Shown: one piece after another, positions 1-32,977 of the stretch
How the letters are laid out: each line of letters starts with the position of its first letter
Numbering within the stretch: position 1 is the stretch's first letter
IMG/VR virus record: IMGVR_UViG_2713896908_000011
Span: 1 to 32,977 of that record
Length of the DNA stretch: 32,977 bases
Origin: a virus
Taxonomy: Duplodnaviria; Heunggongvirae; Uroviricota; Caudoviricetes
Reading direction: 5' to 3' (one strand)
Made by a program: the position numbers and the translations under genes
The notes under the pieces: generated by a model
Databases searched by the model: none
Told to the model about the DNA's origin: nothing
The model's input: the letters and a program-made list of their open reading frames with translations, nothing else

Positions 1-123
1 CAGGTTGGAATTCAGCCCGGCAGGCGCTCGCTGGGAATAGCCATCACCAAAGCGCACCTTTCTTACAGAAGGGGCCGAAGCCACATCCATACCGGGTTTC
101 ACTTTCCAGCGGAAGGTTTTCAT
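1..123 (-). CDS. M: minor tail protein M, 5' part only (gene continues past the window start)
   Basis: Reverse complement of 1..123 translates MKTFRWKVKPGMDVASAPSVRKVRFGDGYSQRAPAGLNSNL, which matches the N-terminus of lambda gpM as I recall it. ATG at 123..121 overlaps the TGA stop of the tape measure gene (ATGA overlap). Absent from the ORF track because it is truncated. Confidence 0.8.
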   Translation of the reverse strand, partial: MKTFRWKVKPGMDVASAPSVRKVRFGDGYSQRAPAGLNSNL

Positions 124-3100
124 CGTCCACCTCCGGAGAACAGGCCACCATCACGCATCTGTGTCTGAATTTCATCACGGGCACCCTTGCGGGCCATGTC
201 ATACACCGCCTTCAGAGCAGCCGGACCTATCTGCCCGTTCGTGCCGTCGTTGTTAATCACCACATGGTTATTCTGCTCAAACATCGCCATACCTGAACCA
301 CCAATATTTGCCACAACCCCCAGCTTACCGTCAGCACCACGGCGCAGTGGCAGAATGGCTTCAGGTCCCGCTTCCCCCATCACACCCGCGCCTTTTGCAA
401 AAGCAAAAAACGTCGGTCGGTTAACCACCGTGCCGCTGTAGCGACTCAAATCAGCCGACTGATAAACGCCACCATCAGCATTGGGCGTCACACTGGCAGC
501 GGCAGCACTCCCCCAGCCAAACGCCGAACCAATCCCCTTCACCGCCTGCATCATGGCCATCTGCGCCATAATTTTTGCCAGATCGGAAAGGAGTGAGGCG
601 GTAAAAGATTTGAAGTTCAGTTTTCCGGTGGTACAGAAGGTCGCCAGTGCATTACCAGCACTGTTAAATGCCGCTGTAAGCATCTGCTCAGCAGTGCCTG
701 CCGCATTATCCGCATCTGCCGTGAAATTCTGAAACGCCCGCATGGCACCGTTTTTCCAGTTACCCTGAGCAATTTCAAGCTGTTGCCAGTAACGGCGATT
801 CTCATTCAGTTGTCGGTTCAGGCTCTCCGTCAGCGCCTGCTCGGCCTTTCTGTAGTCATCCGTGTTATATGTCCCTTTCTGCTCACTATCCCGCCTCAAC
901 TGCTCCAGCTGTTGCTGGTATTTCTGGCGAAGACTCAGTTGTACCTGATATCGCTGCCGCTGCTGATCACCCATACCCACCGTGGCGATATCCAGGTCAT
1001 GTTGCTGACGCTGAGCGCGCTCTTCTTCAGCCAGTTGACTGGTCAGCTGAATTGTTTTTTTCTTCAGATCGTTGAGTGCCGTCTGTTTCTGAAGCTCCTG
1101 CTGTTTTACATCCAGCAGCGTCAGTGCCTGAATCAGTTCATCTTTACTGGCCAGCACACTCTTTTCATCTGCCGTCAGTTTTTTCCCGTCCAGATCGCTG
1201 ATGCGCTGCTGCAGAGCCAGAAGCTGTTTATGCGCTTCTGTCATCCTGTCAGTGGCAATGCCTGCTGACTGTCTTACAGCAGCAATCTGTCCTTCCACCT
1301 GTGCCTGTTGCTGGCTGTACTGCAGCAATAACCGGGTGGCCTCATCATTACGGGTTTCGCGTGTTTTTTTCTTACCGGATGCCAGGGCTTTCTCGTAACG
1401 TTCATTTTCACGTTGTATCGCCGCATCCCTGACAGCCTGATCGGCGTACTGCATGGCATTAATACGCGCAATTTCACGCTGATGTCGTGCTGCTTCCGTT
1501 TCATTCATCCGGTTCAGTGCAGCATTTTCAGCATTACGGCGTTTCTGTTGCTCCTGATAATTCCGCTCTGCCTGCTCTTTTGCATCCTGCAAATCCTTCT
1601 GGCGTTTTTTCTCCTGAAGATCGTTAAGACGCTGCTGATCGTATTCAACCTGAGAAGATGATGCCGTCCAGGGGAGTCTTTTCGCCCGCGACACTTTCTC
1701 CTGCAAAGTGGCAATCTGCGCATCCAGCGAGTCTTCACGACCAATATTCATGGCCGCATCCCAGAACTGCTTCCACCAGTCAGACAAGGTTTGCAGCGTA
1801 CTACCCAGCGCATTGAGGTTATTATCAATATCCGCAGTACGCCGACCGGTTTCCTCTGCCAGTGCAGACATGGCTATCCGTGCCGCATCACTGGACCGCC
1901 CCTGCTCTCCAAGGACGCGTATCTGCTCAAGCTGAGTGGCAGTAAGAAAATGCAGCTCATTGTCCAGAGACTTCGCGGCATTTACAGGATCATCCTTCAG
2001 CCGCTTAAACTGATTTATGGTATCGCTGACCGACTGGCCAACCGATCGCTCCATCTGTGCGGCAGCTCTCGCCACCATACCGATATCGTTTCCACGAAAT
2101 GCACCACTCCCCACCACCTGAGCAAGCGCACCGGCTGCAGCATGTTGCGTGATACCATTCCCGGAAATAGCACGACTGAGCGTCCACAGCTGCCCGGCAG
2201 TGACTCCGGCATAATGCCCCGTCAGCGACAGCTGGCGGTTAAATTCTTCCCCCTCCTTCTGACCGTCATACCAGGCTTTACCCAGACCATAGACAGCCGC
2301 GGCAATACCGCCAATAACCGCTCCTGGCATCATGCCTTTCGGTGACATCAGTGTGTCTATCCATCCGGCACGGTTAGCCAGCGTTATCCCGGATCCCCTC
2401 AGCGCCCCTAAATTGCCGCGGGCCAGTTCACCTATCAGAACGCCTATCTCCTGGCGGGCTGCTGCACTTTTCAGACCCAGCGAATGCGTGGCTTTTCCTG
2501 CCTGCTCCATTTTGCGGATATACACTTCTGCAGCACTGCTTACCCCCAGCTGGGCTGCCTTAGCACGAAGCAACTCAGAAGATGAAAGATTCTGGCGGGT
2601 TGCCTGCTCTTTAAGCTGACGGATAAACGCCACTTTCTGTCGGGTAGCCTCTTCCTCAGCCTGTGTAAGAACACGGGTTTTCGCAGTAACCTCAGAAATC
2701 AGCGCCAGATAATCCTGCTGGCCAATCCCGCCACTGTTTCTGGCCTGTCGGATCTGCTGCTGAATACGCTGTAATTCCTGCAGCCCCGCACTGGCCTGTT
2801 TCACACTGTCAATCTGACGATAAAACGCAGCAACCGCTTTATCCTGAGCCTCCGCCAGAGCCATGGCCTGCGCCTGTTCCTCGCGCATTTTCTGGCTCAG
2901 TGCCTCCATACGCTGGCGGGTTTGCTCCACCTCGCGGGCCATGCGTTCATGAGCCTGTGCGTTCTTCTCCACCGTCTGCGCATGGACGGATGCGGCTGTT
3001 GCAGCCGAAGACGCCGCCTGCGTTGTCTGCCGGGCGGCCTGAGTCTGACGCTCCATAAAACGCTGCATACGGGCAGAAGACCGTTCTGCATCGCTGGCTG

Positions 3101-3194
3101 CACCATTCAGAAGGTTTTTGATACGGGGAATTTCATTTTTAAACTCTGCCGCATCAATCCCCAAATCAATGACCAGGTTGGCTATCTGGTCCAT
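120..3194 (-). CDS. H: tail tape measure protein (lambda gpH-like)
   Basis: 1034-aa ORF (120..3224), Q/A/R/E-rich and coiled-coil-like, sitting between the G/T chaperone genes and M. Segment MDQIANLVIDLGIDAAEFKNEI resembles the lambda H N-terminus, so start is placed at the internal Met (3194); the track start at 3224 is the alternative. Confidence 0.9.
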   Translation of the reverse strand: MDQIANLVIDLGIDAAEFKNEIPRIKNLLNGAASDAERSSARMQRFMERQTQAARQTTQAASSAATAASVHAQTVEKNAQAHERMAREVEQTRQRMEALSQKMREEQAQAMALAEAQDKAVAAFYRQIDSVKQASAGLQELQRIQQQIRQARNSGGIGQQDYLALISEVTAKTRVLTQAEEEATRQKVAFIRQLKEQATRQNLSSSELLRAKAAQLGVSSAAEVYIRKMEQAGKATHSLGLKSAAARQEIGVLIGELARGNLGALRGSGITLANRAGWIDTLMSPKGMMPGAVIGGIAAAVYGLGKAWYDGQKEGEEFNRQLSLTGHYAGVTAGQLWTLSRAISGNGITQHAAAGALAQVVGSGAFRGNDIGMVARAAAQMERSVGQSVSDTINQFKRLKDDPVNAAKSLDNELHFLTATQLEQIRVLGEQGRSSDAARIAMSALAEETGRRTADIDNNLNALGSTLQTLSDWWKQFWDAAMNIGREDSLDAQIATLQEKVSRAKRLPWTASSSQVEYDQQRLNDLQEKKRQKDLQDAKEQAERNYQEQQKRRNAENAALNRMNETEAARHQREIARINAMQYADQAVRDAAIQRENERYEKALASGKKKTRETRNDEATRLLLQYSQQQAQVEGQIAAVRQSAGIATDRMTEAHKQLLALQQRISDLDGKKLTADEKSVLASKDELIQALTLLDVKQQELQKQTALNDLKKKTIQLTSQLAEEERAQRQQHDLDIATVGMGDQQRQRYQVQLSLRQKYQQQLEQLRRDSEQKGTYNTDDYRKAEQALTESLNRQLNENRRYWQQLEIAQGNWKNGAMRAFQNFTADADNAAGTAEQMLTAAFNSAGNALATFCTTGKLNFKSFTASLLSDLAKIMAQMAMMQAVKGIGSAFGWGSAAAASVTPNADGGVYQSADLSRYSGTVVNRPTFFAFAKGAGVMGEAGPEAILPLRRGADGKLGVVANIGGSGMAMFEQNNHVVINNDGTNGQIGPAALKAVYDMARKGARDEIQTQMRDGGLFSGGGR

Positions 3195-3495
3195 AACGCA
3201 CACCTCCGGAAATACCTTCCCCAAGATGCATCAGTTCTTCGTCCGTTCGCTCCGGTATCCCGTTCTCTTCCGGTAAAAGGCTGAAATCAGCCACCGCAGC
3301 ATCACTGCTGCCGGACACCATTCTCACGATCAATGCCTTCAGCGAGGCAAACTGCGCATCCATCCACACATCACTGAAGCTCTGCATCCGGAAATAATCG
3401 CCCCACTCACCAAGCTCAGTGGCCGACATTTCCGACAGCATCCGCCGCCAGTCTGCCCACCGGAACTCCCGGGCAAGCCGCATGACAAACTGCAT
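3166..3495 (-). CDS. T: tail assembly protein T segment (expressed as G-T fusion by -1 frameshift)
   Basis: 109-aa ORF in the -1 frame relative to G, overlapping the G 3' end and the H 5' end. This is the lambda G/GT arrangement; a slippery-like CCGGAAAAG lies at 3510..3518 just before the G stop. Confidence 0.6.
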   Translation of the reverse strand: MQFVMRLAREFRWADWRRMLSEMSATELGEWGDYFRMQSFSDVWMDAQFASLKALIVRMVSGSSDAAVADFSLLPEENGIPERTDEELMHLGEGISGGVRYGPDSQPGH

Positions 3496-3503
3496 TTCCC
3501 GCG

Positions 3504-3893
3504 TCAGGACTTTTCCGGCGTCAGCACCTCATGCTCCAGATCCCCGGCATTCTCAATGGCACCCATACCGCTCAGCGACAGAACCATCTCCGCCCCCGCT
3601 CCCAGGGCATCATACGACCATGTTGTAATAACGGATGCGCAAAGCGTCTCAACATCCTGAGACTGTTCCGCATTCCACAGTGAGCGGGAAACCAGCCAGG
3701 CATTGATATCCATCCCCATCCGCAGAAAAGCAATCTGTCGTTCAGCCTCCGGCAGTTCTCCCTCTTCGGCATCAAACTTTGCCGTTCGCTGCTGAACAAA
3801 CGCCAGATATTCAATTCTCTGCAGCCCGGACAGCTCACTGAGCACCACGGACTGCTTTTCATAATTAAACGTGCCCTGTTTCAGAAACATCAT
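3504..3893 (-). CDS. G: tail assembly chaperone G
   Basis: Translation from the internal Met (MMFLKQGTFNYEKQSVVLSELSGLQRIEYLA...) parallels lambda gpG as I recall it (MFLKTESFEHNGVTVTLSELSALQRIEHLA...). GGAG Shine-Dalgarno precedes the ATG at 3893; the track ORF extends to 3932 but that stretch holds a terminator hairpin. Confidence 0.8.
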   Translation of the reverse strand: MMFLKQGTFNYEKQSVVLSELSGLQRIEYLAFVQQRTAKFDAEEGELPEAERQIAFLRMGMDINAWLVSRSLWNAEQSQDVETLCASVITTWSYDALGAGAEMVLSLSGMGAIENAGDLEHEVLTPEKS

Positions 3894-3906
3894 GTTCTCC
3901 ACCTGC

Positions 3907-3930
3907 AAAAAAGCCCCGGATAACCGGGGC
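3907..3930 (-). terminator. rho-independent terminator after major tail gene V
   Basis: Perfect hairpin GCCCCGG-ATAA-CCGGGGC (plus 3913..3930); on the minus-strand transcript it is followed by a U6 run (plus A-run 3907..3912). Lies between the V stop (3951) and the G start (3893). Confidence 0.7.
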
Positions 3931-3950
3931 AAATGATGAGTATCGTCCTG

Positions 3951-4694
3951 TTAACCTGCGGCGCTGACAGCCACCGTAGCCACTGCCACAAAATCGCCGT
4001 CAGAAGTCATGCCCACAATGCTGACACTGCCCTGCTTCACGCCTTTCACCGTGGCCACAAGCCCGTTCAGAGTCACCGTGGCAGTCTGTGGATCTGTCGA
4101 ATGCACACTGATCGCTTTGTCACTGGCTCCGTCAGGTTTTACTGTAAAGGTCAGCGTGGTGGTTGCTCCCACTTTTACACTGGCAGATGCCGGTGCCACC
4201 GTCAGCCCGGTAACGCTCACGGTTTCAGTGCCTTCCTCTGCCAGATACGGACGCCCCACACCGCTGATTTTCACAGTGCGGGTCATCACGTCTTTTGAGG
4301 CAATGGTTTTACCCAGTGAGCTCAGCCAGCCGCGGAAAACATCAACAGTACCGTTGGGATATTTGATACGAAACGCGCAGACTTCACCGGAGTCGAACAA
4401 CTGAACCAGTTTTTTCTGCCCGCTGTCACCCGGACGCCAGGCCAGCGTCGCCGAAGTATCACCAACGGATTTCTGCCCCTGGGTTGTCGTTTTCCAGTCT
4501 GCATCCTCATCATCGAGATAAGTGTCATCTTCTGCATCAGCGGTCATTTCGCCAGGTTGCAGATCCTTCACCATCGCAAGACGCAGCCAGTCAGTGTCCG
4601 ACAAAGGGTTCGCAAACGCATCGCCGTTGCCGGTATACATCCAGAACGTCGTCCCCGCACCTTTCGTCTTTGCCAGTGGATTTGGTGTGGTCAT
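3951..4694 (-). CDS. V: major tail protein V with C-terminal Ig-like (Big_2-type) domain
   Basis: From the internal Met, MTTPNPLAKTKGAGTTFWMYTGNGDAFANPLSDTDW... closely parallels lambda gpV; AAGGAGGTG Shine-Dalgarno precedes the ATG at 4694. The C-terminal T/V/S-rich repeat region looks like the Ig-like domain. Confidence 0.9.
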   Translation of the reverse strand: MTTPNPLAKTKGAGTTFWMYTGNGDAFANPLSDTDWLRLAMVKDLQPGEMTADAEDDTYLDDEDADWKTTTQGQKSVGDTSATLAWRPGDSGQKKLVQLFDSGEVCAFRIKYPNGTVDVFRGWLSSLGKTIASKDVMTRTVKISGVGRPYLAEEGTETVSVTGLTVAPASASVKVGATTTLTFTVKPDGASDKAISVHSTDPQTATVTLNGLVATVKGVKQGSVSIVGMTSDGDFVAVATVAVSAAG

Positions 4695-4704
4695 TACCAC
4701 CTCC

Positions 4705-5118
4705 TTAATTCGTGTACGTGATCTGGTACGTGATTTCCGCCATCGCCCAGGTGGCCATCTCATTATCACGTTGATAGTTAAAACCGAGTGGGATCAGGGT
4801 GTCGATGAGTCCGGAAAGTGCCGGTACATCATTCAGGGCCGGGAAAATGGTGCTCTCCATCCACATATCCAGCTCTGAATCCGGTGCCTGTGCCCGGATG
4901 AAGACAGCAATATGCAGAACAGCCTGCCAGTCATCTTCATCCGTCATTTTTCCGGTGTACTGAGCATCACTCAGCCACACCGCCACGGCAGGCAGTTCCT
5001 GCGCATCAACAAATGCCGGAAGCCCGTCAAAAAACGTGGCGCTGTCTCCACACTGCTCCCGAAGGCGTGCCAGTACGACCTGGCGGATTTGTGTATGTCG
5101 GTTCATCGGGTCAGCCAT
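4705..5118 (-). CDS. U: tail terminator protein U
   Basis: Sequence ...ATFFDGLPAFVDAQELPAVAVWLSDAQYTGKMTDED...PDSELDMWMES... parallels lambda gpU. An alternative start at 5106 overlaps the Z stop (ATGA). Confidence 0.85.
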   Translation of the reverse strand: MADPMNRHTQIRQVVLARLREQCGDSATFFDGLPAFVDAQELPAVAVWLSDAQYTGKMTDEDDWQAVLHIAVFIRAQAPDSELDMWMESTIFPALNDVPALSGLIDTLIPLGFNYQRDNEMATWAMAEITYQITYTN

Positions 5119-5681
5119 AACCTCAGTTGTTGTTTCAGTGCATACCCCAGCTGTTTCGGCATTTCCGCAGCAATGATGCGGTCGCGGGCATCTTCAAATG
5201 CCTGTGTCAGCGGTCCGGAAAGCGGGATTTTCACCACATCAATGGGGTAACGATTTTTGCCATCAATACGCCGCATCACATGCCAGCGACCATTCGCCAG
5301 TTGCTGAATAAACGCATCCCGGAAAAGATATTTACCCACCTTCAGCACACAGCCACGGTACTGCAGTTTTCCACCACGCCGGGCCAGTCTGACCCGGGCT
5401 GTCCCCAGCTTAATGGCGGGCAGATTGCCCCGGTTAACGCGGATCCTGGCCGTCATTTTTCCTGACGGACTGGCTTTAAACACCCGGACACGCTGACGTA
5501 CCAGTTTCAGGGGGATCCCTTTCACCTGGTTATCTCCCGCAACGGTATTCCCGGCAACCTGCCGGGTGGCAACCGAGACCGCTTTCTGTGCCACACGGTT
5601 TATCGCCCATGCGCTGGCCTGTGGCACCATACGGGTATCAAGGCTGTTCAGATTGCGGATGGCATTCTCAAGCCCCTTCAT
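5103..5681 (-). CDS. Z: minor tail protein Z (tail completion)
   Basis: 192-aa ORF in the lambda Z position between FII-like and U; size matches lambda gpZ (192 aa as I recall). Confidence 0.75.
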   Translation of the reverse strand: MKGLENAIRNLNSLDTRMVPQASAWAINRVAQKAVSVATRQVAGNTVAGDNQVKGIPLKLVRQRVRVFKASPSGKMTARIRVNRGNLPAIKLGTARVRLARRGGKLQYRGCVLKVGKYLFRDAFIQQLANGRWHVMRRIDGKNRYPIDVVKIPLSGPLTQAFEDARDRIIAAEMPKQLGYALKQQLRLWLTR

Positions 5682-5692
5682 CCCACACCTCT

Positions 5693-5968
5693 TTACTCAA
5701 TAAAGATCATTGGCTTACCGTTAAAACGTTCATGCCGTGTGACCGTCCATTGTTGTCCGTCATAAACAACGCGATCCCCGCGCCGTGGGCGGTATCCCGA
5801 AGAAAACACCACCAGAGAGACCGCAGGTCCGGACAGAGCATTCAGTTCTGCCAGTGTTTCGCCCGGGATCACAGCCATATCGACATCATTAATCGAGGCT
5901 GTCTTTCCCATCTTTCTGACCGTGATCGCATCCATACGCGCTGCCAGCCGGGAAAAGGGATCAGACAT
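5693..5968 (-). CDS. head-tail connector protein (gpFII-like)
   Basis: 91-aa ORF directly upstream of Z in the late operon; assignment is by position and size only. Confidence 0.55.
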   Translation of the reverse strand: MSDPFSRLAARMDAITVRKMGKTASINDVDMAVIPGETLAELNALSGPAVSLVVFSSGYRPRRGDRVVYDGQQWTVTRHERFNGKPMIFIE

Positions 5969-6284
5969 TGAGTTTTACCGGCACTTCTTCTGCACTGGTT
6001 CCGGCATCTGCCCAGACAACCCCGACCAGCGGATCAGAGCCGCTGTTAGTCAGCTGAACTTTTCCGGACTTCAGATAAACCTTCTTACCCGTTTTCATGT
6101 CATCCGTTTTCAGTTTAGGCAGGATAAACACACCTTCGGTCATGCCGTCGCCTGTTTCACCCTGTGGAATATCGGTCAGCGCCACCGCAAAAACATCACC
6201 CACCTGCACCAGATCTCCGCTGCTGATGGCAGCACTGGCAACAATCGCCACCGTTTTTCCTTCTTCTACAAAATTCTTTGCCAT
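5961..6284 (-). CDS. small head protein, DUF2190-like (putative capsid decoration/cement or head completion)
   Basis: Start set at the internal Met (MAKNFVEEGKTVAIVASAAISSGDLVQVGDVF...) preceded by GGAGACAG. Lies between the capsid gene and the connector. Family assignment is from memory. Confidence 0.55.
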   Translation of the reverse strand: MAKNFVEEGKTVAIVASAAISSGDLVQVGDVFAVALTDIPQGETGDGMTEGVFILPKLKTDDMKTGKKVYLKSGKVQLTNSGSDPLVGVVWADAGTSAEEVPVKLNV

Positions 6285-6326
6285 AACTGTCTCCGCACAG
6301 CCCCGTTCAGGGGCTGATTTCAGGTA

Positions 6327-6347
6327 CAAAAAAAGCCCTTACGGGCC
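6327..6347 (-). terminator. candidate rho-independent terminator after capsid gene
   Basis: Short GC hairpin (plus GCCC-TTAC-GGGC, 6335..6346) that on the minus transcript is followed by U7 (plus A-run 6328..6334). Lies between the capsid stop (6371) and the next gene start (6284). Confidence 0.4.
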
Positions 6348-6370
6348 ATCAGAGTTGTTGTCTGCGACGT

Positions 6371-8329
6371 TTACGCCGTACATTTCACCAGACCGCGGTG
6401 ATCAACTGGCGCGACACCGGCGTCAATACGCACTTTCGTTGTCACGCCATCCACACTGAAGCCCTCCATCTGATCAATATATGGCGTATCCACACCGTTG
6501 AGATAAGCCACTTCAATCGTATCGGAGCCTTTGGACGCAGCCAGGTAGAAGGTGGTCTGGCTGTTATCATCAAGACGAGGCTCTGCAATAACGGTCGCAA
6601 AATCTTTCACCGGGTTAATAATACCGGCGTTAATGTCAGCCCCCTTGACACTTGAGGAGCGAATGACCTGGTTAGCAACAGACTCCATCGCCGTCGGTAC
6701 CAGTACGAACGCAGGACGAATATTCAGATGACGCTCCCCCTCTTTCTGAACGCGCATCAACTGGCGGGCTTTATCCAGCGATGCCACGTCCATTGCAGCG
6801 CTCTCCAGTACGTTTGCATGTTTCGCTTTATCGAACAGACTTACATTATCTGTGGAGATTTTCGGGTTAGACGTCAGAATGGCATAAACCAGATCGGCAA
6901 TGGTGGATTTCGCCGCACGGCCCAGTTTCATCGGGACATCGGTCAGCATATTCAGATCATCATTGATAATGGCCTGACGGGTGATACTGAACAGCTCGCC
7001 ATAGGTCGCCAGTGCAATAGTGGCCTGTTTATCTCCGGTGGTGACGTATTTATATTCCGCCCCTTCACGCACCTGACGCAGAGCACTGAAGCCCCCCATA
7101 CCCACACGATGGGCAATTTTAAAATCAGACAACTGACCTTTCCGCGTCCACTGTTCATAGGTTTCAGGAGCATCTTCCCAGCCCTGCAGAATGGCTTTGT
7201 TCGCAACATCCAGCAGAATATTACCGAAGTCAGACGTACTGTGTGTGAACGCCGCACCGACCATCTGCATCGGGTTATAACCGGAAACCCCAATACCCCG
7301 TTCAGTCAGTGACATACGGGCATATTCACGCAGGGTCATCCCGTTGTAGACATTATCACGTTCGGTTTTTTCAAATCCGGCACGCGCCATCAGCGCCTGG
7401 CGGATCCCGTCCCCCACAAAATTACCGTTACCGGCATAAATATGAGCCGGGGTATTTTTATTGGATGGCGTGGACTCGCGCCCCATCTCGTTCAACAGCT
7501 TTTCGCGGGCCTGCTCCAGCGAACATTCAGGATCGGCAAGACACTGAGCCTGCAGCGTCTGATAACGCCCGCCAAACATGGCAAACAGATCATTAATACC
7601 GTTTACACGCGCTTTTTGCTCTGCCAGTACCTGCGCACGGATACTGTTTTCATCCACCACGGGTGCTGCTGCCTGCACTGGCGTCCGGGAGGCTGCAGGT
7701 TCATCATCCTGTACGCGTGGAGCACTGTTGCGTGGCGGAGTAATCATGTTTCGAATGGATTCCGGCATCTTTTTAAATTCCTCTGTACGTTTTGACTGAA
7801 TACATGCCATTGCCTTAACGGCTGGCGTTACCTGATCAGCAAATCCATGTGCCAGACATTCGGCACCGGACATCCAGGTCTCATCCGCCAGCATGGCAGC
7901 AATTTCATCGGTGGTTTTCCCGGTTTTCTGTGCATAAGCGGGTAACAGAACCGCCTCAACTTTATCGAGCAGGTCGGCATAGGTGCGCATGTCCTCCGCA
8001 TCACCGCCCGTAAAGCCAAATGGTTTATGAATCATCATGAAAGTGTTTTCCGGCATAATGACCGGGTTTCCCACCATCGCAATGACCGACGCCATTGACG
8101 CCGCCACACCGTCGACATAAACGGTAATGGACGCACCATGTGTTTTCAGTGCATTAAAAATGGCGATGCCTTCAAAGACATCGCCACCCGGTGAATTAAT
8201 ATGAAGATTAATGTGGGTGATATCGCCCAGTGCATTCAGATCACTGATAAACTGCTTCGCTGTAACACCCCAGAAACCAATCTCGTCATAAATATAAATA
8301 TCCGCGTCACTCTGGTGACCAGCCTGCAT
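6371..8329 (-). CDS. prohead protease (ClpP/S14-like) fused to scaffold-like linker and HK97-fold major capsid protein
   Basis: Start set at internal Met (MQAGHQSDADIYIYDEIGFWG...) 14 nt past the portal stop. N-terminal part has a ClpP-like signature (INSPGGDV, GVAASMAS, MMIHKP); C-terminal ~350 aa look like an HK97-type capsid protein. The track ORF (to 8590) overlaps the portal gene and is probably over-extended. Confidence 0.85.
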   Translation of the reverse strand: MQAGHQSDADIYIYDEIGFWGVTAKQFISDLNALGDITHINLHINSPGGDVFEGIAIFNALKTHGASITVYVDGVAASMASVIAMVGNPVIMPENTFMMIHKPFGFTGGDAEDMRTYADLLDKVEAVLLPAYAQKTGKTTDEIAAMLADETWMSGAECLAHGFADQVTPAVKAMACIQSKRTEEFKKMPESIRNMITPPRNSAPRVQDDEPAASRTPVQAAAPVVDENSIRAQVLAEQKARVNGINDLFAMFGGRYQTLQAQCLADPECSLEQAREKLLNEMGRESTPSNKNTPAHIYAGNGNFVGDGIRQALMARAGFEKTERDNVYNGMTLREYARMSLTERGIGVSGYNPMQMVGAAFTHSTSDFGNILLDVANKAILQGWEDAPETYEQWTRKGQLSDFKIAHRVGMGGFSALRQVREGAEYKYVTTGDKQATIALATYGELFSITRQAIINDDLNMLTDVPMKLGRAAKSTIADLVYAILTSNPKISTDNVSLFDKAKHANVLESAAMDVASLDKARQLMRVQKEGERHLNIRPAFVLVPTAMESVANQVIRSSSVKGADINAGIINPVKDFATVIAEPRLDDNSQTTFYLAASKGSDTIEVAYLNGVDTPYIDQMEGFSVDGVTTKVRIDAGVAPVDHRGLVKCTA

Positions 8330-8342
8330 CCTGAACCAGGAA

Positions 8343-9851
8343 TTATTCTTCGGACTGGTCGTCGGTGTGCTGCGGCTCCTGTCGTTTCGTTGCGGCACTG
8401 CTGCCTCCTTTATCACTGGCCGGATCGGTATCAAATACCAGATCCAGCTTGCGGTTTTCATCAATTTCGGCCTTGCGCCGACGTTTGACATCATCCGGAT
8501 TACGACCACCAGCACGTACCCAGTCTGATTCTGTCGCCGCTCCACCACGAATCTGGATTTTCCAGGCCTCAGCCTCCTTAACAGGGTCAATCCACGGCAT
8601 CACTGGTCCGGAATACACCGCGGTATACAGTGAAGAACGGTCAAGATCGCGGGGTAGCCTGATAACACCGGATGCCACAGCCTGTTTCAGCCAGGCACGA
8701 TACATCGGGCGGGTGACGGCACCAATAAACCAGTCCTGCAGGATCAGGTAGCCATCAGTAGACTCAACCAGTTCCTGACGCTGGGCGCTGTAAGTGCCGT
8801 TATAGTTGCGTGCCGTACTGGAAAAACTCAGACGACTGCCCGCCGCCACGGCACGCAACTGACCATTACGAAAAGTTTCAAGGTTAGGATTGGGACGATC
8901 CGACTTCACCATTCCGATTTCTTCGCCGGGTTTCAGATCGTCGTAAATAATGCCTGGCTGAATGGTAAGCTCGCGTTCATTCTCCTTGCTGTCATTACCA
9001 TCCGTTTCATAGCTCTGCCCGTCGCCTTTCCGGATGTACATCCCCAGAGCAGCGGCGATCCTTGCTGCAGTCAGCTCAGAATCTTCATACTCTTTCAGGG
9101 CGCTGAGGCGGATCAGCACACCGGACAATAAAGACGTCCCGCGCATCTGGTGCAGACGGCGAACAAATTTAAGATGCAGCATTCGCTCTGCATCCACTTC
9201 TTTGGTTTCCATCTGCCGTCCGGATACGGGACGGCTTTTATACACCAGATATTTTTCGGGACGCCCCCAGTCATCAACAAACACGCCCTGATTCAGCCTG
9301 TTGCTCTCATCACTGGTCATGGGAATAAAGTCCGGCTCGAGCGCCTCCAGCCAGAAATGAACACCGGCAGAAGGCGTCAGGCTGTTTATGCGCCCGGAAA
9401 CCATCTGGGCAAACACCTCACCATCGCGCAGCCAGGTACGCAGCATCAGACGTTCCAGCATCGGACGGGTAAACTGCCCGGTGACTTCCGGACTGACAGA
9501 CCATTCACTCCATCGGGTGCGTATCTCCGCTGCCAGATCACGGGCAATGGCCCCATTGCGTAATACCGGATGTGGCTCGACAATAATCCCGTTTTTCCCC
9601 ACCACCCGTTCTTCCAGCTTGTCAAATACACCAATGACCAGATCGTGGTTGTTATCAAGGTAACGGGCCTGCTCACGTAACGACACGGCCCCGTACTGGC
9701 TTAACTGGTCGGCAGTTCGGTTCTCCCGTCGGGCTTTGTGTGTCCGCGTCGTTTTTACGGCCTCATAAGCCTGGATCACCGCACGGGAACGCAGCCTTGC
9801 CGCTTTCCATCCTGGTGAAAAAACGCCAATCACATCATCAAGAATTGCCAT
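8343..9851 (-). CDS. portal protein
   Basis: About 500 aa between the gpW-like gene and the protease-capsid gene. Start set at Met (MAILDDVIGVF...) whose ATG overlaps the gpW-like stop by 1 nt; the track start at 9923 is the alternative. Confidence 0.85.
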   Translation of the reverse strand: MAILDDVIGVFSPGWKAARLRSRAVIQAYEAVKTTRTHKARRENRTADQLSQYGAVSLREQARYLDNNHDLVIGVFDKLEERVVGKNGIIVEPHPVLRNGAIARDLAAEIRTRWSEWSVSPEVTGQFTRPMLERLMLRTWLRDGEVFAQMVSGRINSLTPSAGVHFWLEALEPDFIPMTSDESNRLNQGVFVDDWGRPEKYLVYKSRPVSGRQMETKEVDAERMLHLKFVRRLHQMRGTSLLSGVLIRLSALKEYEDSELTAARIAAALGMYIRKGDGQSYETDGNDSKENERELTIQPGIIYDDLKPGEEIGMVKSDRPNPNLETFRNGQLRAVAAGSRLSFSSTARNYNGTYSAQRQELVESTDGYLILQDWFIGAVTRPMYRAWLKQAVASGVIRLPRDLDRSSLYTAVYSGPVMPWIDPVKEAEAWKIQIRGGAATESDWVRAGGRNPDDVKRRRKAEIDENRKLDLVFDTDPASDKGGSSAATKRQEPQHTDDQSEE

Positions 9852-10069
9852 CAGAACCTCGCCAGCCGGTACCCGGGATGCCCCCGTCGTCGTGTAATCA
9901 GAGCCGCAAGGCGGCGCTCCCACTCCTGCCGCCCCTGCCGGATCTCAGATAAGTTTTCCATGGTCATCTGCTGACCATTAAAAGTGACGGATTTTCCGTC
10001 CAGCACCGCCATTTCAGCTTCCGTATAACGCTGAATCATGGCTTCAATATCATTCTGATTCATAACCAT
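9851..10069 (-). CDS. W: head-tail joining protein (lambda gpW-like)
   Basis: 72 aa, located between terminase large subunit and portal as in lambda. C-terminal ...RRLAALITRRRGHPGYRLARF resembles the gpW C-terminus (...RRRGPAGFYV). Confidence 0.7.
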   Translation of the reverse strand: MVMNQNDIEAMIQRYTEAEMAVLDGKSVTFNGQQMTMENLSEIRQGRQEWERRLAALITRRRGHPGYRLARF

Positions 10070-12159
10070 CCTCCGGAAGTCAGCCAGGGGTTAACATCGT
10101 CAGTTACTGTTTTCTTCCGTTTTTGTTTTTTAACAGGCGTGGATACCGGTTCCGGTGAGGGTGACGGTTCGGTACTGTCCGGGACACACTCCAGCCAGGT
10201 TTCCCGGCTCGCCCACTCCGGTGCATCCGGCCAGCGGATCTTTTCGTATCCATGCAGAATGACCAGAGCCTCGGCATACACCATCAGGTCAAAAGCTTCG
10301 TTGGCACCGCGACCCGGTTTACTCCATTTCCCGTCACTGCTCCGCTCTTCATACGTCAGTTCGTCGTAAAACCAGCTCCCCAGCCAGTCAGGGAAATGCA
10401 CATAGCCGGGACCTGGCGAGTCACGCCATAACGCGTTATTCACCCGGTCTTTCAGGGCATCCGTCTGAAGAAGCCAGAGCGGCACATCACCTGCGGCCTG
10501 CGCCCGTCGGCCCGTTCGTCCGGTGTTATCAGGGAATGTACGGCTGATCAGTTTTGCGCGCCGGATGCTGTCGCCCTTAAACAGGTAAATACGTTTACCA
10601 AGGCCATCACGACGGCAACGACGCCAGAATTTATAGGCATTATCAGTGACCCCGTCTTCACCGCCGGAGTCCACCGCCATTGCCATCAGTCGCATTTGTT
10701 GAGAAGGATCGGAGGCCAGCGGCCAGCTTTTATGAAAAACATCCGTCAGCAGGACATCCCAGTCTTCCGGATAGCTGGCCGGATCAATTCGCTGGCTCTC
10801 CCCGTCGCTGTCACCGCGCAATGACTGCGTGATGTTGTAACGATCAATAATCCAGCGTTCGCCACGGCTGCCATAGCCCGTTACCTGAACCACAAAACGG
10901 CGATGACGTCCCGCCTGCACATCCACTGCCGCCACAAGGAAATTAACGCCATCCGGCACACTGCGGGAAGGAACTGGCTCTGCCCGCTGCTCAAGCAGTT
11001 CACTTTTTCGTTGCTCCATGCTGGCGCGGGGAAGATAAGGTAATCCCCAGTCGGTATTGATAACCGCCCTGAGTGTTTCTTCGCTTCCTGTCGCTTCATA
11101 CTCCTGTTCTGCAGTCAGTAATTTGTAAACCAGTTGCGCCCAGGTCTGATACGCAGCAGCTGGCCCTTCCATCCAGAAACTGGCGATACGGGAGCGGCGC
11201 GGTTCACCGGAAACGTTGCCGTTACGATCAATGACCTGACCTTCACGCAACCAGACTCCTGCACTATTGAGCTCACGCTTTTTCTCCGCAGTGATAATGC
11301 CGCTGCAGTGCGGGCAAAGTAGATACGCCGCCTCACTGGCTTTAAAGGGATCCGGTTCATTACGGTAGCCGGTCATGGCATCCATGGCTGGCTGAAAATA
11401 CTCACCACAGTGCGGACATGGCCAGTACCAGCGGCGGCGGTCACCACGATTGTAAAGGGAAAGAATACCAGTCGTCGGTGGCGCTTCATGAGGCGACTTA
11501 CGTCGCCATTTGCTGTCGCAGATGTCACGTCCCGGCGAGCTCTCCACCAGAGTCATCCCGGCGGACATAAATGTGGTGGTACGTTTTGAGGCCAGGGAGA
11601 AACCATCACCCTCGCTGTCGATATTCTCCGGAAAACGGTCGTAATCGGTTAAGGCGACAAACCGGTAATCCGACGACGACATAATGTTGACCGAGGGCCA
11701 ACCAATTTTAAGGAACGAGCCATCCCTGAACGTCTTATCATGAACATTATTGTCGTTACGACGTGGACTCATTCTTTTCTTTACCGCCGCACTGCTTCTG
11801 AACGTTCTGTCGAGGCGCTTTTTAGAATGCTCGCGGGCCTTATCTTCGGTCATCTGCACAACGAGCATGTCCGAAGGATCGCAAACGATGGTATAGACAA
11901 TCCATCCATCGATCAGACCAATGGTCTTCCCTGTTCGCGCAGGACCAACAAAAATCACCGCATCGTATTCACGCGATGCCAGGCAGTTCATGGGCTCAAT
12001 GATGTAGGGTGTCAGTTCAGGATCCCATGGCACCGAGTTACCAGCCCCCTTGGGAACACGCATGAATTTTTTAACAGCCCCCGAAATCGGCATGCGACGT
12101 GGTGGGGAAAATCCTGCCGATATGTCCCTTCCCAAATTTCGGGCTGATGAAAAACCCAT
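10060..12159 (-). CDS. A: terminase large subunit (lambda gpA family)
   Basis: 699 aa with Walker A-like VGPARTGKT and CPHCGEYF/CPHCSG zinc-finger-like motifs as in gpA-type terminases. AGGAGG Shine-Dalgarno precedes the ATG at 12159. Confidence 0.9.
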   Translation of the reverse strand: MGFSSARNLGRDISAGFSPPRRMPISGAVKKFMRVPKGAGNSVPWDPELTPYIIEPMNCLASREYDAVIFVGPARTGKTIGLIDGWIVYTIVCDPSDMLVVQMTEDKAREHSKKRLDRTFRSSAAVKKRMSPRRNDNNVHDKTFRDGSFLKIGWPSVNIMSSSDYRFVALTDYDRFPENIDSEGDGFSLASKRTTTFMSAGMTLVESSPGRDICDSKWRRKSPHEAPPTTGILSLYNRGDRRRWYWPCPHCGEYFQPAMDAMTGYRNEPDPFKASEAAYLLCPHCSGIITAEKKRELNSAGVWLREGQVIDRNGNVSGEPRRSRIASFWMEGPAAAYQTWAQLVYKLLTAEQEYEATGSEETLRAVINTDWGLPYLPRASMEQRKSELLEQRAEPVPSRSVPDGVNFLVAAVDVQAGRHRRFVVQVTGYGSRGERWIIDRYNITQSLRGDSDGESQRIDPASYPEDWDVLLTDVFHKSWPLASDPSQQMRLMAMAVDSGGEDGVTDNAYKFWRRCRRDGLGKRIYLFKGDSIRRAKLISRTFPDNTGRTGRRAQAAGDVPLWLLQTDALKDRVNNALWRDSPGPGYVHFPDWLGSWFYDELTYEERSSDGKWSKPGRGANEAFDLMVYAEALVILHGYEKIRWPDAPEWASRETWLECVPDSTEPSPSPEPVSTPVKKQKRKKTVTDDVNPWLTSGGWL

Positions 12160-12167
12160 TATTCCTC

Positions 12168-12695
12168 CTAGAGACTCTCTCCTTCCTCATCAGGAATTAA
12201 TTCAGCAGCACAAGCCTCGTAGGATTTTTCCTGAAGAGTGTATCGCAGGTCATCAATGGCCTGCTGTACAACGCCGACGGCCTGAGGAGTCAGGGCGCAA
12301 TCGCGTTCAAGAACATCCGGAATTGTCTCCAGAACCTGGACGACAGCCTTTCTCATGGACGAATAGACGATGACTACTTCATCAACTGGGATGAGTTTTC
12401 GCTGCTCCTTTTCCAGCTTGATCCTTTCATTTTCAGACTGGTACCAGTCCTTTCTCTCTTTCGGCTCCATACGGGATGGATCATGAACAGAGTCTGCTGC
12501 CTCATGCTTCACACTAAACAGGGCTGGCCCGACATGCTGCAGGGCGTAAACGGGGTTCCCCCTGACAGTCGCCGCCACAGGAGTGTTGGCCGCGAGGAGC
12601 CGTTTTTTTACTGTGTCCCGGTGAAGCCCAAAGGCCTCGGCGATTTTAAAAACACTCCAGTAATAAGCATCACCGATCCCGCTCACATTTGACAT
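12168..12695 (-). CDS. Nu1: terminase small subunit (Nu1-like)
   Basis: Immediately upstream of the large subunit; N-terminal HTH-like segment (...SVFKIAEAFGLHRDTVKKRL...) resembles Nu1. Start set at the second Met (MSNVS...) which has GGAG upstream; track start is 12707. Confidence 0.75.
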   Translation of the reverse strand: MSNVSGIGDAYYWSVFKIAEAFGLHRDTVKKRLLAANTPVAATVRGNPVYALQHVGPALFSVKHEAADSVHDPSRMEPKERKDWYQSENERIKLEKEQRKLIPVDEVVIVYSSMRKAVVQVLETIPDVLERDCALTPQAVGVVQQAIDDLRYTLQEKSYEACAAELIPDEEGESL

Positions 12696-13212
12696 AAGCA
12701 ACTCCATCTGGCAGGTGAAAATCAGGTTTATTTATATATTTCAATTAATTGCAAACTGGTCTAATGACAGGGAGAAAAAAATATTGTACAGGTGAAAAGA
12801 GAAATAACTTTTAATTATCAATAAATTACTAAACATGTTGCCGCCGCCATGGAAATGCAAAAACTAGCCTTTTTCCGCGACGCTCCCGCCCCGTGGCAAG
12901 CCCCTCCACCGGGAGGACCCGTCAGCCTGACAGCTCTGACGAACGTCTGATACCGCGCCTTGCATGAATGGCATCGGGATAATCCAGAAAGGAATAGCAT
13001 CGTACCCACAAGAATCTGTGTGAGTGTCCTGTTTCTTCCCCCCCCGCACAGGACTGGCGAGCATGAGGGACAAACCCGCGAATCATTAGCGCGGTAAAAA
13101 CCCGGTGTGCATCGTTTTTGATTATTCCCGCACACTCACGCAGAAGGAGTTCCCCGTCGGGCTACGGTCATGGTTAATGCAGGAATACAGCGACGATACA
13201 GCGCATGATGTG

Positions 13213-13767
13213 TCAGGCTTGAATCCCCTTATCGAATCCCGGTAATAAAAACTGTCCCTGTCTCTCCAGGCGTTTCAGCTTTGCAAGCAATTGAGGTTTT
13301 TTCGTTCTCCCCCAGCGATTGAGCAGACGGCCTGACATGCTGGCGACATCCTTCTCTTTCATGTACTCCAGCATTACGGCATTTCTCTCTTCTTCAAATT
13401 GACGATGACCAACCTGAAGCATGGCGTACATCCAGTTAAATGCGTTGATATAAGCAATTTTGATACGCATTGCTTCTTTTTTGGTGTAGGACATAACCAA
13501 AAGCATCACCCCATCCTTGCGGAGACGGTAGAATTTTTGCGGCTTACCATTCTGTAACTCATTGTTTTTATAGCAAAGCTCAAAGTTGAGCTTTGTATCA
13601 AACTCAGGAGGGCAAGCTTCTATGGTTCGTTCAATGTCACGAACTACGTTCTTCGGCAGCTTTCCAAATGCTTTTGCCACCATAAAAGAATCTGTAACCG
13701 GATCGTTGTTTGCCACAAAAATCAGATCTCGGAAATCGATGCCGTTAACGATAGTTGGATAATTCAT
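13213..13767 (-). CDS. Rha-family phage regulatory protein
   Basis: N-terminal pattern ...VTDSFMVAKAFGKLPKNVVRDIERTI...LNFE...KDGVMLLVMSYTKKEAMRIKIAYINAFNWM fits the Rha/pRha family signature as I recall it. Confidence 0.7.
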   Translation of the reverse strand: MNYPTIVNGIDFRDLIFVANNDPVTDSFMVAKAFGKLPKNVVRDIERTIEACPPEFDTKLNFELCYKNNELQNGKPQKFYRLRKDGVMLLVMSYTKKEAMRIKIAYINAFNWMYAMLQVGHRQFEEERNAVMLEYMKEKDVASMSGRLLNRWGRTKKPQLLAKLKRLERQGQFLLPGFDKGIQA

Positions 13768-13912
13768 CAGTGCTCACCTTTTAGTGATGAACCTTGTCAC
13801 ACAGGATTCCGGCCCACAGAAAGGCACCGATCACAAAACCGGCATCCTCAAGGGTCATCCTGAAAGGTTCTGTGTTCATAAGTCGCGCGTGTGAAGCGCG
13901 TTTACTGCGGAC

Positions 13913-13938
13913 ATAAAAAAGCCCCGCATCGCGAGGCT
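13913..13938 (-). terminator. rho-independent terminator downstream of the lysis cassette
   Basis: On the minus transcript, hairpin GCCUCGC-GAU-GCGGGGC (one G-U wobble) followed by U6 (plus A-run 13915..13920); 30 nt after the Rz stop. Confidence 0.6.
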
Positions 13939-13970
13939 CATTAAATTGACTTTGTGATTTGCAAAAAAAA

Positions 13971-14420
13971 TTATTTCAGGCATTGCGTCCTGATGTACTC
14001 CTGCAGGTAGTTAACCTGCGCGGTTATCCTGTCGATTCCACTTCGGAGACGGTAATAATTGAGTTCAGCATCTGCTGTAAGTCTTGAGCTTTCTCCATCG
14101 CCCATGCTGCTGGCTCCGGTCGTTGACTTTGCACAGGTGGCGGTGACTTGCAGGCGCTTACGCCCAGCAGAAACATCAGCACGTAGACTTTCGATAGTCG
14201 CGTTAGCATCAGCAAGCTCCTTTGTGTATCTGGCATCGAGTTCTGCTACATCACGTTGACGCTTCTGCATGTCAGCGATGATGTACGTGGCTTTATCGCG
14301 CTGTTCTTTATAGGTAATGGCGTTATCACGGTAATGATTAACAGCCCATGACAGACAGACGATGATGCAGATAACCAGAGTGGAGATAATCGCGGTTACT
14401 CTGCTCATTTCTGCCCCCAC
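13971..14420 (-). CDS. Rz: i-spanin Rz
   Basis: 149 aa with an N-terminal TM helix ([18 protein letters not shown]) then a coiled-coil periplasmic domain, immediately after the endolysin, with an embedded lipoprotein ORF in another frame. Confidence 0.85.
14024..14209 (-). CDS. Rz1: o-spanin Rz1 (lipoprotein embedded within Rz)
   Basis: ORF nested in Rz in a different frame, with lipobox LLGVSAC followed by a proline-rich stretch ([13 protein letters not shown]), as in lambda Rz1. Start set at the internal Met ([20 protein letters not shown]...); the exact start is uncertain. Confidence 0.75.
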
Positions 14421-14902
14421 AAACAGACTTCACGCTCAATCTCACGGCGAGTCATCAGGCCTTTCCATTGCTTACCGCCAGCATATGTCCAGCGACGTAA
14501 CTGGTCACATGCCCCTTTGATATCACCCTGGTTTATTTTGCGAAGAAGAGTCGATGTTCTGAAATTGCCTGCACCCACATTATAGACGAACGAGTAAAGA
14601 GCGCCGCGCGTTGTTTCCGGTATATCAACTTTGATGTACGGGTTAATTTGCCTGGCGACCGTGGCAAGGTCTTTATTCAGGAGGGCTTTGCATTCTGCTT
14701 CGGTATACGTTTTACCGAGCATAATGTCTTTTCCGGTGTGCCCGTAACATACAGTCCATACGCCAACGATATCTTTATATGGTATGTAGCTGACACCTTC
14801 CAGACCATCGTCACCACTCGGACCAGTGATGAGCACAGACGCTATGGCAACAGCCCCACCACCAATAGCAGCTGCAACAGCCTTGCGTAATGATGGCGAC
14901 AT
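14405..14902 (-). CDS. R: SAR endolysin (phage 21 R21-type lysozyme)
   Basis: N-terminal Gly/Ala-rich weakly hydrophobic segment [20 protein letters not shown] typical of a signal-anchor-release domain, followed by a T4-lysozyme-like domain. Directly follows a pinholin gene (ATGA overlap at 14902). Confidence 0.85.
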
Positions 14903-15117
14903 TATTCACCTCTCGCAGCCTTACGCTTATCTTCTTTAATCTTGAAATAAAGGTTTGTCAGGTACGTCAGCAAGCCAAATACCAAGCTCCCCAGCACACC
15001 AATTGCAGCCCACTGTGACGGAGTTACTTTATCGAGTAACTGCAGTGCCCAGAAGCCGGCATTACCTGCCGATGTGCCATAGGCGACACCTGTTGTTAAC
15101 TTATCCATTGATTTCAT
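14902..15117 (-). CDS. S: pinholin (phage 21 S21-like) with dual-start motif
   Basis: 71-aa sequence [31 protein letters not shown]...[22 protein letters not shown] is nearly identical to S21 as I recall it. Met1 and Met4 give the antiholin/holin dual start; two TM segments. Confidence 0.9.
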
Positions 15118-15338
15118 ATCCTCACCCCGATGTACACGGATGGTGCAATATGTTTGAAAAGATCGGAGTCTACGGGTTATTTTTTACAGCAAACGTTGTT
15201 CTCAACGACGCTCAAAAAATAGAAGCTTAAAATAATGCGGTTAAATATTTTAAAAGAAAAACCATCTATTAAATAATAATGCGGGATATATTTTTCTATT
15301 TAGTGTACTGTATACGGCCATTTATACAGGAAAAGCCT

Positions 15339-15509
15339 ATGTCAGAACGTAAAGACTCAAAATCACGCCGTAATTATCTCGTAAAATGTTCCTGCCCAAA
15401 CTGTACCCAAGAATCAGAACACAGTTTTTCTAGAGTACAAAAAGGTGCCCTTTTGATCTGCCCTCATTGCAACAAAGTATTCCAAACAAATCTTAAAGCT
15501 GTTGCCTGA
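15339..15509 (+). CDS. small zinc-ribbon protein (CxxC...CxxC), function unknown
   Basis: Start set at the internal ATG preceded by AGGAAAAG (MSERKDSKSRRNYLVKCSCPNCTQ...LICPHCNKVF...). Two CxxC pairs; opposite strand to the flanking late genes. The track ORF starts at 15279. Confidence 0.5.
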   Translation: MSERKDSKSRRNYLVKCSCPNCTQESEHSFSRVQKGALLICPHCNKVFQTNLKAVA

Positions 15510-15568
15510 GTGTTTTGATTACTTACAAAGAGTTTTTATATTTTAATAATATATTTAAATCAGATAAT

Positions 15569-15593
15569 AAAAAACCCGCCTGCGCGGGTTTGA
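15569..15593 (-). terminator. rho-independent terminator downstream of the cold-shock gene (possibly bidirectional)
   Basis: Hairpin CCCGC-CTGC-GCGGG flanked by an A-run on the plus side, so on the minus transcript it is followed by UUUUUUAUU. Confidence 0.6.
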
Positions 15594-15790
15594 GATTGTG
15601 GTGCTTTTTGTGGTAGTTACCCACTTACGCACTTTGTATTGCTATGCCAGCAGTTAGCTTCTACTGTAAAACTATTCATGCAGCAAACCTGCACTTCACC
15701 ACAAAATGGGATTCAATACCCACAACTCTATCTGCATCTCTACTCAGGCATCAGCCTTCTTCGTTATCGTATACAGACAAGCTATGAATT

Positions 15791-16006
15791 TTAATCAGTA
15801 ATAATGACATTTGCTGCTGCAGGACCTTTAGCACCACTCTCTACAGAGAAGGTAACCTTTTGGCCTTCAAATAAGGTTCGATAATTATCATTCTGAATTG
15901 CAGAAAAATGCACAAACACATCTTTACTACCATCAACAGGAGAAATAAAGCCAAAACCTTTATCAGCGTTAAACCATTTTACTAAACCAGTCATTTTATT
16001 TGACAT
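15791..16006 (-). CDS. cspB: cold-shock protein, CspA family (CspB-like)
   Basis: [53 protein letters not shown]... carries the RNP1 (KGFGFI) and RNP2 (VFVHF) motifs and matches E. coli CspB (a Qin prophage gene) as I recall it. AAGGAA Shine-Dalgarno is present. Confidence 0.9.
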
Positions 16007-16170
16007 TCTACATTCCTTAACTTGAGCCTTTCGGCATAAATGATTTGTATAACAGAAACGACTTCGTACTTAATTGGAGAGACTCAAAGAAGGAATAAGT
16101 GAATAACACCTGAAATGAGAACTGCTTTAGTAAACTACTTCGTATATCGTCTGTTCTTCAAACCGACGCT
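16007..16170 (-). promoter_or_regulatory. long 5' leader of the csp gene with cold-box-like element
   Basis: CspA-family mRNAs have ~160-nt structured leaders. The minus-strand sequence here contains GAAGAACAGACGAUAUACGAAG, reminiscent of the cspA cold box (UGACGUACAGA). Boundaries are approximate. Confidence 0.4.
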
Positions 16171-16247
16171 GTCATTAACGCATAGTTGTACACCTGGAAG
16201 CAATGTTTATTTTAGACATCCAGCCATCTCCCCATTTAAAACACAAA

Positions 16248-16267
16248 AACCCGCTCATTAGCGGGTT
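16248..16267 (-). terminator. candidate tR'-like terminator downstream of PR'
   Basis: Perfect hairpin AACCCGCT-CATT-AGCGGGTT flanked by A- and T-runs; on the minus transcript it is followed by UUUUUGUGUUUU. About 50 nt downstream of the predicted PR' start. Confidence 0.55.
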
Positions 16268-16314
16268 TTCTACTTTTTCTCAACACCGGACATACAAAGC
16301 CCATTGTTGAGAAA

Positions 16315-16343
16315 ATTTTATCCATGTTTTTTGAAAAATGCAA
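16315..16343 (-). promoter_or_regulatory. candidate late promoter PR' (sigma70 -35/-10) just downstream of Q
   Basis: Minus strand reads TTGCAT - 17 nt - TAAAAT (-35 at plus 16338..16343, -10 at plus 16315..16320), 30 nt downstream of the Q stop, the canonical PR'/qut position in lambdoid phages. Confidence 0.5.
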
Positions 16344-16374
16344 ACATCATGTCGATATCTTCGGCGAAAATTAT

Positions 16375-17127
16375 TTATCTTGTCACTTTTCTCAACAGTG
16401 CTTCTGCATATGCTTCTTCCTGCCAGCACTTTGTAACCAGTTTATCAATAACATCAGCATACCCCTTGTACCACTGATAATCCGTCAGGTCCGGTACCAG
16501 TTTCTGGACATGATGCCGCGCCAGTGTGGTTGGTAAACGGCTAAACCGATTTCCATTGCAACGCCCACAAATCTTATAAACCGGCGTGCCATGAAGCCGG
16601 GTTCTTTTTTCATCCAGGACAATACCTTTACCCTTACACCCTCTGCACGCTGTGCTGACTTCTCCCTTACCATGGCAATGCTGACATAGTTCCTTCACCC
16701 ACTCTTCCTTGATAACAGATTCCCCGCTTCTGGAGTGTTTCACCACTTCGCGCAATACATTATGAAATCCAGTACCAGCACAATGCTCACAGCGAGCCTT
16801 ACTTGCCGCAGACCTGGAATAATCAGCAAAGGCAAAATTCACAAGGTAAGGGATGATCTGTAACCGGGTTTCTTCACTCAATTTATTCAATGTCGGGTTA
16901 TCCAGTGCCATCGCGTAATTGAGCAGACCTTCGATCGCAAACTGAGGATCCTGAACACCAACTTTTGCCAGGAATAAGGCAAAACCCAGTGGTGCTTTCG
17001 ACTGCACCATCCCCTGCGCAGCCATCACATCTGTAATTGTTAAACCACCCGAGCCTGTCGCCGGTGCGTCATCACTCAATTTTGGAGATTTTGGGGAGTA
17101 ATATTTTGGTAAGGCTTCAAGGTTCAT
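16375..17127 (-). CDS. Q: late-gene antitermination protein Q (phage 21/82-type family)
   Basis: 250 aa with multiple CxxC pairs (CEHCAGTG, CQHCHGKG, CRGCKGKG, CGRCNG) typical of zinc-binding Q proteins; positioned between the early/replication genes and the lysis genes. Confidence 0.8.
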   Translation of the reverse strand: MNLEALPKYYSPKSPKLSDDAPATGSGGLTITDVMAAQGMVQSKAPLGFALFLAKVGVQDPQFAIEGLLNYAMALDNPTLNKLSEETRLQIIPYLVNFAFADYSRSAASKARCEHCAGTGFHNVLREVVKHSRSGESVIKEEWVKELCQHCHGKGEVSTACRGCKGKGIVLDEKRTRLHGTPVYKICGRCNGNRFSRLPTTLARHHVQKLVPDLTDYQWYKGYADVIDKLVTKCWQEEAYAEALLRKVTR

Positions 17128-17140
17128 GCTCGTTCTCCAC

Positions 17141-18136
17141 TTACGCCAGTACGCCTATTGCCAGCGCACGATCGATAAAACGAAATATCAGCTCCAGCTG
17201 GGAGCCATACCTCTCTTCAAATGCCACGGTATCCGCATGCAGCTCGTCGTGATGCTTTCTGCACAAAGGCAACACAAAGAGGTCATGCGCTTTTGTACCC
17301 ATTCCACCCTGACCGTGACCTATCAGGTGGTGGGGATCATCAGCTGGCTTTCCACAACATGCACACGGCTGTGTCTTAACCCAGCGCGTGTATTTTTCAT
17401 TAACCCAGCGGCGACGTTTTGGGCGTAACATAAAAGACTCCGGCGACTCCGGATCCACTTTCAGCGCCAGCACCTTTTTCGCTTTATCCTGGATGATGCT
17501 GGTGGCAGGAACCGAAGGCACAAGGTCACTTTCCCGGGCGACAGACGGCACAACAGGCTTTGGTAATCTCAGTGCCTTACGGGCTGCACTTTCCGGTAAG
17601 GCATCCGCCAGGTCATTACGAATCAGCCACCAGCACAGTTCCGGCATTGTCACAACGTGACTGTCATCAAAACCGAGATCCCGACGCACAACAGACAACA
17701 CCCAGCGGGCACAGTTATCCGTTGCCATTGATTCCAGCCGTTCCGTGAACTGATCGCGCAGCTGGTTATCGCAGTGCCAGCACAGACGGATTGCGCCCGG
17801 AGCGTGTCGCATTGTGGTCATGTTCTCGCTGTGCCAGTCGGAATGAGGCCACTGACAGCCCTTTTCACGAAGTAACCAGCTTTCAAGACATTCCACTCCA
17901 CCCGCACGACGAATAACTGCCTCATTACGGAACACGGCCCGAACGGCAGGATCATCCGCCAGCGGTTGTGATGCCGCCGGAACGGCACCACTGGCGAAAG
18001 ATGAATAACGTTCCGGCTCAGGCTCCAGCAGGACACGCCCCTGCATAAACAGGGGCATCAGCTCTGAACCTGGCCTGAACAATACGATCCCCATACGCGG
18101 GGCAATTTCAGGGGTCAGTAGCGCTCTCACGGTCAC
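17141..18136 (-). CDS. DUF968-domain protein (YdfU-like) with HNH-like C-terminus
   Basis: 331 aa; C-terminal ...CACCGKPADDPHHLIGHGQGGMGTKAHD...LCRKHHDELH... looks HNH/zinc-finger-like. Occupies the nin-region position upstream of Q as ydfU does in Qin (recalled). Confidence 0.6.
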   Translation of the reverse strand: MTVRALLTPEIAPRMGIVLFRPGSELMPLFMQGRVLLEPEPERYSSFASGAVPAASQPLADDPAVRAVFRNEAVIRRAGGVECLESWLLREKGCQWPHSDWHSENMTTMRHAPGAIRLCWHCDNQLRDQFTERLESMATDNCARWVLSVVRRDLGFDDSHVVTMPELCWWLIRNDLADALPESAARKALRLPKPVVPSVARESDLVPSVPATSIIQDKAKKVLALKVDPESPESFMLRPKRRRWVNEKYTRWVKTQPCACCGKPADDPHHLIGHGQGGMGTKAHDLFVLPLCRKHHDELHADTVAFEERYGSQLELIFRFIDRALAIGVLA

Positions 18137-18137
18137 C

Positions 18138-18947
18138 TCAATGAACGGTATCGAGCAGCTTTAACAGCTCAGGGAATCGGGATTCGAAGAAATGCGGCTG
18201 CGTCTCGCGCGGATTTGCGGGACTGGTGATGTTCTTGCCGAACATGCAGCCTTTCGCCGTCAGCGACCAGAATTTTTTGATGTTGTTAATCGCAGTGCGG
18301 CTGTATCGTTCACGTTGTTCAACGATCCCCAGCTTCGCCATCTGGTGATATGCCTGATTAGCTGTCAGGCGGATACCATACTGCTTCAGCAGTGCACTCA
18401 GTGACAGCGTGGGGCGGCTTGAGCCATCAGGCGCGTCAGCAGGAGCATCAATGGCATAGCGCGGTGCCAGATTCGGTAAGCCAACAGCCTCCTGGAGTTT
18501 CTGACAGGCACCAAGCACTGAAGAGTTAGACAGGTTTAACTCCCGGCGCATAAAGTCCAGCAGGATCACGCCAGCCTGCATCTTGTCAGCAGCCTGCCCG
18601 GATAATTTTTCCGGTGTGCTGGTTATCATATCGAAAGTACGGATCACCTTCAGATGGAATGACGGGCTGATCCACATTGCATAGGCATACACCAGTTCCT
18701 TGCAGACATAAGTTCCCCGTTCATTTCCCCCATGAATCACACTCACCGGGTCAACACCCAAATTCTGGGTGTTGGTCAATTCATGAACAAGCTCAACAGT
18801 CTGTTGGCTGGAAAGAAACTTTCCCGGCTCCTTGGTTCTGGCATTTGCACCAGATGCTACTGCTGCGCGATGCAGATCGTTCAGGCTGTAACGCCCATAA
18901 GCATCACGACGAACTTCAATACCATCAATGACCATCAGATTATTCAT
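18138..18947 (-). CDS. KilA-N domain protein
   Basis: N-terminal MNNLMVIDGIEVRRDAYGRYSLNDLHRAAVASG...HGGNERGTYVCKELVYAYAMWISPSFHLKVI fits the KilA-N DNA-binding domain pattern. Confidence 0.7.
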   Translation of the reverse strand: MNNLMVIDGIEVRRDAYGRYSLNDLHRAAVASGANARTKEPGKFLSSQQTVELVHELTNTQNLGVDPVSVIHGGNERGTYVCKELVYAYAMWISPSFHLKVIRTFDMITSTPEKLSGQAADKMQAGVILLDFMRRELNLSNSSVLGACQKLQEAVGLPNLAPRYAIDAPADAPDGSSRPTLSLSALLKQYGIRLTANQAYHQMAKLGIVEQRERYSRTAINNIKKFWSLTAKGCMFGKNITSPANPRETQPHFFESRFPELLKLLDTVH

Positions 18948-18966
18948 ACTTCGTTTCTCCTCTTAA

Positions 18967-19356
18967 TCAGGCGGCTGCACCCGCCGGTTTCTCGTACTTA
19001 CTGATAGTGATCTCGACCTTCCCTTCCGGGATAACCGGTCCCCACTCCACCAGCATTCTTTTCACCTGACTGTCGTCTTCCCACACACCCGCGTGGGTCA
19101 GGGCGTCAAACAGCGCCTTGTTATAGTTGTCCAGATCGCGGATCCGGTTATCCGGAGGAAACAACACGATCTCCACTGAAGCAGGTGCCGACGTTGGTTT
19201 TGGCAGACGACGTAACTGCTCAACTATTGCTGCACACGCCGCGCTCTGAAATTTGCGCCCCGCTGCGCTTATCAGGCTCTTACCTGCAAACGCCCCTTTG
19301 TTGGGGTGTCGCCAGTACGTGTTCACGCTGGGCGGAAACGGCAGAATCAGCTTCAT
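18967..19356 (-). CDS. rusA: RusA-family Holliday junction resolvase
   Basis: 129 aa; LPFPPSVNTYW near the N-terminus and DLDNYNKALFDALTHAGVWEDDSQV (RusA catalytic Asp region); nin-region position. Confidence 0.8.
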   Translation of the reverse strand: MKLILPFPPSVNTYWRHPNKGAFAGKSLISAAGRKFQSAACAAIVEQLRRLPKPTSAPASVEIVLFPPDNRIRDLDNYNKALFDALTHAGVWEDDSQVKRMLVEWGPVIPEGKVEITISKYEKPAGAAA

Positions 19357-19431
19357 ACTTTCAGGCCCCTCTCATGTAACCAGTGAGCTGCACGCAGCCT
19401 GGCGTTTTCCTCTGGCATTGAGTTAACGTCG

Positions 19432-20085
19432 TCATGCCGCCATCTCCCTGACCAGTTTTTCTGCCTGCTGGCGAACCTGCGCCAGAAAGGCCTCACCACA
19501 TGCCTCAAGTTCATCGCGCCCGATGTAGCTGATTGCCGGTCCCTTCCAGGTCTTGTCGAAAACAGCAATAGCACCAGCAAAGAAAGCGCCTGTCGGCACC
19601 TGCTTCTCGTCCTTCGGGATAAACCAGGCAGGCAGTTCAAAACCAATACGCCCGCGAATAAAAGCAATATGGTCCGCATCTTCCGGCCACCACACTTCAC
19701 TGGTGGCAGCTTTGATCAGGAAAACATAGCGCCCGCCTTTATCACGCATGGCACTGGCATGTTTCATGATGTAACGCATGCCGGTGATGTATTGCCCCTC
19801 ATGCTGACTGGCGCGGCTGTATGGGGGATTACCAAAGGCAGCACCTTTAAGCTCCGCAAGACGTTCTGACCAGTCATGCGCCAGCGCGTTGTCTTCCGCC
19901 GTGTAATACGCGGCACATTTGGCGTTATCACCGTCGGTGAACAGATCCAGAACAAACGGGCCAAACAGGGTGTTAATTCCCCAGAAAATGTTGTCCGGCG
20001 TGCGCCACTGATCGCCCACTTCCTTCAGTTCATGGGCTGGTTTGTTCCGCAGTTCCACCAGCGCCTGGCAATATTTATTACTCAT
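19432..20085 (-). CDS. phage N6-adenine DNA methyltransferase (Dam-like)
   Basis: Motif IV FGNPPYSR (the DPPY/NPPY signature of N6-adenine methyltransferases). Start set at the Met whose ATG overlaps the upstream gene stop (TAATG); the track start at 20118 is the alternative. Confidence 0.8.
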   Translation of the reverse strand: MSNKYCQALVELRNKPAHELKEVGDQWRTPDNIFWGINTLFGPFVLDLFTDGDNAKCAAYYTAEDNALAHDWSERLAELKGAAFGNPPYSRASQHEGQYITGMRYIMKHASAMRDKGGRYVFLIKAATSEVWWPEDADHIAFIRGRIGFELPAWFIPKDEKQVPTGAFFAGAIAVFDKTWKGPAISYIGRDELEACGEAFLAQVRQQAEKLVREMAA

Positions 20086-20579
20086 TAAGCCCCCACGTAA
20101 TTCCCTGACAGATACCACTCTTCACCCGATGCAGCGCGCTTGCTGCTTTTCCGTAAGCACCGCTCACGACGCGCCAGAAAATTGTTTCGTTCTGGCTGGG
20201 AGTGGCTTTCACGGAATGCCGCCATCCACACCGTTGCAGCACGACGGTATAAGCCCCTGGACTCCAGTTCTTCAGCCTGGCGGGTCAGGCACAAAATCAC
20301 TCGGGGATCGTTAGTGCCGACATAGAAATTGCGCACAGGTCTGGTTTCACGAACTGGTTGTGGTTCCGGCTCCTGCGCTCTCTCAGTCAGGCGCGGGAAA
20401 TGTCTGCGTGTATCTCCTTCACAACGGTGAGCCACACGCCCACTCTGACGTAACTTGCTTGCTGACTGCAGAACGCGCTGCCGTGAGTAACCTGCAAAAG
20501 CATCCGCAATGTCTCCGGAAGTACACCCCGGATGGGCTTCAATGAATTTCTGAACGTCATTCAAAAGACTCATAATCAC
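20085..20579 (-). CDS. PerC-family transcriptional regulator homolog
   Basis: C-terminal ...AEELESRGLYRRAATVWMAAF...ERNNFLARRERCL resembles the PerC/Pch signature (LE..GLWRRAA..W). The N-terminal ~60 aa look like an extra winged-helix-type segment. Confidence 0.6.
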   Translation of the reverse strand: MIMSLLNDVQKFIEAHPGCTSGDIADAFAGYSRQRVLQSASKLRQSGRVAHRCEGDTRRHFPRLTERAQEPEPQPVRETRPVRNFYVGTNDPRVILCLTRQAEELESRGLYRRAATVWMAAFRESHSQPERNNFLARRERCLRKSSKRAASGEEWYLSGNYVGA

Positions 20580-21517
20580 CCCCTGAATCCTGCCGGGATC
20601 TGGCTGTAGTCCACGTTGTCGTAACTGGCTTTGAAATACGAGTCTTCGCGTTTTTCGGTGTACGTGCTGACGGACGGCGATAAGCGCAGGGAAAGCTCAT
20701 CCCATTTTTCCCGCAGCTTCGACGGGCTGAGCACGTTACGGCACCAGAACGGATCGCGACTGACGCGGCTGTACATCTCGCAGATTTGTTTGTGAGTACG
20801 ACCATCCTGCACACACATCAGGCGAATTTCGTTTGCCCAGGCTGTCCAGTTCGGTTCTTTGGGACGAACCACCTCGCCGTCACATTCGGCGGCCTGCTCG
20901 TACAGGGCGATGATTTTTTTCCAGAGCCACTGTGCGCAGGTCAAATCATCCTGCGTTCCCCACTGGCGCTTTTTAGGGCTGAATACAACCGCATCAGGAT
21001 GGCGAGTTAAAAACTCCTGTTCAGCCGTCTGCGTGTCCGGTTGCGAAGCGTCCGGACGAGAAGGTTTTTTATCTGACGGATCATGTTTTGATTTTACTGA
21101 CGGATCCCCGCCAGATTCTGACGGGTGAAAACCCGCTTTTTTGCCAGATTTTGACGCATCAAATTTTGACGGGTCAGATTTTGATGCGTCAGATTTTGAC
21201 GGGTCAGAATCTGACAGTTGAGAAAAAGCTGCAGCCTGAAGCTTCGCAACGTTAAGCTGATAAACATTCGACGCATTGCGGTTACCCTGGCGACGCGCCT
21301 TACGCGTTAACCAGCCTTCTGCTTCCAGCCGTGCGATAGCCATTCTGACGGTACTCATCCCCGCGCCAATCTGGCGGGCAATGGTTTCAATTGATGGCCA
21401 GCACACACCTTCGTCATTACTGAAATCAGCCAGGCGGGCCATAATTGCCACGCTGGATAATTTCATGCCTGATGCAGCGCAACCATCCCATACATAGCCG
21501 GTTAATTTAGTACTCAT
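20576..21517 (-). CDS. O: replication initiation protein (lambda O-like replisome organiser)
   Basis: N-terminal HTH (...SIETIARQIGAGMSTVRMAIARLEAEGWL...), a central low-complexity repeat (SDPSKSDASKSDPSKFDASKSGKK) encoded by DNA iterons, and a C-terminal domain; same layout as lambda O with an intragenic ori. Confidence 0.8.
   Translation of the reverse strand: MSTKLTGYVWDGCAASGMKLSSVAIMARLADFSNDEGVCWPSIETIARQIGAGMSTVRMAIARLEAEGWLTRKARRQGNRNASNVYQLNVAKLQAAAFSQLSDSDPSKSDASKSDPSKFDASKSGKKAGFHPSESGGDPSVKSKHDPSDKKPSRPDASQPDTQTAEQEFLTRHPDAVVFSPKKRQWGTQDDLTCAQWLWKKIIALYEQAAECDGEVVRPKEPNWTAWANEIRLMCVQDGRTHKQICEMYSRVSRDPFWCRNVLSPSKLREKWDELSLRLSPSVSTYTEKREDSYFKASYDNVDYSQIPAGFRG
21072..21219. repeat. 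iteron array (candidate origin of replication) inside the O-like gene
   Basis: Tandem ~15-bp direct repeats read directly: cagattttgacgcat (21145), caaattttgacgggt (21160), cagattttgatgcgt (21175), cagattttgacgggt (21190), cagaatctgacagtt (21205), plus degenerate copies at 21072..21126. Confidence 0.75.
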
Positions 21518-21526
21518 GACCGACCT

Positions 21527-21865
21527 CTATTTCCCTGAATTTACGACGAAACTGTTCGAGCGGACTGAAGCATTCATGCTCATAGCCTTCGCGGAGGTAG
21601 ATAACCCGTTGTGTTTCCGGTTCCCAACGAATGACTCTGACGGGTACTCCGTAGTGATCTTTGAACCAGCGGTTAACTTGTCGCAAAGGACTGTCTCCTT
21701 TTGTCGGTTGAAATCACCCACAGCCCACTCTGCAAAGCTGTGGGTTACAATTTCCCTGTCACCTGGTACATTCACTGCATAGCAATACTCCACCTTCGCT
21801 TTTCCACCCGGTACAGGAAGCGCAATCAGTTGCGAGCGACGGTAGTGTGTTGTTAAACTGTTCAT
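21527..21865 (-). CDS. hypothetical protein, translationally coupled to the CII-like gene
   Basis: 112-aa ORF whose ATG overlaps the upstream stop (ATGA); no recognisable motif. The plus-strand ORF 21516..21782 is judged antisense. Confidence 0.45.
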
Positions 21866-22470
21866 GCGTTAGTTTCTCCACAGTCACGACACGCCACGGC
21901 GCCCGGAGCTGCACACTCGCGGGCGTCATTACTTTCTGAAATGCAAAAAATTTTGTAGACCAGTGCAGCATGCTCCTGCAGCTTCGAAATTGAGAGATAC
22001 AGCTCGTCGTTGATTGCTGTCTTCTCATGCGGTTCCACCACACCGTCTTCGATTGCCGAACGAATCTGTTTGGAATAACTGCCAATCTGTTCAATGACTT
22101 CCAGCAGGCGCTGGTTAATATCGGCGTTGTCCACATCCTCGACGTCAGGAAGAGACACAAAGACGCCATTTGCCGACTGCGCCACAGCGTCAGCAATGAA
22201 GTGAGTTCCACCAGCACGTTGCAAAATCATTGCCCATCCCAGCGGGAAAATCTGATCGCCATCGGCACGAAGGCGGTTAAATAATGCGCTCTCTGTTACA
22301 TCCAGCCAGTCAGCTGCTTCAGCGTAACCACCCGGCAACTTTGCGATAGTTTTTCTGACAGCTTTCACGTACCACTCAGGCTGTTTTTCTACTTTCCAGT
22401 GATGCTTACCCACGGTTAGCCTCATCGTTCTGTGGTTTCTGTTAATCGATTTATCCATTAGATTTTTCAT
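21862..22470 (-). CDS. CII-like/YdaT-like early regulatory protein
   Basis: First gene after cro in the rightward operon. Start is uncertain (candidate ATGs at 22470 or 22458; the track start at 22527 is a GTG overlapping cro). Family placement (Phage_CP76-type CII versus YdaT-like) is not resolved. Confidence 0.45.
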
Positions 22471-22651
22471 AAAGCTCAGGTTTAAATGGCAACCGTCCGC
22501 AAGTTCTATATGCAGCTTCTGCTGCACGTCCTTTTGGAATTAACTGGCCCGGACGGTTTCGCCACTGATAAACGGCTTCAGTTGTTATGCCGAAAAAAGC
22601 AGCAACTTTCTCAATACTGCCGAAGTAGCTTTCGATATCGTCAGTTGTCAT
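22451..22651 (-). CDS. cro: Cro-like/YdaS-like HTH repressor
   Basis: 66 aa, divergent from the cI-like gene across a 97-bp intergenic region; ...EKVAAFFGITTEAVYQWRNRPGQLIP... fits the Cro/YdaS-type HTH. Confidence 0.7.
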   Translation of the reverse strand: MTTDDIESYFGSIEKVAAFFGITTEAVYQWRNRPGQLIPKGRAAEAAYRTCGRLPFKPELYEKSNG

Positions 22652-22748
22652 ACGCCCTCCAAACTAAGTTTTATTAGATGCTAATTACAAATCTATCTTT
22701 GGTCAATAAAAACTAAGATTACTTAGCAATTCAAGAAATGGTGCTCCT
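22652..22748. promoter_or_regulatory. divergent promoter/operator region (OR-like) between cro and cI
   Basis: Contains palindrome ATTAG-atg-CTAAT (22673..22685) and inverted repeat CTAAG-atta-CTTAG (22713..22726), plus a further CTAAG at 22664. Confidence 0.55.
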
Positions 22749-23375
22749 ATGGAAACGGTTGGTCAGCGTATAAAAGCTCTGAGAAGAGTTACCAGAACGT
22801 CCCAGAAAGAATTGGGTAAATTTTGTGGAGTAAGCGACGTTGCTGTGGGGTACTGGGAGAAAGACATCAATACCCCTGGTGGGGAGGCACTTTCGAAATT
22901 AGCGAAGTTCTTCAATACGTCAATAGATTACATTCTTTATGGTGCTGAGTTTGAAGGCAAACTCGTCACAAACATGCGCAGAGTTCCTGTAATATCGTGG
23001 GTTCAGGCTGGGCAGTTTACTGAGTGCAGGGCAGCAGAAGTGTTTAGTGAAGTGGACAAGTGGGTAGATACATCATTAAAGATTGGTGATAACTCATTTG
23101 CATTAGAGGTTAAAGGTGACTCCATGACTAACCCTAATGGCCTCCCAACAATACCAGAAGGCGCAACAGTGATTGTAGATCCAGATGCAGAACCTCGTCA
23201 TGGAAAAATAGTCATCGCTCGACTTGATGGAACAAACGAAGCTACAGTAAAAAAATTAGTCATCGATGGCCCTCAAAAGTTTTTAGTGCCATTAAATCCT
23301 CGGTATCCCAACATCCCTATCAATGGTAATTGCCTTATCATTGGTGTAGTCAAAGGAGTTCAATACGAACTCTAA
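22749..23375 (+). CDS. cI: CI-like repressor (N-terminal XRE HTH, C-terminal S24 LexA-like peptidase)
   Basis: N-terminal HTH (QRIKALRRVTRTSQKELGKFCGVSDVAVGYWEKD), candidate Ala-Gly cleavage site (VQAGQF), catalytic Ser in GDSM and Lys in ATVKKL. Confidence 0.9.
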   Translation: METVGQRIKALRRVTRTSQKELGKFCGVSDVAVGYWEKDINTPGGEALSKLAKFFNTSIDYILYGAEFEGKLVTNMRRVPVISWVQAGQFTECRAAEVFSEVDKWVDTSLKIGDNSFALEVKGDSMTNPNGLPTIPEGATVIVDPDAEPRHGKIVIARLDGTNEATVKKLVIDGPQKFLVPLNPRYPNIPINGNCLIIGVVKGVQYEL

Positions 23376-23540
23376 GACCTCTCTTCTCTAACTAAGGCAC
23401 CAAGCTAAGAAAAGTTTGGTGTTTTCTCTTGCCATAACAACTAAGTTAAGTTAGATTTTATATCAAAGATAACAAACAGGCAGGACGCCCACGAAGTAGC
23501 CGCCAGGGGCATATGAAGTCCTGGATGATTCGTTAGTAAC

Positions 23541-23564
23541 AAAAAAAGCGTCGTACAGGACGCT
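23541..23564. terminator. candidate bidirectional terminator between cI and the convergent moron gene
   Basis: Hairpin AGCGTC-GTACAG-GACGCT preceded by A7 on the plus strand (U7 after the hairpin on the minus transcript) and followed by a weaker T-rich tract on the plus strand. Confidence 0.5.
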
Positions 23565-23588
23565 TCGCTCTTTAACAATCTGGATGAC

Positions 23589-24104
23589 TTATCGGTCAGA
23601 TTTAAACTGGGGTTCTGGCAAAACTGGTGGTGTTGAATCTTCAAATCGTAACCAGTGTTCCCAAATATCATGTGTTCGTAATTTCTGTAGACTAATTTGA
23701 CGCGATGCAATTGCGGAATTAGTGGTTACTCCACCAGAAGCATCGCCCTCTACTGACGTTGAGGCTTTTTCTACTAATTCTGACCAAGCTTCACTTTCTG
23801 CGTCAAAAGCTTCTGTTAAGTCCCGCAGACGCTGTGGCTCATTTTTATGGTCTTCCTTCAAACGATTCAAAGCGGCAGTTGAATACTTATTCCTGACCCA
23901 TTCGATCTGAGTTAGCTGAATCCGCAGACAATTATCTATATCAATGGTTGTGTTCTGAGGCATGTCAGAACAAGAAATATAAAAGGTCACAACTCCACCG
24001 TTCAAACTACTGCCCGGTTCGATTAAAACATTAGAGGAATTTGACGTAGTCGGCAATATTAATGCTAACGACAAAACCACATGTTTAACAGAAATCGCAC
24101 CCAT
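23589..24104 (-). CDS. hypothetical exported or membrane-anchored protein (moron between cI and the early-left operon)
   Basis: 171 aa with AGAGGG Shine-Dalgarno. N-terminus MGAISVKHVVLSLALILPTTS resembles a signal peptide or signal anchor. Convergent with cI and followed by a terminator; this is the slot that rexAB/sieB-type exclusion genes occupy in lambdoid phages. Confidence 0.6.
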   Translation of the reverse strand: MGAISVKHVVLSLALILPTTSNSSNVLIEPGSSLNGGVVTFYISCSDMPQNTTIDIDNCLRIQLTQIEWVRNKYSTAALNRLKEDHKNEPQRLRDLTEAFDAESEAWSELVEKASTSVEGDASGGVTTNSAIASRQISLQKLRTHDIWEHWLRFEDSTPPVLPEPQFKSDR

Positions 24105-24430
24105 TTAAATTGCCCTCTAAAGAACAAGGTCATCCAGATTAACCGAAACCTGGTTATTGGGGAATAACCAAATCCACCTCGCCTGATGTGGCTAAAAGCA
24201 GGCACATAACAGCTAAGTATTTTCAACCAGAGAGAATCCTTAGCGTTGTGGTGAATGCGCAGGCTGATGCGCGAAAGACATTGCAGCTATTGCGGAAAAG
24301 AGCTGTTCGGCGGGGCAATTAAATGCCTGTGAGAGTCTGAAATAACCGCAAGCCGGAGATCAGCACCGGTCACCACAACAGCCACTGCTTTGGCGGTACC
24401 AGTTTGTACACTTACTTCCGGCTGGTACCG

Positions 24431-24535
24431 CTCTTTTTACAAAACAGAGAAGAGCATCACCGGACGACGGGCTCATAACCCAATCCATCCGGGCGGCTGC
24501 CACCGCAGGTGTTCTTCTCTGTTTTGTGGAGAAAC
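24431..24535 (+). ncRNA. candidate structured RNA element in the early-left leader (long inverted repeat)
   Basis: Perfect 15-bp inverted repeat ACAAAACAGAGAAGA (24439..24453) / TCTTCTCTGTTTTGT (24513..24527), extendable with G-U pairs, enclosing a GC-rich 59-nt segment; located ~40 nt upstream of the first early-left gene. Confidence 0.35.
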
Positions 24536-24575
24536 TAACCGACCTTGCAGGGTCGATATGATGAGGAGCAGCAAA

Positions 24576-24938
24576 ATGGCTAGCGAACGCAGTACTGATG
24601 TGCAGGCATTTATCGGGGAGCTGGACGGCGGCGTATTTGAAACCAAAATCGGCGCAGTTCTCAGTGAAGTCGCTTCCGGTGTGATGAACACGAAAACCAA
24701 AGGTAAGGTCTCGCTCAACCTGGAAATCGAACCGTTTGATGAGAACCGTGTGAAAATCAAACACAAACTCTCATATGTTCGCCCGACTAACCGCGGGAAA
24801 ATTTCCGAAGAAGACACCACCGAAACGCCGATGTATGTCAATCGCGGTGGTCGCCTGACTATTCTGCAGGAAGACCAGGGACAATTACTGACTCTTGCCG
24901 GTGAACCTGACGGAAAACTCCGCGCAGCAGGTCATTAA
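24576..24938 (+). CDS. YfdP-like hypothetical protein
   Basis: ATG with GAGGAG Shine-Dalgarno 7 nt upstream; 120 aa (MASERSTDVQAFIGELDGG...). Precedes a YfdQ-like gene as in the CPS-53 prophage gene order I recall. The track ORF start at 24390 is rejected. Confidence 0.55.
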   Translation: MASERSTDVQAFIGELDGGVFETKIGAVLSEVASGVMNTKTKGKVSLNLEIEPFDENRVKIKHKLSYVRPTNRGKISEEDTTETPMYVNRGGRLTILQEDQGQLLTLAGEPDGKLRAAGH

Positions 24939-25003
24939 TATCATTCTTAATTAACTGATTATTTATCTCATCACTGAATATCTTTATATAGTGAGGACTT
25001 ATT

Positions 25004-25828
25004 ATGTCTCAGAACTTAGACGCAACCGCAATTAATCAAATCCATGCCCTTATTTCTGCTCAGGGTGTTAATGAAATTATCAGTAAGATTGGTGCCGATG
25101 CTGTGGCATTGCCTGAGAATTTCCGCATTCATGATCTGGAAAAATTTAATTTAAATCGCTTCCGTTTCCGTGGTGCGCTTTCCACTGCCAGCATCGATGA
25201 CTTTACCCGTTATTCTAAAGATCTTGCAGATGAAGGCACCCGCTGCTTTATCGATGCTGATAATATGCGTGCCGTCAGTGTACTTAACCTGGGTACTATT
25301 GATGAACCAGGTCACGCAGATAACACCGCCACTCTCAAACTGAAAAAGACAGCACCGTTCTCTGCCCTGTTGTCTGTTAACGGCGAGCGTAACTCCCAGA
25401 AATCACTGGCAGAATGGATTGAAGACTGGGCCGACTACCTTGTGGGCTTTGATGCTAATGGTGACACCATTCAGGCAACAAAAGCGGCTGCGGCGGTCCG
25501 TAAAATCACGATTGAATCAAACCAGACCGCTGATTTTGAAGATAATGACTTCAGCGGCAAACGCTCCCTGATGGAGTCTGTCGAAGCGAAGACTAAAGAC
25601 ATTATGCCAGTGGCATTTGAATTTAAATGCGTTCCGTTTGAAGGCCTTAAAGAACGTCCGTTTAAATTACGCCTCAGCATTATCACTGGCGATCGTCCTG
25701 TACTGGTTCTGCGCATTATTCAGCTGGAAGCGGTGCAGGAAGAAATGGCTAACGAATTTCGTGATCTGCTTGTTGAGAAATTTAAAGACAGCAAAGTAGA
25801 AACCTTTATTGGTACTTTCACCGCCTGA
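25004..25828 (+). CDS. DUF2303-family protein (YfdQ-like)
   Basis: 274 aa with GAGGA Shine-Dalgarno; size and position match YfdQ of CPS-53 (recalled); no catalytic motif recognised. Confidence 0.6.
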
Positions 25829-25954
25829 TTTCATTACTGCAAATGCCCCTGCGGGGCATTTATGGAAACATAATTTACTCAATAATCGCCGGATGGTGAT
25901 GGCTTCCTTTTACCAGAATTCAGCGCGGTGCAGCGCATATACGTGGAGAACAAA

Positions 25955-26491
25955 ATGTCATTTATTAAAACTTTTTCCGGGAAGCATTTTTATTATGACA
26001 GGATAAATAAAGACGACATCGTTATTAACGATATCGCGGTTTCCCTTTCAAATATCTGCCGCTTTGCCGGTCATCTTTCTCACTTCTACAGCGTAGCCCA
26101 ACATGCGGTGCTTTGCAGCCAGCTGGTGCCGCAGGAATTTGCTTTTGAAGCGTTAATGCATGATGCAACAGAAGCGTATTGCCAGGACATCCCCGCACCA
26201 CTGAAACGCCTTCTTCCTGACTATAAACGGATGGAAGAAAAAATAGACGCCGTAATCCGTGAGAAATACGGGTTACCTCCTGTTATGAGCACGCCAGTGA
26301 AATATGCCGATCTCATTATGCTGGCAACCGAACGCCGCGATCTCGGGCTTGATGATGGCTCTTTCTGGCCTGTACTGGAAGGCATCCCGGCAACAGAGAT
26401 GTTCAAAGTTATTCCACTGTCGCCAGGCCATGCCTATGGGATGTTTATGGAACGTTTTAACGAGTTATCGGAGTTACGCAAATGCGCATGA
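25955..26491 (+). CDS. HD-domain phosphohydrolase (YfdR-like 5'-deoxynucleotidase)
   Basis: Start at internal ATG with GGAGAA Shine-Dalgarno (MSFIKTF...), giving 178 aa. HD motif elements ...VAQHAV... and ...LMHDATEAY...; follows the YfdQ-like gene. Confidence 0.7.
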   Translation: MSFIKTFSGKHFYYDRINKDDIVINDIAVSLSNICRFAGHLSHFYSVAQHAVLCSQLVPQEFAFEALMHDATEAYCQDIPAPLKRLLPDYKRMEEKIDAVIREKYGLPPVMSTPVKYADLIMLATERRDLGLDDGSFWPVLEGIPATEMFKVIPLSPGHAYGMFMERFNELSELRKCA

Positions 26492-26901
26492 ATGTTTTCG
26501 AAATGGAAGGGTTTCTTCGCGGGAGATGTGTACCGCGAGATCTGAAAGTGAACGAAACAAACGCTGAGTACCTGGTGCGTAAATTTGCTGAAGCTGAGGC
26601 CAAGTGCGCGGCGCTGGCGGCTGAAAATGCGGGGCTGAAGGAGGTGATAAATGAAGTTCGTAGCATTATTGCCAATTCGCATGGTGTTTCAGGCTGGCAT
26701 CAGAACGGCGATATAGCCGAATGGGATGAGGTCTTGCCAGAAATTGATTCTGTTGAAACCCCAGCCACCGACGCTTTCCTGGCTGAAGTCCGGGCGCAGG
26801 GGGTTGAGATGATGCGCGAACACCCATCAATCAAACTTTGCTCTTTGACGCACATATGTGACGAGTTAGCCGCTCAGCTTCGCAAAGGAGGCAACCAGTG
26901 A
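26482..26901 (+). CDS. hypothetical protein
   Basis: 139-aa ORF overlapping the upstream stop and the downstream start, in the early-left operon; no motif recognised. Confidence 0.5.
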   Translation: MRMNVFEMEGFLRGRCVPRDLKVNETNAEYLVRKFAEAEAKCAALAAENAGLKEVINEVRSIIANSHGVSGWHQNGDIAEWDEVLPEIDSVETPATDAFLAEVRAQGVEMMREHPSIKLCSLTHICDELAAQLRKGGNQ

Positions 26902-27455
26902 ACAAGATTGACTATCAGGCACTGCGTAACAAGGCAGAGAAAGCAACGTGGGGGGATTGGGACTCATATAAACCACACCGTGGCGTACGTGGTTATGAGG
27001 TCCGACTAAGTAGTCAGGCCATTGCACAACACGTTCTGAAAAACAACGCTGAATTTATTGCTGCCTTTAATCCAAAGGTTGCTTTGGCACTGCTGGATGA
27101 ACGGGAAAGAAATCAGCAATACATCAAATCACGCGACCAGGAGAACGAGGATATTGCGCTAACGGTAGGGAAGCTGCGTGTTGAGCTTGAGGAGACAAAA
27201 TCAAAACTCAACAAGCAGCGTGAATATTACGAAGGTGTTATCTCGGATGGAAGTAAGCACATAGCAGAGTTAGAAAGTGGTTCTCAGGTACAAAAGTTAG
27301 TTGAAGCAATCATTGTTGCGATAGAAAACGAACAGGAACGTCTTTTTGATGAAGATTACCTAATGGATTCGAAAGAATGCATTGACGTAATTCGTGAAGA
27401 AGTAAAGCGATGGAATGATTCCAGCGCCGCTGGCATTCGCATTAAAGGAGAGTGA
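26898..27455 (+). CDS. Ead/Ea22-like family protein
   Basis: GTG start with AGGAGG upstream. N-terminal MNKIDYQALRNKAEKATWGDWD... matches the conserved Ead/Ea22 N-terminal pattern (DYQALR..AEKAT.G.W), followed by a coiled-coil region. Confidence 0.7.
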   Translation: MNKIDYQALRNKAEKATWGDWDSYKPHRGVRGYEVRLSSQAIAQHVLKNNAEFIAAFNPKVALALLDERERNQQYIKSRDQENEDIALTVGKLRVELEETKSKLNKQREYYEGVISDGSKHIAELESGSQVQKLVEAIIVAIENEQERLFDEDYLMDSKECIDVIREEVKRWNDSSAAGIRIKGE

Positions 27456-27460
27456 GTGAT

Positions 27461-27658
27461 ATGGATAAAAATCCCCCTGCTTACTGGAGTCTGTCACTTG
27501 ATACCGAATGTCCAAAATGTGGTCACAATTTCGATCTGCTTTGTGATCCAGATTTCTGGGAGTTTTCTGGAGCTAAACAGGCATGTGAAGAAATAAAAGG
27601 TTACGAAACATGCTGTCCAGAATGTAACCATGAATTTAAAACAGATTTCGTGTATTGA
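27461..27658 (+). CDS. small zinc-ribbon protein
   Basis: MDKNPPAYWSLSLDTECPKCGH...CCPECNH...; two CxxC pairs. ATG at 27461 preferred over the GTG at 27452 because of AAGGAGAG spacing. Confidence 0.5.
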   Translation: MDKNPPAYWSLSLDTECPKCGHNFDLLCDPDFWEFSGAKQACEEIKGYETCCPECNHEFKTDFVY

Positions 27659-27668
27659 GGCATAACAA

Positions 27669-27983
27669 ATGACCACTATTACCAGAGAACAAGCTCTGAA
27701 AATTATTGAGGCAGCCGATGAGGTTATTAGTGCGCTTGCCGGAACTATTTTCAAAAGGAGACTATGCGTGAGCGGAATAAATATGCCGTTACAGGTTGAA
27801 GTCGAGGGGCGTACATGGAAATTATTTTCTGTCGACTTTACGGCGGATGAACGGAAGTACTCATTTTATATCTATGCGATTAACCGTGAACATGCATCGT
27901 ACATAGTGGACGATATTAAACGTACAGCAGAACTCTCACCCGGCAATATTGTGGGAATTGTGAGCTCGCAGGATAAGAAATAA
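27669..27983 (+). CDS. hypothetical protein
   Basis: 104 aa with GAGG Shine-Dalgarno in the early-left operon; no motif recognised. Confidence 0.5.
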   Translation: MTTITREQALKIIEAADEVISALAGTIFKRRLCVSGINMPLQVEVEGRTWKLFSVDFTADERKYSFYIYAINREHASYIVDDIKRTAELSPGNIVGIVSSQDKK

Positions 27984-27986
27984 CAC

Positions 27987-28604
27987 ATGAACGCTATTAC
28001 TAAAGAACGTATTGAATTATTCATTAAAAATCCGTTTGAAAACGGACTTACCCATGGCGAACAAATGGAACTGGCACGGATTGCGCTGGCATCGTTGGAA
28101 GCAGAACCGGTGGCATGGCTGCATTCAGACAATGGATTAGGTATTCCAGCAATAACCAGGAGTAAAAACATTGCTGACAGTTGGTTATCAAAGGGCTGGT
28201 ATGTTCAGCCGCTATATATAGCCAAGCCAGTGCCGGTGGTGCCAGATGCTCTTCCGTCTTTAAATAATGGCATAGTCGGCTTTGATGAAGGCTGGAACGC
28301 CTGCCGCGCCGCCATGCTTCGTGGTGCCAAACCTGTAAGCCAGACTTACAAGTTGAACGAGCTGTCGGGCAACTCTCCGGTAACTCCGGATGGTTGGATA
28401 AGCTGTAGTGAGCGAATGCCGAACGATAAACAGTATGTTTGGTGTTGGGGGAAGTCTTACGGCTGGACTGAGTGCGATACCTTCGAAGGGTATTACGATT
28501 GGTCGAGAAACAAATGGTGGGCAGTTACTGACAATGGGGAAGAACCGGCATCGAAAGTAACCCACTGGATGCCGCTACCGGAACCGCCGCAGGAGGTGAA
28601 GTAA
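27987..28604 (+). CDS. DUF551-domain protein
   Basis: C-terminal ...VTHWMPLPEPPQEVK is the characteristic DUF551 ending, with Trp-rich CxW repeats upstream. Confidence 0.7.
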   Translation: MNAITKERIELFIKNPFENGLTHGEQMELARIALASLEAEPVAWLHSDNGLGIPAITRSKNIADSWLSKGWYVQPLYIAKPVPVVPDALPSLNNGIVGFDEGWNACRAAMLRGAKPVSQTYKLNELSGNSPVTPDGWISCSERMPNDKQYVWCWGKSYGWTECDTFEGYYDWSRNKWWAVTDNGEEPASKVTHWMPLPEPPQEVK

Positions 28605-28798
28605 TGAACAACTTAATGACAACTAAACAAGTCGCCGACTTCTGTGGCGTTTCAGTATCGACCGTTCTTCGCTGGAACAGCGTAAACAGGAGAACTGGCC
28701 AGAAATACAGGCCTGAGTTTCCAGATCCGGATATTAAATCCTGCCCAAATAAATGGGCATCACACAAGATATACAGATTTGCTGGAATTATTGAGTAG
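28604..28798 (+). CDS. xis: AlpA-family HTH protein, putative excisionase
   Basis: 64 aa with GGAGGTG Shine-Dalgarno and a 1-nt overlap with the upstream stop. MTTKQVADFCGVSVSTVLRW...FPDP...W fits the AlpA/Xis-type HTH pattern; last gene of the early-left operon, nearest the integrase. Confidence 0.6.
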   Translation: MNNLMTTKQVADFCGVSVSTVLRWNSVNRRTGQKYRPEFPDPDIKSCPNKWASHKIYRFAGIIE

Positions 28799-29353
28799 TA
28801 GCTATTAGTTGACATCACTATATGGATAAATGGTTATTTAATATTTTCCTGAAAGATACAAGAGAAAATGTCCCGAGCCCCAAAAGGGTAAAGTCATCGG
28901 CTGATACCAAGAAATACAATATGTTAATGGTAAGCGAAGTGTAGGCCTGAAAGCAGGAGTGTAAAGTAGCGACATATGGAAATATTAAGGTTCTCAAGGA
29001 AGAAAAGTAGAATGTGTCAAGTAATGATCGTGCCCCAAGTCAGCAACCCAAGAATCGTGACTGGGCTGATGCTCCTGCCACCACACAAGGTCAGGAGCAG
29101 TGGTATAAATAGGGCAGAATAAGCTAAATTGCTGTGTTCTCATTCGGTAATAATACTATCTGCATTAATGATTTAATATATTCATGAGCATTATTAAGTT
29201 GTGTTTTGTGTTAATTGAAACTCAAAATTAATGAATTTTCTTGGGTTATGTTTTTTTTCAATAACAAACCTCTTATTAATTAATTTGAGTTTTTATTTCA
29301 ATACTGATTTAAGACTCGTTAAAGCTTTAGTATTTTTATCAACAACAAAACCA

Positions 29354-29390
29354 AGCCGTTCTTGAGCATGGCTAAGAACGGTATTTTTAT
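29354..29390 (+). terminator. candidate rho-independent terminator at the end of the early-left operon
   Basis: Hairpin CCGTTCTT-(10-nt loop)-AAGAACGG (29356..29381) followed by TATTTTTAT; the reverse orientation is also followed by a T-rich tract, so it may be bidirectional. Confidence 0.5.
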
Positions 29391-29487
29391 ACTCAAGAAA
29401 TCGTATCCACATGATTTAACTAAGTTTTTCAACCTCACCCACCAACAAAATTTTTGTGCTGGACGACGTGTAGTCTGTATACCAATC

Positions 29488-29517
29488 TTGGTTTAATTGT
29501 ACTATCATTCGTAGAAT
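29488..29517 (+). promoter_or_regulatory. candidate sigma70 promoter for the three-gene cassette
   Basis: TTGGTT (29488..29493) - 18 nt - TAGAAT (29512..29517), about 30 nt upstream of the AGGAG Shine-Dalgarno and ATG at 29547. Confidence 0.35.
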
Positions 29518-29546
29518 GAAAAGAACAGCATATTGATAGGAGACAC

Positions 29547-30656
29547 ATGGAAAACAAGACCAATAAGGAAAAAAGTGTAAGAATTAGGCTGGCTTTTAAA
29601 AGATGGCAGCGAAGTGTTTCCCGTCAAGGGAAAGAGTATTCGCAGTTTCGTCAACAAAAAAAATCTCAAAAGAAAAAAGATAATACCTTTATTCGGTTTC
29701 CATCTGAGTTTTCAATATATTCACCAGATAAGCCTAATTTTTTTGCGCACTCTCTACACTCGATAAATCACGTCAGGAATAAAAAATACAATCCTGATGA
29801 GAGATTATATTTAGATTTTACAAATACAAAAACAATAAAAATGGCAGCATTAGTAATACTTTATGCCAGTGTTGAAACTTCAATTCGTAAAGGTTTATCG
29901 TACAGATTATTATTTTCAACAGATTTTAAAGTCAATCAGCTTTTAAGAGACTCGGGTCTTGTCGCCTTATGTCGGGGCGAAAAATTAAAACCTGTCTTCG
30001 AAAACGTTGAAAACTTGCCCATTATTAGCGGGGTAGGAGGAGAATATAGAGATGAGATTATAGATTTCATCCAGAAAGAAATTTATAAAAACAAGATGAA
30101 ACCTGAAACAGAACATACATATGCAGATGCTGTTCAGGAAGCAATAAATAATGTTGGTTTACACGCCTATCCGCATAAAAATAATGATGAGAAACGATGG
30201 TGGCTTGCATGTCACGTAATTCATGACCAGCTGTATCTTGCTATATATGATGAAGGTGTTGGTATACCTGAAACTGTAATGCAAAAGACATGGTTTATGA
30301 GTACGCTCAAATCAAAATATCCAGATCTAAAGGTTGCGGTTAACGAAGAACTTGAGAGAATAGGTTTAGGTTATAAAGAGCGCTCTAAAGTAAAAGTTGG
30401 TATTGTTTCTGATGCAGTAAAAATAGCAATTTCTATGATTGGAGACGTAACCGGTACAGCCAATGATAAACATGGTCAAGGAAGTAAGAGTATTAAAGCT
30501 CTAGTACTAAATAATGAACATGGAAACCTTTGGATTTACAGTAATTTAGGTATGTTCAAGCTTTCTAATAAGAAAGGTGATAAAATTAATGAGTTAACTC
30601 ATAAAGTACCAGGTACTTTAATTCAGTGGAACATCAAGGTCAGCTATGAAGACTAA
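29547..30656 (+). CDS. GHKL-superfamily ATPase/kinase, RsbW/SpoIIAB-like (anti-sigma-factor-type HATPase_c) with novel N-terminal domain
   Basis: 369 aa with AGGAG Shine-Dalgarno. Bergerat-fold motifs in the C-terminal half: N-box AVQEAINNVGLHAY (compare EA.TNA..HAY of RsbW/SpoIIAB), G1-box IYDEGVGIP, G2-like ERIGLGYKE. The N-terminal ~190 aa are Lys/Arg-rich and not recognised. AT-rich codon usage. Confidence 0.7.
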   Translation: MENKTNKEKSVRIRLAFKRWQRSVSRQGKEYSQFRQQKKSQKKKDNTFIRFPSEFSIYSPDKPNFFAHSLHSINHVRNKKYNPDERLYLDFTNTKTIKMAALVILYASVETSIRKGLSYRLLFSTDFKVNQLLRDSGLVALCRGEKLKPVFENVENLPIISGVGGEYRDEIIDFIQKEIYKNKMKPETEHTYADAVQEAINNVGLHAYPHKNNDEKRWWLACHVIHDQLYLAIYDEGVGIPETVMQKTWFMSTLKSKYPDLKVAVNEELERIGLGYKERSKVKVGIVSDAVKIAISMIGDVTGTANDKHGQGSKSIKALVLNNEHGNLWIYSNLGMFKLSNKKGDKINELTHKVPGTLIQWNIKVSYED

Positions 30657-30978
30657 AAACATCAATGTTATCAAAGACTTCAACAGTAAGCCTTACGGGC
30701 GCTATCCAGACGATGGGGCAGGCTGTGGGGAAAACTTTCGCAAATATCTGGCAGGCTTTCTCAAAGAGTATGATTTAGTTCATGTTGAGTTGACTGGATA
30801 TAACCGTTATGGGCGTTCATTTATTGATGAAGCGTTTGGTGGCTTGATCCGAGTAGAAGGCTACACATTAAGCGAACTTAAGAAAAAACTAACTTATACT
30901 CATAAAGATATTAAGAGTATTGAGACCTTGATTGATGAACGATTGAATAAGGCAGAGAGTGATGCAGGAAGAGGTTAA
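30646..30978 (+). CDS. DUF4325/STAS-like small protein (putative anti-anti-sigma-type partner of the GHKL protein)
   Basis: 110 aa, ATG overlapping the upstream gene by 11 nt. Core VHVELTGYNRYGRSFIDEAFGGLIR matches the DUF4325 STAS-like pattern (LDF.GV...S.SF.DE.FG.L) as I recall it. Confidence 0.6.
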   Translation: MKTKNINVIKDFNSKPYGRYPDDGAGCGENFRKYLAGFLKEYDLVHVELTGYNRYGRSFIDEAFGGLIRVEGYTLSELKKKLTYTHKDIKSIETLIDERLNKAESDAGRG

Positions 30979-31456
30979 TTATACAAGTATTGTGATTGCT
31001 ATAATTGGTTGGCTTGTTGCGTCTTATTTCAACAATAGAGCATTCAAGCGAAATGATATTTCAAGGCAAAAGGATAAAATCTGTCAGCAAATAGAATCTC
31101 TTTTTGATAATGTTTTAGATAAGCTCTCTTCTAGAGATACTAAAGAATTAGAGCTGGATAATTTTTTAGCCTCCAGTGTCTCATTAATTGAAATGCAGCT
31201 GTCTCATTTATCACAAAGGATTGGTAAGAAATTATTATGTGATGAACAGTTGTCATCTATCAGATCAACACCTTTAGACTTGTTAAGCAAAAAGTGTGAT
31301 TATAAAAATGAACTTCATGAGATGAAGTATTCAATATTAGAGGAAATTGAAGGTAATTATACAAAATGGTTTTTTGATAGTTACTCAAAAAGATTCAAAT
31401 CCATCTTTGCATCAAAAAGAAGCACACCTAATACTGATCTGAATAGACTATCTTGA
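30962..31456 (+). CDS. single-pass membrane protein (candidate effector of the cassette)
   Basis: Overlaps the upstream stop by ~17 nt. N-terminal TM helix (SIVIAIIGWLVASYF) followed by a ~140-aa helical soluble domain with no recognisable motif. ATG at 30962 preferred over the GTG at 30959. Confidence 0.6.
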   Translation: MQEEVNYTSIVIAIIGWLVASYFNNRAFKRNDISRQKDKICQQIESLFDNVLDKLSSRDTKELELDNFLASSVSLIEMQLSHLSQRIGKKLLCDEQLSSIRSTPLDLLSKKCDYKNELHEMKYSILEEIEGNYTKWFFDSYSKRFKSIFASKRSTPNTDLNRLS

Positions 31457-31462
31457 TAAATA

Positions 31463-31482
31463 GCGCCTTGCATTCAAGGCGC
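31463..31482. terminator. hairpin between the convergent cassette and integrase (possible terminator)
   Basis: Perfect 8-bp stem GCGCCTTG-CATT-CAAGGCGC, 7 nt after the cassette stop. The following tract is A-rich on the plus strand and weakly T-rich on the minus, so direction is ambiguous. Confidence 0.4.
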
Positions 31483-31753
31483 AAACAAAAACAACATTAG
31501 AAATCAACACATTAATAACACACGCATCTCAGTTAACATTTTTAACTATATTTTTACACATATAATCAAGAAAGAATGTTAAATTATAAGAGATAATTTA
31601 GAGAGTGTTTCATAAATTTAAACAAAATAAGTTACTTATTAAGCATATTTTTTTAAAGTGTATTTTACCCCCATTATCCAACAGATATTTTGAGGTCTAG
31701 TTGTCGCTCAAAACGGACAGTCAGATTTTATTTCGTTCTAGCTATGCAAACGG

Positions 31754-32977
31754 TCAGTTGGGGTCTGAGCTAATACAAGCAACTATCAATTCAACCCTCT
31801 CCCACCATACCTGGTAGGCTTTACGCTGTTCTTCTAGATAATCGCTCTTGTCATAAACCTGCCATCCCCCTGGCAACTTATGACCAAGCATAATTTCTGC
31901 AATATGAGGCGCAGTAAGATCAGAAAAGTTTGTTCGTGCTGTTCGCCTCAAATCATGAAGAGACCAATGAGGGAATTGATACCCCAAACGTCGCCATGCG
32001 AACTGCATTAAATTGTAAGGCAGCGACTGCAATGATGTCCGACCAACTGGCTCCCTGCTTCCTTCCTTAGTAAAAAGCATATCGGAACCGTTGTTCATAG
32101 AGATAACGTATTTTATAAGCTCTTCAACCGGCCCAATAATGGGCCGCTTTAGTGGTTCGCCTGTTATCTCCCCTGTCTTATGTCGTTCTGGCGGTACAGT
32201 CCATACCTTATTAATGAAATCAAAATCGTCCACCCTAGCGGTAATTAGCTCTGAACTACGGCAGCCAAAATGCAACAATAGTTTAATGAAGGCCCGGTAT
32301 TTAGGAACCATTCGAGAACCATCGATCGCAGCATAAAGGATTTTAATTTCATCATGTGTCAGAAACCGTTTCTTCTGACCTTTACGGATATCCATATCTT
32401 TACCTGTGATATCCGACAGCGGGCGAGTTTCAATGAGCTTTCTCTTATACGCCCAGACATGGGCCTGCTTTGCGTTAATTAGCAATCGGTCAGCTATTGC
32501 TGGAGTCTTAGTGCTAAGAGGCTCCAAGACCTCTAACCAATCATGCAATGTAGCTGCATCGTGAGGGATACTCCCGATTTTAGAGAACAGGTGCAGTTCA
32601 AATGAGCGGAGTATCTGCTCAGCACCTTTTTTATTTTTTACACAATATGCTTCATACCAAGCACGGATCACAGACTCTACAGTCATGGCTTCAGTAGCTT
32701 TGCGTTTTTCTGCCTGCTTGACCAATCGTGGATTGCGGTTTGACTCGAGTTCACCACGGAGACGGATAACTTCTTCTCTGGCCTCTTTTAATCCAGTTGC
32801 CGGGTAAGTTCCGATATCAAGACGCTCACCTTTCCCTGCCCATTGATAACGATATTGGAACACTACGCGACCTTTCGGTGATACTCTGACAGACAGACCA
32901 TCACGATCGGATTTAACCAAAACCTTATCACGTTCCTTTCCAACAACTGAACGCAACCACGCATCAGACAGCGCCAT
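31754..32977 (-). CDS. int: tyrosine-type site-specific integrase (P4-like, with N-terminal arm-binding DUF4102-like domain)
   Basis: 407 aa. N-terminal MALSDAWLRSVVGKERDKVLVKSDRDGLSVRVSPKGRVVFQYRYQW... is P4-integrase-like. C-terminal catalytic elements HDLRRTART (HxxR) and a Tyr in ...GGWQVYDKSDYLEE. The ATG sits exactly at the window edge, so the true start may lie beyond. Confidence 0.9.
   Translation of the reverse strand: MALSDAWLRSVVGKERDKVLVKSDRDGLSVRVSPKGRVVFQYRYQWAGKGERLDIGTYPATGLKEAREEVIRLRGELESNRNPRLVKQAEKRKATEAMTVESVIRAWYEAYCVKNKKGAEQILRSFELHLFSKIGSIPHDAATLHDWLEVLEPLSTKTPAIADRLLINAKQAHVWAYKRKLIETRPLSDITGKDMDIRKGQKKRFLTHDEIKILYAAIDGSRMVPKYRAFIKLLLHFGCRSSELITARVDDFDFINKVWTVPPERHKTGEITGEPLKRPIIGPVEELIKYVISMNNGSDMLFTKEGSREPVGRTSLQSLPYNLMQFAWRRLGYQFPHWSLHDLRRTARTNFSDLTAPHIAEIMLGHKLPGGWQVYDKSDYLEEQRKAYQVWWERVELIVACISSDPN

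Follow-up and report, generated by a model that had tools for sequence, protein, structure and literature searches.

The locus described here raises the question of whether the tail genes G and T of a lambda-like phage are translated as a single fusion protein by way of a programmed -1 ribosomal frameshift and, if they are, at which nucleotides the ribosome would slip. Both genes lie in a window of 32,977 nucleotides, by which we mean the whole stretch of DNA that was analysed. An earlier note on this DNA had pointed to a candidate -1 site for a G-T fusion, analogous to the GGGAAAG site of phage lambda, and the matches to the protein models TIGR01674 and TIGR01715, the gene order and the homologous position of the site, all of which are described below, argue for that proposal. 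In our reading, to which we give a probability of about 0.9, nucleotides 3516..3510 would constitute a programmed -1 ribosomal frameshift site of the lambda G/GT type in a lambdoid E. coli phage or prophage.

Genes of the G/T region

Taken over its whole length, the window represents a lambdoid E. coli phage or prophage of the mEp460/cdtI/Ayreon type. Across its structural module it shares 95-98% identity with phages vB_EcoS-569R4, cdtI and phi458, and a stretch of 900 bases around the slip site matches phi458, Ayreon, cdtI and mEp460 at 97-99% identity; of 5426 complete E. coli genomes, 1847 contain this 900-base G/T stretch. The features discussed in this report are collected in Table 1. As is evident there, the genes for the tail tube protein, G, T and the tape measure protein follow one another in the lambda order, all on the minus strand.

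The tail tube protein (3951..4694, minus strand), which is 247 aa long, matched the Pfam families Phage_TTP_12 (1.5e-66) and Big_2 (1.7e-11). Its ATG is preceded by AAGGAGG, and the annotations of V in mEp460 and Ayreon give the same limits. The records of Ayreon and mEp460 label the hairpin element between V and G as a terminator, and the N15 record has a corresponding one. G (3890..3504) matched PF06894 (1.8e-39) and also, over its full length, the NCBIfam equivalog TIGR01674, phage_lambda_G, with 190.8 bits relative to a cut-off of 74.45; GGAG stands 6 nt upstream of its ATG, which is the same ATG at which the RefSeq/PGAP gpG begins. For T, we observed a match to PF06223 (5.7e-15) and one to the NCBIfam equivalog TIGR01715, phage_lam_T, with 132.3 bits relative to a cut-off of 77.35. 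The tape measure protein (3194..120) matched TMP_2 (5.2e-49) and Tape_meas_lam_C (6.5e-24) of Pfam, and its ATG, which is preceded by GGAGGTG, is identical to the PGAP start.

Table 1. Positions of features in and around the G/T overlap, numbered along the window
Feature	Position	Strand	Remarks
Major tail tube protein, lambda gpV-like, with C-terminal Ig-like domain	3951..4694	-	Upstream of G
Terminator-like hairpin GCCCCGG-TTAT-CCGGGGC (3930..3913), then TTTTTT	3905..3930	-	Between V and G
Gene G, tail assembly chaperone, zero-frame product, 128 aa	3504..3890	-	PF06894, TIGR01674
TGA in the T frame, upstream limit for a productive -1 shift	3529..3531	-	13 nt before heptamer
Shine-Dalgarno-like GAGGUG, possible accessory stimulator	3525..3530	-	8-9 nt 5' of heptamer
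G/T overlap, 25 nt, sole place for a productive -1 shift	3504..3528	-	Bounded by T-frame TGA and G stop
Putative slip site G_GAA_AAG	3510..3516	-	Sole slippery motif in 25-nt overlap
ATG annotated as start of a separate T gene	3493..3495	-	Probably no real start
T segment, 114 codons in the -1 frame after the shift, plus stop 3168..3166	3166..3510	-	PF06223, TIGR01715
Tape measure protein, lambda gpH-like	120..3194	-	29-nt overlap with T end; TMP_2, Tape_meas_lam_C

Reading frames in the overlap

The 3' end of the G frame reads GAG GTG CTG ACG CCG GAA AAG TCC TGA, with its stop at 3506..3504 on the minus strand. The T frame, which is -1 relative to G, reads TGA GGT GCT GAC GCC GGA AAA GTC CTG ACG CGG GAA ATG CAG... 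in this region; from 3528 onward it meets no stop, reading straight through that of G, until the TGA at 3168..3166 (minus strand). The earlier note had described a T-like ORF in the -1 frame of G that stays open across the G stop, and this description is accurate for the stretch from 3528 to 3166. It had also placed CCGGAAAAG ahead of the G stop codon at 3510..3518 on the minus strand; we find the sequence at 3518..3510, minus strand, and both its coordinates and its frame check out.

On one point the earlier note was in error. It had seen no stop codon in the T frame upstream of the slip site, and a TGA is present in that frame at 3531..3529, 13 nt before the heptamer. To count such a stop as evidence against the fusion was, furthermore, a mis-statement, since the TGA at 3531..3529 is irrelevant to the shift: it is harmless to the frameshift reading because ribosomes at that point are still in the G frame, and it in fact helps that reading because it limits the place of a shift to 25 nt (3528..3504). 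Downstream of the slip site, the T frame contains no stop before the T domain.

Other slip positions in the 25-nt overlap were considered and rejected, the remaining codon pairs, as read from the sequence, permitting no re-pairing. G_GAA_AAG itself departs from the strict X_XXY_YYZ form, in that P-site re-pairing would be near-cognate. In-frame A_AAG makes up 0.42% of the codons in the structural genes of the window, and the overlap, with its 7 sense codons, would by chance be expected to contain about 0.03 of them.

Census of homologous junctions

We compared this junction with a set drawn from 16 phage records and from 77 loci in bacterial assemblies, taken at one genome per species, that were collected with a profile of G-T fusions; removal of duplicates left 61 distinct junctions. 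Each of the 61 has, within its overlap, an A_AAR slip site that is read in the G frame and occupies the same position (Table 2). The position of the heptamer in the window is that of G_GGA_AAG in lambda. In 38 diverse sequences, the 60 nt to the 3' side of the heptamer could be aligned without gaps, and the slip site is thus at a constant distance from the invariant Leu-Ala-Arg-Glu motif of T. GT fusions built at the slip site for 8 phages, including lambda, aligned across the junction, and the Lys residue of the slip site was invariant among them. A scan of viral contigs, which returned close relatives only (92-100% identity) and so informs about invariance and not about diversity, gave an unchanged heptamer in 79 of 79 cases (54 distinct sequences).

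These results bear on a reservation in the earlier note, which had observed that the heptamer is not of the canonical X XXY YYZ form and had regarded the exact slip site as uncertain. The first part of that statement stands; the uncertainty has been largely removed by the 45 occurrences of the same heptamer among 61 junctions and by the annotation of the N15 record, which is discussed below.

Table 2. Slip-site heptamers at 61 distinct G/T junctions
Heptamer	Junctions	Found in
G_GAA_AAG	45/61	This window, Gifsy-1, Gifsy-2, Fels-1, N15, HK225, mEp213, many Enterobacterales prophages
G_GGA_AAG	10/61	Lambda (proven site), phage 21, Stx2a phages
A_AAA_AAG	2/61	Stx1 and Stx2d phages
G_GCA_AAA	2/61	
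A_GAA_AAG	1/61	
G_GGA_AAA	1/61	

Constraint on the slip site and on the T frame

Codon choice at the junction was compared with that in the remainder of the same genes. The Glu codon at the junction is GAA in 46 of 46 cases, as compared with 53% of the Glu codons in the rest of these G and T genes; similarly, the Lys codon is AAG at 58 of the 61 junctions, and AAG accounts for 37% of Lys codons elsewhere. Glu-Lys pairs at other places in G are encoded by GAAAAG in 15 of 38 instances. The base that precedes GAA is G at 45 of 46 junctions, relative to a background G-ending fraction of 31-60% for the codon families concerned. This G stands at the third, synonymous position of six codons (CCG, GCG, CTG, TTG, GTG and ACG), which specify five amino acids. 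Judged by these patterns of codon use, the heptamer is under purifying selection, with its synonymous positions fixed.

The T frame was examined by pairwise comparison of its translations. Amino-acid identity was 0.09-0.31 over the ten codons that precede the site, a stretch with frequent stops, and was 0.90 and 1.00 at the two slip-site codons; many columns farther downstream are conserved, including three at 1.00. By this measure of conservation, coding constraint on the T frame starts at the slip site and not at the ATG at 3495.

Proposed mechanism of the shift

We propose that most ribosomes would read G (3890..3504) to its UGA, with release of the 128-aa tail assembly chaperone, and that a small fraction would move back by one nucleotide at G_GAA_AAG (3516..3510). 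In such a step, the single Lys-tRNA of E. coli would pass from AAG to the better-matched AAA, and the Glu-tRNA would pass from GAA to GGA, keeping its pairs at positions 1 and 3 and forming a G-U pair at position 2. Ribosomes that had shifted would then read GUC CUG ACG CGG GAA AUG... as far as 3166, and the predicted GT fusion would consist of 127 residues from G and 114 from T, or 241 aa. By analogy with lambda, the G part of this protein would bind the tape measure protein and the T part would recruit the tail tube protein, and the efficiency of the slip would presumably set a low ratio of fusion to G. The lambda fusion binds the tape measure through its G part and the tail tube through its T part, and it is needed at a low ratio to G, about 1 in 30 (PMC5009743). 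That the shift takes place in this phage, and with what efficiency, we infer from the sequence of the locus and its relatives.

Re-pairing of the P-site tRNA from GAA to GGA is non-canonical, with its G-U pair at the middle position. It would need a G at heptamer position 1, and for this reason a fixed G is to be expected there, an argument that draws on conservation. Tandem slippage of the 2 tRNAs appears to be the best-supported reading of the site. Its component parts have precedents: of the tetramers in E. coli, A_AAG is the one most prone to shift (PMC4066793), and sites of the NNA_AAG type, eg CGA_AAG, are used naturally (PMC5009743). We searched the literature for the literal heptamer and for lambdoid G-T slip sites, and found no measurement for G_GAA_AAG; nor did these searches yield proteomic or reporter results for a G-T fusion of this phage group.

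Alternative explanations

A frameshift that is real might also be brought about by one tRNA, if the Lys-tRNA slipped alone on A_AAG while in the A site, or while in the P site next to an empty A site. The functional motif would then be the tetramer and not the heptamer, and the protein product would be identical. It is the case that A_AAG tetramers shift alone in E. coli (PMC4066793) and that CGA_AAG and similar hexanucleotide sites function with no cognate re-pairing in the P site (PMC5009743); also, in 3 members of the family, one with A_GAA_AAG and two with G_GCA_AAA, P-site re-pairing would be poor. However, a slip of the Lys-tRNA alone does not lead one to expect the behavior of heptamer base 1, which is G in 45 of the 46 GAA_AAG junctions despite being synonymous, and which accompanies the second codon in such a way that GGA is preceded by G, and AAA by A, to give canonical heptamers. 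We therefore consider slippage of a single tRNA unlikely, and prefer tandem slippage on the whole heptamer.

According to a second alternative there is no frameshift, and T is an ordinary gene translated from its own ATG at 3495..3493, so that G and T would act as 2 polypeptides. This ATG opens an ORF of 109 aa, which allows a separate T protein in principle, and a separate T is annotated in those records of mEp460, Ayreon and PGAP/RefSeq E. coli prophages that we inspected. Throughout the inspected records of this phage type, T starts at the ATG at 3495 or later, and a joined G-T coding sequence is not given. The ATG is also preceded by a weak G-rich sequence, GGGAA, with a calculated -4.0 kcal/mol against the anti-SD. 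Yet GGGAA, which is the only SD-like sequence available to this ATG, abuts it almost without a spacer and thus leaves it with no usable ribosome binding site. The ATG codon, moreover, is not conserved: of the 61 junctions, 40 encode Leu at this place, 12 encode Arg and 6 encode Met; conservation of the T frame begins farther upstream, at the slip site; and the TIGR01715 profile match begins upstream of Met 3495. The fixed synonymous positions of the heptamer are likewise left unexplained by a separate T gene. An independent T start at the ATG at 3495 was ruled out on this conservation pattern, and we regard the 2-polypeptide account as very improbable. Levin, Hendrix and Casjens are said to have reported in 1993 that no free T is made in lambda. 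The lambda products described in PMC5009743 are G and GT only.

Slippage of RNA polymerase, which would drop one A or insert two with no slip by the ribosome, could be suggested by the run of four A within the slip site. Efficient transcriptional slippage needs runs of roughly seven or more A, and a run of four is far shorter. Although some mobile elements and phages do use such slippage (PMC5009743), the lambda site G_GGA_AAG has three A only, and the preference for AAG and not AAA, together with the G at base 1, fits tRNA re-pairing and not polymerase slippage, so that we give this explanation practically no weight.

Search for stimulatory elements

The -1 ribosomal frameshift that we propose might be aided by elements in the surrounding RNA. 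The predicted folds of the segment 3509..3420 (z -1.29) and of the segment 3560..3450 (z -0.62) were no better than those of shuffled sequence. When the 60 nt after the site were folded and compared with shuffles for 61 junctions, including lambda, the mean z was -0.03, with 5% of values below -2, and no consistent structure was observed. A scan of 3300..3700 against Rfam, with E up to 10, gave no match. We also considered, and rejected, a CGCCAG/CUGGCG stem, 5 nt downstream of the site, as a feature of the whole family. In the 38-sequence alignment this stem was 68% paired, with a few double changes; the invariant Leu-Ala codons of T confound this signal, and the stem is not formed in this window.

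The SD-like GAGGUG was the remaining element of interest. Its duplex with the anti-SD was calculated at -9.2 kcal/mol, and the dnaX element gave -6.3 in the same calculation; its spacing from the heptamer is at the edge of the range of 9-14 nt for SD sequences in -1 frameshifting (PMC5009743). The element is polymorphic, reading GAGGCG in 27 of 79 close relatives. An SD-like sequence 14-18 nt upstream of the site occurs in about 25% of the family, relative to a background of 10%, which is a modest enrichment. Possibly, GAGGUG is an accessory element that at most tunes efficiency in some strains.

In the aggregate, by folding, Rfam and the survey of SD-like sequences, we found no conserved RNA stimulator in the family. 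Reporter assays have shown that A_AAG alone, without a stimulator, shifts at about 0.15%, barely above background, and that it reaches 5.6% only with a strong pseudoknot (PMC4066793). From these 2 considerations, the slip efficiency at this locus could be well below the value of about 1 in 30 for lambda.

Significance of the site

It is very likely that the G/GT frameshift site of this window is real, that it is homologous to that of lambda and that it belongs to a system already known. The kind of system is not new: it is a textbook recoding event, and the exact heptamer was annotated in N15 more than 20 years ago. There is, nevertheless, a gap in annotation. In every record that we inspected, T is called as a separate gene from an unconserved ATG and the joined G-T is missing, with the consequence that the predicted GT product is missing from protein databases.

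The heptamer may also be of use in its own right. With a near-cognate heptamer of fixed first G as the majority form, the family offers a clean natural test of the contribution of P-site re-pairing to -1 frameshifting in E. coli. We suggest, tentatively and at a little under even odds, that G_GAA_AAG, rather than the G_GGA_AAG of lambda, prevails among the G/GT slip sites of enterobacterial lambda-like phages, that its first G is selected, and that the Glu-tRNA re-pairs to GGA by a central G-U pair to give a useful shift without an RNA stimulator. If this is true, the strict X_XXY_YYZ rules of frameshift predictors systematically miss a common natural class of sites.

Comparison with known systems

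The A-site slip of Lys-tRNA from AAG to AAA that we propose is the same as that at A_AAA_AAG of dnaX and at G_CGA_AAG of IS1222. The dnaX site resembles the present one further in having an SD-like sequence upstream, at a distance comparable to that of GAGGUG in this window, although GAGGUG is unconserved. However, dnaX is an unrelated gene whose frameshift, with an efficiency of 50%, requires a strong downstream stem-loop, and no such stem is detectable here.

The G/GT system of lambda (Levin, Hendrix and Casjens 1993; Xu, Hendrix and Duda 2004, 2013, 2014, as cited in PMC5009743) has homologous G and T proteins by the equivalog models, and the order V, G, T, H is common to both. In lambda, too, T is in the -1 frame and overlaps G at its 3' end; the codons of the slip site are homologous, the move from AAG to AAA in the A site is shared, and the junction is again Lys-Val. 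The 2 systems differ in the P-site codon, which is GGA (Gly) in lambda, with third-position wobble, and GAA (Glu) here, with a central G-U on re-pairing to GGA. They differ also in the location of the G stop, which is one codon past the slip site here and five codons past it in lambda, in the overlap (25 nt here and 64 nt in lambda) and in the length of the T part (114 aa here and 144 aa in lambda). Protein identity to lambda GT is about 34%.

Genes 14/15 of N15 (AF064539), together with the group of HK225, mEp213 and Eeyore, have a GGAAAAG that is identical in sequence, frame and position, and the N15 record AF064539 labels this sequence as a 'slippery sequence for -1 translational frameshift'. 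In this group, the preceding codon is GCG (Ala) in place of the CCG (Pro) of the window, the G stop is five codons downstream, and many members have the CGCCAG/CUGGCG stem 5 nt downstream that is absent from this window; protein identity is about 35%.

The Salmonella prophages Gifsy-1, Gifsy-2 and Fels-1, with 54-60% protein identity, have the same junction, ACG/ACA CCG GAA AAG TCC/CCC TGA. They come from another host genus, the acidic G tail upstream of their site is different, and GAGGUG is absent from them. The records of Gifsy-1 and Gifsy-2 contain the CCG GAA AAG TCC TGA junction, and in them T is described as part of a frameshift hybrid protein.

Slip-like motifs within G and at related junctions

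Besides the G/T slip site, G_GAA_AAG, the tail assembly chaperone gene G contains a second in-frame GAA_AAG (see table), in which the base to the 5' side of GAA is T, not G. A -1 shift at this position would meet a stop codon within a few codons, and would thus yield abortive products only; the motif is probably mere background. Among the 61 distinct homologous G/T junctions, those of L026 (Kluyvera) and L028 (Ewingella) read CTG GCA AAA TAG, giving G_GCA_AAA with the G stop codon directly to its 3' side. These two loci allow only poor re-pairing in the P site, and have AAA, not AAG, as their A-site codon. The L026/L028 site may represent a pure A_AAA single-tRNA slip adjoining the stop codon.

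Features of the window outside the G/T slip site
Feature	Position	Strand	Remarks
Terminator-like hairpin, strong	3930..3905	minus	7 G-C pairs, then TTTTTT; between V and G
Second in-frame GAA_AAG (T_GAA_AAG)	3861..3855	minus	G codons 11-12, counting from start 3890
H start (ATG 3194) and overlap with T	3194..3166	minus	GGAGGTG 5' of start; ATG 29 nt before T end

Occurrence and annotation of T in other records

The region corresponding to window positions 3495..3166 occurred in 1847 of the 5426 complete E. coli genomes. Among the RefSeq and GenBank relatives whose records were inspected (L001, L002 and L017), T is a free-standing gene, the start of which is the non-conserved ATG or a later one, and no joined G-T coding sequence was found in the inspected relatives of the window's phage type. 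Phage 21 (OL657228) was the sole inspected record with such a joined sequence.

Some loci carried unexpected taxon labels. Two metagenome bins labelled as non-enteric contained enterobacterial-looking G/T regions: that of L018 ("Bacillota bacterium") showed 99% protein identity to the window's E. coli phage type, and the junction of L054 ("Geobacteraceae bacterium") was identical to that of Enterobacter loci. These labels are likely binning errors. Also, the lambda-type G/T junction, a single identical sequence common to 13 loci, was observed on short, very low-coverage genome contigs (L062-L067, L069-L073 and others) in assemblies of the unrelated organisms Neobacillus, Oceanobacillus, Kitasatospora, Chromatium, Shewanella, Leeuwenhoekiella, Paenibacillus and Enterococcus. 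These look like lambda DNA contamination rather than prophages.

Boundaries of the G-T segment

The tail tube protein V is needed in about 200 copies. The hairpin that follows its gene, which could lessen transcription of G, T and the tape measure gene H relative to V, is annotated as a terminator in the Ayreon and mEp460 records, and a corresponding element is so annotated in N15. At the other boundary, the end of the predicted GT fusion overlaps the start of H, because the H initiator ATG precedes the T end; mEp460 and Gifsy-1 resemble the window in this arrangement.

Follow-up and report, generated by a model that had tools for sequence, protein, structure and literature searches.

A Gifsy-2-type gene fusing a ClpP-like prohead protease, a putative scaffold and the major capsid protein in a lambdoid Escherichia coli prophage

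The protease–scaffold–capsid gene of the Salmonella phage Gifsy-2 reportedly encodes a central domain of about 200 residues for which a scaffolding role was proposed by Effantin et al., who are also said to have fitted the HK97 capsid protein and lambda gpD into their Gifsy-2 maps. The gene is the subject of the study of Effantin et al. (2010, Virology 402:355, pmid 20427067), where it goes by the name 'tripartite capsid gene', and has been studied experimentally (PMC12315714, citing that work). Two further sources give a triangulation number of T=7 for Gifsy-2 (PMC8814770) and list it among the phages whose cement protein forms a trimer at each threefold axis (PMC8538268). The architecture has been known from Gifsy-2 since 2010 and has its own curated NCBI family.

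Two other well-described heads provide points of comparison. Lambda likewise joins a serine protease of the ClpP clan to a scaffold and builds a T=7 shell with trimeric cement, but its protease is the S49 enzyme gpC with Nu3 nested within it, its capsid gene E is separate and belongs to another Pfam family, and gene D lies before E. In HK97, an N-terminal scaffold (the delta-domain, fused to the capsid protein gp5) is likewise removed by a phage protease, gp4, although this has the S78 fold, as opposed to the ClpP/S14 fold of the protein described here. HK97 uses covalent chainmail instead of a cement protein.

The stretch of DNA analysed here (32,977 nt, referred to as the window) is a lambdoid prophage. 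It encodes an integrase (31754-32977), a CI-like repressor (22749-23375) and Q (16375-17127), and its lysis cassette and head module are accompanied by lambda-like tail genes as far as the tape measure. The long minus-strand gene in its head module (Table 1) is very probably an ordinary E. coli member of the Gifsy-2-type tripartite capsid gene family (NF045540), its product maturing by the mechanism proposed for that family. The match to the NCBIfam model NF045540 scores 985.9 bits against a cut-off of 475 and runs the full length of the model, with residues 9-651 aligning to model positions 2-651 of 652, and the match to PHROG 133 is end to end. Matches of this strength, those to the Pfam domains included, lie well outside what chance would give. 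With it go a ClpP catalytic triad, a capsid domain and the expected portal and cement neighbours. A reading of the sequence alone (hereafter the sequence-only reading) had described an ORF of ~650 aa combining a ClpP-like protease, a helical linker and an HK97-fold capsid domain, and on this Pfam, NF045540 and the Gifsy-2 gene all agree.

Table 1 Features of the fusion gene, its neighbours in the window and related loci. Residue numbers are those of the 652-aa form; 23 is added for the GTG form. Positions are those of the window unless a locus (L) is named.
Feature	Position	Strand	Residues	Basis or remark
Fusion CDS, ClpP-like prohead protease / scaffold / major capsid	6371..8398	-	675 aa	GTG 8398 start probable; ORF, NF045540, Shine-Dalgarno, PGAP
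Stop codon of fusion gene	6371-6373	-		
ClpP-like (MEROPS S14-type) head maturation protease domain	7826..8305	-	9-168	Pfam CLP_protease; NF045542; ClpP alignments
Catalytic Ser78 (AASM)	8096-8098	-	78	ClpP motif alignment; Ser101 in 675-aa numbering
Catalytic His101 (MIHxP)	8027-8029	-	101	ClpP motif alignment
Catalytic Asp165 (GFxD)	7835-7837	-	165	ClpP motif alignment
Conserved segment after protease, AVKAMACIQSKRTEEFKKMPESIRNMIT	7739..7822	-	170-197	Nearly invariant in alignment A1
Hypervariable Pro/Ala-rich linker of variable length	7649..7738	-	198-227	Composition; alignments A1 and A3
Helical scaffold-like segment, ENSIRAQVLAEQKARVNGINDLF...EQAREKLLNEMG	7478..7651	-	227-284	AF2 helices; motif conservation
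Conserved stretch between scaffold helices and capsid domain	7277..7477	-	285-351	High conservation in alignment A1
HK97-type major capsid domain (Phage_capsid_4 / Mu gpT-like)	6383..7276	-	352-649	PF25209, PF10124, profile match
Portal gene, lambda family	8343..9851	-		PF05136 E 6e-82; TIGR01539 458 bits; PGAP coordinates
Head decoration / cement gene, DUF2190	5961..6284	-	107 aa	Pfam Phage_cement_2 E 2e-20; PHROG 122 head decoration; PGAP coordinates
Scaffold + Phage_capsid_4 chassis	L007 1655-3697			
Scaffold + Phage_capsid_4 chassis	L009 1921-4011			
Scaffold + Phage_capsid_4 chassis	L010 1681-3817			
Scaffold + Phage_capsid_4 chassis	L006 1709-3790			
Scaffold + Phage_capsid_4 chassis	L004 4944-6956			

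In the ORF listing of the window the frame is uninterrupted over a maximal extent of 6371-8590. Counted from the first ATG, at 8329, it encodes 652 aa (6371-8329, minus strand), and this was the extent given in the sequence-only reading; the frame and the stop are real, but translation probably starts further upstream. A scan of start sites found AAGGAGG at a 5-nt spacing upstream of a GTG at 8398 and no Shine-Dalgarno sequence upstream of ATG 8329. The 675-aa GTG form is the one annotated by PGAP in E. coli genomes, the record for phage cdtI being annotated with the ATG start and 652 aa. Just upstream of ATG 8329 the encoded peptide ends in KNNSWFR, which is kept in homologues down to 76% identity, and Gifsy-2 has Ile at the position of the ATG 8329 Met, so that translation in Gifsy-2 must begin further upstream. 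On these grounds the true start is most likely GTG 8398, 69 nt before ATG 8329. The added segment (8330-8398, minus strand) runs across the portal stop codon (8343-8345), and the 3′ end of the portal gene would thereby overlap the start of the fusion gene by 56 nt. With the portal gene ending at 8343 and the cement gene adjoining on the other side, there is no room for an additional protease, scaffold or capsid gene, and none is seen in the portal-to-cement interval in the ORFs, the domain matches or the PGAP annotation; the absence of a separate scaffold gene between portal and capsid, also noted in the sequence-only reading, therefore stands.

Comparison with Gifsy-2 reveals nothing functional that sets the gene apart. 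The Gifsy-2 gene, STM1034.3n, has the same three-part architecture (69.6% identity, full length) and the same neighbours, with a lambda-family portal gene upstream, again overlapping, and a DUF2190 cement gene downstream whose product is 61% identical to that encoded here. All the virion genes from the large terminase to the tape measure are collinear in the two phages, at 43-72% identity. The differences lie in the host (Salmonella for Gifsy-2, E. coli here), in the N-terminal extension (23 aa here, about 33 aa in Gifsy-2) and in the variable linker, which is shorter here. The window also encodes a DUF1441 protein (the PGAP name); its counterpart in the same place in Gifsy-2 bears the annotation of small terminase subunit.

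As in other members of the family, a central region of ~150-200 residues, made up of a flexible linker and a helical putative scaffold, separates the protease from the capsid domain. In alignments A1 and A3 the linker lacks conservation, and indels in it reach about 19 residues. The helical segment was the only part to reach moderate confidence (pLDDT 64-84) when the 675-aa protein was modelled with AF2 from a shallow alignment of 14 sequences, every one at least 75% identical, the whole model having a mean pLDDT of 34.5 and a pTM of 0.20. The helical motif is common to fusion proteins of the ClpP type and the S78 type, and we infer that the central region acts as the scaffold. A single-sequence search with the middle region against the PDB gave no match. 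When the helical segment (7478-7651, minus strand) was compared with lambda Nu3 (L003 5132-5734) by hhalign, residues 104-158 of Nu3 were aligned with a P value of 0.0024 and a probability of 12%. The match is at the level of a motif only and a claim of Nu3 homology for the middle domain was not adopted on the strength of it, but the resemblance may possibly reflect distant homology and is kept as a lead.

The identity of the C-terminal domain is clear-cut. Pfam returns Phage_capsid_4 (PF25209) with an E-value of 8e-55 and, as a secondary match, the Mu-like gpT family (PF10124; E 4e-8), so that both Pfam families expected from the sequence-only reading, a Clp protease and a phage capsid, were recovered (CLP_protease and Phage_capsid_4). 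A profile built from ten diverse capsid domains of this type matched PDB entries 8RKC/8RKX (E 5e-13) and 9JOD (E 3e-10). The first two are the capsid and procapsid of Pseudomonas phage JBD30, and the capsid protein of this phage shows the elements typical of the HK97 type (PMC11445458). Judged by these profile matches, the domain is homologous to solved HK97-fold capsid proteins. The similarity does not extend to lambda gpE, for which hhalign found none (probability 0.05%). Residues 285-351, which link the scaffold helices to the capsid domain and are conserved, probably include both the site of maturation cleavage and the N-arm of the capsid protein.

How the protein is likely to mature can be proposed from its homology to Gifsy-2 and from what is general to HK97 and lambda head assembly. 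A 675-aa polyprotein would be translated from GTG 8398 and its C-terminal domain would co-assemble with the portal, as in Gifsy-2 and HK97/lambda, to give a T=7 procapsid in which the protease and scaffold parts face inward, one copy of each per capsid subunit. Crowding inside the shell would then activate the protease, which would cut off and degrade the N-terminal roughly 300-350 residues, itself and the scaffold included, and the fragments would leave. Terminase would package the DNA, the shell would expand, and trimers of the cement protein would bind at the threefold sites and stabilise the expanded shell. The family offers a neat natural system for asking how a capsid-tethered protease, present one to one with its substrate, is held in check before the shell has assembled.

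A ratio of one protease to each capsid subunit would be unusually high next to that of phages in which the genes are separate, and it could be asked whether the gene product is simply one polyprotein. Additional scaffold–capsid subunits lacking the protease might come from weak internal initiation or from regulated partial processing, and the middle domain might be a true Nu3 homologue; we consider this combination unlikely. Were the Nu3 homology true, the tripartite gene and lambda C/Nu3 plus E would be two states of one ancestral module, with ClpP, S49 and S78 protease folds swapped on a constant scaffold–capsid chassis. Internal in-frame initiation taken by itself, yielding a protease-less scaffold–capsid protein or a capsid-only protein alongside the full-length product, so that protease and capsid would not be one to one, is favoured by the same high protease copy number and has a precedent in lambda, where Nu3 is nested in C. 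It is nevertheless quite improbable in the present gene: in-frame ATG, GTG and TTG codons in the linker, scaffold and pre-capsid portions have Shine-Dalgarno matches of 5 nt at most, the strongest candidate near the start of the linker is an AGGA 10 nt before Met188, and a nested CDS is annotated in none of the relatives inspected. That the scan gave no convincing pairing of Shine-Dalgarno sequence and start codon makes a lambda-like nested scaffold gene unlikely, and a single polyprotein remains the reading that we prefer.

Residues 23-168 match Pfam CLP_protease (E 4.5e-36), and the head maturation model NF045542 (Clp_rel_HeadMat) scores 216 bits against a cut-off of 120. The AASM, MIHxP and GFxD motifs align with the catalytic triad motifs of solved ClpPs in the PDB, and Ser78, His101 and Asp165 are invariant in 14 homologues (alignment A1, 75-100% identity). 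The sequence-only reading had offered Peptidase_S49 as one possible assignment; this did not hold, the SppA model (SppA_dom) scoring 22 bits against a cut-off of 155, and the domain is of the ClpP/S14 type. Pseudo-enzymes occur among phage structural proteins, and this general occurrence, with nothing specific to add to it, is what speaks for the view that the ClpP-like domain is catalytically inactive and serves as a structural or scaffold module while another protease carries out the processing. With a Ser-His-Asp triad present, aligned to solved ClpPs and invariant at 75-100% identity, and with no other head protease gene in the head module, we regard that view as very improbable, and an active ClpP-like protease as the better account of the domain.

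The gene is widespread. Matches were found in 2,125 of 5,426 complete E. coli genomes (~40%); 1,443 E. coli records are at least 99% identical, and the identity to genes in many chromosomes is 99.8%. The product name that PGAP gives in E. coli, 'ClpP-like prohead protease/major capsid protein fusion protein', is that of the NF045540 family. Isolated phages cdtI, mEp460, Ayreon, Tritos and HannyBb have the ORF intact at 98.5-99.6% identity (at least 99% in cdtI and mEp460), and these phages and the E. coli prophages, at 98.5-99.8% nucleotide identity over the whole gene, carry effectively the same gene, the annotated start alone differing. The fusion is also intact in Gifsy-2 (70% identity), Fels-1 (72%) and a Vibrio phage (27%, at 98% coverage), as well as in Pseudomonas phages F10 and MD8, where identity is 60% over the scaffold and capsid part (residues 231-652). 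The order portal–fusion–cement recurs in Gifsy-2, cdtI, F10, RcOceanus and the Vibrio phage; Shewanella phage 1/44 likewise has its cement gene after the fusion gene, with no portal gene annotated beside the latter. A split ORF in related phages, which the sequence-only reading had said would undo its claim, is therefore not what is seen: the ORF is unbroken in the isolated phages, in ~2,000 genomes of E. coli and even in relatives as distant as 27% identity. That a frameshift or sequencing error has artefactually joined separate protease and capsid genes can be dismissed as exceedingly improbable, since against one Pseudomonas record (PAN70) annotated as disrupted by a change of reading frame, the only such record, and a separate protease in the distant Faecalibacterium phage Epona, which is of a different fold (S78) and so not a split version of this gene, there stand not only the E. 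coli genomes and the relatives but also many independently sequenced, viable phages and a curated full-length HMM (NF045540).

The fusion is therefore real and was rightly read, but it is already known and very common, and records of actinobacteriophages, and of Rhodobacter phages as well, routinely use the label 'Major capsid and protease fusion protein'. Its use is chiefly for annotation: phage records name the gene variously as protease C, Nu3, major head protein or Clp protease, and deposited records also disagree over the start codon. Two publications, on type I CBASS (10.1101/2023.05.21.541620) and on the phage D3 capsid (PMC12749128), have no bearing on the NF045540 family.

The window shares with lambda its gene-order logic and its portal and terminase families. 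By BLASTP, identity to the lambda proteins is 50-55% for Z, U and V, 33-37% for G and T and 29% for H, falling to 24% for the large terminase A and 22% for the portal B, and there is no match to C, Nu3, D, E, W, FI or FII. The head module is accordingly not of the lambda type: besides the unmatched C, Nu3, D and E and the low SppA_dom score (22/155 bits), the cement protein belongs to PF09956 and not to the gpD family. In this respect the contrast with lambda's separate C, Nu3, D and E drawn in the sequence-only reading is borne out. Its further conclusion, that the phage is a mosaic of a lambda-type tail and terminase with a fused protease–capsid head gene, is only loosely right: Z, U and V are 50-55% identical to lambda, but terminase and portal are only 24% and 22% identical to their lambda counterparts, and the whole virion region is collinear with that of Gifsy-2. 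The mosaic inference is overstated.

Evidence on how the head genes travel comes from phages with other tails. A unit of large terminase, adaptor, lambda-family portal, fusion and DUF2190 cement genes is found again in a Vibrio phage whose baseplate is P2-like. Phages of Bordetella and Faecalibacterium that have tail sheaths possess the portal-to-cement core of the unit, the fusion gene being of the S78 type in the former and the S78 protease a separate gene in the latter. Terminase, portal, fusion and cement are one old head module that moves as a unit, independent of tail type. Because the unit recurs with other tails, the fusion gene is no foreign element inserted among lambda head genes, and wherever modules meet, it is at the head–tail boundary and not around the capsid gene.

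Several of the loci with a scaffold and Phage_capsid_4 chassis (Table 1), namely Vibrio phage PQ189353 (L004 712-11792), L009 and L010, combine the head module with P2-like or contractile tails. The same chassis and the same portal–fusion order, at 31-34% identity, are found in Rhodobacter phage RcOceanus gp8, which is of the NF045541 type, and in the Bordetella phage protein. Against NF045541 itself (S78-type, type 2), the protein encoded in the window scores 402 bits, below the cut-off of 525, and residues 197-649 alone align. The protease carried on the chassis is ClpP/S14 in E. coli, Gifsy-2, F10 and the Vibrio phage and S78 in the Rhodobacter and Bordetella phages, Epona having a separate S78 protease. 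This distribution suggests that proteases have been swapped on a constant scaffold–capsid core. The fused and separate S78 arrangements are natural diversity matching NF045541, and not a sign of error in the gene described here.

Some other features of the window deserve mention. Following the cement gene is a small gene (5693-5968, minus strand) that matches the Pfam family 'Gifsy-2' (PF13856), described as an ATP-binding sugar transporter, and that PGAP names 'DNA breaking-rejoining protein'; it also has a weak Phage_attach match. Position and the Phage_attach match together suggest that the product is a head–tail joining protein, and both public names therefore look misleading.

Outside the virion genes, two regions are low in GC. 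One (15200-16400, GC 0.38) separates the Q antiterminator from the lysis cassette, a typical position for a lambdoid moron, and contains a cold-shock-protein-like gene (15791-16006, minus strand). The other (29547-31456, plus strand, GC 0.34) is a cargo region adjoining the integrase gene and encodes a 369-aa ORF with no Pfam match, a 110-aa DUF4325 (STAS-like) protein and a 165-aa ORF; PADLOC gave no match to any of the three. No tRNA genes were found across the whole window.

In the tail region, two genes on the minus strand (3504-3932 and 3166-3528) are like those for the lambda G and T tail assembly chaperones. The T frame is open from 3528, and a heptamer G_GAA_AAG (3516-3510) precedes the stop codon of G by 4 nt, a layout that fits the conserved -1 programmed frameshift giving a G–T fusion. 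The major tail protein (3951-4769, minus strand) is 55% identical to lambda gpV and, as in lambda, has a C-terminal Ig-like domain (Big_2).

Follow-up and report, generated by a model that had tools for sequence, protein, structure and literature searches.

A Predicted Pinholin/SAR-Endolysin Lysis Cassette in an Escherichia albertii Lambdoid Prophage Carries a Spanin Allele Distinct from That of Phage 21

Results

Gene Organization of the Lysis Cassette

The stretch of DNA analysed here (the window; all 32,977 nucleotides taken from IMG/VR record IMGVR_UViG_2713896908_000011) carries four lysis genes, S, R, Rz and Rz1, all on the minus strand (Table 1), a strand that the earlier note on this DNA had left unstated. 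Read as open reading frames, the segment 13971-15117 has the Rz stop codon and the Met1 codon of S as its exact ends. The gene lengths are 216, 498, 438 and 186 nt for S, R, Rz and Rz1, respectively, and a Shine-Dalgarno sequence is present ahead of every lysis gene start. The overlap is a single base between S and R (TAATG) and four bases between the R stop codon and the Rz start (ATGA). Rz1 lies wholly within Rz in another frame, as the earlier note had described; it is in the +1 frame and extends from 0.46 to 0.88 of the Rz length, within the span usual for embedded spanins, in which Rz1 typically extends from 0.4-0.5 to 0.9-1 of Rz. The geometry is base-for-base colinear with that in three phage genomes (Stx2a_F349, PhiR49_1 and ev099) and in five other copies of the E. 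albertii type.

The earlier claim that all four reading frames are intact proved correct, as each is full-length, free of frameshifts and internal stops, and a strong match to a Pfam family. S matches PF04971, 'Bacteriophage P21 holin S' (E=6.7e-34; 116.1 bits, with a cut-off of 26), R the phage lysozyme family PF00959 (E=7.3e-47), Rz PF03245 (E=1.7e-35; 122.4 bits) and Rz1 PF06085 (E=4e-20; 71.7 bits). The PHROGs labels agree, giving a holin, an endolysin and twice an Rz-like spanin. A search of NCBIfam returned no model for S, Rz and Rz1 and only sub-threshold matches for R, which is uninformative rather than contradictory.

The starts of Rz and Rz1 in Table 1 differ from those of the mechanically called ORFs. 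ATG 14408 and ATG 14209 were taken as the true starts because of the ATGA coupling, the N-termini of homologues, the profile alignments and the Shine-Dalgarno sequence at 14209. For Rz, the mechanical ORF begins at a GTG at 14420 (149 aa); this start was rejected on the grounds of the ATGA coupling, of homologues that begin with MSRVTAIIS, as does the 145-aa product, and of the phrog_13 alignment, which begins at residue 5 of the GTG-started ORF (E=3.5e-71). For Rz1, both ATG 14236 (the 70-aa mechanical ORF) and ATG 14176 were rejected as being without a Shine-Dalgarno sequence. ATG 14209 is the only candidate with one (AAGGAG plus 7 nt), and it gives a normal 19-residue lipoprotein signal; the phrog_3198 alignment to the 70-aa ORF (E=9.5e-29) begins at residue 10.

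Table 1. Positions in the window of the lysis genes and of neighboring features.
Feature	Position	Strand	Size	Basis and remarks
S, long product	14902..15117	-	71 aa	ORF, PF04971; predicted antiholin form, homologue of S21-71
S, short product	14902..15108	-	68 aa	Second in-frame ATG; predicted pinholin form, homologue of S21-68
R, predicted SAR endolysin	14405..14902	-	165 aa	GH24 muramidase, PF00959
Rz, predicted i-spanin	13971..14408	-	145 aa	PF03245, phrog_13
Rz1, predicted o-spanin lipoprotein precursor	14024..14209	-	61 aa	PF06085, phrog_3198
Mosaic junction in Rz	14150..14157	-		Drop in identity per 30 nt; end of phage 21 blastn homology
Terminator-like hairpin after Rz	13919..13939	-		Pattern scan, centroid fold; putative function
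Candidate late regulatory region	16245..16344	-		Consensus matches; putative pR'/tR' by position
Q-type antiterminator	16375..17127	-	250 aa	ORF; PF03589 in near-identical contigs

The Holin and the Endolysin

The S product begins with M1-K2-S3-M4-D5-K6, and the codons for Met1 and Met4 (at 15117 and 15108) are 9 nt apart. The MKSMDK dual-start motif of S21 that had been noted in this holin is therefore present, M1-K2-S3-M4 being the same as in phage 21 S. The phage 21 record OL657228.1 annotates both S21-71 (the antipinholin) and S21-68 (the pinholin), and S is called at 68 aa in one public contig. The S21 sequence that served as our probe matches that record at 100%. S is identical to phage 21 S at 58 of 71 residues (81.7%) and to EssD of the K-12 prophage DLP12 at 68 of 71 (95.8%).

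The first transmembrane domain (TMD1) of S, residues 8-28, has only weak hydrophobicity (mean Kyte-Doolittle value 0.57, with 57% G/A/S/T) and TMD2, residues 36-57, is a normal membrane helix (mean 1.44). Residues 33-46 are identical to those of S21, D2 and K3 of the 68-residue form are conserved, and G40, S44 and G48 are all kept; the G40xxxS44xxxG48 glycine face of TMD2 is reportedly of significance in S21. The holes formed by S21-68 are small (about 2 nm, heptameric), depolarizing the membrane while retaining folded endolysin, and the extra N-terminal positive charge of the long S21 form underlies its role as an antiholin. Similarity, dual start and two-TMD pattern together support S as a likely S21-type class II pinholin, for which the hole size would be that of S21. 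The aromatic patch of TMD1 reads FWALQL here and YWFLQW in S21, where it has been reported to stabilize the assembled pore, and the change could alter lysis timing or pore stability. The FWALQL allele is recorded in 210 contigs and is therefore no lesion.

In R, residues R6 and K7 are followed by a 20-residue signal-anchor-release (SAR) segment (approximately residues 8-27) that is 65% G/A/S/T and lies ahead of the GH24 domain, in agreement with the Gly/Ala-rich N-terminus previously ascribed to the endolysin. The segment differs from that of R21 by V18I alone, and a signal-peptidase-like cleavage context is absent from the R N-terminus. The lysozyme triad, defined as E-X8-D-X5-T, is present as E35-X8-D44-X5-T50, and the check for a frameshift or a lost catalytic residue in the lysozyme, proposed in the earlier note, found neither. 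R is identical to phage 21 R at 157 of 165 residues (95.2%) and is 96.4% identical to RrrD of DLP12. It aligns without gaps to the structures of RrrD (PDB 4ZPU; E=2.4e-108) and of full-length R21 (PDB 3HDE; E=1.7e-107), the latter enzyme having been solved in both its membrane-tethered, full-length form (3HDE) and its released form (3HDF). Given the identity to R21, R is likely a SAR endolysin that would be exported by Sec, tethered in an inactive state and released on depolarization. With S and R this similar to their phage 21 counterparts, the reading of the cassette as one using the pinholin/SAR-endolysin strategy, rather than the canonical strategy of lambda, holds.

The Spanin

Rz has a single, N-terminal TMD (residues 5-23; mean Kyte-Doolittle value 2.49) followed by a periplasmic domain, in which Cys92 and Cys143 correspond to C99 and C152 in the alignment with phage 21 Rz, which is of the lambda type. 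The Rz1 lipobox is VSA-C20, followed by Lys at +2. Under the +2 rule of Lol sorting, a residue other than Asp at this position marks an outer-membrane lipoprotein. Phage 21 Rz1 has a second Cys and a penta-proline stretch, neither of which is intact here. A second Cys is absent from the mature Rz1, which thus is missing C29, and at the position of the penta-proline stretch, which has been described as indispensable in lambda Rz1, only two of the five prolines are kept (RPEPA), with a PPP nearer the lipid anchor. The pair therefore falls outside the lambda/phage 21 Rz-Rz1 allele. The description of the cassette as phage-21-type accordingly stands for S and R but not for Rz and Rz1, which are 55.8% and 34.9% identical to the phage 21 proteins, respectively.

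The lambda spanin requires at least one disulfide, through either Rz C152 or Rz1 C29, and Rz C152 alone suffices; by the same logic, Rz C143 would suffice here. As the mature Rz1 is without a periplasmic Cys, dimerization would be wholly dependent on the Rz cysteines. The same 145-aa/61-aa allele is intact and colinear in the phages Stx2a_F349 (in which Rz1 is annotated), PhiR49_1 and ev099, with 135-137 of 145 Rz residues and 58-59 of 61 Rz1 residues identical. It is thus a working allele, as far as deposited phage genomes imply function. Relative to these three genomes, the dual-coding 186 nt are the least diverged segment, with 6-7 differences (about 3.5%) and no stop codon in either frame of the overlap, while the divergence is 6-9% in R and 11-22% in S. 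This is the direction that dual coding predicts, in a comparison of small numbers. Overall, the spanin likely works as lambda Rz/Rz1 does but is a different allele.

The boundary of this allele is a sharp junction at the codon for Cys20 of Rz1, approximately codon 86 of Rz. On the N-terminal side, the TMD and residues 1-39 of Rz are almost the same as in phage 21 and DLP12, whose Rz is of the lambda type. Across the junction the identity to E. coli SF-468, counted per 30 nt, falls from 29-30 through 18 to 7-13. SF-468 shares with the window S, R, the N-terminal half of Rz (79 of 86 residues) and the Rz1 signal peptide, and beyond the junction its distal Rz (24 of 61 residues identical to the window) and its mature Rz1 are both lambda-like. 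Similarly, blastn homology to phage 21 extends from exactly the ATG of S to about 14160. Distal of the junction, the allele differs from those of phage 21, lambda, DLP12 and SF-468. There, the distal half of Rz and the mature Rz1 give way to the module carried by Stx2 phage 1717-type phages. The interacting parts, distal Rz and mature Rz1, are thus exchanged together, which fits the modularity described from lambda genetics.

Prophage Context and Distribution

The Q-type antiterminator was recognized from contigs with 99-100% DNA identity over this region, in which the gene at the corresponding position is assigned to PF03589 (Antiterm). Consensus matches alone point to a promoter-like site at 16344-16315 and to a hairpin terminator at 16270-16245, both downstream of Q; after the pR'-QBE-terminator layout of phage 21, we infer that they may form a pR'/tR'-like region. 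Between Q and S is a cspB-like gene that has a terminator of its own and a complete cspA thermoregulator leader (Rfam RF01766, 155.9 bits), and an antisense ynfU-like zinc-ribbon ORF lies just ahead of S. At the other end of the cassette, a hairpin 32 nt past the Rz stop has a 9-bp stem with 6 G-C pairs and a T tract. Its folding energy is not unusual relative to that of shuffled sequences (z = -1.14), and it might be a terminator.

Downstream of the cassette are a Rha/ORF11CD3 gene, the small and large terminase subunits, the portal, a ClpP-capsid fusion and the tail genes as far as the tape measure. The opposite side carries a CII-like gene, a 208-aa HTH-S24 repressor and, at the edge of the window, an integrase. 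The A87-G88, GDSM and VKKL motifs of the repressor suggest that it is of the autocleavable type. Every visible module, including the replication genes, the tail tube and the chaperones, is open and full-length, and the tail-tip and fibre end lies beyond the window. IS elements and pseudogenes were not seen within the window, and PADLOC found nothing among the uncharacterized ORFs by the integrase and the immunity region. Since nothing visible is broken, it is reasonable to regard this as an inducible prophage, and its lysis competence is plausible.

A draft contig of E. albertii (BBWC01000013.1; GCA_001515045.1) matches the window at 100% identity over 12,096 bp, and the same 12-kb block is about 99% identical in four to five other genomes. 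The exact proteins are all in NCBI, as EssD (MULTISPECIES, Escherichia), RrrD, a 'lysis protein' (WP_059221644.1) and Rz1 (BAT42093.1), the last under the name 'putative lipoprotein Rz1 precursor' from Escherichia albertii. Of 5426 complete E. coli genomes, 5420 carry related cassettes, with several copies each, and such cassettes also occur in 345 phage records; none of the complete E. coli genomes covers at least 80% of the 4.2-kb stretch from Q to Rha. The cassette is already known and its biology is that of the textbook.

Discussion

Given the above, the four genes very likely constitute the late-operon lysis cassette of an E. albertii lambdoid prophage that uses the pinholin/SAR-endolysin pathway, with expression, timing and lysis read by homology with phage 21. 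Under this scenario, cleavage of the repressor would lead to Q-modified RNA polymerase proceeding from the promoter downstream of Q, past the cspB moron and the terminators, into S-R-Rz/Rz1. S would be translated from its two starts, and the 71-aa form, with its extra Lys2, would serve as the antiholin by holding TMD1 in the membrane. In the 68-aa form, the weakly hydrophobic TMD1 would exit the bilayer, leaving TMD2 free to oligomerize, and the resulting pinholes, of nanometre size, would dissipate the proton motive force. R, exported by Sec, would be anchored to the inner membrane in an inactive state through its Gly/Ala-rich SAR domain; on depolarization it would be released and refolded, with the E35/D44/T50 site cutting the murein. 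Once the murein is gone, Rz in the inner membrane and Rz1, an outer-membrane lipoprotein, would join in a complex across the periplasm and so disrupt the outer membrane. The cassette fully equips the E. albertii prophage for timed pinholin/SAR lysis. This bears on whether SOS induction could free the prophage together with any cargo; otherwise its relevance is mainly one of correct annotation.

The pathway itself could be misread if S formed large holes, as canonical holins do, and if R were not a SAR enzyme but a lysozyme that is soluble or secreted. This is hardly credible, as nothing specific favors it other than that hole size and SAR release are unreadable from sequence, whereas the similarity of S to an experimentally defined pinholin, with an identical TMD2 core, the near identity of R to R21 down to a single change in the SAR segment, an R N-terminus free of a signal-peptidase-like context and the characteristic one-base S/R coupling all argue against it. 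A different possibility is that an intact cassette resides in a defective (cryptic) prophage, yielding no virions and at most being used by the host as proposed for essD-rrrD-rzpD of DLP12. K-12 DLP12, which is annotated as cryptic, has S and R homologues that are 96% identical to those of the window, many of the cassettes in the complete E. coli genomes must lie in decayed prophages, and the tail-tip and fibre end of this prophage falls beyond the window. However, everything visible from the integrase to the tape measure is open and full-length, with no IS elements or pseudogenes seen, and the 12-kb block is 99% conserved in other genomes, making a cryptic prophage unlikely.

Even with an inducible prophage and a working pinholin and endolysin, lysis could be incomplete if the spanin were impaired by A10T and P107S in Rz, in which case induction would lead no further than spherical cells unless aided by shear or by a low level of divalent cations. 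Both substitutions are private to the window copy relative to the five 99%-identical copies, and the exact Rz protein is recorded from one contig only. The equivalent of residue 107, which by our own count of the lambda sequence we take to be lambda Rz P117, is Pro in all eight Rz proteins with the same distal module and also in SF-468, phage 21 and DLP12, and an Rz1 without a periplasmic Cys leaves dimerization to the Rz cysteines. Nevertheless, both changes are conservative, P107S is silent in the Rz1 frame, and lambda Rz is tolerant in the corresponding regions: a near-saturating screen of the L2 linker (89-120), into which the equivalent of P107 falls, gave only R91P and L93S as defective, residues 100-115 are replaceable by Ser-Gly repeats, and the TMD is replaceable by an artificial one. 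An impaired spanin is thus very unlikely, and A10T and P107S are probably neutral.

With a functional spanin as the preferred reading, the divergence of the allele raises the possibility, tentative and more doubtful than not, that it might disrupt the outer membrane via an Rz-Rz1 contact or fusogenic motif different from that of lambda, relying wholly on the Rz C143 disulfide, and that the distal module might be one recombination unit bounded at the lipobox Cys codon. The junction at the lipobox is a natural illustration of the modularity of a two-subunit spanin; it is the mosaicism expected of lambdoid phages and suggests no new mechanism.

Among known systems, the cassette is like that of phage 21 (OL657228.1) in its gene order, its 216-nt S and 498-nt R, its one-base S/R and four-base R/Rz overlaps, its MKSM dual start and an Rz1 embedded in the +1 frame. 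The phage 21 Rz is 153 aa long, while the 145-aa Rz here has a 7-aa deletion in the first coiled-coil or helical region. The upstream DNA is unrelated, with tRNA genes in phage 21 but cspB and ynfU in the window. The essD-rrrD-rzpD-rzoD genes of DLP12 encode the close S and R homologues noted above (including RrrD of structure 4ZPU) together with a lambda-type spanin, RzpD/RzoD, that is 54.5% and 34.9% identical to that of the window, respectively; the late region of DLP12 is broken by an IS5 in nmpC. With lambda, the cassette shares the three-step lysis, the place in the late operon, the dual-start holin and the embedded +1 Rz1. Lambda differs in making micron-scale holes with S105, a class I holin with three TMDs, and in having as its R a transglycosylase that is cytoplasmic and has no SAR domain.

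The phages that share the spanin allele differ from the window elsewhere. The holin of Stx2a_F349 begins with MYQMEK, without Lys2, and differs from S at 14 of 71 residues, and in the group of F349, PhiR49_1 and ev099 the flanks are OmpD or KilA-N, in contrast to cspB or Rha here. The Q-cspB-ynfU-holin neighborhood is instead like that of the Qin prophage (quuQ/ydfT-cspB-cspF-ynfU-essQ-rrrQ), and E. coli genomes with this layout match the window at about 94%. Similarly, SF-468 has the order Q-cspB-ynfU-essD-rrrD, its Q counterpart being annotated as an antitermination protein. The late region of the Qin type differs from that of the window in its distal spanin module.

Exchange within the spanin genes

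Comparison with E. coli SF-468 and with phage 21 places a sharp recombination junction inside Rz, at 14150-14157 (minus strand), exactly at the lipobox Cys codon of the nested Rz1. The distal half of Rz and mature Rz1 are exchanged jointly, as one module. Two substitutions in Rz are private to this strain: P107S (codon 107, 14088-14090), at a position where Pro is kept in all compared Rz sequences and which is silent in the Rz1 frame, and A10T (codon 10, 14379-14381), within the transmembrane domain. Both could be real polymorphisms or errors of the draft assembly.

A holin homologue with a different dual start

The holin of the Stx2a_F349 phage also has two in-frame Met codons, but its second residue is not Lys; the longer product would accordingly be without an extra positive charge. 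It would differ in this from S21-71, the long antiholin form of phage 21, in which the extra positive charge is thought to confer the antiholin role.

Genes flanking the lysis cassette

The cspB-like gene, which has the antiterminator gene Q on one side and the holin gene on the other, is a moron within the late operon, and the Qin prophage of E. coli likewise has a cspB-type moron in its late operon. Its cspA thermoregulator leader is complete (155.9 bits against an Rfam gathering score of 78). The YnfU-family ORF is some 160 nt upstream of the holin gene S and is read in the direction opposite to late transcription; its homologues are annotated at 56 aa, corresponding to about 15339-15509 in the window. 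At the site of the Rha/ORF11CD3 gene, related phages have KilA-N-ORF11CD3, and phage 21, lambda and DLP12 have bor.

Features outside the lysis cassette, and the Stx2a_F349 holin
Feature	Position	Strand	Remarks
Rha/ORF11CD3 regulatory-protein gene	13213-13767	-	between lysis cassette and terminase genes
YnfU-family zinc-ribbon ORF	15279-15509	+	PF23499, E=5e-31
Terminator-like hairpin	15572-15591		cspB-like gene's own
cspB-like cold-shock gene with leader	15775-16167	-	CDS 15791-16006; leader matches RF01766
PerC-family ORF	20085-20579	-	early-right region; PF06069 in public gene calls, weak ANR-like match
Two ORFs (171 and 134 aa)	23589-24764	-	adjoin repressor gene
Three ORFs	29547-31456	+	adjoin integrase
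Stx2a_F349 holin	1436-1651 of L009 (Stx2a_F349 phage)		N-terminus MYQMEK

Early-right, immunity and integrase regions

In attaching-effacing E. coli, prophage-borne PerC/Pch homologues are regulators of the LEE island, which E. albertii also carries. The two ORFs beside the repressor gene matched nothing in Pfam, NCBIfam or PADLOC; they sit where superinfection-exclusion genes often occur in lambdoid phages. PADLOC likewise returned no matches for the integrase-side ORFs, the third of which (165 aa) is without a family. The second is a DUF4325 STAS-like protein, and a 369-aa ORF has a weak, sub-threshold match to an RsbW/SpoIIAB-like ATPase (E=2e-6). The arrangement resembles prophage cargo in the form of a partner-switching pair.

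Follow-up and report, generated by a model that had tools for sequence, protein, structure and literature searches.

Escherichia coli has four cold-inducible CspA paralogues; the cold-shock gene cspB, found on Qin-type prophages, has been recognised as one of them since the 1990s and is annotated by automatic pipelines. In K-12 the gene is cold-inducible and is preceded by a 160 nt leader containing a cold box (PMC6719143), and the part of PMC3704898 relayed by PMC9800685 describes cspB mRNA as going up at every temperature drop. The leaders of cspA, cspB and cspG have been reviewed as RNAs whose temperature-dependent conformation sets both Rho-dependent attenuation and the access of ribosomes (PMC12360218), and on which the Csp proteins themselves feed back (PMC12360218, reviewing Delaleau et al. 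2024 and Zhang et al. 2018). That the csp genes of Qin were horizontally acquired has been put forward as a general statement (PMC6379469); literature searches yielded only general remarks of this kind, and no study that treats the cspB of phages as a moron or as a Q-dependent gene. The Shiga toxin (Stx) phages provide a further point of reference, as they carry stx in a slot between the gene for the late antiterminator Q and the lysis genes (PMC8065619).

The window, by which we mean the whole 32,977 nt stretch of phage DNA that was analysed, carries a cold-shock gene in the late region of a prophage that looks complete within it, from the tail genes to the integrase. This gene is very probably a functional orthologue of cspB, arranged as a self-contained moron within a lambdoid late operon and controlled by cold, and Q-dependent read-through should reach it in addition. 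The elements assigned to the cspB unit are listed below.

16174-16219, minus strand: cspB promoter, from alignment with the K-12 cspB, cspA, cspG and cspI promoters
16219-16204, minus strand: AT-rich UP-like stretch, part of the cspB promoter
16203-16198, minus strand: -35 element TTGCTT of the cspB promoter, with an 18 bp spacer to the -10 element
16179-16174, minus strand: -10 element GTTAAT of the cspB promoter, preceded by a TGC extended -10 motif
16007-16166, minus strand: 160 nt 5' untranslated leader of cspB, from the Rfam RF01766 match, with its start placed by alignment to cspA
16160-16150, minus strand: cold box TGAAGAACAGA, identical to that of K-12 cspB and aligning with those of cspA and cspG
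16035-16023, minus strand: upstream box GCCGAAAGGCTCA, in which the columns GCC.AA.GGC are invariant in cspA, cspB, cspG and cspI
16018-16013, minus strand: Shine-Dalgarno sequence AAGGAA, from alignment with the K-12 csp genes
15791-16006, minus strand: cspB coding sequence, an ATG-to-TAA open reading frame of 71 aa with RNP1 and RNP2 intact
15974-15994, minus strand: downstream-box region ATGACTGGTTTAGTAAAATGG, within the cspB coding sequence
15592-15790, minus strand: 3' untranslated spacer of 199 nt, poorly conserved
15566-15591, minus strand: cspB intrinsic terminator (hairpin 15591-15572), from a terminator scan and folding

The 71 aa product has a predicted size of ~7.7 kDa and a single cold-shock domain, residues 5-68 matching the CSD profile (Pfam PF00313) with 108.9 bits against a cut-off of 27. 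It also matches the NCBIfam CspA subfamily (143.3 bits, cut-off 130) more strongly than the CspC, CspD and CspE families; these three were compared through NCBIfam scores only, and the other paralogues by pairwise identity to their K-12 versions. It is identical to K-12 CspB at 70 of 71 residues (98.6%), with lower identities to CspA (77.5%), CspG (76.1%), CspI (67.6%), CspH (45.1%) and CspF (40.8%). The sole difference from K-12 CspB, I55V, is a conservative substitution, and exchanges of Ile and Val are among the types described in natural CspB variants (PMC6719143). At the nucleotide level, five of the 216 positions in the coding sequence are changed relative to K-12, four of them synonymously. 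The RNA-binding motifs RNP1 (KGFGFI, residues 16-21) and RNP2 (VFVHF, residues 30-34) are present in the translation in the form defined in Table 1 of PMC6719143. The nearest solved structures by sequence are the E. coli CspA chains 2l15 and 1mjc (E = 1e-34 to 4e-34), and similarity to these along the full length makes a five-stranded OB-fold beta-barrel very likely.

Given these identity scores, the family matches and the intact RNP1 and RNP2 motifs, the gene is assigned as cspB itself, the orthologue of the Qin-type gene of K-12, rather than as something merely CspB-like. The first-pass annotation of this DNA had described a complete CspA-family gene encoding a CspB-like protein, to be checked by alignment with CspB, CspF and CspI, and had named sequence divergence towards a pseudogene as grounds for abandoning the idea. 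The intact frame agrees with the first description, the alignment makes the second more precise, and no such divergence was found. That annotation also marked out a long leader with a cold-box-like sequence, within a span (15791-16170) almost equal to that of the thermosensor match described below, and the leader and its cold box are indeed there. It did not recognise that the locus is the Qin-type cspB already annotated elsewhere.

Rfam family RF01766 (the cspA thermoregulator) matched positions 16167-15775 on the minus strand with 155.9 bits (E = 6e-41), twice the gathering score of 78, and did so over the full length of the model (positions 1-428 of 428), covering both leader and coding region. 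It was the sole Rfam family over threshold, with one match, in all 32,977 bases. From alignment with the 5' end of cspA mRNA we infer that transcription of cspB begins at approximately 16166. In the same comparison of csp genes the cspA cold box, TGACGTACAGA, is aligned opposite the cold box of the window. The first 12 bases of the downstream box were defined from the csp alignment (ATGACTGGTTTA, with AAAATGACTGG as the run that is invariant in the cold-inducible csp genes), and the remainder of the region was read straight from the window sequence.

[quoted passage not shown] A generic sigma-70 promoter scan of the window did not report it, because its -10 hexamer deviates from the consensus. 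Among the five loci compared, the spacer between the -35 and -10 elements measures 18 bp in two (the window and the prophage of E. coli SF-468) and 17 bp in K-12 and the phages 2H10 and Tritos, a difference that could make the promoter of the window weaker. By its sequence elements, the unit is placed in the cold-inducible class of csp genes (cspA, cspB, cspG and cspI) that have an RF01766 thermosensor leader.

No other part of the region is as well conserved as the leader, which shares 98.8% identity with those of K-12 Qin, 2H10 and Tritos, 158 of 160 positions being the same in K-12; in comparisons with the same three elements, identity was 97-98% for the cspB coding sequence, 91-95% for Q, ~92% for the holin gene and 85-90% for other intergenic sequence. 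That the leader is conserved above all of its neighbouring segments points to selection acting on this non-coding RNA.

Downstream of the coding sequence, local alignments with K-12, 2H10 and Tritos cover only 55-57% of the 3' spacer, and alignment with K-12 reveals that 82 bp of the 3' region found there is missing from the window. This 82 bp segment is present in K-12 (at approximately 6206-6292 of the locus), 2H10 and Tritos, and is missing from the window (at approximately 15705-15710 on the minus strand) and from SF-468; within it are a good Shine-Dalgarno sequence (AAGGAGG) and an 11 codon open reading frame (MKQWLAYLAKS) that is unannotated in NC_000913.3. The cspB terminator beyond the spacer has an 8 bp stem with five G-C pairs, followed by TTTTTTATTATC, and a folding energy of -13.3 kcal/mol (z = -4.3). 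The strong downstream terminator named in the first-pass annotation exists, but lies outside the span given there, ~200 nt past the stop codon. It is common to cspB and the convergent gene ynfU, having the tail TTTTTTATTATC on the minus strand and TTTGAGATT on the plus strand, and is the stronger on the minus strand. A permissive Rfam search of positions 14800-16500 returned only terminator-driven matches far under the gathering scores (E = 0.3-0.9); as all were sub-threshold, further RNA elements in the 199 nt 3' region or in the short transcript from the late promoter were rejected.

The features that surround the cspB unit are those of a lambdoid late region.

16375-17127, minus strand: late antiterminator gene Q, 250 aa (Pfam PF03589 Antiterm, 179.9 bits)
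16315-16344, minus strand: candidate late promoter PR', read as TTTGCA-18-TAAAAT or TTGCAT-17-TAAAAT, from a promoter scan
16303-16308, minus strand: -10-like element AACAAT at the start of the PR' transcript, from alignment with lambda and K-12 Qin
16235-16270, minus strand: tR'-like intrinsic terminator (hairpin 16270-16245), with an 11 bp stem followed by TTTTTGTGTTTT
15127-16240, no strand assigned: AT-rich exchangeable cargo block of 1.1 kb, holding cspB and ynfU
15339-15509, plus strand: ynfU, encoding a small zinc-knuckle protein of 56 aa (Pfam YnfU, 107.7 bits)
14902-15117, minus strand: phage 21-type holin gene (Pfam PF04971, 116.1 bits), the first late gene past the cargo
14405-14902, minus strand: lysozyme gene, adjoining the holin gene
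13971-14420, minus strand: Rz, of the lysis cassette
14024-14236, minus strand: Rz1-like lipoprotein open reading frame, out of frame inside Rz, proline-rich and with the lipobox LLGVSAC

The Q protein is 94% identical to YdfT/QuuQ of K-12, of which it is the orthologue, and belongs to the lambda Q family, with an identity of 35% to lambda Q (E = 7e-43). Relative to lambda Q it has a 48 aa Cys-rich insertion; as in K-12 QuuQ, this contains extra CxxC motifs and a sub-threshold DnaJ_CXXCXGXG match. The 140 nt following Q align with the PR' region of lambda, with the -10 hexamer TAAAAT opposite lambda TAAATT and the whole stretch reading TAAAAT-TTTCTC-AACAAT-GGG, versus TAAATT-TGACTC-AACGAT-GGG in lambda. 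The initially transcribed region of lambda PR' has a -10-like element with a role in pausing. In the window, AACAAT is found where lambda and K-12 Qin both read AACGAT, and is a candidate for the sigma-70-dependent pause and Q-loading element. The hairpin of the tR'-like terminator has a folding energy of -17.4 kcal/mol (z = -4.9) and would end a short PR' transcript of ~70 nt in the absence of Q. Only ~15 nt separate its U-tract from the start of the cspB promoter, and lacking the cspF gene found here in K-12, this variant appears to be the most compact form of the tR'-cspB promoter arrangement.

Within the lysis cassette, the open reading frame inside Rz is typical of an Rz1 o-spanin by its sequence. 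The hydrophobic N-terminus of the lysozyme suggests a SAR endolysin, which fits with the phage 21-type holin. An antirepressor-like gene with Rha and ORF11CD3 domains (13213-13767, minus strand), placed between the terminase genes and the lysis cassette, may represent another accessory insertion of the late region.

The region of approximately 15000-16500 has a GC content of 34-40%, versus 46-58% in its flanks. Prophage L009, from E. coli PS2Canimalfeces3, has a backbone 95-99% identical to the window over most of its length; this homology breaks off at 15126, immediately ahead of where the holin gene starts, and restarts at 16241, at tR'. In the set of complete E. coli genomes, the best record covered no more than 69% of positions 8000-32977. 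In the corresponding slot of L009 (15156-17415 in that element), a DNA methyltransferase gene and two hypothetical genes replace cspB and ynfU. L009 thus documents directly how the cargo has been exchanged, the breakpoints falling at tR' and in the ribosome-binding site of the holin gene, and cspB and ynfU appear to form an exchangeable moron block downstream of tR'. Owing to the shift in composition, the swap in L009 and the gene having its own promoter and terminator, cspB is counted as a phage moron: its promoter (assigned by homology), its predicted terminator, its variable presence and its deviant GC content are all properties of such genes. The earlier proposals that the gene is a moron, that it lies between Q and the lysis genes, and that this is the slot used for cargo by Stx phages, between Q, PR' and tR' on one side and the holin gene on the other (PMC8065619), are all borne out by this arrangement, in which Q (16375-17127) and the holin, lysozyme and Rz genes (13971-15117) are on the minus strand together with cspB.

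The second cargo gene, ynfU, which is on the opposite strand, had been overlooked in the first-pass annotation. Its product also matches the NCBIfam zinc_YnfU_fam family (79.8 bits), and the YnfU protein has been detected in K-12 (bioRxiv 10.1101/511675). The gene points towards cspB and runs antisense to the late transcript; annotations of K-12 Qin and SF-468 have it at the corresponding position. As the T-tail of the shared terminator on the plus strand is weak, ynfU transcripts might extend antisense into cspB; conversely, late transcription would run antisense through ynfU and might silence it in lytic growth.

The cspB promoter and leader region was found in 1,631 of 5,426 complete E. coli genomes (~30%), and the RefSeq label was cspB for every one among the matches listed. 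The temperate phages 2H10, Tritos, PhiR42_1, HannyBb and PhiR63_1 also hold cspB in the same slot. Synteny, with Q upstream and ynfU and the holin gene downstream, is shared with K-12 Qin and SF-468, and the order Q-cspB-holin with 2H10 and Tritos. In 2H10 (NC_049950) and Tritos (OV696610), cspB is annotated as a cold-shock protein; both of these phages also carry cspI past the lysis genes, whereas the window shows no evident cspI homologue, in line with its single RF01766 match.

Comparison with Qin-like prophages, another check proposed at the outset, identifies the same locus in K-12. The cspB of MG1655 Qin (b1557) has the same promoter boxes, terminator, strand and neighbours, namely Q (ydfT/quuQ), ynfU and the holin gene. 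However, the order in K-12 is Q-cspF-cspB-ynfU-holin, with a 564 bp cspF/ynfS module between tR' and the cspB promoter (at 6816-7380 of the K-12 locus) flanked by ATGGGG repeats, whereas the window has one copy of ATGGGG and no module (16225-16240, minus strand). The short repeat suggests deletion or insertion of the cspF module through microhomology. Tritos retains a 303 bp remnant of the module, and 2H10 has it in full. The two prophages also differ in that Qin is defective, being annotated as 'cryptic prophage Qin', while that of the window looks complete, and in the lysis cassette, where the window lacks ydfR and has a different lysozyme and Rz.

The cspF-less junction was found in four of the 5,426 complete E. 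coli genomes, SF-468 and three others, and the same pattern is seen in Escherichia sp. E1V33 (one GTDB species representative) and four IMG/VR contigs. The complete genomes with this junction also have the 18 bp promoter spacer. In the SF-468 prophage (NZ_CP012625.1), cspB, its leader, 3' region and terminator, and ynfU are 100% identical to the window and the junction is the same, but homology is limited to 14150-17165, at 96.6% identity, and the remainder is unrelated. This confinement implies that the lysis-ynfU-cspB-Q module is a mosaic cassette carried on different backbones. Its right edge is sharp and falls at 17165, a little 5' of where Q begins. SF-468, Escherichia sp. E1V33 and three of the four IMG/VR contigs have this boundary in common, the rest of these elements being unrelated. 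The locus is the already known and annotated Qin-type cspB, with its rare cspF-less arrangement a minor variant and the absence of the cspF module its only unusual feature.

With only two of the 160 leader positions and one conservative residue differing from K-12, the allele of the window would be expected, with high confidence, to behave as does K-12 cspB. The cold induction, the mechanism involving the thermosensor and Rho, and the chaperone function described here are carried over from experiments in K-12. In a lysogen, cspB would be transcribed from its own cspA-type promoter, and at 37 °C the 160 nt leader would keep the yield down by folding unfavourably, by making the mRNA short-lived and by letting Rho attenuate transcription inside it. 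Upon a shift to cold, the leader would refold, such that the mRNA is stabilised, the ribosome-binding site is exposed, the Rho loading site is masked and CspB accumulates. The protein would then melt RNA secondary structure alongside CspA, CspG and CspI, until the accumulated Csp proteins later switch cspB off via the leader and the cold box. The transcript would end at the terminator at 15591-15572.

A different situation may apply following prophage induction. Polymerase modified by lambda Q is resistant to both intrinsic and Rho-dependent terminators. Since cspB lies on the late strand downstream of PR' and tR', Q-modified polymerase should also transcribe it on induction: starting at PR', it would run past tR' and override both the attenuator in the leader of cspB and the terminator behind the gene on its way to the lysis genes, and cspB would thereby also become part of the late transcript. 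This expectation follows from the geometry of the locus and the known properties of lambda Q. At 37 °C, translation from the Q-driven transcript should still be limited by the fold of the leader.

Such read-through raises the question of whom cspB serves. It is unlikely that the gene is there mainly for the phage, with CspB made from the late transcript acting as an RNA chaperone or antiterminator that aids the synthesis or translation of late mRNA, especially during lytic growth in the cold, although this can coexist with an explanation based on benefit to the host. The position of cspB on the late strand, directly 3' of PR' and tR', would suit such a role, as would its retention, often together with cspI, in the late region of the inducible or plaque-forming phages 2H10, Tritos and PhiR42_1; furthermore, NCBIfam names CspA-family proteins as RNA chaperones/antiterminators, and Q-modified polymerase resists terminators of both kinds. 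However, the complete and strongly conserved host-type cold-shock promoter and leader would be superfluous were expression purely Q-driven, and the lack of cspB in L009, a prophage on the same backbone, indicates that the gene is dispensable for the phage. Quite improbable, too, is a dual-input arrangement, specific to cold in the lysogen, in which the resistance of Q-modified polymerase to terminators and to Rho would allow it to bypass the leader switch at any temperature, with the resulting CspB raising the burst size or the expression of late genes, most of all at temperatures under 25 °C.

That cspB is instead a decaying relic, the unexpressed and non-functional remnant of a Qin-like prophage, is highly implausible. 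K-12 Qin is itself a defective prophage, and the variant in the window has lost two pieces, the cspF module and, in the 3' region, 82 bp. Against this, the open reading frame is intact, with a single conservative substitution and mostly synonymous changes, the leader is better conserved than every neighbouring segment, the regulatory boxes and terminator are all in place, and within the window the prophage around the gene seems complete. Scarcely credible is the idea of a CSD effector in anti-phage defence or superinfection exclusion, like those of some retrons: moron slots frequently carry defence genes, and the protein does weakly resemble the retron Se72 effector family of NCBIfam, but the score of 55.5 bits is below the cut-off of 82 for that family and far below that obtained with the CspA subfamily, no reverse transcriptase or msr/msd-like partner is found nearby, and a characterised cold-shock protein of the housekeeping type matches the sequence at 98.6% identity. 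A retron or defence function was rejected on the basis of this sub-cut-off score and the absence of partner genes. The preferred reading remains that of a functional, cold-controlled cspB moron, with additional read-through expected from PR'.

The locus, now dissected in full, illustrates how a moron in the Shiga toxin slot can bring along an environmental sensor of its own, and places part of the E. coli cold-shock regulon among mobile phage cargo, in roughly three of every ten complete genomes. If Q-driven expression does matter to the phage, cold-shock RNA chaperones would be tied to late-gene expression.

Among known systems, E. coli cspA has the same layout as the cspB of the window, in its promoter, its leader of ~160 nt, its cold, upstream and downstream boxes and its CSD, but it is a chromosomal core gene whereas cspB is prophage cargo. 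Etchegaray et al. reportedly observed, in 1996, that cspB is induced over a narrower and lower range of temperature than cspA. In Stx phages, stx likewise occupies the late strand, with Q/PR'/tR' before it and the lysis cassette after it; unlike stx, the cargo in the window is a stress-response RNA chaperone without a known virulence role, and would be subject to temperature-responsive control of its own.

Follow-up and report, generated by a model that had tools for sequence, protein, structure and literature searches.

A probable lambda-type PR'-qut-tR' late-gene control cassette in a lambdoid prophage

Main finding and prophage context

The window, the whole 32,977-nt stretch of viral DNA analysed here, is a seemingly complete lambdoid prophage, and directly behind its Q antiterminator gene lies a compact module that is very probably a lambda-type PR'-qut-tR' late-gene control cassette. 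Such a late-control layout had been proposed from a sequence-only reading, and it is supported by a true Q gene upstream, lambda PR' geometry, conservation of the module with Q, late genes on the same strand and an RNA 3' end in the homologous module of Escherichia coli K-12. Cassettes of this kind are well known, and the module itself is widespread, occurring in Qin, SfV and the Stx2c and Stx2k phages.

The genes of the prophage run in the order CI-like repressor, replication genes, Dam, RusA, KilA-N, DUF968, Q, module, cspB-like gene, holin, lysozyme, Rz, terminase, portal and protease-capsid. The repressor gene lies on the plus strand, and all genes from the replication genes onward lie on the minus strand. 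Beyond the module, a cspB-like cold-shock unit with a cspA-type 5'UTR thermoregulator (16167..15775, CDS 16006-15791, minus strand) is identified by Rfam RF01766 (155.9 bits; gathering score 78) and by Pfam CSD (E 1e-31); it looks like an accessory gene, or 'moron', inserted between tR' and the lysis genes. The lysis cassette, also on the minus strand, consists of holin (15117-14902), lysozyme (14902-14405) and Rz (14420-13971), matched by Pfam Phage_holin_2_1, Phage_lysozyme and Phage_lysis. A second hairpin (15591-15572), which scores as a terminator on both strands and coincides with a weak, sub-threshold isrK-like Rfam match, lies between the minus-strand csp gene and a plus-strand ORF for a small zinc-ribbon protein of the YnfU family (15279-15509; PF23499, E 5e-31). 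Q-modified polymerase would need to read through this second hairpin to reach the holin gene.

The Q antiterminator

The Q gene (17127..16375, minus strand), which ends in a TAA stop codon at 16377-16375, encodes a 250-aa protein of the lambda-Q family (Pfam PF03589, E 9.5e-54). Its identity is 99.6% to the Q of phage SfV and 99.2% to an Stx2c-phage Q. A PDB sequence search matches it to lambda Q in 7UBM (E 1.7e-38) as well as in 4MO1 and 7UBJ, and these lambda Q structures are the only solved Q proteins matched by sequence. Aligned along its entire length, it is 35% identical to lambda Q, a single 48-aa gap interrupting the alignment, and the nozzle-forming N-terminal segment of lambda Q (PMC9388147) is kept in the window protein.

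The gap reflects a 48-aa insertion in the zinc-ribbon arm, at residues ~121-168, which adds two CxxCxGxG motifs and brings their total to four. With these four motifs the arm resembles the DnaJ domain that has two zinc centres (Pfam DnaJ_CXXCXGXG, E 3e-7, slightly below the gathering score), and Q proteins of ~250-273 aa are common elsewhere, as in HK225, ST104 and Klebsiella phages. In lambda Q, the arm contacts both the Q-binding element (QBE) and sigma region 4. Because the insertion sits in this contacting arm, the binding geometry of the window Q may differ from that of lambda.

The late promoter and its lambda-like geometry

On the minus strand, PR' consists of a -35 hexamer TTGCAT (16343-16338), a 17-nt spacer and a -10 hexamer TAAAAT (16320-16315), and its position some 30 nt past the Q stop was called correctly, since TTGCAT begins 31 nt after the stop codon. 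The -35 form TTGCA(T/A) is kept in 43 distinct promoter sequences of the family, and relatives carry TAAGAT or TAGGAT at -10. The arrangement TTGCAT-17-TAAAAT is indeed present, but its description as a near-consensus sigma70 promoter is overstated: TTGCAT agrees with the consensus TTGACA at three of six positions (TAAAAT with TATAAT at five of six), and a promoter scan finds 9 such sites in 5 kb where 6.8 +/- 3.1 are expected, so that the hexamer match alone stands at chance level. PR' is taken as real because it is homologous to lambda PR', not because of its hexamers.

This homology is captured by a composite pattern abstracted from lambda, TTG-N20-TANNNT-N6-AANNATGGG, which matches once in the 33-kb window and in none of 100 shuffles. 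The pattern is present once in 95 of the 101 collected loci, nearly all of which were retrieved through the Q protein alone, and in most of them it begins 35 nt past the last Q codon. Across 43 distinct promoter sequences of the window's Q clade, the consensus reads cTtgca.ttttcAAaAaa..TGg.TA.gATT.tc..AAcgATgGGc. Set beside lambda (TTGACT-17-TAAATT-TGACTC-AACGATGGG), the window (TTGCAT-17-TAAAAT-TTTCTC-AACAATGGG) has the same 17-nt spacer, 6-nt discriminator and -10-like pause element at +1..+6 followed by GGG; its -35 is weaker (TTGCAT vs TTGACT) and its -10 stronger (TAAAAT vs TAAATT). At the level of the whole region the two are alike in having a PF03589 Q, a promoter directly after Q and an intrinsic terminator before the late genes.

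A CATGAT box directly 5' of the -35 (16346-16351, minus strand) is kept in the family consensus. Lying 2-3 bases 5' of the -35, it is common to the window family and lambda, where it reads GGCATGATA-TTGACT.

The Q-binding spacer

The QBE of lambda is situated between the -35 and -10 elements (PMC4914094, PMC9388147). From this position, together with clade-wise variation, the QBE of the window is predicted to occupy the 17-nt spacer TTTTCAAAAAACATGGA (16337-16321, minus strand). Ten of the 17 bases are identical to the lambda spacer, and both share a TT(G/C)AA...TGG pattern, whereas the QBE bases of the upstream half differ.

Comparison across loci reveals distinct spacer classes. The window's Q clade conserves TTCAAAAA..TGG, the lambda clade carries TTGAATAAA.TTGGG, and a third class, T(A/G)RCGGAAA.TGGC, occurs in a Q clade ~44% identical to the Q of locus L019. 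A pattern search independent of Q uncovered further lambda-type cassettes, with a lambda-family Q gene upstream of 105 of its 120 matches. The spacer thus varies by Q clade and therefore fits an element of Q-specific binding or specificity. The expectation of a qut site within about 16270..16345 agrees with these predictions, as the putative QBE and the predicted pause element (16308-16300) both fall inside that interval.

Start site and pause element

Lambda-like geometry predicts the transcription start (+1) at 16308 on the minus strand, following the TTTCTC discriminator. The predicted sigma70-dependent pause element AACAAT (+1..+6) and a discriminator-like GGG (+7..+9) together form AACAATGGG at 16308-16300, and their spacing from the -10 is identical to that in lambda. 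There, AACGAT at +1..+6 and GGG at +7..+9 make up a sigma70-dependent pause element that holds RNA polymerase at +16, letting Q load (PMC4005639, PMC5001585). The corresponding pause in the window is predicted at ~+16 to +18 (16293-16291, minus strand), given the sequence and the role of the elemental pause (PMC5001585), and the candidate RNA end U17, the next base G18 and a G at -10 fit the elemental pause pattern. From these features we infer a start at ~16308 and a pause at ~+16/+17.

The AACAAT form is specific to this window; lambda and the relatives carry AACGAT. None of 2.9 million viral contigs matches it exactly, and it is absent from complete E. coli genomes, where the best match is 97.2%. 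Relative to the closest relatives, G-to-A changes within 16303-16320 (minus strand) move the -10 (TAGGAT/TAAGAT to TAAAAT) and likewise the pause element (AACGAT to AACAAT) toward the sigma70 -10 consensus. In lambda, a pause element nearer to that consensus increases arrest (PMC4005639). Lambda also has a TTGACT just 5' of the pause element that re-positions sigma region 4, whereas the window offers a poor -35-like TTTTCT, matching it at 4/6 positions, and the family consensus is only TT.TC.

The terminator tR'

The intrinsic terminator tR' comprises a hairpin at 16270-16245 and a U-rich tail, GUGUUUU, reaching 16238 (minus strand), and it is identified by terminator scan, folding, covariation and the K-12 homologue. 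The hairpin reads G-AAAACCCGCU / AAUG / AGCGGGUUUU-U and folds in isolation at -14.2 kcal/mol. Its 10 Watson-Crick pairs and closing G-U, followed by the U-rich tail, justify its earlier description as a perfect hairpin with a U-tract. The distances and boundary assigned to it need correction: the hairpin begins 44 nt past the -10 (38 nt past the predicted start), not ~50 nt past the promoter, and a feature end at 16248 cuts the stem three bases short and excludes the U-tract, the true extent being ~16238. The RNA 3' end is predicted at ~16241-16243, giving an RNA of ~67 nt, compared with 193-194 nt for the 6S RNA of lambda. The terminator scan calls the hairpin on both strands, and the A- and T-runs on either side give tR' a bidirectional appearance.

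All relatives sampled except those with lambda-type late regions, where tR' lies at +193/194, possess a strong intrinsic terminator whose T-run begins at +47..+67. In this sample the lambda-Q family as a rule has the compact form, which terminates at ~+50 to +70, and the 194-nt form of lambda is the exception. Examined sequence by sequence, the stems of the relatives differ and yet pair (CCCGC/GCGGG, CCUCGC/GCGGGG, CCUCGC/GCGAGG, CUCGC/GCGAG and GGCCCAGCC/GGUUGGGCU); the terminator stems covary among relatives. RNAalifold on a MAFFT alignment of 25 transcripts recovered a 5' hairpin and missed the terminator, because variation in linker length misaligned the stems. An Rfam search with all families, at E up to 1 over 15400-16700, gave no match to the module beyond sub-threshold leader families, the cspA thermoregulator further along being its sole genuine hit. 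The records of SfV and Ayreon annotate the homologous hairpin as a terminator.

An RNA 3' end in the K-12 homologue

The same module lies behind ydfT/quuQ in Qin, a cryptic prophage of E. coli K-12 MG1655. Term-seq data (Adams et al. 2021, PMC7815308, supplementary file 1) list an 'orphan' 3' end at NC_000913.3 1642356(-) in at least two growth conditions, and this position, equal to 1357 of locus L101, falls 8 nt after the homologous stem. The K-12 RNA ends in ...GCGGGUUUUGUGC, and the flanking sequence in the catalogue reads ...AAAACCCGCTGATGAGCGGGTTTTGTG^C. With a predicted start at 1642422, the RNA running to 1642356 would measure 67 nt, Term-seq fixing the 3' end only.

The Term-seq end shows the terminator to be functional in cells, with minus-strand RNA ending there without prophage induction. 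Such an end in uninduced cells is what a constitutively active PR' followed by tR' should produce, and the orphan 3' end of K-12 is thereby explained as tR' of the cryptic Qin prophage. The supplements of Cappable-seq and SMRT-Cappable-seq hold no matching coordinates for the start site of the homologous module in either genome version, and literature searches on quuQ and ydfT returned nothing on this promoter. In K-12 Qin, the region between tR' and the lysis genes also contains cspF and ynfS, both lacking from the window.

Conservation across relatives

Relatives were drawn from viral contigs and from species-representative genomes, among the latter Escherichia, Shigella, Mangrovibacter, Kosakonia, Phytobacter, Atlantibacter, Scandinavium, Buttiauxella and Entomohabitans. 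In all of them but locus L015, the whole module is kept next to Q, down to ~40% Q identity. Beyond the terminator the content differs by phage, with a csp gene in the window and tRNAs, a methylase or stx2 in others. Since the post-terminator sequence differs in this way, the module is linked to Q, independently of whatever genes follow it.

The closest group, formed by Qin (ydfT/quuQ), SfV, mEp460, Ayreon and the Stx2c/Stx2k phages, shares the window's Q clade (94-99.6% identity) and has the same module. These phages have AACGAT and mostly TAAGAT or TAGGAT at -10, where the window has AACAAT and TAAAAT, and they are mosaic from ~+20 onward and after the terminator. The same module occurs in 1448 of 5426 complete E. 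coli genomes, about a quarter. The copies in the Stx2c and Stx2k phages are 84-85% identical, and in phiSTEC1575-Stx2k the module lies upstream of stx2AB.

A natural hybrid is seen in locus L094 (IMGVR_UViG_2565956633_000004, ~2285-2400), where a promoter and spacer of the window family are joined to the lambda 6S region exactly at AACGATGGG. Because the junction falls exactly there, the shared pause element appears to act as a recombination joint between modules. In two other records, short 'hypothetical protein' genes are annotated over or abutting the module (L102, OQ243220.1, 4096-4185; L002, MF807953.1, 1376-1489); these are probably spurious gene calls.

Structure of the late transcript and a possible small RNA

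The minimum-energy fold of the predicted transcript places, in order, a 5' hairpin, an A-rich linker and the terminator, with a z-score of -4.65 for the whole RNA. The 5'-terminal hairpin (16308-16282, minus strand) is predicted to pair nt 1-4 with 24-27 and nt 6-10 with 18-22, and the single-stranded linker GAGAAAAAGUA (16281-16271, minus strand) would connect it to tR'. Linker length and sequence vary among relatives, from 3 to ~25 nt.

Over 25 relatives, 94% of the cells of the 5' hairpin are paired. A strict covariation test is not significant, with one double change and 20 of 500 shuffles reaching the observed percentage paired, because the 5' half is fixed by its role in DNA and the sequences are related. 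The only double change is the AACA/UGUU of the window, with a G-U intermediate in L004 and L090. Of 15 divergent lambda-type transcripts, lambda included, 14 have a paired 5' end, against 2.5 expected when nt 10-32 are shuffled. In the minimum-energy folds, nt 2-4 pair with a downstream (C/U)GUU at variable distance (+19..+28), and the partners of the GGG segment differ: CCCAU, CCUGU, CUCAU, GUCUA and GUCCG. Sites of this hairpin in the window (16282-16308, minus strand), in lambda (L001, 787-811) and in loci L103-L222 are treated as a lead only.

That the constitutive ~67-nt PR'-tR' RNA is also a trans-acting prophage small RNA besides its role in the switch, like StxS or as proposed for lambda 6S, seems unlikely. 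StxS is alike in being a short constitutive RNA from an antiterminated late promoter, ended at tR', and this PR'-tR' product of Stx1/Stx2a phages binds Hfq as an sRNA (PMC7547250); the predicted two-hairpin fold with its low z-score and AGAAAAAGUAGAAAA linker, and the abundant orphan 3' end at the homologue in uninduced K-12 cells, point the same way. However, the phages that make StxS encode an unrelated 144-aa Q, and StxS itself is processed from a 258-nt precursor, with demonstrated Hfq binding and targets (PMC7547250), the window RNA being a predicted molecule. The cspF.ydfT intergenic region is listed in a table derived from Hfq RIL-seq, yet the same table scores it very low, with an sRNA probability of 0.0024. 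The linker is moreover the least conserved part of the RNA, being nearly absent in L014, L017 and L019, and no Rfam family matches. Two readings can be put forward jointly, though with low probability: that pause-element RNA (AACGAUGGG or AACAAUGGG) always folds onto a downstream (C/U)GUU to give a 23-28 nt 5' hairpin in all lambda-family late transcripts, including 6S RNA, and that the ~67-nt RNA of the compact family acts in its own right as a small RNA made constitutively by the prophage, even in K-12.

Alternative readings of the module

The main competing view holds that the hairpin is a mere terminator of the early or Q transcript, or an insulator of csp, and that the promoter hexamers are fortuitous. 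It draws on the chance-level hexamer match, on the A- and T-runs around a hairpin called as a terminator in either direction, on the convergence of K-12 cspF and ynfS upon this hairpin from the opposite side, and on the K-12 3' end, which could belong to an RNA started upstream. It is nevertheless highly unlikely, given that -35, spacer, -10, discriminator length and AACGAT/AACAAT-GGG keep lambda geometry in all relatives but L015, and that these elements persist despite entirely different post-terminator sequence (tRNAs, methylase, stx). The exact joining of a window-family promoter to the lambda 6S region at AACGATGGG in L094 also argues against chance hexamers.

Phages 82 and 21 had been suggested as comparators, and their cassettes follow the same general logic of Q gene, promoter, pause and terminator; a qut site of either type is nonetheless scarcely credible here, as both the Q family and the pause position match lambda instead. 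The window Q matches PF03589 only, and neither PF06323, the family of Q82, nor PF06530, that of Q21 (PMC9388147), is matched in Pfam; it likewise fails to match the solved Q21 structures, lambda Q providing the sole solved Q structures that it does match. Q21 acts as a dimer on a direct-repeat QBE. In phage 82 a discriminator-like GCC lies at +15..+17 and the pause at +25 (PMC5001585), whereas the window, like lambda, has its element at +1..+6 and GGG at +7..+9. An 82- or 21-type cassette is rejected on Q family membership and pause-element position. A leader-peptide or other attenuator upstream of csp deserves hardly any credence either. Rfam does report Trp, Leu and rnk leaders over 16237-16333, weakly and below threshold (20-24 bits against gathering scores of 41-55), but the terminator hairpin accounts for all of these matches; the sole ORF (16343-16236) begins within the -35, upstream of the predicted start, and csp has its own 5'UTR element from 16167.

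Proposed mechanism and significance

In the lambda-type cassette that we favour, host sigma70 RNA polymerase would initiate at ~16308 on the minus strand from the PR' sequence TTGCAT-17-TAAAAT, and sigma70 would then re-bind the -10-like AACAAT-GGG (+1..+9) to give a scrunched pause at ~+16/+17. Without Q, polymerase would terminate at 16270-16238, near 16242, releasing the ~67-nt RNA, and the csp, lysis and structural genes would stay off. Q, made from the early operon, is predicted to bind the promoter spacer at 16337-16321, to load onto the paused polymerase and to form an RNA exit-channel nozzle, as described for lambda Q (PMC9388147). The modified polymerase would read through tR' and through the terminator at 15591-15572 into the late genes. 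What this scheme predicts is where transcription starts and where it pauses, that Q binds the spacer, and that read-through depends on Q.

The module marks where late-gene transcription of the prophage is switched on, which is textbook biology. Knowing its exact parts, namely the Q-binding spacer, the pause element and the terminator, helps in reading differences in toxin expression among Stx phages.

What the first reader, a model, noticed from the sequence alone, without database searches (positions are those of the whole stretch)
20085..21517. Replication module has an O-like initiator but no recognisable P/DnaC-type helicase loader
In lambda the gene after O is P (the helicase loader); other lambdoids carry DnaC- or DnaB-like genes there. 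Here the gene immediately after the O-like initiator looks like a PerC-family regulator with an N-terminal extension, followed by a methyltransferase. The phage may recruit host DnaB/DnaC through the initiator's C-terminal domain, or the 164-aa protein may have an unrecognised replication role.
Basis: inference. Interest (0 to 1): 0.45.

Follow-up and report, generated by a model that had tools for sequence, protein, structure and literature searches.

The report
Loader-less phage origin module mimicking DnaT
This prophage has a replication initiator but no helicase-loader gene, and the initiator ends in the same short tail as the host restart protein DnaT, a tail that in related phages almost always sits next to a DnaC loader gene, so the phage probably borrows the host's DnaC.

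Summary
On the minus strand, a 313-aa initiator (20576-21517) is followed 2 nt later by YfdN (20085-20573) and then by Dam. No lambda-P, DnaC or DnaB relative occurs in the window, or in the complete viable phages SfII and mEp460 that carry the same module.

The initiator is a mosaic:
- an HTH_36 winged helix, not Pfam Phage_rep_O;
- an iteron array inside its own gene;
- a helical domain homologous to the lambda O C-domain;
- an 11-residue tail, ...DYSQIPAGFRG, matching the invariant flexible tail of host DnaT (...[10 protein letters not shown]).

In viral contigs this tail ends at least five initiator architectures. Of 97 informative loci, 51 have a DnaC homologue starting within 6 nt, as in host dnaT-dnaC and Rac ydaU-ydaV. 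Conversely, 74 of 80 diverse phage DnaC genes follow such a tail. O proteins paired with P end in ...TDWIYGV instead.

YfdN is a winged-helix plus PerC-type protein. Equivalent small winged-helix proteins also lie downstream of DnaC in modules that have DnaC, so it is not a loader substitute.

Best reading: an initiator-only module that recruits host DnaB-DnaC through a DnaT-mimicking tail. This rests on comparative inference and is untested biochemically.

The parts
21507..21686 (-). Small DUF4222 ORF (59 aa) just upstream of the initiator. It overlaps the initiator start by 11 nt.
   Evidence: Pfam DUF4222, E 8.6e-19; sequence read.
20576..21517 (-). Replication initiator, 313 aa. It is a mosaic of an HTH_36 domain, an iteron-encoding linker, a lambda-O-type C-domain and a DnaT-type tail.
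   Evidence: PHROG 391, E 2e-134. Pfam HTH_36. tblastn of lambda O residues 78-270 onto 20687-21310, E 8e-23.
21308..21451 (-). N-terminal winged-helix DNA-binding domain (residues 23-70). It is the HTH_36 type, not Phage_rep_O.
   Evidence: Pfam HTH_36, 39.5 bits (cutoff 25), with no Phage_rep_O hit. Lambda O itself scores Phage_rep_O at E 5.8e-36.
21111..21217 (-). Putative origin. Six copies of the iteron CCGTCAAAATCTGA, five of them at 15-bp spacing, lie inside the initiator's linker codons in a stretch of lowered GC.
   Evidence: TRF finds period 15, 4.3 copies. Eight of the window's 11 matches (3 or fewer mismatches; six minus-strand copies plus two plus-strand matches that overlap them) fall in 21108-21217. 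Chance expectation is 3.8 for the whole window, and 0 of 100 shuffles reach 11. GC is 0.42-0.47 here.
20687..20998 (-). Helical C-domain (residues about 174-277), homologous to the C-terminal domain of lambda O.
   Evidence: tblastn gives 40% identity, E 7e-19, to the O proteins of lambda, 434, 933W and VT1. Alignment A4. AF2 model is helical, pLDDT 70. BFVD top hits are phage replication proteins. The profile finds 6557 cluster representatives at E <= 0.001.
20579..20611 (-). Extreme C-terminal tail DYSQIPAGFRG-stop, the DnaT-type tail. It is the proposed docking peptide for host DnaC, or for the DnaB-DnaC complex.
   Evidence: 8 of 9 residues identical to the C-terminus of K-12 DnaT. hhalign of profile against the DnaT family gives 93% probability, E 2.7e-7, over the 22 tail columns only. 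The motif is invariant in 20 DnaT orthologues. Its link to adjacent DnaC genes is shown.
20085..20573 (-). YfdN homologue, 162 aa from the ATG. It has a winged helix (residues 1-60), a disordered linker (63-84) and a three-helix PerC-type domain (90-149). It is translationally coupled to both neighbours.
19432..20085 (-). Phage N-6-adenine methyltransferase (Dam). Its start overlaps the YfdN stop codon.
   Evidence: Pfam Dam, E 1.1e-45. TIGR01712, E 1.5e-76.

Best explanation
This is an initiator-only lambdoid replication module. The 313-aa protein binds the iterons inside its own gene through its HTH_36 winged helix. It organises the origin complex with a lambda-O-type C-domain. It then uses its extreme C-terminal tail (...D-x-S-Q-I-P-x-G-F-R-G-COOH), a copy of the flexible tail of the host restart protein DnaT, to bring in the host's own DnaB-DnaC complex. 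That would make a phage-encoded loader unnecessary. The layout looks like an 'initiator + DnaC' module that has lost its DnaC gene. YfdN is a winged-helix/PerC-type regulator that happens to lie next in the operon, not a loader.

Shown here: the gene content, the domain mosaic, the iterons, the tail identity with DnaT, and the tail-DnaC gene linkage.

Inferred: that the tail physically contacts DnaC (or DnaB6-DnaC6), and that host DnaC serves this phage.
For: 1. Tail identity. The tail matches K-12 DnaT at 8 of 9 residues. The profile-profile match is confined to the tail. The motif R160, D161, S166, P168, D169, I172, P173, G175, F176, R177, G178 is invariant in 20 DnaT orthologues.

2. The tail is a portable module. 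All 120 end at true stop codons; almost all close initiator-like ORFs (a few cut short by contig ends or breaks) of at least five architectures.

3. Link to DnaC. Of 97 informative loci, 51 have a DnaC homologue (47-50% identical to host DnaC) starting -4 to +6 nt from the initiator stop. None has a P-like or DnaB-like gene. Host dnaT-dnaC is spaced by 2 nt. Rac ydaU-ydaV is spaced by 6 nt, YdaU ends ...IPPGFRG, and YdaV is 50% identical to DnaC.

4. Reverse test. Of 80 diverse phage DnaC genes, 74 are preceded by a protein ending in IPxGF[RKTV]G, with up to 2 extra residues. The upstream proteins fall into 12 clusters. Among non-redundant pairs the figure is 86 of 92.

5. Tail type tracks loader type.
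- The O proteins of lambda, SEN34 and mEp237, and 71 of 71 loci with a lambda-P-like gene, end in ...TDWIYGV and are followed by P.
- Initiators with a lambda-O-type N-domain and a GFRG tail are followed by DnaC (L038, L050, L102, L105, L127).

6. Close relatives of this initiator (67-70% identical in both domains) occur with DnaC next (L041, L056, L061, L064, L065) and without it (L042, L098, L110, L118, L124, L128).

7. In lineages without a loader, the residues upstream of the motif have diverged (KASYDNVDYS..., PMKFGPVDTK..., SSKLDTD...). D..IPxGFRG is kept. This argues for selection on the motif without a phage DnaC.

8. Viable phages (SfII, SfIV, mEp460, cdtI) carry loader-less modules.

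9. Vibrio phage K72 has the same C-domain but no GFRG tail.
Against: - No binding or genetic data exist. [quoted passage not shown] Nat Commun 2026 (PMC13377028) favours the DnaT N-domain as the DnaB/DnaC recruiter.
- Gene adjacency could reflect shared ancestry of a two-gene cassette rather than contact. The samples are phylogenetically redundant.
- About half of the tail-bearing initiators (46 of 97) lack an adjacent DnaC.
- DopC is reported to carry a DnaT_C region, yet it pairs with the P-like DopE (PMC5509034). I did not check whether DopC has the motif.
- Five of 80 DnaC-adjacent initiators have other tails.
- A search for DnaC columns that covary with tail residue -2 was uninformative.
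Confidence: 0.6

Rival explanations
1. The DnaT-type tail docks onto PriA or another restart-primosome component rather than DnaC. The initiator would then nucleate a PriA/PriB/DnaT-type primosome at the phage origin, and that primosome would load DnaB with host DnaC. Primosome assembly sites on phiX174 and ColE1 work this way.
For: - The DnaT C-terminal domain docks on PriA through a conserved hydrophobic surface (PMC12871339 and PMC13377028).
- In the PDB sequence file, the PriA-docked DnaT chain of 9ZBT is listed with 179 residues. The filament chains of 9ZBU are listed with 154. The tail may therefore matter at that contact.
- The motif is invariant in DnaT.
Against: - It does not explain why tail type tracks the adjacent loader type, DnaC versus P.
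- It does not explain why phages carrying their own DnaC keep the tail on the gene immediately upstream.
- Neither paper ascribes the PriA contact to the tail.
Confidence: 0.15
2. The tail is a relic of descent from a DnaC-containing module and does nothing here. The helicase arrives another way: through the lambda-O-type C-domain contacting DnaB or DnaB-DnaC directly, through DnaA or transcriptional activation, or through recombination-dependent replication.
For: - The lambda-O-type C-domain is a very large family with many different tails. It has 6557 cluster representatives. Among the best full-length hits, 89 of 102 were binned 'other' by a strict pattern; two of these carry variant GFRG-type tails, and many others end in TDW- or TSW-containing motifs.
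- RusA and a DUF968/HNH nuclease lie in the same operon.
Against: - The motif is conserved in loader-less lineages while the flanking residues have diverged.
- It is nearly invariant across alignment A1: G141, F142 and R143 are each present in at least 90% of sequences.
Confidence: 0.15
3. YfdN, or the class of small winged-helix proteins in its position, is an unrecognised helicase adaptor or loader that replaces DnaC.
For: - It occupies the slot of P or DnaC and is translationally coupled to the initiator.
- Loader-less modules usually have some small winged-helix protein in this position.
Against: - Homologous small proteins (the s140 and s112 types) also lie downstream of DnaC in modules that have DnaC.
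- cdtI and L047, L058, L059, L077 and L097 go from initiator straight to Dam.
- The fold is a winged helix plus a PerC-type domain, with regulator neighbours and no P-loop.
- The protein scores above the Pfam PerC cutoff.
Confidence: 0.07

Closest known systems
Lambda O / P replication module (ori-lambda inside the O gene)
   Same: - The iterons lie inside the initiator gene, between an N-terminal DNA-binding domain and a C-terminal domain.
- The C-domain is homologous to that of lambda O: 40% identity, E 7e-19.
- The module sits in the same operon position, after cro and cII.
   Different: - The N-domain is HTH_36, not Phage_rep_O.
- There is no P gene.
- The extreme tail is ...IPAGFRG rather than ...TDWIYGVDL.
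Phage 'initiator + DnaC-type loader' modules, for example Rac prophage YdaU-YdaV of E. coli K-12
   Same: - The initiator carries the same C-terminal tail.
- Close relatives of the window's initiator (67-70% identity) are followed by a DnaC homologue 6 nt downstream.
   Different: - The DnaC-type gene is missing here.
- YdaU has a DUF1376 N-domain and a longer DnaT-like C-terminal stretch, 40% identical over 80 aa.
E. coli DnaT (primosomal protein I), encoded in the dnaT-dnaC operon
   Same: - The last 9 residues match at 8 positions, at the very C-terminus of both proteins.
- In relatives of the window's initiator, the gene lies directly upstream of a DnaC-type gene, as dnaT does.
   Different: - There is no DnaT N-terminal oligomerisation domain.
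- There is no detectable PF17948 three-helix ssDNA-binding domain.
- The protein is an origin-binding initiator, not a restart adaptor.
PerC / Pch / YfdN family (Pfam PF06069); YfdN of K-12 prophage CPS-53
   Same: - The 162-aa protein is the YfdN orthologue.
- K-12 CPS-53 retains yfdO (an initiator fragment), yfdN and yfdM in the same order.
- YfdN is described as 'the K12 unique PerC homologue' (PMC5931665).
   Different: YfdN carries an extra N-terminal winged-helix domain. No target promoter is known for it.
DopC-DopE (domesticated O-like and P-like pair; Brezellec et al. 2017, PMC5509034)
   Same: DopC combines an HTH_36 N-domain with a DnaT C-terminal region.
   Different: - DopC has no iterons.
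- It lacks the lambda-O C-domain.
- It is paired with a P-like protein.
- It is chromosomal rather than phage-borne.

Membership tests
Lambda O-type initiator | N-terminal Phage_rep_O (PF04492) iteron-binding domain | tested here: not met
   The Pfam scan finds HTH_36 and no Phage_rep_O. Lambda O scores PF04492 at E 5.8e-36 in the same test.
Lambda O-type initiator | Origin iterons located inside the initiator's own coding sequence, between the two domains | tested here: met
   Six iterons lie at 21111-21217 in the linker codons.
Lambda O-type initiator | C-terminal domain homologous to that of lambda O | tested here: met
   tblastn E 7e-19 and 8e-23; alignment A4.
Lambda O-type initiator | Partner P-type loader encoded immediately downstream | tested here: not met
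   The next gene is YfdN. There is no P homologue in the window, in SfII or in mEp460.
DnaT (primosomal protein I) | PF17948 three-helix ssDNA-binding domain | tested here: not met
   No PF17948 hit in any of the 20 family members, even at E <= 10. Profile-profile alignment covers only the tail. The single-sequence hhalign hit (91% probability) is driven by the tail.
DnaT (primosomal protein I) | Conserved flexible C-terminal tail ending in IPxGFRG | tested here: met
DnaT (primosomal protein I) | N-terminal oligomerisation and PriB-binding domain with acidic linker | tested here: not met
   BLASTP and hhalign find no similarity outside the tail.
Phage initiator + DnaC-type loader module | DnaC/IstB-type AAA+ gene abutting the initiator stop codon | tested here: not met
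   No DnaC hit and no Walker A motif other than terminase. The feature is present in 51 of 97 tail-bearing viral loci.
PerC family (PF06069), applied to the 164-aa protein | Score above the Pfam gathering threshold | tested here: met
   36.1 bits against a cutoff of 22.6, residues 100-151.
PerC family (PF06069), applied to the 164-aa protein | Transcriptional activation of a target promoter (for example LEE1) | not testable with these tools
   Only literature context was found: YfdN is called the K-12 PerC homologue (PMC5931665).
Helicase loaders (DnaC/DnaI AAA+, lambda P, SPP1 G39P, T4 gp59), applied to the 164-aa protein | Sequence or fold resemblance to a known loader | tested here: not met

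The most novel reading that the evidence does not exclude
The flexible, invariant C-terminal tail of DnaT (IPxGFRG) is the missing docking peptide through which the restart primosome engages DnaC, or the DnaB6-DnaC6 complex. Many unrelated phage initiators carry the same peptide. Phages without a loader, such as this one and SfII, hijack host DnaC by mimicking DnaT. On this reading the host dnaT-dnaC operon and the phage 'initiator-DnaC' cassettes are two versions of one ancestral two-gene module.
Probability: 0.45. Interest if true: 0.8.

Novelty: new variant of a known kind. Interest (0 to 1): 0.6.

Why it matters
How the PriA-PriB-DnaT primosome hands over to DnaB-DnaC is still described as unknown in 2024-2026 papers (PMC11087952, PMC13377028). 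No function has been assigned to DnaT's 20-residue flexible tail (PMC5778457).

The comparative pattern found here gives a concrete and cheap hypothesis. The same tail ends many unrelated phage initiators, almost always just upstream of a DnaC-type gene. P-partnered initiators carry a different tail. The hypothesis can be tested with peptide binding, tail-deletion alleles and structure prediction of complexes.

The pattern also explains a very common gene layout. Similarity to the 4.5-kb region occurs in 2816 of 5426 complete E. coli genomes, and 445 of them have at least 80% coverage. The layout is found in Stx-, CDT- and serotype-converting phages, where the initiator is variously annotated as 'replication protein O', 'primosomal protein I' or 'helix-turn-helix protein'. 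A dependence on host DnaC would predict the host range and replication requirements of these phages.

Tried and rejected
- Is the initiator's helical C-domain a DnaT C-terminal domain? Rejected. Pfam DnaT gives no hit. A profile search of PDB sequences gives no DnaT hit. Profile-profile alignment covers only the tail.
- Is YfdN a loader? Rejected.
- Covariation between tail residue -2 (R versus T, K or V) and DnaC alignment columns: the non-R tails form essentially one clade, so many columns correlate. Nothing can be concluded.
- The search for related loci with the mixed O C-domain alignment A5 failed, because no stretch was conserved enough.
- Literature searches for 'initiator-solo' and 'DnaT-like' returned nothing relevant. 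The Weigel and Seitz 2006 review of phage replication modules is not held in the library. My recollection that it defines initiator-only modules is unverified.
- PADLOC found nothing for the low-GC island or for the two focal proteins. The one hit, to GajB at E 0.0094, I regard as chance.
Full report
**What is in the window.** The window is an E. coli lambdoid prophage. Its early-right operon runs on the minus strand in this order:
- cro, 22451-22651;
- a CII/YmfL-type gene, within 21862-22527;
- a DUF4222 ORF, 21507-21686;
- a 313-aa initiator, 20576-21517;
- a 162/164-aa protein, 20085-20573 (from ATG) or 20085-20579 (from GTG);
- Dam, 19432-20085;
- a small ORF, then RusA, a KilA-N protein, a DUF968/HNH protein and Q.

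The sequence shows tight coupling. The initiator's TGA is followed by TT and then the ATG of the next gene. That gene's TAA overlaps the Dam ATG.

The 4.5-kb region matches 2816 of 5426 complete E. coli genomes, and 445 of them cover at least 80% of it. RefSeq calls the two focal genes 'helix-turn-helix domain-containing protein' and 'yfdN: PerC family transcriptional regulator'. The same module occurs in the sequenced phages SfII, SfIV and mEp460. In Stx2/Stx2c phages only part of the region matches (about 50%), and their initiator shares just the tail. K-12 prophage CPS-53 keeps a remnant of it: yfdO, yfdN, yfdM.

- No P, DnaC or DnaB family appeared in the Pfam scans of 31 ORFs, covering the early regions and the lysis/packaging genes between the integrase (31754-32977) and terminase; the structural-gene ORFs further left were not scanned.
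- tblastn of three P proteins, K-12 DnaC and DnaB against all six frames gave nothing better than E 0.024.
- The only Walker A motif in an open segment of at least 80 aa is in terminase.
- The complete genomes of SfII and mEp460 are equally empty at E <= 0.01.

**Anatomy of the initiator.**
- Residues 23-70 are an HTH_36 winged helix. Pfam Phage_rep_O does not match, although it matches lambda O at E 5.8e-36.
- The linker codons contain six copies of CCGTCAAAATCTGA at 21111-21217, five of them at 15-bp spacing. Eight of the window's 11 matches fall in this 110-bp stretch (the six copies plus two overlapping plus-strand matches). Chance expectation is 3.8 for the whole window, and no shuffle out of 100 reached 11. 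As in lambda, the origin lies inside the initiator gene.

**The tail.** The protein ends in ...DYSQIPAGFRG. E. coli DnaT ends in ...[11 protein letters not shown], which is 8 of 9 identical at the extreme C-terminus of both.
- Family members 55-66% identical to the window protein end in QRCVNHISEPDTEIPPGFRG or QRDVNAISEPDNTIPEGFRG. DnaT has [20 protein letters not shown].
- Profile-profile comparison with 20 DnaT orthologues gives 93% probability and E 2.7e-7, confined to 22 tail columns.
- Pfam DnaT (PF17948) does not match. Only the tail is shared, not the three-helix ssDNA-binding domain.
- In DnaT the tail residues are invariant.

**Survey of the tail in viral contigs.** All 120 end at true stop codons, and almost all close initiator-like ORFs (a few are cut short by contig ends or breaks). 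At least five architectures are represented: DUF1376/YdaU-like, HTH_36 with a lambda-O C-domain, HTH_36 with a cdtI-type C-domain, lambda-O-N-like, and others.

Of the 120 loci, 97 had enough downstream DNA to judge.
- In 51, a DnaC homologue (47-50% identical to host DnaC) starts -4 to +6 nt after the initiator stop.
- In 46, no DnaC homologue lies within 1.5 kb.
- None has a P-like or DnaB-like gene.

The host operon has the same layout, with dnaT and dnaC 2 nt apart. So does K-12 Rac: YdaU ends ...SAIPPGFRG, and YdaV, 50% identical to DnaC, starts 6 nt later.

**The reverse test.**
- 79 of 79 YdaV-like loci are preceded by a protein bearing the GFRG tail motif; in one of them three extra residues follow it.
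- 71 of 71 loci with a lambda-P-like gene are preceded by ...TDWIYGV[DE]L.
- In a more diverse set of 80 phage DnaC genes, the upstream proteins fall into 12 clusters. Of the 80, 74 are preceded by IPxGF[RKTV]G with up to 2 extra residues, and 5 have other acidic-aromatic tails.
- Among non-redundant pairs, 86 of 92 carry the motif.
- The O proteins of lambda, SEN34 and mEp237 end in ...NTDW(I/A)YGV and are followed by P.
- Initiators with a lambda-O-like N-domain and a GFRG tail are followed by DnaC.

Tail type therefore tracks loader type across different initiator bodies.

**Where the window's module fits.** Relatives 67-70% identical in both domains occur with a DnaC gene (L041, L056, L061, L064, L065) and without one (L042, L098, L110, L118, L124, L128). 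The loader-less layout looks like loss of DnaC. In loader-less lineages the sequence just upstream of the motif has drifted, but D..IPxGFRG is retained. That argues for continued selection on the motif, and the obvious remaining partner is host DnaC. This last step is inference.

Three observations argue against a loader role.
- Phage cdtI and several contigs go straight from a tail-bearing initiator to Dam.
- Small winged-helix proteins that follow the initiator in DnaC-less modules also lie downstream of DnaC in modules that have it.
- The protein has no P-loop.

**Caveats.**
- There are no biochemical data. Recent papers say that no direct DnaC contact with PriA, PriB or DnaT has been shown, and that DnaB/DnaC recruitment is unknown. 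One favours the DnaT N-domain as the recruiter (PMC11087952; PMC13377028).
- The tail might instead contact PriA. In the PDB sequence file, the PriA-docked DnaT chain of 9ZBT is listed with 179 residues and the filament chains of 9ZBU with 154.
- DopC reportedly carries a DnaT_C region but pairs with a P-like protein (PMC5509034).
- The samples are redundant, and adjacency may reflect cassette inheritance rather than contact.
- A residue-covariation attempt was uninformative.

**Verdict.** The finding is real. The gene layout is common and already annotated. Its likely explanation is an O-type initiator carrying a DnaT-mimicking tail that stands in for a phage loader. I did not find this explanation in the literature available to me. 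It also turns an open question about DnaT into a testable one.

Noticed in passing
window 29547-31456 (+): A three-gene island of low GC (0.34-0.36) lies next to the integrase. It encodes a 369-aa protein with no Pfam hit, a 110-aa protein with a DUF4325 STAS-like domain, and a 165-aa protein with no hit. PADLOC finds nothing. It is a candidate moron or an undescribed defence cassette.
   Followed up: partly
window 21507-21865 (-): Two overlapping ORFs lie upstream of the initiator. One is a 59-aa DUF4222 ORF (Pfam E 8.6e-19). The other is a 112-aa ORF in another frame. SfII annotates the 112-aa ORF, while vB_EcoM-689R6 annotates the 59-aa one. Public annotation therefore disagrees.
   Followed up: partly
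window 23589-24104 (-): A 171-aa ORF with a hydrophobic N-terminus and a weak LprI-like hit (E 0.0075) lies between cI and the left operon, in a region of low GC. It may be an exported moron product.
   Followed up: no
L012, L020, L042 (+40 after the initiator stop); L015, L041 and others (after DnaC); L131, L026: Two families of small proteins, about 140 aa and about 112 aa, have winged-helix-like N-termini. They recur just downstream of the replication genes whether or not DnaC is present. In many DnaC-containing modules a 256-270-aa ORF sits between DnaC and the small protein. Their function is unknown.
   Followed up: partly
L315, L321, L323, L342, L348: Five initiators upstream of phage DnaC genes end in other acidic-aromatic tails (...QFIPEDF, ...QFISEDF, ...EKPPEFN, ...EKPPGFN) rather than IPxGFRG. 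These may be variant docking motifs.
   Followed up: no
L133 2620-4230 (K-12 Rac prophage) and L004 2239-3518 (K-12 dnaT-dnaC): Rac ydaU-ydaV and the host dnaT-dnaC operon have the same two-gene layout: a GFRG-tailed protein, then 2-6 nt, then a DnaC-type ATPase that is 50% identical between the two. This suggests a common cassette origin.
   Followed up: partly
L047, L077 (ORF from -4 to 1331 after the initiator stop); L058, L059; L006 4059-4952: The Dam-type methyltransferase that follows the initiator comes in much longer forms in some phages: 291-297 aa and 444 aa, against 217 aa here. PHROG labels some of them 'phosphoadenosine phosphosulfate reductase'. The extra domains were not examined.
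   Followed up: no
PDB entries 9ZBT and 9ZBU: The DnaT chain of the intermediate preprimosome structure is listed with 179 residues. The filament chains of the mature structure are listed with 154. Whether the tail is modelled at the PriA contact could not be checked with the tools available.
   Followed up: no
window 16375-17127 (-): The Q antiterminator (250 aa) contains a DnaJ-type CXXCXGXG zinc-finger-like stretch. Pfam DnaJ_CXXCXGXG scores E 3.4e-7, which is below that family's cutoff.
   Followed up: no

Follow-up and report, generated by a model that had tools for sequence, protein, structure and literature searches.

The DNA analysed here, referred to as the window, is the whole stretch of 32,977 nt of the IMG/VR virus record IMGVR_UViG_2713896908_000011 (positions 1 to 32,977) and is a lambdoid prophage of E. 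coli. The gene under study lies in its early-right operon, between a replication initiator gene and an adenine methyltransferase gene. The main features, in window positions, are as follows:

16375-17127: Q antiterminator
19432..20085, minus strand: Dam, phage N-6-adenine methyltransferase, PF05869 (Pfam Dam, 9.9e-46)
20085..20579, minus strand: yfdN coding sequence, 164 aa from a GTG start, the start chosen by RefSeq
20085-20087, minus strand: yfdN stop codon, TAA
20576..21517, minus strand: replication initiator (Rep), 313 aa, with an HTH_36 winged-helix N-terminus (Pfam HTH_36, 4.7e-10)
21145..21215, no strand assigned: iteron-like 15-bp tandem repeats in the initiator gene (Tandem Repeats Finder, 4.3 copies, 83% matches)
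22749-23375: CI-like repressor
31754-32977: integrase

Also present are cro, a cII-like gene (CP76 family) and a DUF4222 gene, together with RusA, a KilA-N gene, a DUF968 gene and a small gene that RefSeq assigns to the LexA family in L001, the E. coli locus matching this one, and that had no Pfam match in its window copy. The prophage setting assumed in the original prediction was borne out by the integrase, CI-like repressor, cro, cII-like gene, RusA and Q antiterminator. Beside the integrase, a three-gene cargo block (29547-31456, plus strand) encodes proteins of 369 aa, 110 aa and 165 aa; the 110 aa protein has a DUF4325 STAS-like domain and the other two had no Pfam match. PADLOC returned no match for this block, which was found whole in only 6 of 5426 E. 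coli genomes and could represent a defence or accessory module not yet characterised.

The reading frame at 20085..20579 is a real gene and an allele of the already-annotated prophage gene yfdN. Its product is 98% identical to YfdN of E. coli K-12 (b2357) over the whole length (161 of 164 residues, three substitutions). An alternative in-frame ATG at 20573, two codons past the GTG, would yield a protein of 162 aa, and all YfdN residue numbers given here were counted from this ATG. DNA at least 95% identical to yfdN was found in 2674 of 5426 complete E. coli genomes (about half, K-12 among them), and the gene was found in 49 phage records, including SfV (orf40), SfII, SfIV, mEp460, Ayreon and Stx2a and Stx2c phages. 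RefSeq names the window gene "yfdN: PerC family transcriptional regulator", and yfdN has already been termed a "K12 unique PerC homologue" (PMC5931665); the reading frame is therefore a re-discovery of an existing annotation.

A chance frame or a decaying pseudogene carrying an accidental PerC-like motif can be given almost no weight. Databases hold many truncated, fused or internally deleted yfdN variants, and the K-12 copy in CPS-53 lies within a cryptic prophage, both of which would suit a decaying gene. However, pN/pS was 0.14 across 71 same-length copies taken from viral contigs (61 distinct alleles), which indicates purifying selection, full-length two-domain relatives reach down to 25% identity, the gene is found in the sequenced phage genomes SfV, mEp460 and Ayreon, and the profile statistics described below (Pfam PerC, hhalign) are significant. 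A chance open reading frame was ruled out by the pN/pS value together with the conservation among distant relatives.

The TGA stop codon of the initiator gene overlaps the GTG start of yfdN (GTGA), and the TAA stop codon of yfdN shares one base with the ATG of Dam (TAATG), in agreement with the RefSeq coordinates in L001. Given these overlaps on both sides, and with no promoter-like site found directly upstream of yfdN, the gene is probably expressed from pR after induction, and not in the lysogen. The iteron-like repeats in the initiator gene have the unit CAGATTTTGACGGGT in four to five copies, with DPSKSDASKSD as the protein-level repeat; by analogy with phage lambda, in which ori-lambda lies inside gene O, the interval 21145-21215 is presumed to be the origin of replication. 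In the SfV records U82619.2 and NC_003444.1, -35/-10 signals labelled 'dam' lie under the match to yfdN (orf40), which suggests that Dam may also have a promoter of its own, besides the start/stop overlap with yfdN.

The protein was modelled with AlphaFold2 (AF2) on a 24-sequence alignment, giving a mean pLDDT of 82.7 for YfdN. The predicted parts, with the motif read directly from the sequence, are as follows:

20394..20573, minus strand: N-terminal winged helix-turn-helix, residues 1-60 (AF2 model and Foldseek)
20307..20393, minus strand: proline/glutamate-rich linker, predicted disordered, residues ~61-89 (low pLDDT)
20127..20306, minus strand: PerC/ANR-type TPR-like three-helix domain, residues 90-149
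20226..20255, minus strand: GLYRRAATVW motif, residues 107-116
20088..20126, minus strand: C-terminal tail with the subfamily-specific pattern W.L(A/S)G.Y.G, residues 150-162

In the N-terminal domain, helices were predicted at residues 3-13, 19-25 and 31-44 and a beta-hairpin at 47-60, with mean pLDDT values for 10-residue blocks of 89-94 across residues 1-60. Foldseek against the PDB superimposed this domain on the winged helices of ArsR, MarR, BlaI and MecI (1.6-2.2 A over ~60 residues) at probability 1.00, yet without any E-value below 1e-3. Sequence matches to helix-turn-helix families were weak (PHROG MarR, 6.6e-5; NCBIfam BilQ, 0.0035): MarR_2 was matched by only 2 of the 24 YfdN relatives, and the window protein had no Pfam HTH match at E<=1. 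The winged-helix assignment thus rests on the predicted fold and on weak sequence matches. The predicted winged helix is kept across the YfdN family with high model confidence, which argues that it matters; its recognition helix varies between relatives in the 24-sequence alignment, which counts against a DNA-tethered role.

Mean pLDDT fell to 50 (residues 61-70) and 48 (71-80) in the linker and rose to 76 at 81-90. The linker differs in length between relatives and is deleted in the natural variant P0078. The C-terminal domain was predicted as helices at 90-105, 109-122 and 126-143 followed by a low-confidence tail, and its fold is TPR-like; the TPR-like fold is a classic protein-binding module. 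The tail takes the place of the last third of the PerC domain and has no counterpart in PerC or Pch; G157 and G161 are nearly invariant in it in the 24-sequence alignment. No YfdN relative with a solved structure was found by sequence search of the PDB, and a search with a PerC/Pch profile gave a marginal MarR match only (E=0.03); no solved structure of any PerC-family member was found in these searches. PADLOC returned nothing meaningful for YfdN. Among variants, P0105 appears to join the Rep winged helix in frame to the C-terminal half of YfdN, and in P0023 and P0062 other HTH domains are fused ahead of most of YfdN. Taken with P0078 and the yfdN remnant of phage cdtI described below, these rearrangements point to modular domains and to recombination of one winged helix with another.

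The C-terminal half of YfdN is a truncated PerC-like module. Pfam PerC (PF06069) matched the window protein with 36.1 bits (E=7.7e-9; gathering score 22.6), and all 24 aligned relatives matched the same model individually at E<=0.01. The match covers residues 98-149 (20127-20282) and model positions 5-56 of 90 only; positions 57-90, the last third of the domain, are missing, and the unrelated tail stands in that place. For comparison, PerC was taken from pMAR2 and PchA, PchD and PchE from the Sakai genome by coordinates; PerC, PchA and PchE cover model positions 1 to 89-90, and PchD covers 6 to 89, at scores of 124-153 bits. In a joint alignment of the five sequences, YfdN was 23-35% identical to PerC and Pch over a core of ~50 residues and unrelated beyond it, the invariant residues numbering 11 (A100, L103, E104, G107, R110, R111, A112, W116, R129, R136 and C139), and GLYRRAATVW aligned with G(F/L/C)(Y/W)RRA(A/S) of PerC/Pch. 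When the alignment of the 24-member YfdN family was compared with that of PerC, PchA, PchD and PchE by hhalign, a match of 98% probability was obtained (E=1.7e-13, 54 columns). A tblastn search of plasmids with the YfdN C-terminal domain did not reach perC of the EAF plasmid at E<=0.01.

Judged from these profile and alignment scores, homology between YfdN and PerC at the domain level is solid. The PerC-family assignment, made in the original prediction from a short motif, is hence upheld by the profile search and by the alignment to PerC and Pch, and agrees with the RefSeq name; the label is right at the level of the domain, yet already standard in RefSeq. The resemblance had been placed in the C-terminal region, and a PerC-like stretch does occur there, but at residues ~90-149 and not at the extreme C-terminus.

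The further proposal that the gene could couple the prophage to host virulence, as the Pch proteins of EHEC do through the LEE genes, fared differently: a role of YfdN in switching on LEE virulence genes is unsupported. That YfdN is a Pch-like activator of LEE1/ler or of other host virulence genes might be suspected from the PerC core common to YfdN, PerC and PchA and from the near-identical yfdN copies of Stx2a and Stx2c phages, and Uhlich et al. took the possibility seriously in deleting yfdN from a K-12 ler::lacZ reporter strain (PMC5931665). It is nevertheless very unlikely. The last third of the domain is missing from YfdN, whereas PerC, PchA, PchD and PchE each align along the whole model, and YfdN carries an extra winged-helix domain and is only 23-35% identical to these proteins over about 50 residues. 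Even the paralogues PchD and PchE, whose domains are full-length, affect ler minimally or not at all (PMC5931665). About half of complete E. coli genomes, K-12 included, carry yfdN, and its place is inside a repressor-controlled early operon; pchA, in contrast, forms a unit of its own in the late region of prophage Sp4, on the opposite strand. Because YfdN has the PerC core only, an extra domain of DNA-binding type and an early-operon position, the name "PerC family transcriptional regulator", given to this very common prophage gene, should not be taken to mean a LEE or virulence activator.

The same C-terminal unit also resembles the ANR family. NCBIfam NF033650 (ANR_neg_reg) matched YfdN at residues 96-142 with 23.6 bits (E=3.4e-5), below the cut-off of 32 bits, and PerC, PchA, PchD and PchE gave sub-threshold scores of 13.6-18.2 bits over the same region of ~45 residues. 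A distant two-domain relative, P0187, passed the ANR cut-off at 36.2 bits and also matched Pfam PerC; a tblastn search with the relative that passed this cut-off yielded genes annotated as PerC only. In a viral structure library, the best named matches of the C-terminal domain were two phage "ANR family transcriptional regulators", on which the AF2 model was superimposed at 0.6 A over 55-56 residues (target TM 0.89-0.90; Foldseek E ~1e-2). The ANR signature (A10, E14, A22, W26, A29...R..C; PMC4983702) has the spacing of A100, E104, A112, W116, A119, R135...C139 in YfdN. No paper in the literature searched names PerC, the ANR family and Aar together. As a lead rather than a result, the PerC and ANR families look remotely homologous.

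This resemblance also suits another account of the protein, in which the winged helix would not bind DNA and YfdN would sequester an AraC-family activator or H-NS by protein contact, in the manner of ANRs. The ANR profile matches of YfdN and P0187, the close structural match to ANR-named phage proteins (one at 0.6 A over 56 residues), the shared spacing of the A, E, A, W, A signature and a TPR-like fold of protein-binding type all fit such an account. Set against it, the ANR score of the window protein stays under the curated cut-off, PerC scores higher and above its own cut-off, and the winged helix is kept family-wide with high model confidence. Sequestration by protein contact is considered unlikely.

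The genomic context of distant relatives was examined in 83 loci from IMG/VR and other assemblies, encoding YfdN-like proteins 25-34% identical to the window protein. An HTH_36 initiator gene lay upstream of the YfdN-like gene in 81 of the 83, and nearly all of these pairs overlapped by 4 nt at the stop and start codons. The gene on the downstream side (Dam in the window) was variable: in the 81 loci with an ORF there, it encoded an MT-A70 methylase (67), a 261-aa protein (10), a LexA-like protein (2), RusA (1) or another product (1). Next to distant YfdN-like genes the adenine methylase is thus MT-A70 and not Dam PF05869, and in 10 loci the 261-aa protein takes its place (L007, 1912-2580; L016, 4462-5247, and 9 similar loci). 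No Pfam match was found for the C-terminal domain of Rep or for the 261-aa downstream protein. Among 80 loci chosen for a near-identical Rep, a YfdN-like ORF was present in 75, at the full 164 aa in 70.

Because the pairing with Rep is consistent and the annotated genes of the early-right operon included none recognisable as P, DnaB or DnaC-like, a role in replication was considered. YfdN would then be an accessory factor of the replication module, working with the HTH_36 initiator at the origin and taking the place held in other lambdoid phages by lambda P or P22 gp12. The consistent pairing could indeed point to such a role rather than to a DNA-tethered modulator. Several observations speak against it. 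Phage cdtI (L170, NC_009514, 2570-2670) retains only a 31-residue in-frame yfdN remnant between rep and dam, and in Citrobacter phage phiNP the same type of Rep is followed directly by Dam, with no yfdN. The gene recombines freely with different Rep alleles, with a break in homology ~72 nt upstream of yfdN, the conserved Rep tail is kept in phiNP in the absence of YfdN, and the Pfam, NCBIfam and PHROG scans gave no similarity of YfdN to a helicase loader (lambda P, DnaC-like). A replication accessory role is thus regarded as improbable.

An obligate replication partner was ruled out by the cdtI and phiNP genomes, neither of which has an intact yfdN; both were taken as viable phages from their phage genome entries, and the cdtI prophage is reportedly inducible. 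Since two phage genomes with such a module lack an intact copy, yfdN is probably accessory; it would belong to the accessory early genes of lambdoid prophages of the SfV/mEp460/CPS-53 type.

The last ~24 residues of Rep (..YFKASYDNVDYSQIPAGFRG; 20576-20650, minus strand) are common to otherwise unrelated Rep alleles. This conserved C-terminal tail (YDNVDYSQIPAGFRG) was seen across L170, L171, L007 and L009 and marks a mosaic boundary that travels with yfdN. Its retention in phiNP without yfdN suggests that the tail could be a peptide on which a host factor docks.

No experiment on YfdN's own molecular function was found in the literature searched. yfdN appears as an overexpression hit in a glycogen screen and in one cluster of a computed interactome, which bears the label "negative regulation of transcription", and a UTI89 fragment containing yfdN2 appears in a filamentation screen. 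For the related proteins, Pch lifts silencing by H-NS, StpA and Hha at LEE1 through DNA binding, and PchA was reported not to co-precipitate with H-NS (PMC4764244), while Aar binds H-NS and AraC-family activators directly (PMC5570504, PMC4983702). Overexpression of PchE represses curli and csgD and enhances flagellar expression (PMC6265319, PMC7369912).

On balance, the analysis leans towards YfdN being an induction-time, DNA-tethered transcription modulator or anti-silencer, and not a lysogenic-conversion virulence switch. Upon loss of the repressor, yfdN would be transcribed from pR with the replication initiator and Dam. The winged helix would tether YfdN to DNA, and the PerC/ANR-type unit would contact or displace a regulatory or nucleoid-associated partner, a step modelled on Pch with H-NS complexes and on Aar with H-NS and AraC-type activators.

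A wider proposal, possible but doubtful, is that YfdN-like proteins form a distinct conserved two-domain family (winged helix plus PerC/ANR-type TPR-like unit) that bridges PerC and ANR into one superfamily and is genetically tied to the HTH_36 replication initiators of lambdoid phages. Its early function in the phage would be to hold a module with anti-silencing or anti-activator activity on DNA, or at the origin, at induction, and PerC/Pch and the ANRs would be stand-alone derivatives. The two-domain family, the initiator pairing and the PerC-ANR bridge may interest those who work on the mechanisms of PerC, Pch and ANR. If the PerC-ANR link and the initiator pairing hold, they would provide a handle on the role of a PerC-type module in what appears to be its native phage context and could help to account for the action of Pch and ANR proteins on silencing of the H-NS type.

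Among known loci, K-12 yfdN (CPS-53), SfV orf40 and the mEp460 homologue have the same neighbours as the window gene, a replication gene upstream and a methyltransferase gene downstream; in K-12 these are yfdO, a replication-gene remnant, and yfdM. The window prophage, with integrase, repressor, Q and a full replication gene, looks complete; CPS-53, by contrast, is a remnant of 10 kb.

With PerC of the EPEC EAF plasmid and PchA/B/C of EHEC prophages, YfdN has in common the core A..LE..G.(Y/W)RRA...W...R...R..C over ~50 residues, at 30-35% identity. Those proteins are small and single-domain (89-104 aa) and match the whole 90-position model; YfdN, of 162-164 aa and two domains, matches positions 5-56 only and has, besides, a winged helix at the N-terminus, a linker and a tail of its own. 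PchD and PchE (EHEC group 2 and 3) are, like YfdN, PerC-family proteins of mobile elements, and do not act as LEE activators (PMC5931665); they are 23% and 35% identical to YfdN in the core, respectively, and both are single-domain proteins with a full-length PerC domain. In the P4-like prophage Sp7 (L006, 11773-12042, Sakai), pchE comes after the genes for primase and SSB, which recalls the position of yfdN, and pchD follows ibrA and ybdM in SpLE1 (L005, 9878-10144); other PerC-family genes thus also adjoin DNA-metabolism genes of mobile elements.

The ANR family (Aar, Rnr and others; NF033650) shares with YfdN a three-helix unit of ~55 residues with equal spacing of the conserved residues. 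ANRs are stand-alone proteins of less than 10 kDa encoded alongside AraC-family genes (PMC4983702), whereas YfdN is a protein of 18 kDa that has a domain of DNA-binding type and is encoded alongside a replication initiator.

Follow-up and report, generated by a model that had tools for sequence, protein, structure and literature searches.

A candidate replication origin of contiguous 15-bp dyads inside the initiator gene of an SfIV/SfII-like lambdoid prophage

In the replisome organisers of the Gram-positive phages SPP1 (G38P and oriL), TP901-1 and Tuc2009 (Rep), the N-terminal DNA-binding domain of the protein binds repeats located in its own gene. The 2006 review by Weigel and Seitz reportedly covers both initiator-only phage modules and in-gene origins in general, and the principle is therefore not new. 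Classical iterons are spaced by about two helical turns, and the iterons of lambda are about 19 bp long and spaced. The lambda origin is located in the middle of gene O, where iterons, each of which is an inverted repeat, are accompanied by an AT-rich tract (PMC7466680). The number of iterons is four in lambda and six in Stx phages, the residues encoded by the added Stx iterons are not thought to join in DNA binding, and the region of the lambda origin is transcribed from pR (PMC7466680). Similarly, gene 15 of phage phi80 contains four sites that its record labels as bound by gp15 (GenBank JX871397). The gp15 protein is the phi80 replication initiator, and its N-domain belongs to the Phage_rep_O family.

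Here we analysed a stretch of 32,977 nucleotides (hereafter the window), which is an SfIV/SfII-like lambdoid prophage whose initiator gene occupies the O position in a cro/cII/O early-right operon. The order of this region, read on the minus strand, is a divergent LexA-like repressor, a pR-like promoter, a P22_Cro-type gene, a CII (CP76)-type gene, one or two small ORFs and the initiator gene, followed on the 3' side by PerC-like, Dam methylase, RusA, KilA-N and DUF968/HNH genes and the antiterminator Q. Transcription from the pR-like promoter is predicted to proceed through cro and the cII-like gene and on across the initiator gene with its repeats. No helicase, P-like or DnaC-like loader gene adjoins the initiator gene in the window, no other replication gene was found there between the initiator and Q, and none was found among the annotated features of the SfIV, phiNP and LLS stretches examined (SfIV, SfII, phiNP and LLS are complete phage genomes in the phage collection). 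The Dam gene lies one or two genes 3' of the initiator gene, and immediately 3' of it in phiNP, Kp1LV, LLS, KpF5 and 716R3. SfIV was described as having no Dam methylase (PMC3851460). The features of the replication region, in window coordinates, are the following.

22678-22706, minus strand: pR-like promoter (TTGACC-17-TAGCAT), a consensus match only, upstream of the P22_Cro-type gene at 22451-22651
20576-21517, minus strand: gene of the 313-aa replication initiator, O-like in position and role (ORF, phrog_391, likeness to SfIV orf41)
21224-21517, minus strand: N-terminal winged-helix DNA-binding domain, aa 1-98 (Pfam HTH_36, AlphaFold2 model, Foldseek)
20576-21062, minus strand: helical domain at the C-terminus, aa ~152-313, which can be swapped between phages (phi80 gp15 homology, mEp460_4F5, AlphaFold2 model)
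21143-21215, no strand assigned: five contiguous 15-bp units, each with a 13-bp dyad GTCA-N5-TGAC, candidate iterons (sequence, repeat and pattern searches)
21143-55, 21158-70, 21173-85, 21188-200 and 21203-15, plus-strand reading: the unit dyads at 15-bp spacing
21126-21142, no strand assigned: spacer that contains a T6/A6 tract and separates the isolated dyad from the tandem array (sequence)
21107-21125, no strand assigned: isolated 19-bp near-palindrome CCCGCCAGATTCTGACGGG, the sixth dyad, with its dyad start at 21110 (sequence, pattern search)
21063-21106, no strand assigned: AT-rich segment with two CTGACGGATC half-site copies, candidate unwinding region
21073-82 and 21097-106: the CTGACGGATC copies, 24 bp apart, with one GATC in each
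21079 and 21103: the GATC sites of the AT-rich segment

The original prediction had proposed tandem repeats of about 15 bp with degenerate copies inside an O-like gene, had placed them at 21072-21219 and had named a tandem-repeat search as a check. Such a search confirmed them: Tandem Repeats Finder reported period 15, 4.3 copies, 83% matches and a score of 93 at 21145-21208, with the same consensus (CAGATTTTGACGGGT), and this was the top-scoring array and the one strong array of the 33-kb window. A repeat search extended the array with degenerate unit copies to 21074, and the proposed span takes in all array parts. The repeats were also rightly said to encode the low-complexity linker of the gene, which reads ...SDSDPSKSDASKSDPSKFDASKSG... 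in the translation of ORF 20576-21517; the array translates to ...SDSDPSKSDASKSDPSKFDASKSGKKAGFHPSESGGDPSVKSKHDPSDKK... in this minus-strand ORF.

Six dyads lie at 21107-21215 between the winged-helix domain (aa 1-98) and the C-domain (aa ~160-280), which is a lambda-type layout, and all six have internal dyad symmetry with 0-1 mismatch. With up to one mismatch, GTCA-N5-TGAC was found 24 times in the window (13.1 +/- 3.2 expected), six of these dyads being packed into 106 bp, and all window matches of the 12-mer TCARAWTCTGAC (<=1 mismatch) were located within 21110-21215. In the isolated palindrome CCCGCCAGATTCTGACGGG, 8/9 arm pairs are complementary, and the A-run of the spacer together with GTTTTCACCC is kept in relatives. 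The 15-bp spacing sets neighbouring dyad centres ~1.43 helical turns (~154 degrees) apart, with neighbouring sites on nearly opposite helix faces, and each half-site is common to two overlapping palindromes, GTCA-N5-TGAC and TGAC-N2-GTCA. As in the lambda-type arrangement, an AT-rich tract adjoins the repeats, here directly downstream of the dyads in the sense of the gene; it is short and moderately AT-rich (~67% AT), and the GC fraction of 0.325 at 21060-21099 is the lowest inside the initiator gene. No other repeat array or AT-rich candidate was found in the replication region or the rest of the window. DnaA boxes were absent within ~650 bp of the array and numbered 12 in the window, i.e., at chance level (8.2 +/- 3.0), and GATC was not enriched across the window (117 vs 125 expected), where just the two conserved sites of the AT-rich segment stand out. 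A 30-bp super-period of alternating CCG and GCA codons was considered and rejected, as it is not kept in relatives.

By its sequence, the protein is a phage replication initiator, with a full-length match to phrog_391 ("replication initiation O-like"; E 2e-134) and with nucleotide identities of its gene of 98.5% and 97.8% to SfIV orf41 and the SfII gene, respectively. Pfam matches were confined to the N-terminus, where HTH_36 (PF13730) covered aa 23-70 (E 4.7e-10, 39.5 bits vs a cut-off of 25) and where the weaker matches were GntR, MarR-type and DnaD_N, the last of them sub-threshold (18.9 bits vs a cut-off of 27); phrog_2514 ("DnaD-like helicase loader") also matched the initiator, at E 1e-28. 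Phage_rep_O (PF04492) gave no match to the N-domain at E <= 0.01 in a search whose positive control, phi80 gp15, matched at 6e-25, and among the plasmid Rep families (RepA, pi, RP-C type) only RP-C appeared, at 17.1 bits vs a cut-off of 24.4. Since the DNA-binding domain is HTH_36 and not of the lambda O family, only its position and role make the gene O-like.

An AlphaFold2 model of the initiator, built on 30 homologues, folds aa 3-99 as a winged helix (H-H-H-H-beta-beta), predicts the repeat-encoded linker to be disordered (pLDDT < 50 for aa 102-161) and is confident for the helical C-domain (pLDDT ~76-93 over aa ~190-280). Foldseek related the N-domain to generic MarR/ArsR-type winged helices (E >= 1.8e-3) and thus brought no specific initiator structure as support; the sequence search for relatives of solved structure gave marginal MarR matches only (E 0.011). 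The C-domain, in turn, aligned with phi80 gp15 (aa 167-278 vs aa 174-275; 35% identity over 114 aa, BLASTP E 2e-25). The initiator therefore pairs a different DNA-binding domain with a gp15-type C-domain, a type known from a genuine lambdoid initiator.

Compared with the systems introduced above, the locus resembles the lambda origin in its in-gene inverted-repeat sites, the AT-rich tract alongside, the variable copy number and the pR-like promoter upstream. The lambda ori arrangement claimed in the original prediction is supported by the repeats inside the gene between the DNA-binding and C-terminal domains, and also by nucleotide-level constraint and co-inheritance with the N-domain (both presented below). 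It needs qualification in other respects, as the initiator has an HTH_36 rather than a Phage_rep_O domain and is not of the lambda O family, the 15-bp units follow each other without gaps, unlike the spaced iterons of lambda, and the window has no P-like loader, i.e., no O/P gene pair; a further difference from lambda is the pair of invariant GATC sites in the AT-rich segment. The phi80 gp15 system has a homologous C-domain and the same layout of N-domain, linker repeats and C-domain, but the N-domains do not align in BLASTP and belong to different Pfam families, phi80 has palindromes of the TTCCCGAAAACGGGAA type as its sites, spaced by 21 bp, and phi80 gp15 is followed by gp14, a P analogue that is absent in the window.

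Other HTH_36-type or O-like initiators of lambdoid phages, namely SfV orf39, Min27 O, Klebsiella RAH1 O and the mEp460_4F5 gene, are likewise similar in gene position and in linker repeats that follow the N-domain, and SfV and mEp460_4F5 have the C-terminal tail or the whole C-domain in common with the window protein. The repeats of these four, unlike those of the window, are 21-24 bp apart and of unrelated sequence, and we found no experimental test of the SfV, Min27, RAH1 or mEp460_4F5 linker repeats in the literature. Points in common with the replisome organisers of Gram-positive phages are the weak DnaD_N similarity and the phiNP relative with its Phg_2220_C C-domain, although the sequences are distantly related, if at all. 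Overall, these comparisons support a locus that would work like ori-lambda and ori-phi80 with an initiator outside the lambda O protein family.

Relatives of the N-domain were collected from eight phage records and 80 Enterobacterales loci (one genome per species; N-domain identity 58-99% for the loci), and a 15-bp periodic array was present at the same place of the gene in all relatives collected, with unit copy numbers of ~3 to ~10. When the window was compared with phiNP, identical residues were encoded by the same codon at 35/80 positions of the N-domain and at 43/44 positions of aa 99-151 (Fisher p 2e-10), with amino-acid identities of 0.87 and 0.83, respectively. The direction of this codon test was alike in 9/9 relatives and significant in eight of them (p 2e-10 to 0.03); for the most distant of the nine it was not significant (p 0.1). 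A column test of 77 distinct genes from ~60 enterobacterial species gave mean major-residue fractions of 0.82 in the N-domain vs 0.70 in linker columns, and major-codon fractions of 0.54 vs 0.89 (Mann-Whitney p 1e-17).

The codons chosen in the linker are specific ones. Serine is encoded as TCA in 55% of cases in the linker vs 13% elsewhere and lysine as AAA in 95% vs 66%, while aspartate is GAC in the TCTGAC units and GAT in 100% at the two GATC positions. Across the 77 genes, the tandem-unit codons TCA AAA TCT GAC are near-invariant, and those of the AT-rich segment (GAT CCG TCA GTA ... GAT CCA TCA) are 87-100% invariant. Linker positions that do vary are non-synonymous, namely the "x" codon and, in the Lys codon, its first base; they fall between dyad arms or in the spacer. 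The part of the linker that is not tandem (aa 130-150) is under equal codon constraint.

Moreover, a motif of 18-23 bp, (G)TTT(T)(C/G)ACCC(G/T)TCAGAWTCTG(A/G), which is the homologue of the 19-bp palindrome motif, is present twice and in two frames in phiP27, KH16-043 and L085, where it is translated as F-D/H-P-S-D-S or, in the second frame, as V-L/F-T-L/R-Q-N-L (e.g., DPSESD and TLQNLT); an out-of-frame copy was also found in L079. Sense-strand motif matches in the 80 loci of 3.3 kb numbered 278 within nt 271-620 of the gene and four elsewhere. Copy number shifts in steps of five amino acids among proteins that are >90% identical (303, 313, 318 and 323 aa), and some prophages have repeat-mediated deletions. 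These data show that 21063-21219 is under nucleotide-level purifying selection. Such constraint proves a function of the DNA or RNA, and not specifically an origin function.

Which protein reads the repeats was addressed by three comparative patterns, namely the joint exchange of N-domain and repeats, the separate repeat families of other O-like genes and the altered sites of divergent N-domains. PhiNP has the N-domain and the entire repeat and AT-rich block in common with the window (match 21039-21509), while its C-domain is unrelated to that of the window (Phg_2220_C). Conversely, the mEp460_4F5 C-domain is 96.6% identical to the window at the nucleotide level, the match stops at 21075, and this phage has an unrelated N-domain, after which come five or six other repeats at intervals of 23-24 bp. 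SfV represents a third combination of domain and repeats, and among 81 genes the block of N-domain and linker occurs with at least three, and probably four, types of C-domain. The O-like genes of SfV, Min27, RAH1 and phi80 each have their own repeat family at the same place of the gene. Finally, subfamilies of the N-domain have a changed recognition helix (KTTVSAAI.ELER instead of STVRTAI..LE) and a changed wing (ERKSGGRN instead of RR.GNRN). These lineages keep the GTCA...TGAC arms and have AATAT, ACCGT or AAATT as spacer rather than (A/G)A(A/T)TC, and such altered spacers occur where the N-domain has diverged most. Domain and repeats thus behave as one putative specificity unit that is exchanged together, and the patterns point to the initiator's own N-domain as the probable reader of the repeats.

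Because the repeats are kept at the DNA rather than the protein level across ~80 enterobacterial genomes, they very probably serve this SfIV/SfII-type lambdoid prophage as its replication origin, a reading that we give a probability of roughly 0.78. Mechanistically, the winged-helix N-domain, probably as a dimer, would bind the GTCA-N5-TGAC dyads in its own gene (21107-21215), and the resulting nucleoprotein complex would then destabilise the adjoining AT-rich, GATC-bearing segment at 21063-21106. The phi80-gp15-like C-domain may recruit host DnaB (with DnaC), which we propose since no phage loader is present, and transcription from pR across the region probably assists, as in lambda. Being placed in a coding sequence, the sites are translated as a disordered S-D-x-S-K linker, and 15-bp units (five codons) could be gained or lost without a frameshift. 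Owing to the 15-bp spacing of ~1.43 turns, the complex may differ in geometry from the lambda O-some. That the invariant GATC pair serves methylation-sensitive control is speculation.

A more distinct design can also be imagined, in which a spiral initiator filament opens a Dam/SeqA-sensitive GATC element and loads the host helicase without a loader. The dyads are contiguous at 15 bp and every half-site is doubly used, so a winged-helix initiator could polymerise on them as a continuous filament. If this design were true, the strength of the origin would evolve by in-frame gain and loss of five-codon sites; we consider it rather unlikely.

The array might instead be bound by the initiator or another protein for regulation, with the true start site elsewhere, and an autoregulatory roadblock, titration or handcuffing of the initiator, and incompatibility are possible roles of this kind. 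Constraint at the nucleotide level and joint inheritance with the DNA-binding domain suit any initiator-bound array, the 15-bp head-to-tail geometry is atypical of origin iterons, and the AT-rich region is modest. However, the window holds no alternative array or AT-rich candidate, the placement is that of lambda and phi80, whose in-gene repeats are the origin, and the constrained block takes in the adjoining AT-rich, GATC-bearing segment, all of which makes a purely regulatory array improbable. Slippage during replication, which would produce a low-complexity linker of S-D-x-S-K pentapeptides at the protein level with no DNA function, fits the in-frame units of five codons, the five-residue steps in copy number and a peptide predicted to be disordered like many linkers. 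Yet codons are far more conserved than residues, the variation is mostly non-synonymous, the equal constraint on the non-tandem aa 130-150 is inexplicable by slippage, and the out-of-frame motif copies encode a different peptide. Neither slippage nor selection on the peptide would account for the codon tests together with these copies, and this explanation is very improbable.

Conservation could also result from an overlapping gene, from an RNA (antisense or structured) or from a junction at which recombination exchanges modules. Alternative frames are indeed open across the repeats, but the stop-free stretches outside the gene's own frame, on either strand, are short and vary, their start codon is not kept (the window's ATG is present in 37/81 genes), and the two-frame motif copies would disrupt an alternative-frame peptide too, so a conserved overlapping ORF was rejected. 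A terminator-like hairpin on the antisense strand at 21122-21135 was discarded as well, as its pairing is not kept in relatives, and Rfam gave a sub-threshold match only (mir-5880, 34 bits vs a gathering score of 97, both strands), which is an artefact of the palindromic repeats. The block does lie at the boundary of C-domain swaps, but a junction for recombination has no need of dyads that recur every 15 bp. An overlapping or structural feature of this sort is hardly credible as the cause of the conservation.

Read as the origin, the repeats form an arrangement that a specialist would expect at this place, but it is not annotated for the SfIV-like prophage type. The SfIV genome paper mentions no origin (PMC3851460), we found no account of an SfIV-type origin in the literature, the phage records examined annotate CDSs only and none marks an origin, and the RefSeq name of the gene is just "helix-turn-helix domain-containing protein." The contiguous in-frame 15-bp dyads, the lack of a loader gene and the conserved GATC pair are unusual variant features. 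A defined origin and specificity determinant would help to predict replicon incompatibility and exclusion among co-resident prophages, to design minimal replicons and to read the peaks of read depth that follow induction. It would also offer a system for studying a lambdoid initiator without its own helicase loader. The contrast between codons and residues is a clean case of a DNA element that overrides protein constraint inside a gene. Clean evidence, a common replicon, an unusual geometry and the missing loader together make this a testable system.

The replicon is very common, with the 401-bp region found in 2104 of 5426 complete E. coli genomes (identity >=90% in all but seven matching records and >=95% in nearly all). 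Matches to the replicon in PLSDB were whole circular phage genomes, prophage-bearing records or records of chromosome size, and hence give no independent proof of autonomous replication. SfII and SfIV, which are serotype-converting phages of Shigella, carry the same replicon region, and an N-terminally truncated copy that keeps the repeats occurs in the CPS-53/KpLE1 remnant of K-12-type laboratory strains.

Two GATC sites lie in the AT-rich part beside the dyads, a candidate unwinding region, and a phage Dam methylase gene is carried in the same module as the initiator. The window features concerned, together with the genes and the protein segment that flank or end the initiator, are as follows.

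21079-21082 and 21103-21106: GATC pair of the AT-rich part
19432-20118: phage Dam methylase gene
20085-20579, minus strand: gene for a 164-aa PerC-family (ANR-like) activator, next after the initiator
20576-20640: initiator C-terminal tail, last ~15 residues, ..VDYSxIPxGFRG
21507-21686, minus strand: 59-aa ORF matching phrog_1343 (PGAP 'DUF4222')
21527-21865, minus strand: 112-aa ORF matching phrog_1170, annotated in SfIV

Both GATC sites were invariant among the 77 genomes compared, in which the Asp codon was GAT in 100% at these two positions, compared with GAC in the repeat units. In five relatives, the Dam gene was located directly 3' of the initiator. The gene that follows the initiator in the window overlaps the genes on both sides by a few bases and encodes the PerC-family activator rather than a helicase loader. 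Upstream of the initiator, the 59-aa and 112-aa ORFs overlap in different frames, each with its own PHROG family match, and public annotations conflict over which of the two is real.

The C-terminal tail was common to initiators with otherwise unrelated C-domains (types X, Y, and Z), occurring, besides the window, in SfV, phiNP, LLS, and many of the loci from relatives (among L016-L095); phi80 gp15 lacks it. This short tail may be a host-factor docking motif.

Among O-like genes with a different N-domain, every one listed below had its own repeat family just past that domain, with a repeat spacing of 21-24 bp and, in Klebsiella RAH1, palindromic units (TGCCATCTGATGGCA).

mEp460_4F5 (L003): 3034-3167
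SfV (L004): 2900-3054
Min27 (L013): 1727-1792
Klebsiella RAH1 (L015): 1712-1848

K-12-type E. coli chromosomes (CPS-53/KpLE1) contain an N-terminally truncated initiator pseudogene (3627-4334 in both L097 and L098), which matched window positions 20950-21284 at 97.6%, retained the repeats, and is neighbored by yfdN (PerC-like), yfdM (Dam fragment), and yfdP. The initiator module was also present in circular PLSDB 'plasmids' of 37-44 kb, including L099 (NZ_CP081716.1, 37.7 kb), that represent whole SfV/SfIV-like phage genomes; these records have no typed plasmid replicon and are probably excised phage circles. The initiator gene of this Enterobacterales-type prophage was detected, at 81-88% identity, in non-enterobacterial assemblies of Vagococcus sp. 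(L023), Chryseobacterium sp. (L047), and Martelella alba (L052), and contaminating contigs are the likely cause.

Other elements of the window included a hairpin and three short tandem repeats.

21122-21135, plus strand: terminator-like hairpin CGGGTGAAAACCCG, followed by T6
18916-18937, 26435-26457, and 28602-28624: short tandem repeats (TRF)

The hairpin is inside the candidate origin and antisense to the initiator gene, and its pairing was not conserved among the relatives compared. The tandem repeats were low scoring, with a period of 10-11 and ~2 copies.

Follow-up and report, generated by a model that had tools for sequence, protein, structure and literature searches.

CTAAG repeats flanking a P22 c2-type repressor gene as probable operators of a lambdoid prophage immunity cassette

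The window analysed here is the 32,977-nucleotide Caudoviricetes sequence of IMG/VR record IMGVR_UViG_2713896908_000011 (positions 1 to 32,977), a lambdoid prophage of the SfV/e14/KplE1-like kind. A repressor gene, called cI here, and a cro-like gene diverge from a short non-coding region in it, and the pentamer CTAAG recurs on both sides of cI. This raises the question of whether the repeats are operators of the repressor and, if so, to which class of lambdoid switch they belong. A first-pass annotation had suggested that they could be half-sites of OR-like and OL-like operators, with lambda as the model. From the analysis described below, the CTAAG motifs are very probably operators of a P22-like repressor flanking its own gene, in an ordinary lambdoid lysis/lysogeny switch. 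This reading is based on the enrichment of the motif, its phylogenetic footprint, its overlap with PR and PL, the module boundaries and the match to the layout of P22 immC. The features are listed in Table 1.

Table 1. Genes and predicted regulatory features of the immunity region and its surroundings (window coordinates)
Feature	Coordinates	Strand	Description
Flanking genes	19.4-22.5 kb	-	methylase, YfdN-like, O-like replication, CP76/cII-like (YmfL), then the cro-like gene
cro-like gene, 66 aa	22451-22651	-	Pfam P22_Cro, E = 4.4e-11
OR1, strong operator	22662-22679	+	AACTAAGTTTTATTAGAT; core CTAAG-N4-ATTAG, 22664-22677
PR -10 hexamer TAGCAT	22678-22683	-	promoter scan TTGACC-17-TAGCAT; TAATAT in most relatives
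OR2-like weak/degenerate site	22686-22703	+	TACAAATCTATCTTTGGT; overlaps PR spacer and -35
PR -35 hexamer TTGACC	22701-22706	-	promoter scan; GGTCAA invariant in 15/15 loci
OR3-like strong operator, nearest cI	22711-22728	+	AACTAAGATTACTTAGCA; pattern match, both strands
cI repressor gene, 208 aa	22749-23375	+	Pfam HTH_3 + Peptidase_S24
cI intrinsic terminator	23398-23431	+	stem 23398-23406/23413-23421, loop AAGAAA, then TTTTCTCTTG
OL2-like weak site	23403-23420	+	AGCTAAGAAAAGTTTGGT, within cI terminator hairpin
PL-like promoter	23429-23457	+	promoter scan TTGCCA-17-TAGATT; TTGACC in most relatives
OL1, strong operator	23439-23456	+	AACTAAGTTAAGTTAGAT; overlaps PL spacer and -10
PL leader	23465-23578	+	structured RNA ~23465-23540, hairpin 23545-23566, boxA-like GCTCTTTAACAA 23567-23578
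Flanking genes		+	yfdP, yfdQ (DUF2303), HD hydrolase, further on from cI

CTAAG repeats around cI and the predicted operator unit

The region between the divergent genes is 97 bp long (22652-22748), bounded by the cro ATG at 22651 on the - strand and the cI ATG at 22749. Two palindromes had been described in it, ATTAG-atg-CTAAT at 22673-22685 and CTAAG-atta-CTTAG at 22713-22726, and both are present. A CTAAG at 22664-22668 had been overlooked; combined with ATTAG at 22673-22677 it gives CTAAGTTTTATTAG, a sequence with the geometry of the 22713 site. The palindrome ATTAG-atg-CTAAT was rejected as an operator, since its left arm coincides with the right half of OR1, its right arm belongs to the PR -10 hexamer, and it was found in only one of the 15 related loci. 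Downstream of cI, where five CTAAG copies had been counted, four exact ones were found (23372, 23392, 23405 and 23441), the fifth being a one-mismatch copy only, TTAAG or GTTAG at 23446-23454.

CTAAG is rarer than expected over the whole window (17 copies against 43.5 +/- 6.5 expected), and seven of the 17 copies lie within 22664-23445. The suspected enrichment near cI was borne out by comparison with local dinucleotide-preserving shuffles (P = 0.0014-0.017), with P = 0.0014 for the 97-bp region and P = 0.004-0.017 for a stretch of 85-91 bp following cI; the same comparison over all 809 bp gave P = 0.003. The longer pattern CTAAG-N5-TTAG occurs in the 33-kb window only at 22664-22677, 22713-22726 and 23441-23454. 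Counted over both strands it gave 4 matches versus 0.12 expected, a number reached by none of 100 shuffles. When the 14-mer was compared with local shuffles, the count observed at OR was reached in 0 of 5000, and P was 0.006 downstream of cI.

The operator unit is an 18-bp site with the 14-bp core CTAAG-N4-NTTAG, not the isolated CTAAG pentamer. The three strong sites in the window have the form AACTAAG-N4-NTTAGNN, and they are the only 18-mers of the window that reach 12 of 14 consensus matches. The layout proposed by the first-pass annotation, OR-like sites on one side of cI and OL-like sites on the other, agrees with the computational evidence, but its half-site details had to be revised to this 18-bp unit and some of its copies dropped.

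Conservation of the sites was followed in 15 loci, namely the window and 14 further loci encoding this repressor at 63-99% protein identity (3 Escherichia phages and 11 genomes of Enterobacter, Kosakonia, Kluyvera, Serratia, Rahnella and Providencia). In the alignments three 18-bp blocks are conserved while their flanks drift, and so are the hexamers of PR and PL, promoters that the consensus scan identified independently and that each overlap a site. The blocks are AACTAAG-N4-NTTAGAT at 22662-22679, AACTAAGAT-N2-NTTAGNN at 22711-22728 and AACTAAGTTAAGTTAGAT at 23439-23456, and the CTAAG copies within them (22664, 22713/22722 and 23441) are retained in 13-15 of the 15 loci. The central 4 bp of the operators vary both between sites and between loci. 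The sites occur together with this cI in all loci.

A position-weight matrix, which is circular for the three strong sites since they were its training sites, was used to scan the rest of the prophage, and nothing above background was found except 23403-23420. Of the downstream copies proposed as half-sites, the one at 23441 belongs to OL1 and the one at 23405 is probably a weak OL2, whereas the other two are probably incidental. Four of the 15 loci have the copy at 23372-23376, which overlaps the cI stop codon, and about five have that at 23392-23396; neither copy has a partner half-site at N4 spacing. More distant copies were set aside for their wrong geometry; the pair CTAAG/CTTAG at 24213/24239 has a 21-bp spacer, and neither this pair nor the copies at 29372/29420 and 32507/32514 were flagged by the matrix.

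Predicted operators, promoters and boundaries of the immunity region

PR is overlapped by several pseudo-palindromic sites, with OR1 at its start and OR2-like at its -35. OR1 covers approximately -8 to +10 of PR and overlaps the last two bases of the -10 hexamer, the same position relative to the PR -10 as that of OR1 in P22. The OR1 core is conserved in 14 of the 15 loci, the remaining locus having CTAAT, and the position of the PR -10 is conserved across loci. OR2-like has 9 of 14 consensus matches, a level reached by 0.2% of the window 18-mers, and scores below 8 bits in the position-weight matrix, which makes it weak and marginal in the window itself. The same position shows 10 of 14 matches in 8 of the 14 relatives, and two Rahnella loci have the recognisable site TACTAATCTTTATTAGGT there; part of this conservation could be explained by the PR -35. 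From OR2-like the distance is 24 bp to OR1 and 25 bp to OR3; OR1 and OR3 are 49 bp apart.

OR3 has 12-14 of 14 matches in all 15 loci. Within it TAAGAT (22714-22719) is invariant, as CTAAGAT in 14 loci and ATAAGAT in Providencia, and the central, normally free positions 8-9 are AT in all 15. Operator positions 4-9 of OR3 read TAAGAT in P22 and TAAAAT in phage 689R5. Given the invariant positions 8-9 and the corresponding hexamers of P22 and 689R5, TAAGAT within OR3 appears to be the best candidate for the PRM -10, and OR3 would overlap PRM. No consensus PRM was called by the promoter scan and TAAGAT has no recognisable -35, as would be expected for an activator-dependent promoter. A lambda-like PRM, TGGTCA-18-TAGCAA with OR2 at -42, was also considered. 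The P22-like TAAGAT is the more likely of the two, since the -10 of the lambda-like version is not conserved and the TAAGAT/TAAAAT position is common to P22 and 689R5, although neither promoter is proven.

Beyond cI, sites of the same specificity lie over a second promoter, of the sigma-70 type, with OL1 conserved inside TTGCCA-17-TAGATT. OL1 follows closely on the cI terminator; it begins 4 nt beyond the -35 of this promoter, and its end falls in TAGATT. Its core is identical in 13 of the 15 loci; in Serratia aquatilis (L010) no recognisable OL1 was found despite a cI that is 84% identical. The promoter itself is conserved or improved in relatives. That it is the equivalent of PL is supported by three independent lines, namely the mosaic boundaries, the conserved leader that follows it and the likeness to the lambda PL leader.

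The OL2-like site has 10 of 14 matches and the best matrix score outside the training sites, but with 10.5 bits versus 9.9 for the next background match it is marginal. Its CTAAG is retained in 13 of the 15 loci, at a distance from OL1 that is 34-36 bp throughout, and in Providencia the position is taken by a complete site, CTAAGTTTATTTAG. The OL2-like site coincides with the cI terminator, so that the hairpin may account for part of the conservation. The terminator was analysed with RNAalifold over 12 loci, giving 11 pairs, one compensatory change from CG to UA in 3 sequences and several G-U wobbles on the + strand, with a U-tract after the stem.

The two regulators are those of a divergent repressor/cro pair, the repressor combining an HTH domain with a self-cleaving S24 domain. 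Over its full length cI is 47% identical to P22-type c2. The N-terminal DNA-binding domain is homologous to that of P22 c2, with residues 3-65 matching the PDB entries 2R1J, 3JXB and 1ADR (E ~4.5e-11-5e-11), and the C-terminal domain matches lambda cI (E ~1e-27). The cleavage motif is QAG (Ala87-Gly88), and Ser125 and Lys168 of the catalytic dyad are invariant. The recognition helix, GVSDVAVGYWE, is unchanged even in the Providencia protein (64% identity overall), and the Providencia sites retain the CTAAG/CTTAG core alongside it. The cro-like product shows 30% identity to P22-type Cro, and its gene has a GGAGG Shine-Dalgarno sequence 5 nt 5' of the ATG.

Homology breakpoints were located at approximately 22437 and 23457-23471 using hetero-immune SfV and the loci of the same immunity. 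SfV matches the window only up to 22437 and again from 23471, while the match to same-immunity loci with different neighbours ends at 23457-23461. These breakpoints place OL1 and its promoter in the exchangeable immunity cassette, and they delimit an exchangeable module as is typical of lambdoid immunity regions. The region from about 22438 to 23470 can be assigned with high confidence to the immunity cassette of an SfV/e14/KplE1-like lambdoid prophage. The cassette was found in 517 of 5426 complete E. coli genomes, chromosomal in every case, and in prophages of at least seven further enterobacterial genera. Its nearest phage records are vB_EcoM-689R6, vB_EcoS-569R4, mEp460_4F5 and LLS, in which both regulators are annotated generically only; the annotation of the cassette does not go beyond 'LexA family protein / Cro/CI regulator'. 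At least 90% identity in the DNA-binding domain was seen in five phage records only, none of them a classically studied phage. Literature searches, including those for SfV operators, mEp460 and the leader sequence, gave no paper describing this operator set.

Comparison with known switches and alternative readings

The layout was compared with that of P22-type immC, using the sequence of phage Emek. In Emek the three OR sites are ATTAAAGAACACTTAAAT (OR1), ACTAAAGGAATCTTTAGT (OR2) and ATTTAAGATGACTTAACT (OR3), and their centres are separated by 23 and 25 bp. OR1 directly adjoins the PR -10, and OR2 extends with its right end into the PR -35. At PL, 4 nt separate the -35 from OL1, AATTAAGAAGTCTTAAAT, whose end falls in the -10; OL2 directly precedes the -35, at a distance of 35 bp upstream from OL1. 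The window agrees with this arrangement in every register: 24 and 25 bp separate the OR sites, compared with 23 and 25 bp in P22, OL2 and OL1 are 36 bp apart (35 in P22) with OL2 immediately ahead of the PL -35 in both, OR1 lies at the PR -10 and OR2 over the PR -35, OR3 contains TAAGAT, and the PL -35 is followed after 4 nt by an OL1 that ends in the -10. The operators also span 18 bp, in which the core TAAG occupies positions 4-7 and 4 bp make up the centre; their symmetric form is AACTAAG-N4-CTTAGTT. The two systems differ in that OR2 and OL2 are much more degenerate in the window, where OL2 overlaps the cI terminator, and in that the cI leader is about 22 nt long, whereas in P22 OR3 abuts the c2 ATG.

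The half-site is AACTAAG in the window and ATTTAAG in P22, a difference confined to positions 2-3, at which the P22 repressor discriminates. These are A-C here versus T-T or C-T in the P22 sites, so the sequence does not have P22 operator specificity. The P22 repressor binds 18-bp symmetric sites by contacts at positions 2-7 and 12-17 and leaves the four central base pairs uncontacted, and specific binding is lost when T is changed to C at operator position 3 (PMC4267663). The recognition helix of cI differs from that of P22 c2 by N32D, S36G and Q37Y in P22 numbering, corresponding to D30, G34 and Y35 of cI. With C at position 3 and these helix changes, the immunity should be distinct from that of P22, and the cassette should be hetero-immune to P22. 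The system falls into the P22 c2-type repressor/operator class of the lambdoid cI/Cro family, with a different specificity.

For the DNA-binding domain and the operator geometry the closest model is P22, not the lambda of the first-pass annotation. The window shares with lambda the divergent cI/cro arrangement, a tripartite OR, OL over PL beyond cI and the homologous S24/oligomerisation domain. The lambda PL leader, in which CAGCAGGACGC is followed by a hairpin with an AUGAA loop and then by boxA, has a related 5' sequence and a reduced form of the window layout. In contrast, the DNA-binding domain is of another type, the lambda operators are 17 bp long and unrelated in sequence, and rexAB is absent between cI and OL in the window. 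The distance between OR and OL is about 0.75 kb here and 2.4 kb in lambda.

Lambda-like bridging of OR and OL by repressor oligomers, here across some 0.73-0.78 kb, would add to the operator reading rather than replace it, and on analogy we rate it as possible but below even chances. The C-terminal domain is homologous to the lambda cI domain that makes the pairwise and octamer contacts, and strong and weak sites are paired at both OR and OL. On the other hand, OL1 is the only strong OL site, and OL1 and OL2 are 36 bp apart (~3.4 helical turns), not adjacent and in phase as in lambda. We know of no demonstrated looping for P22-type repressors.

SfV has the same gene order as the window, the cII-like YmfL flank and the PL leader with yfdP, yfdQ and yfdR, and its annotation places a 'putative operator region' between cro and cI; a repeat-bearing promoter comes after the cI terminator. 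However, its cI is only 37% identical overall, with no alignable HTH in the N-terminal domain, and the repeat in its operator region and in the TTGACA promoter after the cI terminator is GTACC instead of CTAAG. The unrelated N-terminal domain and the different motif indicate that SfV is hetero-immune. In phage 689R5 the N-terminal domain of the repressor is 54% identical, and ATCTAAGTATTTTTAGAT and AACTAAATACTTTTAGAT are found in the same registers, which suggests a broader family of CTAA...TTAG operators.

It is quite unlikely that the sites serve Cro alone or some different regulator (the CP76/cII-like protein or a host factor, for example), while cI reads another sequence such as ATTAG-atg-CTAAT. 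Cro is also an HTH protein of the cassette, and sequence cannot tell which protein binds. Nevertheless, the 18-bp length, the half-sites 9 bp apart and the TAAG core match the sites of P22 c2, the closest structurally characterised relative of the cI N-terminal domain, and ATTAG-N3-CTAAT is confined to a single locus. Sites of cII-type activators are also different: in lambda these proteins bind direct repeats at the PRE -35, and not inverted repeats located over PR and PL. Operators are common to cI and Cro in lambda, P22 and 434.

That the CTAAG copies arose by chance from AT-rich intergenic DNA, stop-codon context and a terminator, with no protein-binding role, is very improbable and already largely refuted. 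The two non-coding stretches do have a G+C content of only 32-35%, one copy lies over the TAA stop codon and one in the terminator hairpin, and conservation is poor for two of the four downstream copies. Against this stand the shuffling results for both the pentamer and the 14-mer, the conservation of the 14-bp sites across genera where neighbouring bases vary, and the location of the sites in the P22 operator registers.

The C-box of the restriction-modification controller C.Csp231I, CTAAG-N5-CTTAG, has inverted pentamer half-sites identical to those of the window and is bound by a small HTH dimer (PMC9638921), and the C-protein structure 4YBA is a weak PDB match to the cI N-terminal domain (E = 0.0065), but there is next to no chance that the motif is such a C-box, and membership is refuted, as the spacer is 4 bp instead of 5 bp, the relationship between the two proteins is remote, the sites accompany this cI in every locus, and their neighbours are the phage regulatory genes cI, cro and the cII-like gene, with no restriction-modification genes adjoining.

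Proposed switch, PL leader and implications

The sites with their enrichment and conservation, the consensus promoters that they overlap, the homologies of the proteins and the limits of the cassette are observed in the sequences. The preferred reading, operators of a P22-like repressor, leads to the following scheme, in which we infer from sequence the actual binding, the site preference of each protein, the position of PRM, cooperativity and any OR-OL looping. Dimers of cI, and probably of Cro likewise, would bind the 18-bp pseudo-palindromes AACTAAG-N4-CTTAGTT through contacts at positions 2-7 and 12-17, leaving the central 4 bp free as P22 c2 does. Repressor at OR1 and at the weak OR2, bound cooperatively, would cover the PR start and the PR -35 and spacer and would turn off cro and the rightward early operon, which is on the - strand. 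Binding of Cro, or of repressor in excess, to OR3 would switch off PRM and cI. Repressor at OL1, possibly together with OL2, would block PL and with it the leftward early operon, here on the + strand. The weak OL2, 36 bp upstream of OL1, would double as the cI terminator hairpin. Prophage induction would follow from RecA-stimulated self-cleavage between Ala87 and Gly88 by the Ser125/Lys168 dyad, SOS induction being predicted from these conserved residues.

The PL leader is 97% identical in hetero-immune SfV, and its boxA-like GCTCTTTAACAA is an exact match. The leader core GGCAGGACGCCCAYGAAGTAGCC, from 23471 onward, was found in at least 120 IMG/VR contigs, preceded by 89 different sequence contexts. 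A promoter (score of at least 9 of 12) that ends 20-23 nt upstream of the leader is present in at least 42 of these contexts; in the window the distance is 21 nt. Across about 90 differently immune phages, the promoter upstream of the shared leader is overlapped by inverted repeats of the phage's own, including lambda-like and P22-like ones. In the window the leader runs into a hairpin and an antisense gene of 171 aa, for which no match was found in PADLOC or Pfam. No second leader element or boxA was found on the PR side in the window.

The structure of the leader RNA was also examined in 90 distinct copies. A closing stem and hairpins were recovered with extensive compensatory variation (heavy covariation); individual pairs occurred in 3-4 Watson-Crick types, and 93-100% of cells were paired. 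An Rfam search of 23380-24400 gave no match for the leader, and that of the window returned only the cspA thermoregulator, outside the leader.

If the weak OL2 operator and the cI terminator are the same DNA, occupancy of OL2 by repressor or OR-OL looping through it might be coupled to termination of the PRM-cI transcript or to read-through into the PL leader, in a system with a reduced set of two strong OR sites and one strong OL site. We regard this coupling as an unlikely proposal. If it were true, the PL leader RNA would be a new cis-acting control element common to many lambdoid phages.

The cassette would provide a natural specificity variant of the P22 c2-DNA interface, useful for studies of direct and indirect readout, and orthogonal repressor/operator parts for synthetic circuits. 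Its DNA specificity is an uncharacterised one within a thoroughly understood type of switch, and the general picture of lambdoid switches is unchanged. With the operators defined, the immunity (superinfection) group of prophages that carry the cassette can be predicted.

A conserved RNA at the start of the PL transcript

Several features located in this analysis are listed in the table. The PL transcript begins with a conserved structured RNA. Its closing stem lies at about 23467-23471 / 23528-23532; the other elements are a 7-bp hairpin whose loop is GGCRNANGAAKN and a small hairpin, GGC-AGGAC-GCC. Downstream of many differing immunity regions, this leader recurs in at least 120 IMG/VR contigs. 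Among 90 distinct copies, each pair was represented by 3-4 Watson-Crick types, with 93-100% pairing. No match to the leader was obtained in Rfam, and no description was found in a literature search with its sequence. The PL leader of lambda resembles a reduced version of it.

Features of the window and operators of phage 689R5
Feature	Location	Strand	Details
cspA thermoregulator (Rfam)	15775-16167	-	155.9 bits, E = 6e-41
Conserved structured RNA, 5' end of PL transcript	23465-23540	+	closing stem and two hairpins
Hairpin AGCGTCGTACAGGACGCT, then boxA-like element	23545-23578		hairpin scored as - strand terminator; boxA-like on +
171-aa ORF	23589-24104	-	phrog_7681, function unknown; hydrophobic N-terminus
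689R5 operators (L018)	1410-1480 and 2195-2245		OR1 = ATCTAAGTATTTTTAGAT, OL1 = AACTAAATACTTTTAGAT

Since ribosomal RNA (rrn) operon antiterminators have the order hairpin, then boxA, the element following the structured RNA looks like a nutL-like region. Its hairpin has an A-run upstream and is directly followed by an exact match to the boxA-like GCTCTTTAACAA. No N-like gene was found directly after this element, and the PR side contains no second copy within the window.

A putative accessory insert and other sites in the window

The 171-aa ORF, for which neither a Pfam nor a PADLOC match was obtained, is an antisense insert between the PL leader and the early-left genes yfdP-yfdQ-yfdR. It is absent at the equivalent position from the phages LLS and SfV, and the relatives 689R6 and mEp460_4F5 carry other inserts there. 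The ORF looks like a moron (inserted accessory gene); in lambda, the corresponding position is occupied by rexAB.

An inverted CTAAG and CTTAG with a 21-bp spacer was also observed at 24213-24243, ahead of yfdP and within the stretch shared with SfV that starts at 24174. As an operator, this pair has the wrong geometry and was not flagged by the matrix; it is probably due to chance. Elsewhere, the Rfam cspA thermoregulator match implies that a gene for a cold-shock protein, together with its 5' UTR, lies inside the prophage or adjoins it.

Operators of related repressors

In the Serratia aquatilis locus (L010, 2900-3730), cI was 84% identical with an unchanged recognition helix, and OR1 was CTAATTTAAATTAG. 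Neither an OL1-type site nor PL was recognisable downstream of cI, and the prophage at this locus may have decayed or been rearranged. In four loci of the Enterobacter/LLS type (L003, L005, L006 and L016), an extra CTTAG abuts the OR1 CTAAG, 5 bp upstream of OR1. The two make up a palindrome, CTTAGCTAAG, which lies between OR1 and the Shine-Dalgarno sequence of cro and is absent from the window. The repressor of Escherichia phage vB_EcoS-689R5 (L018) was 54% identical in its N-terminal domain, with the helix GVTGVTIGYWEK, and its OR1 and OL1 are positioned with respect to PR and PL just as in the window. The comparison suggests that 'GYWEK' repressors have a wider family of CTAA-N6-TTAG operators.
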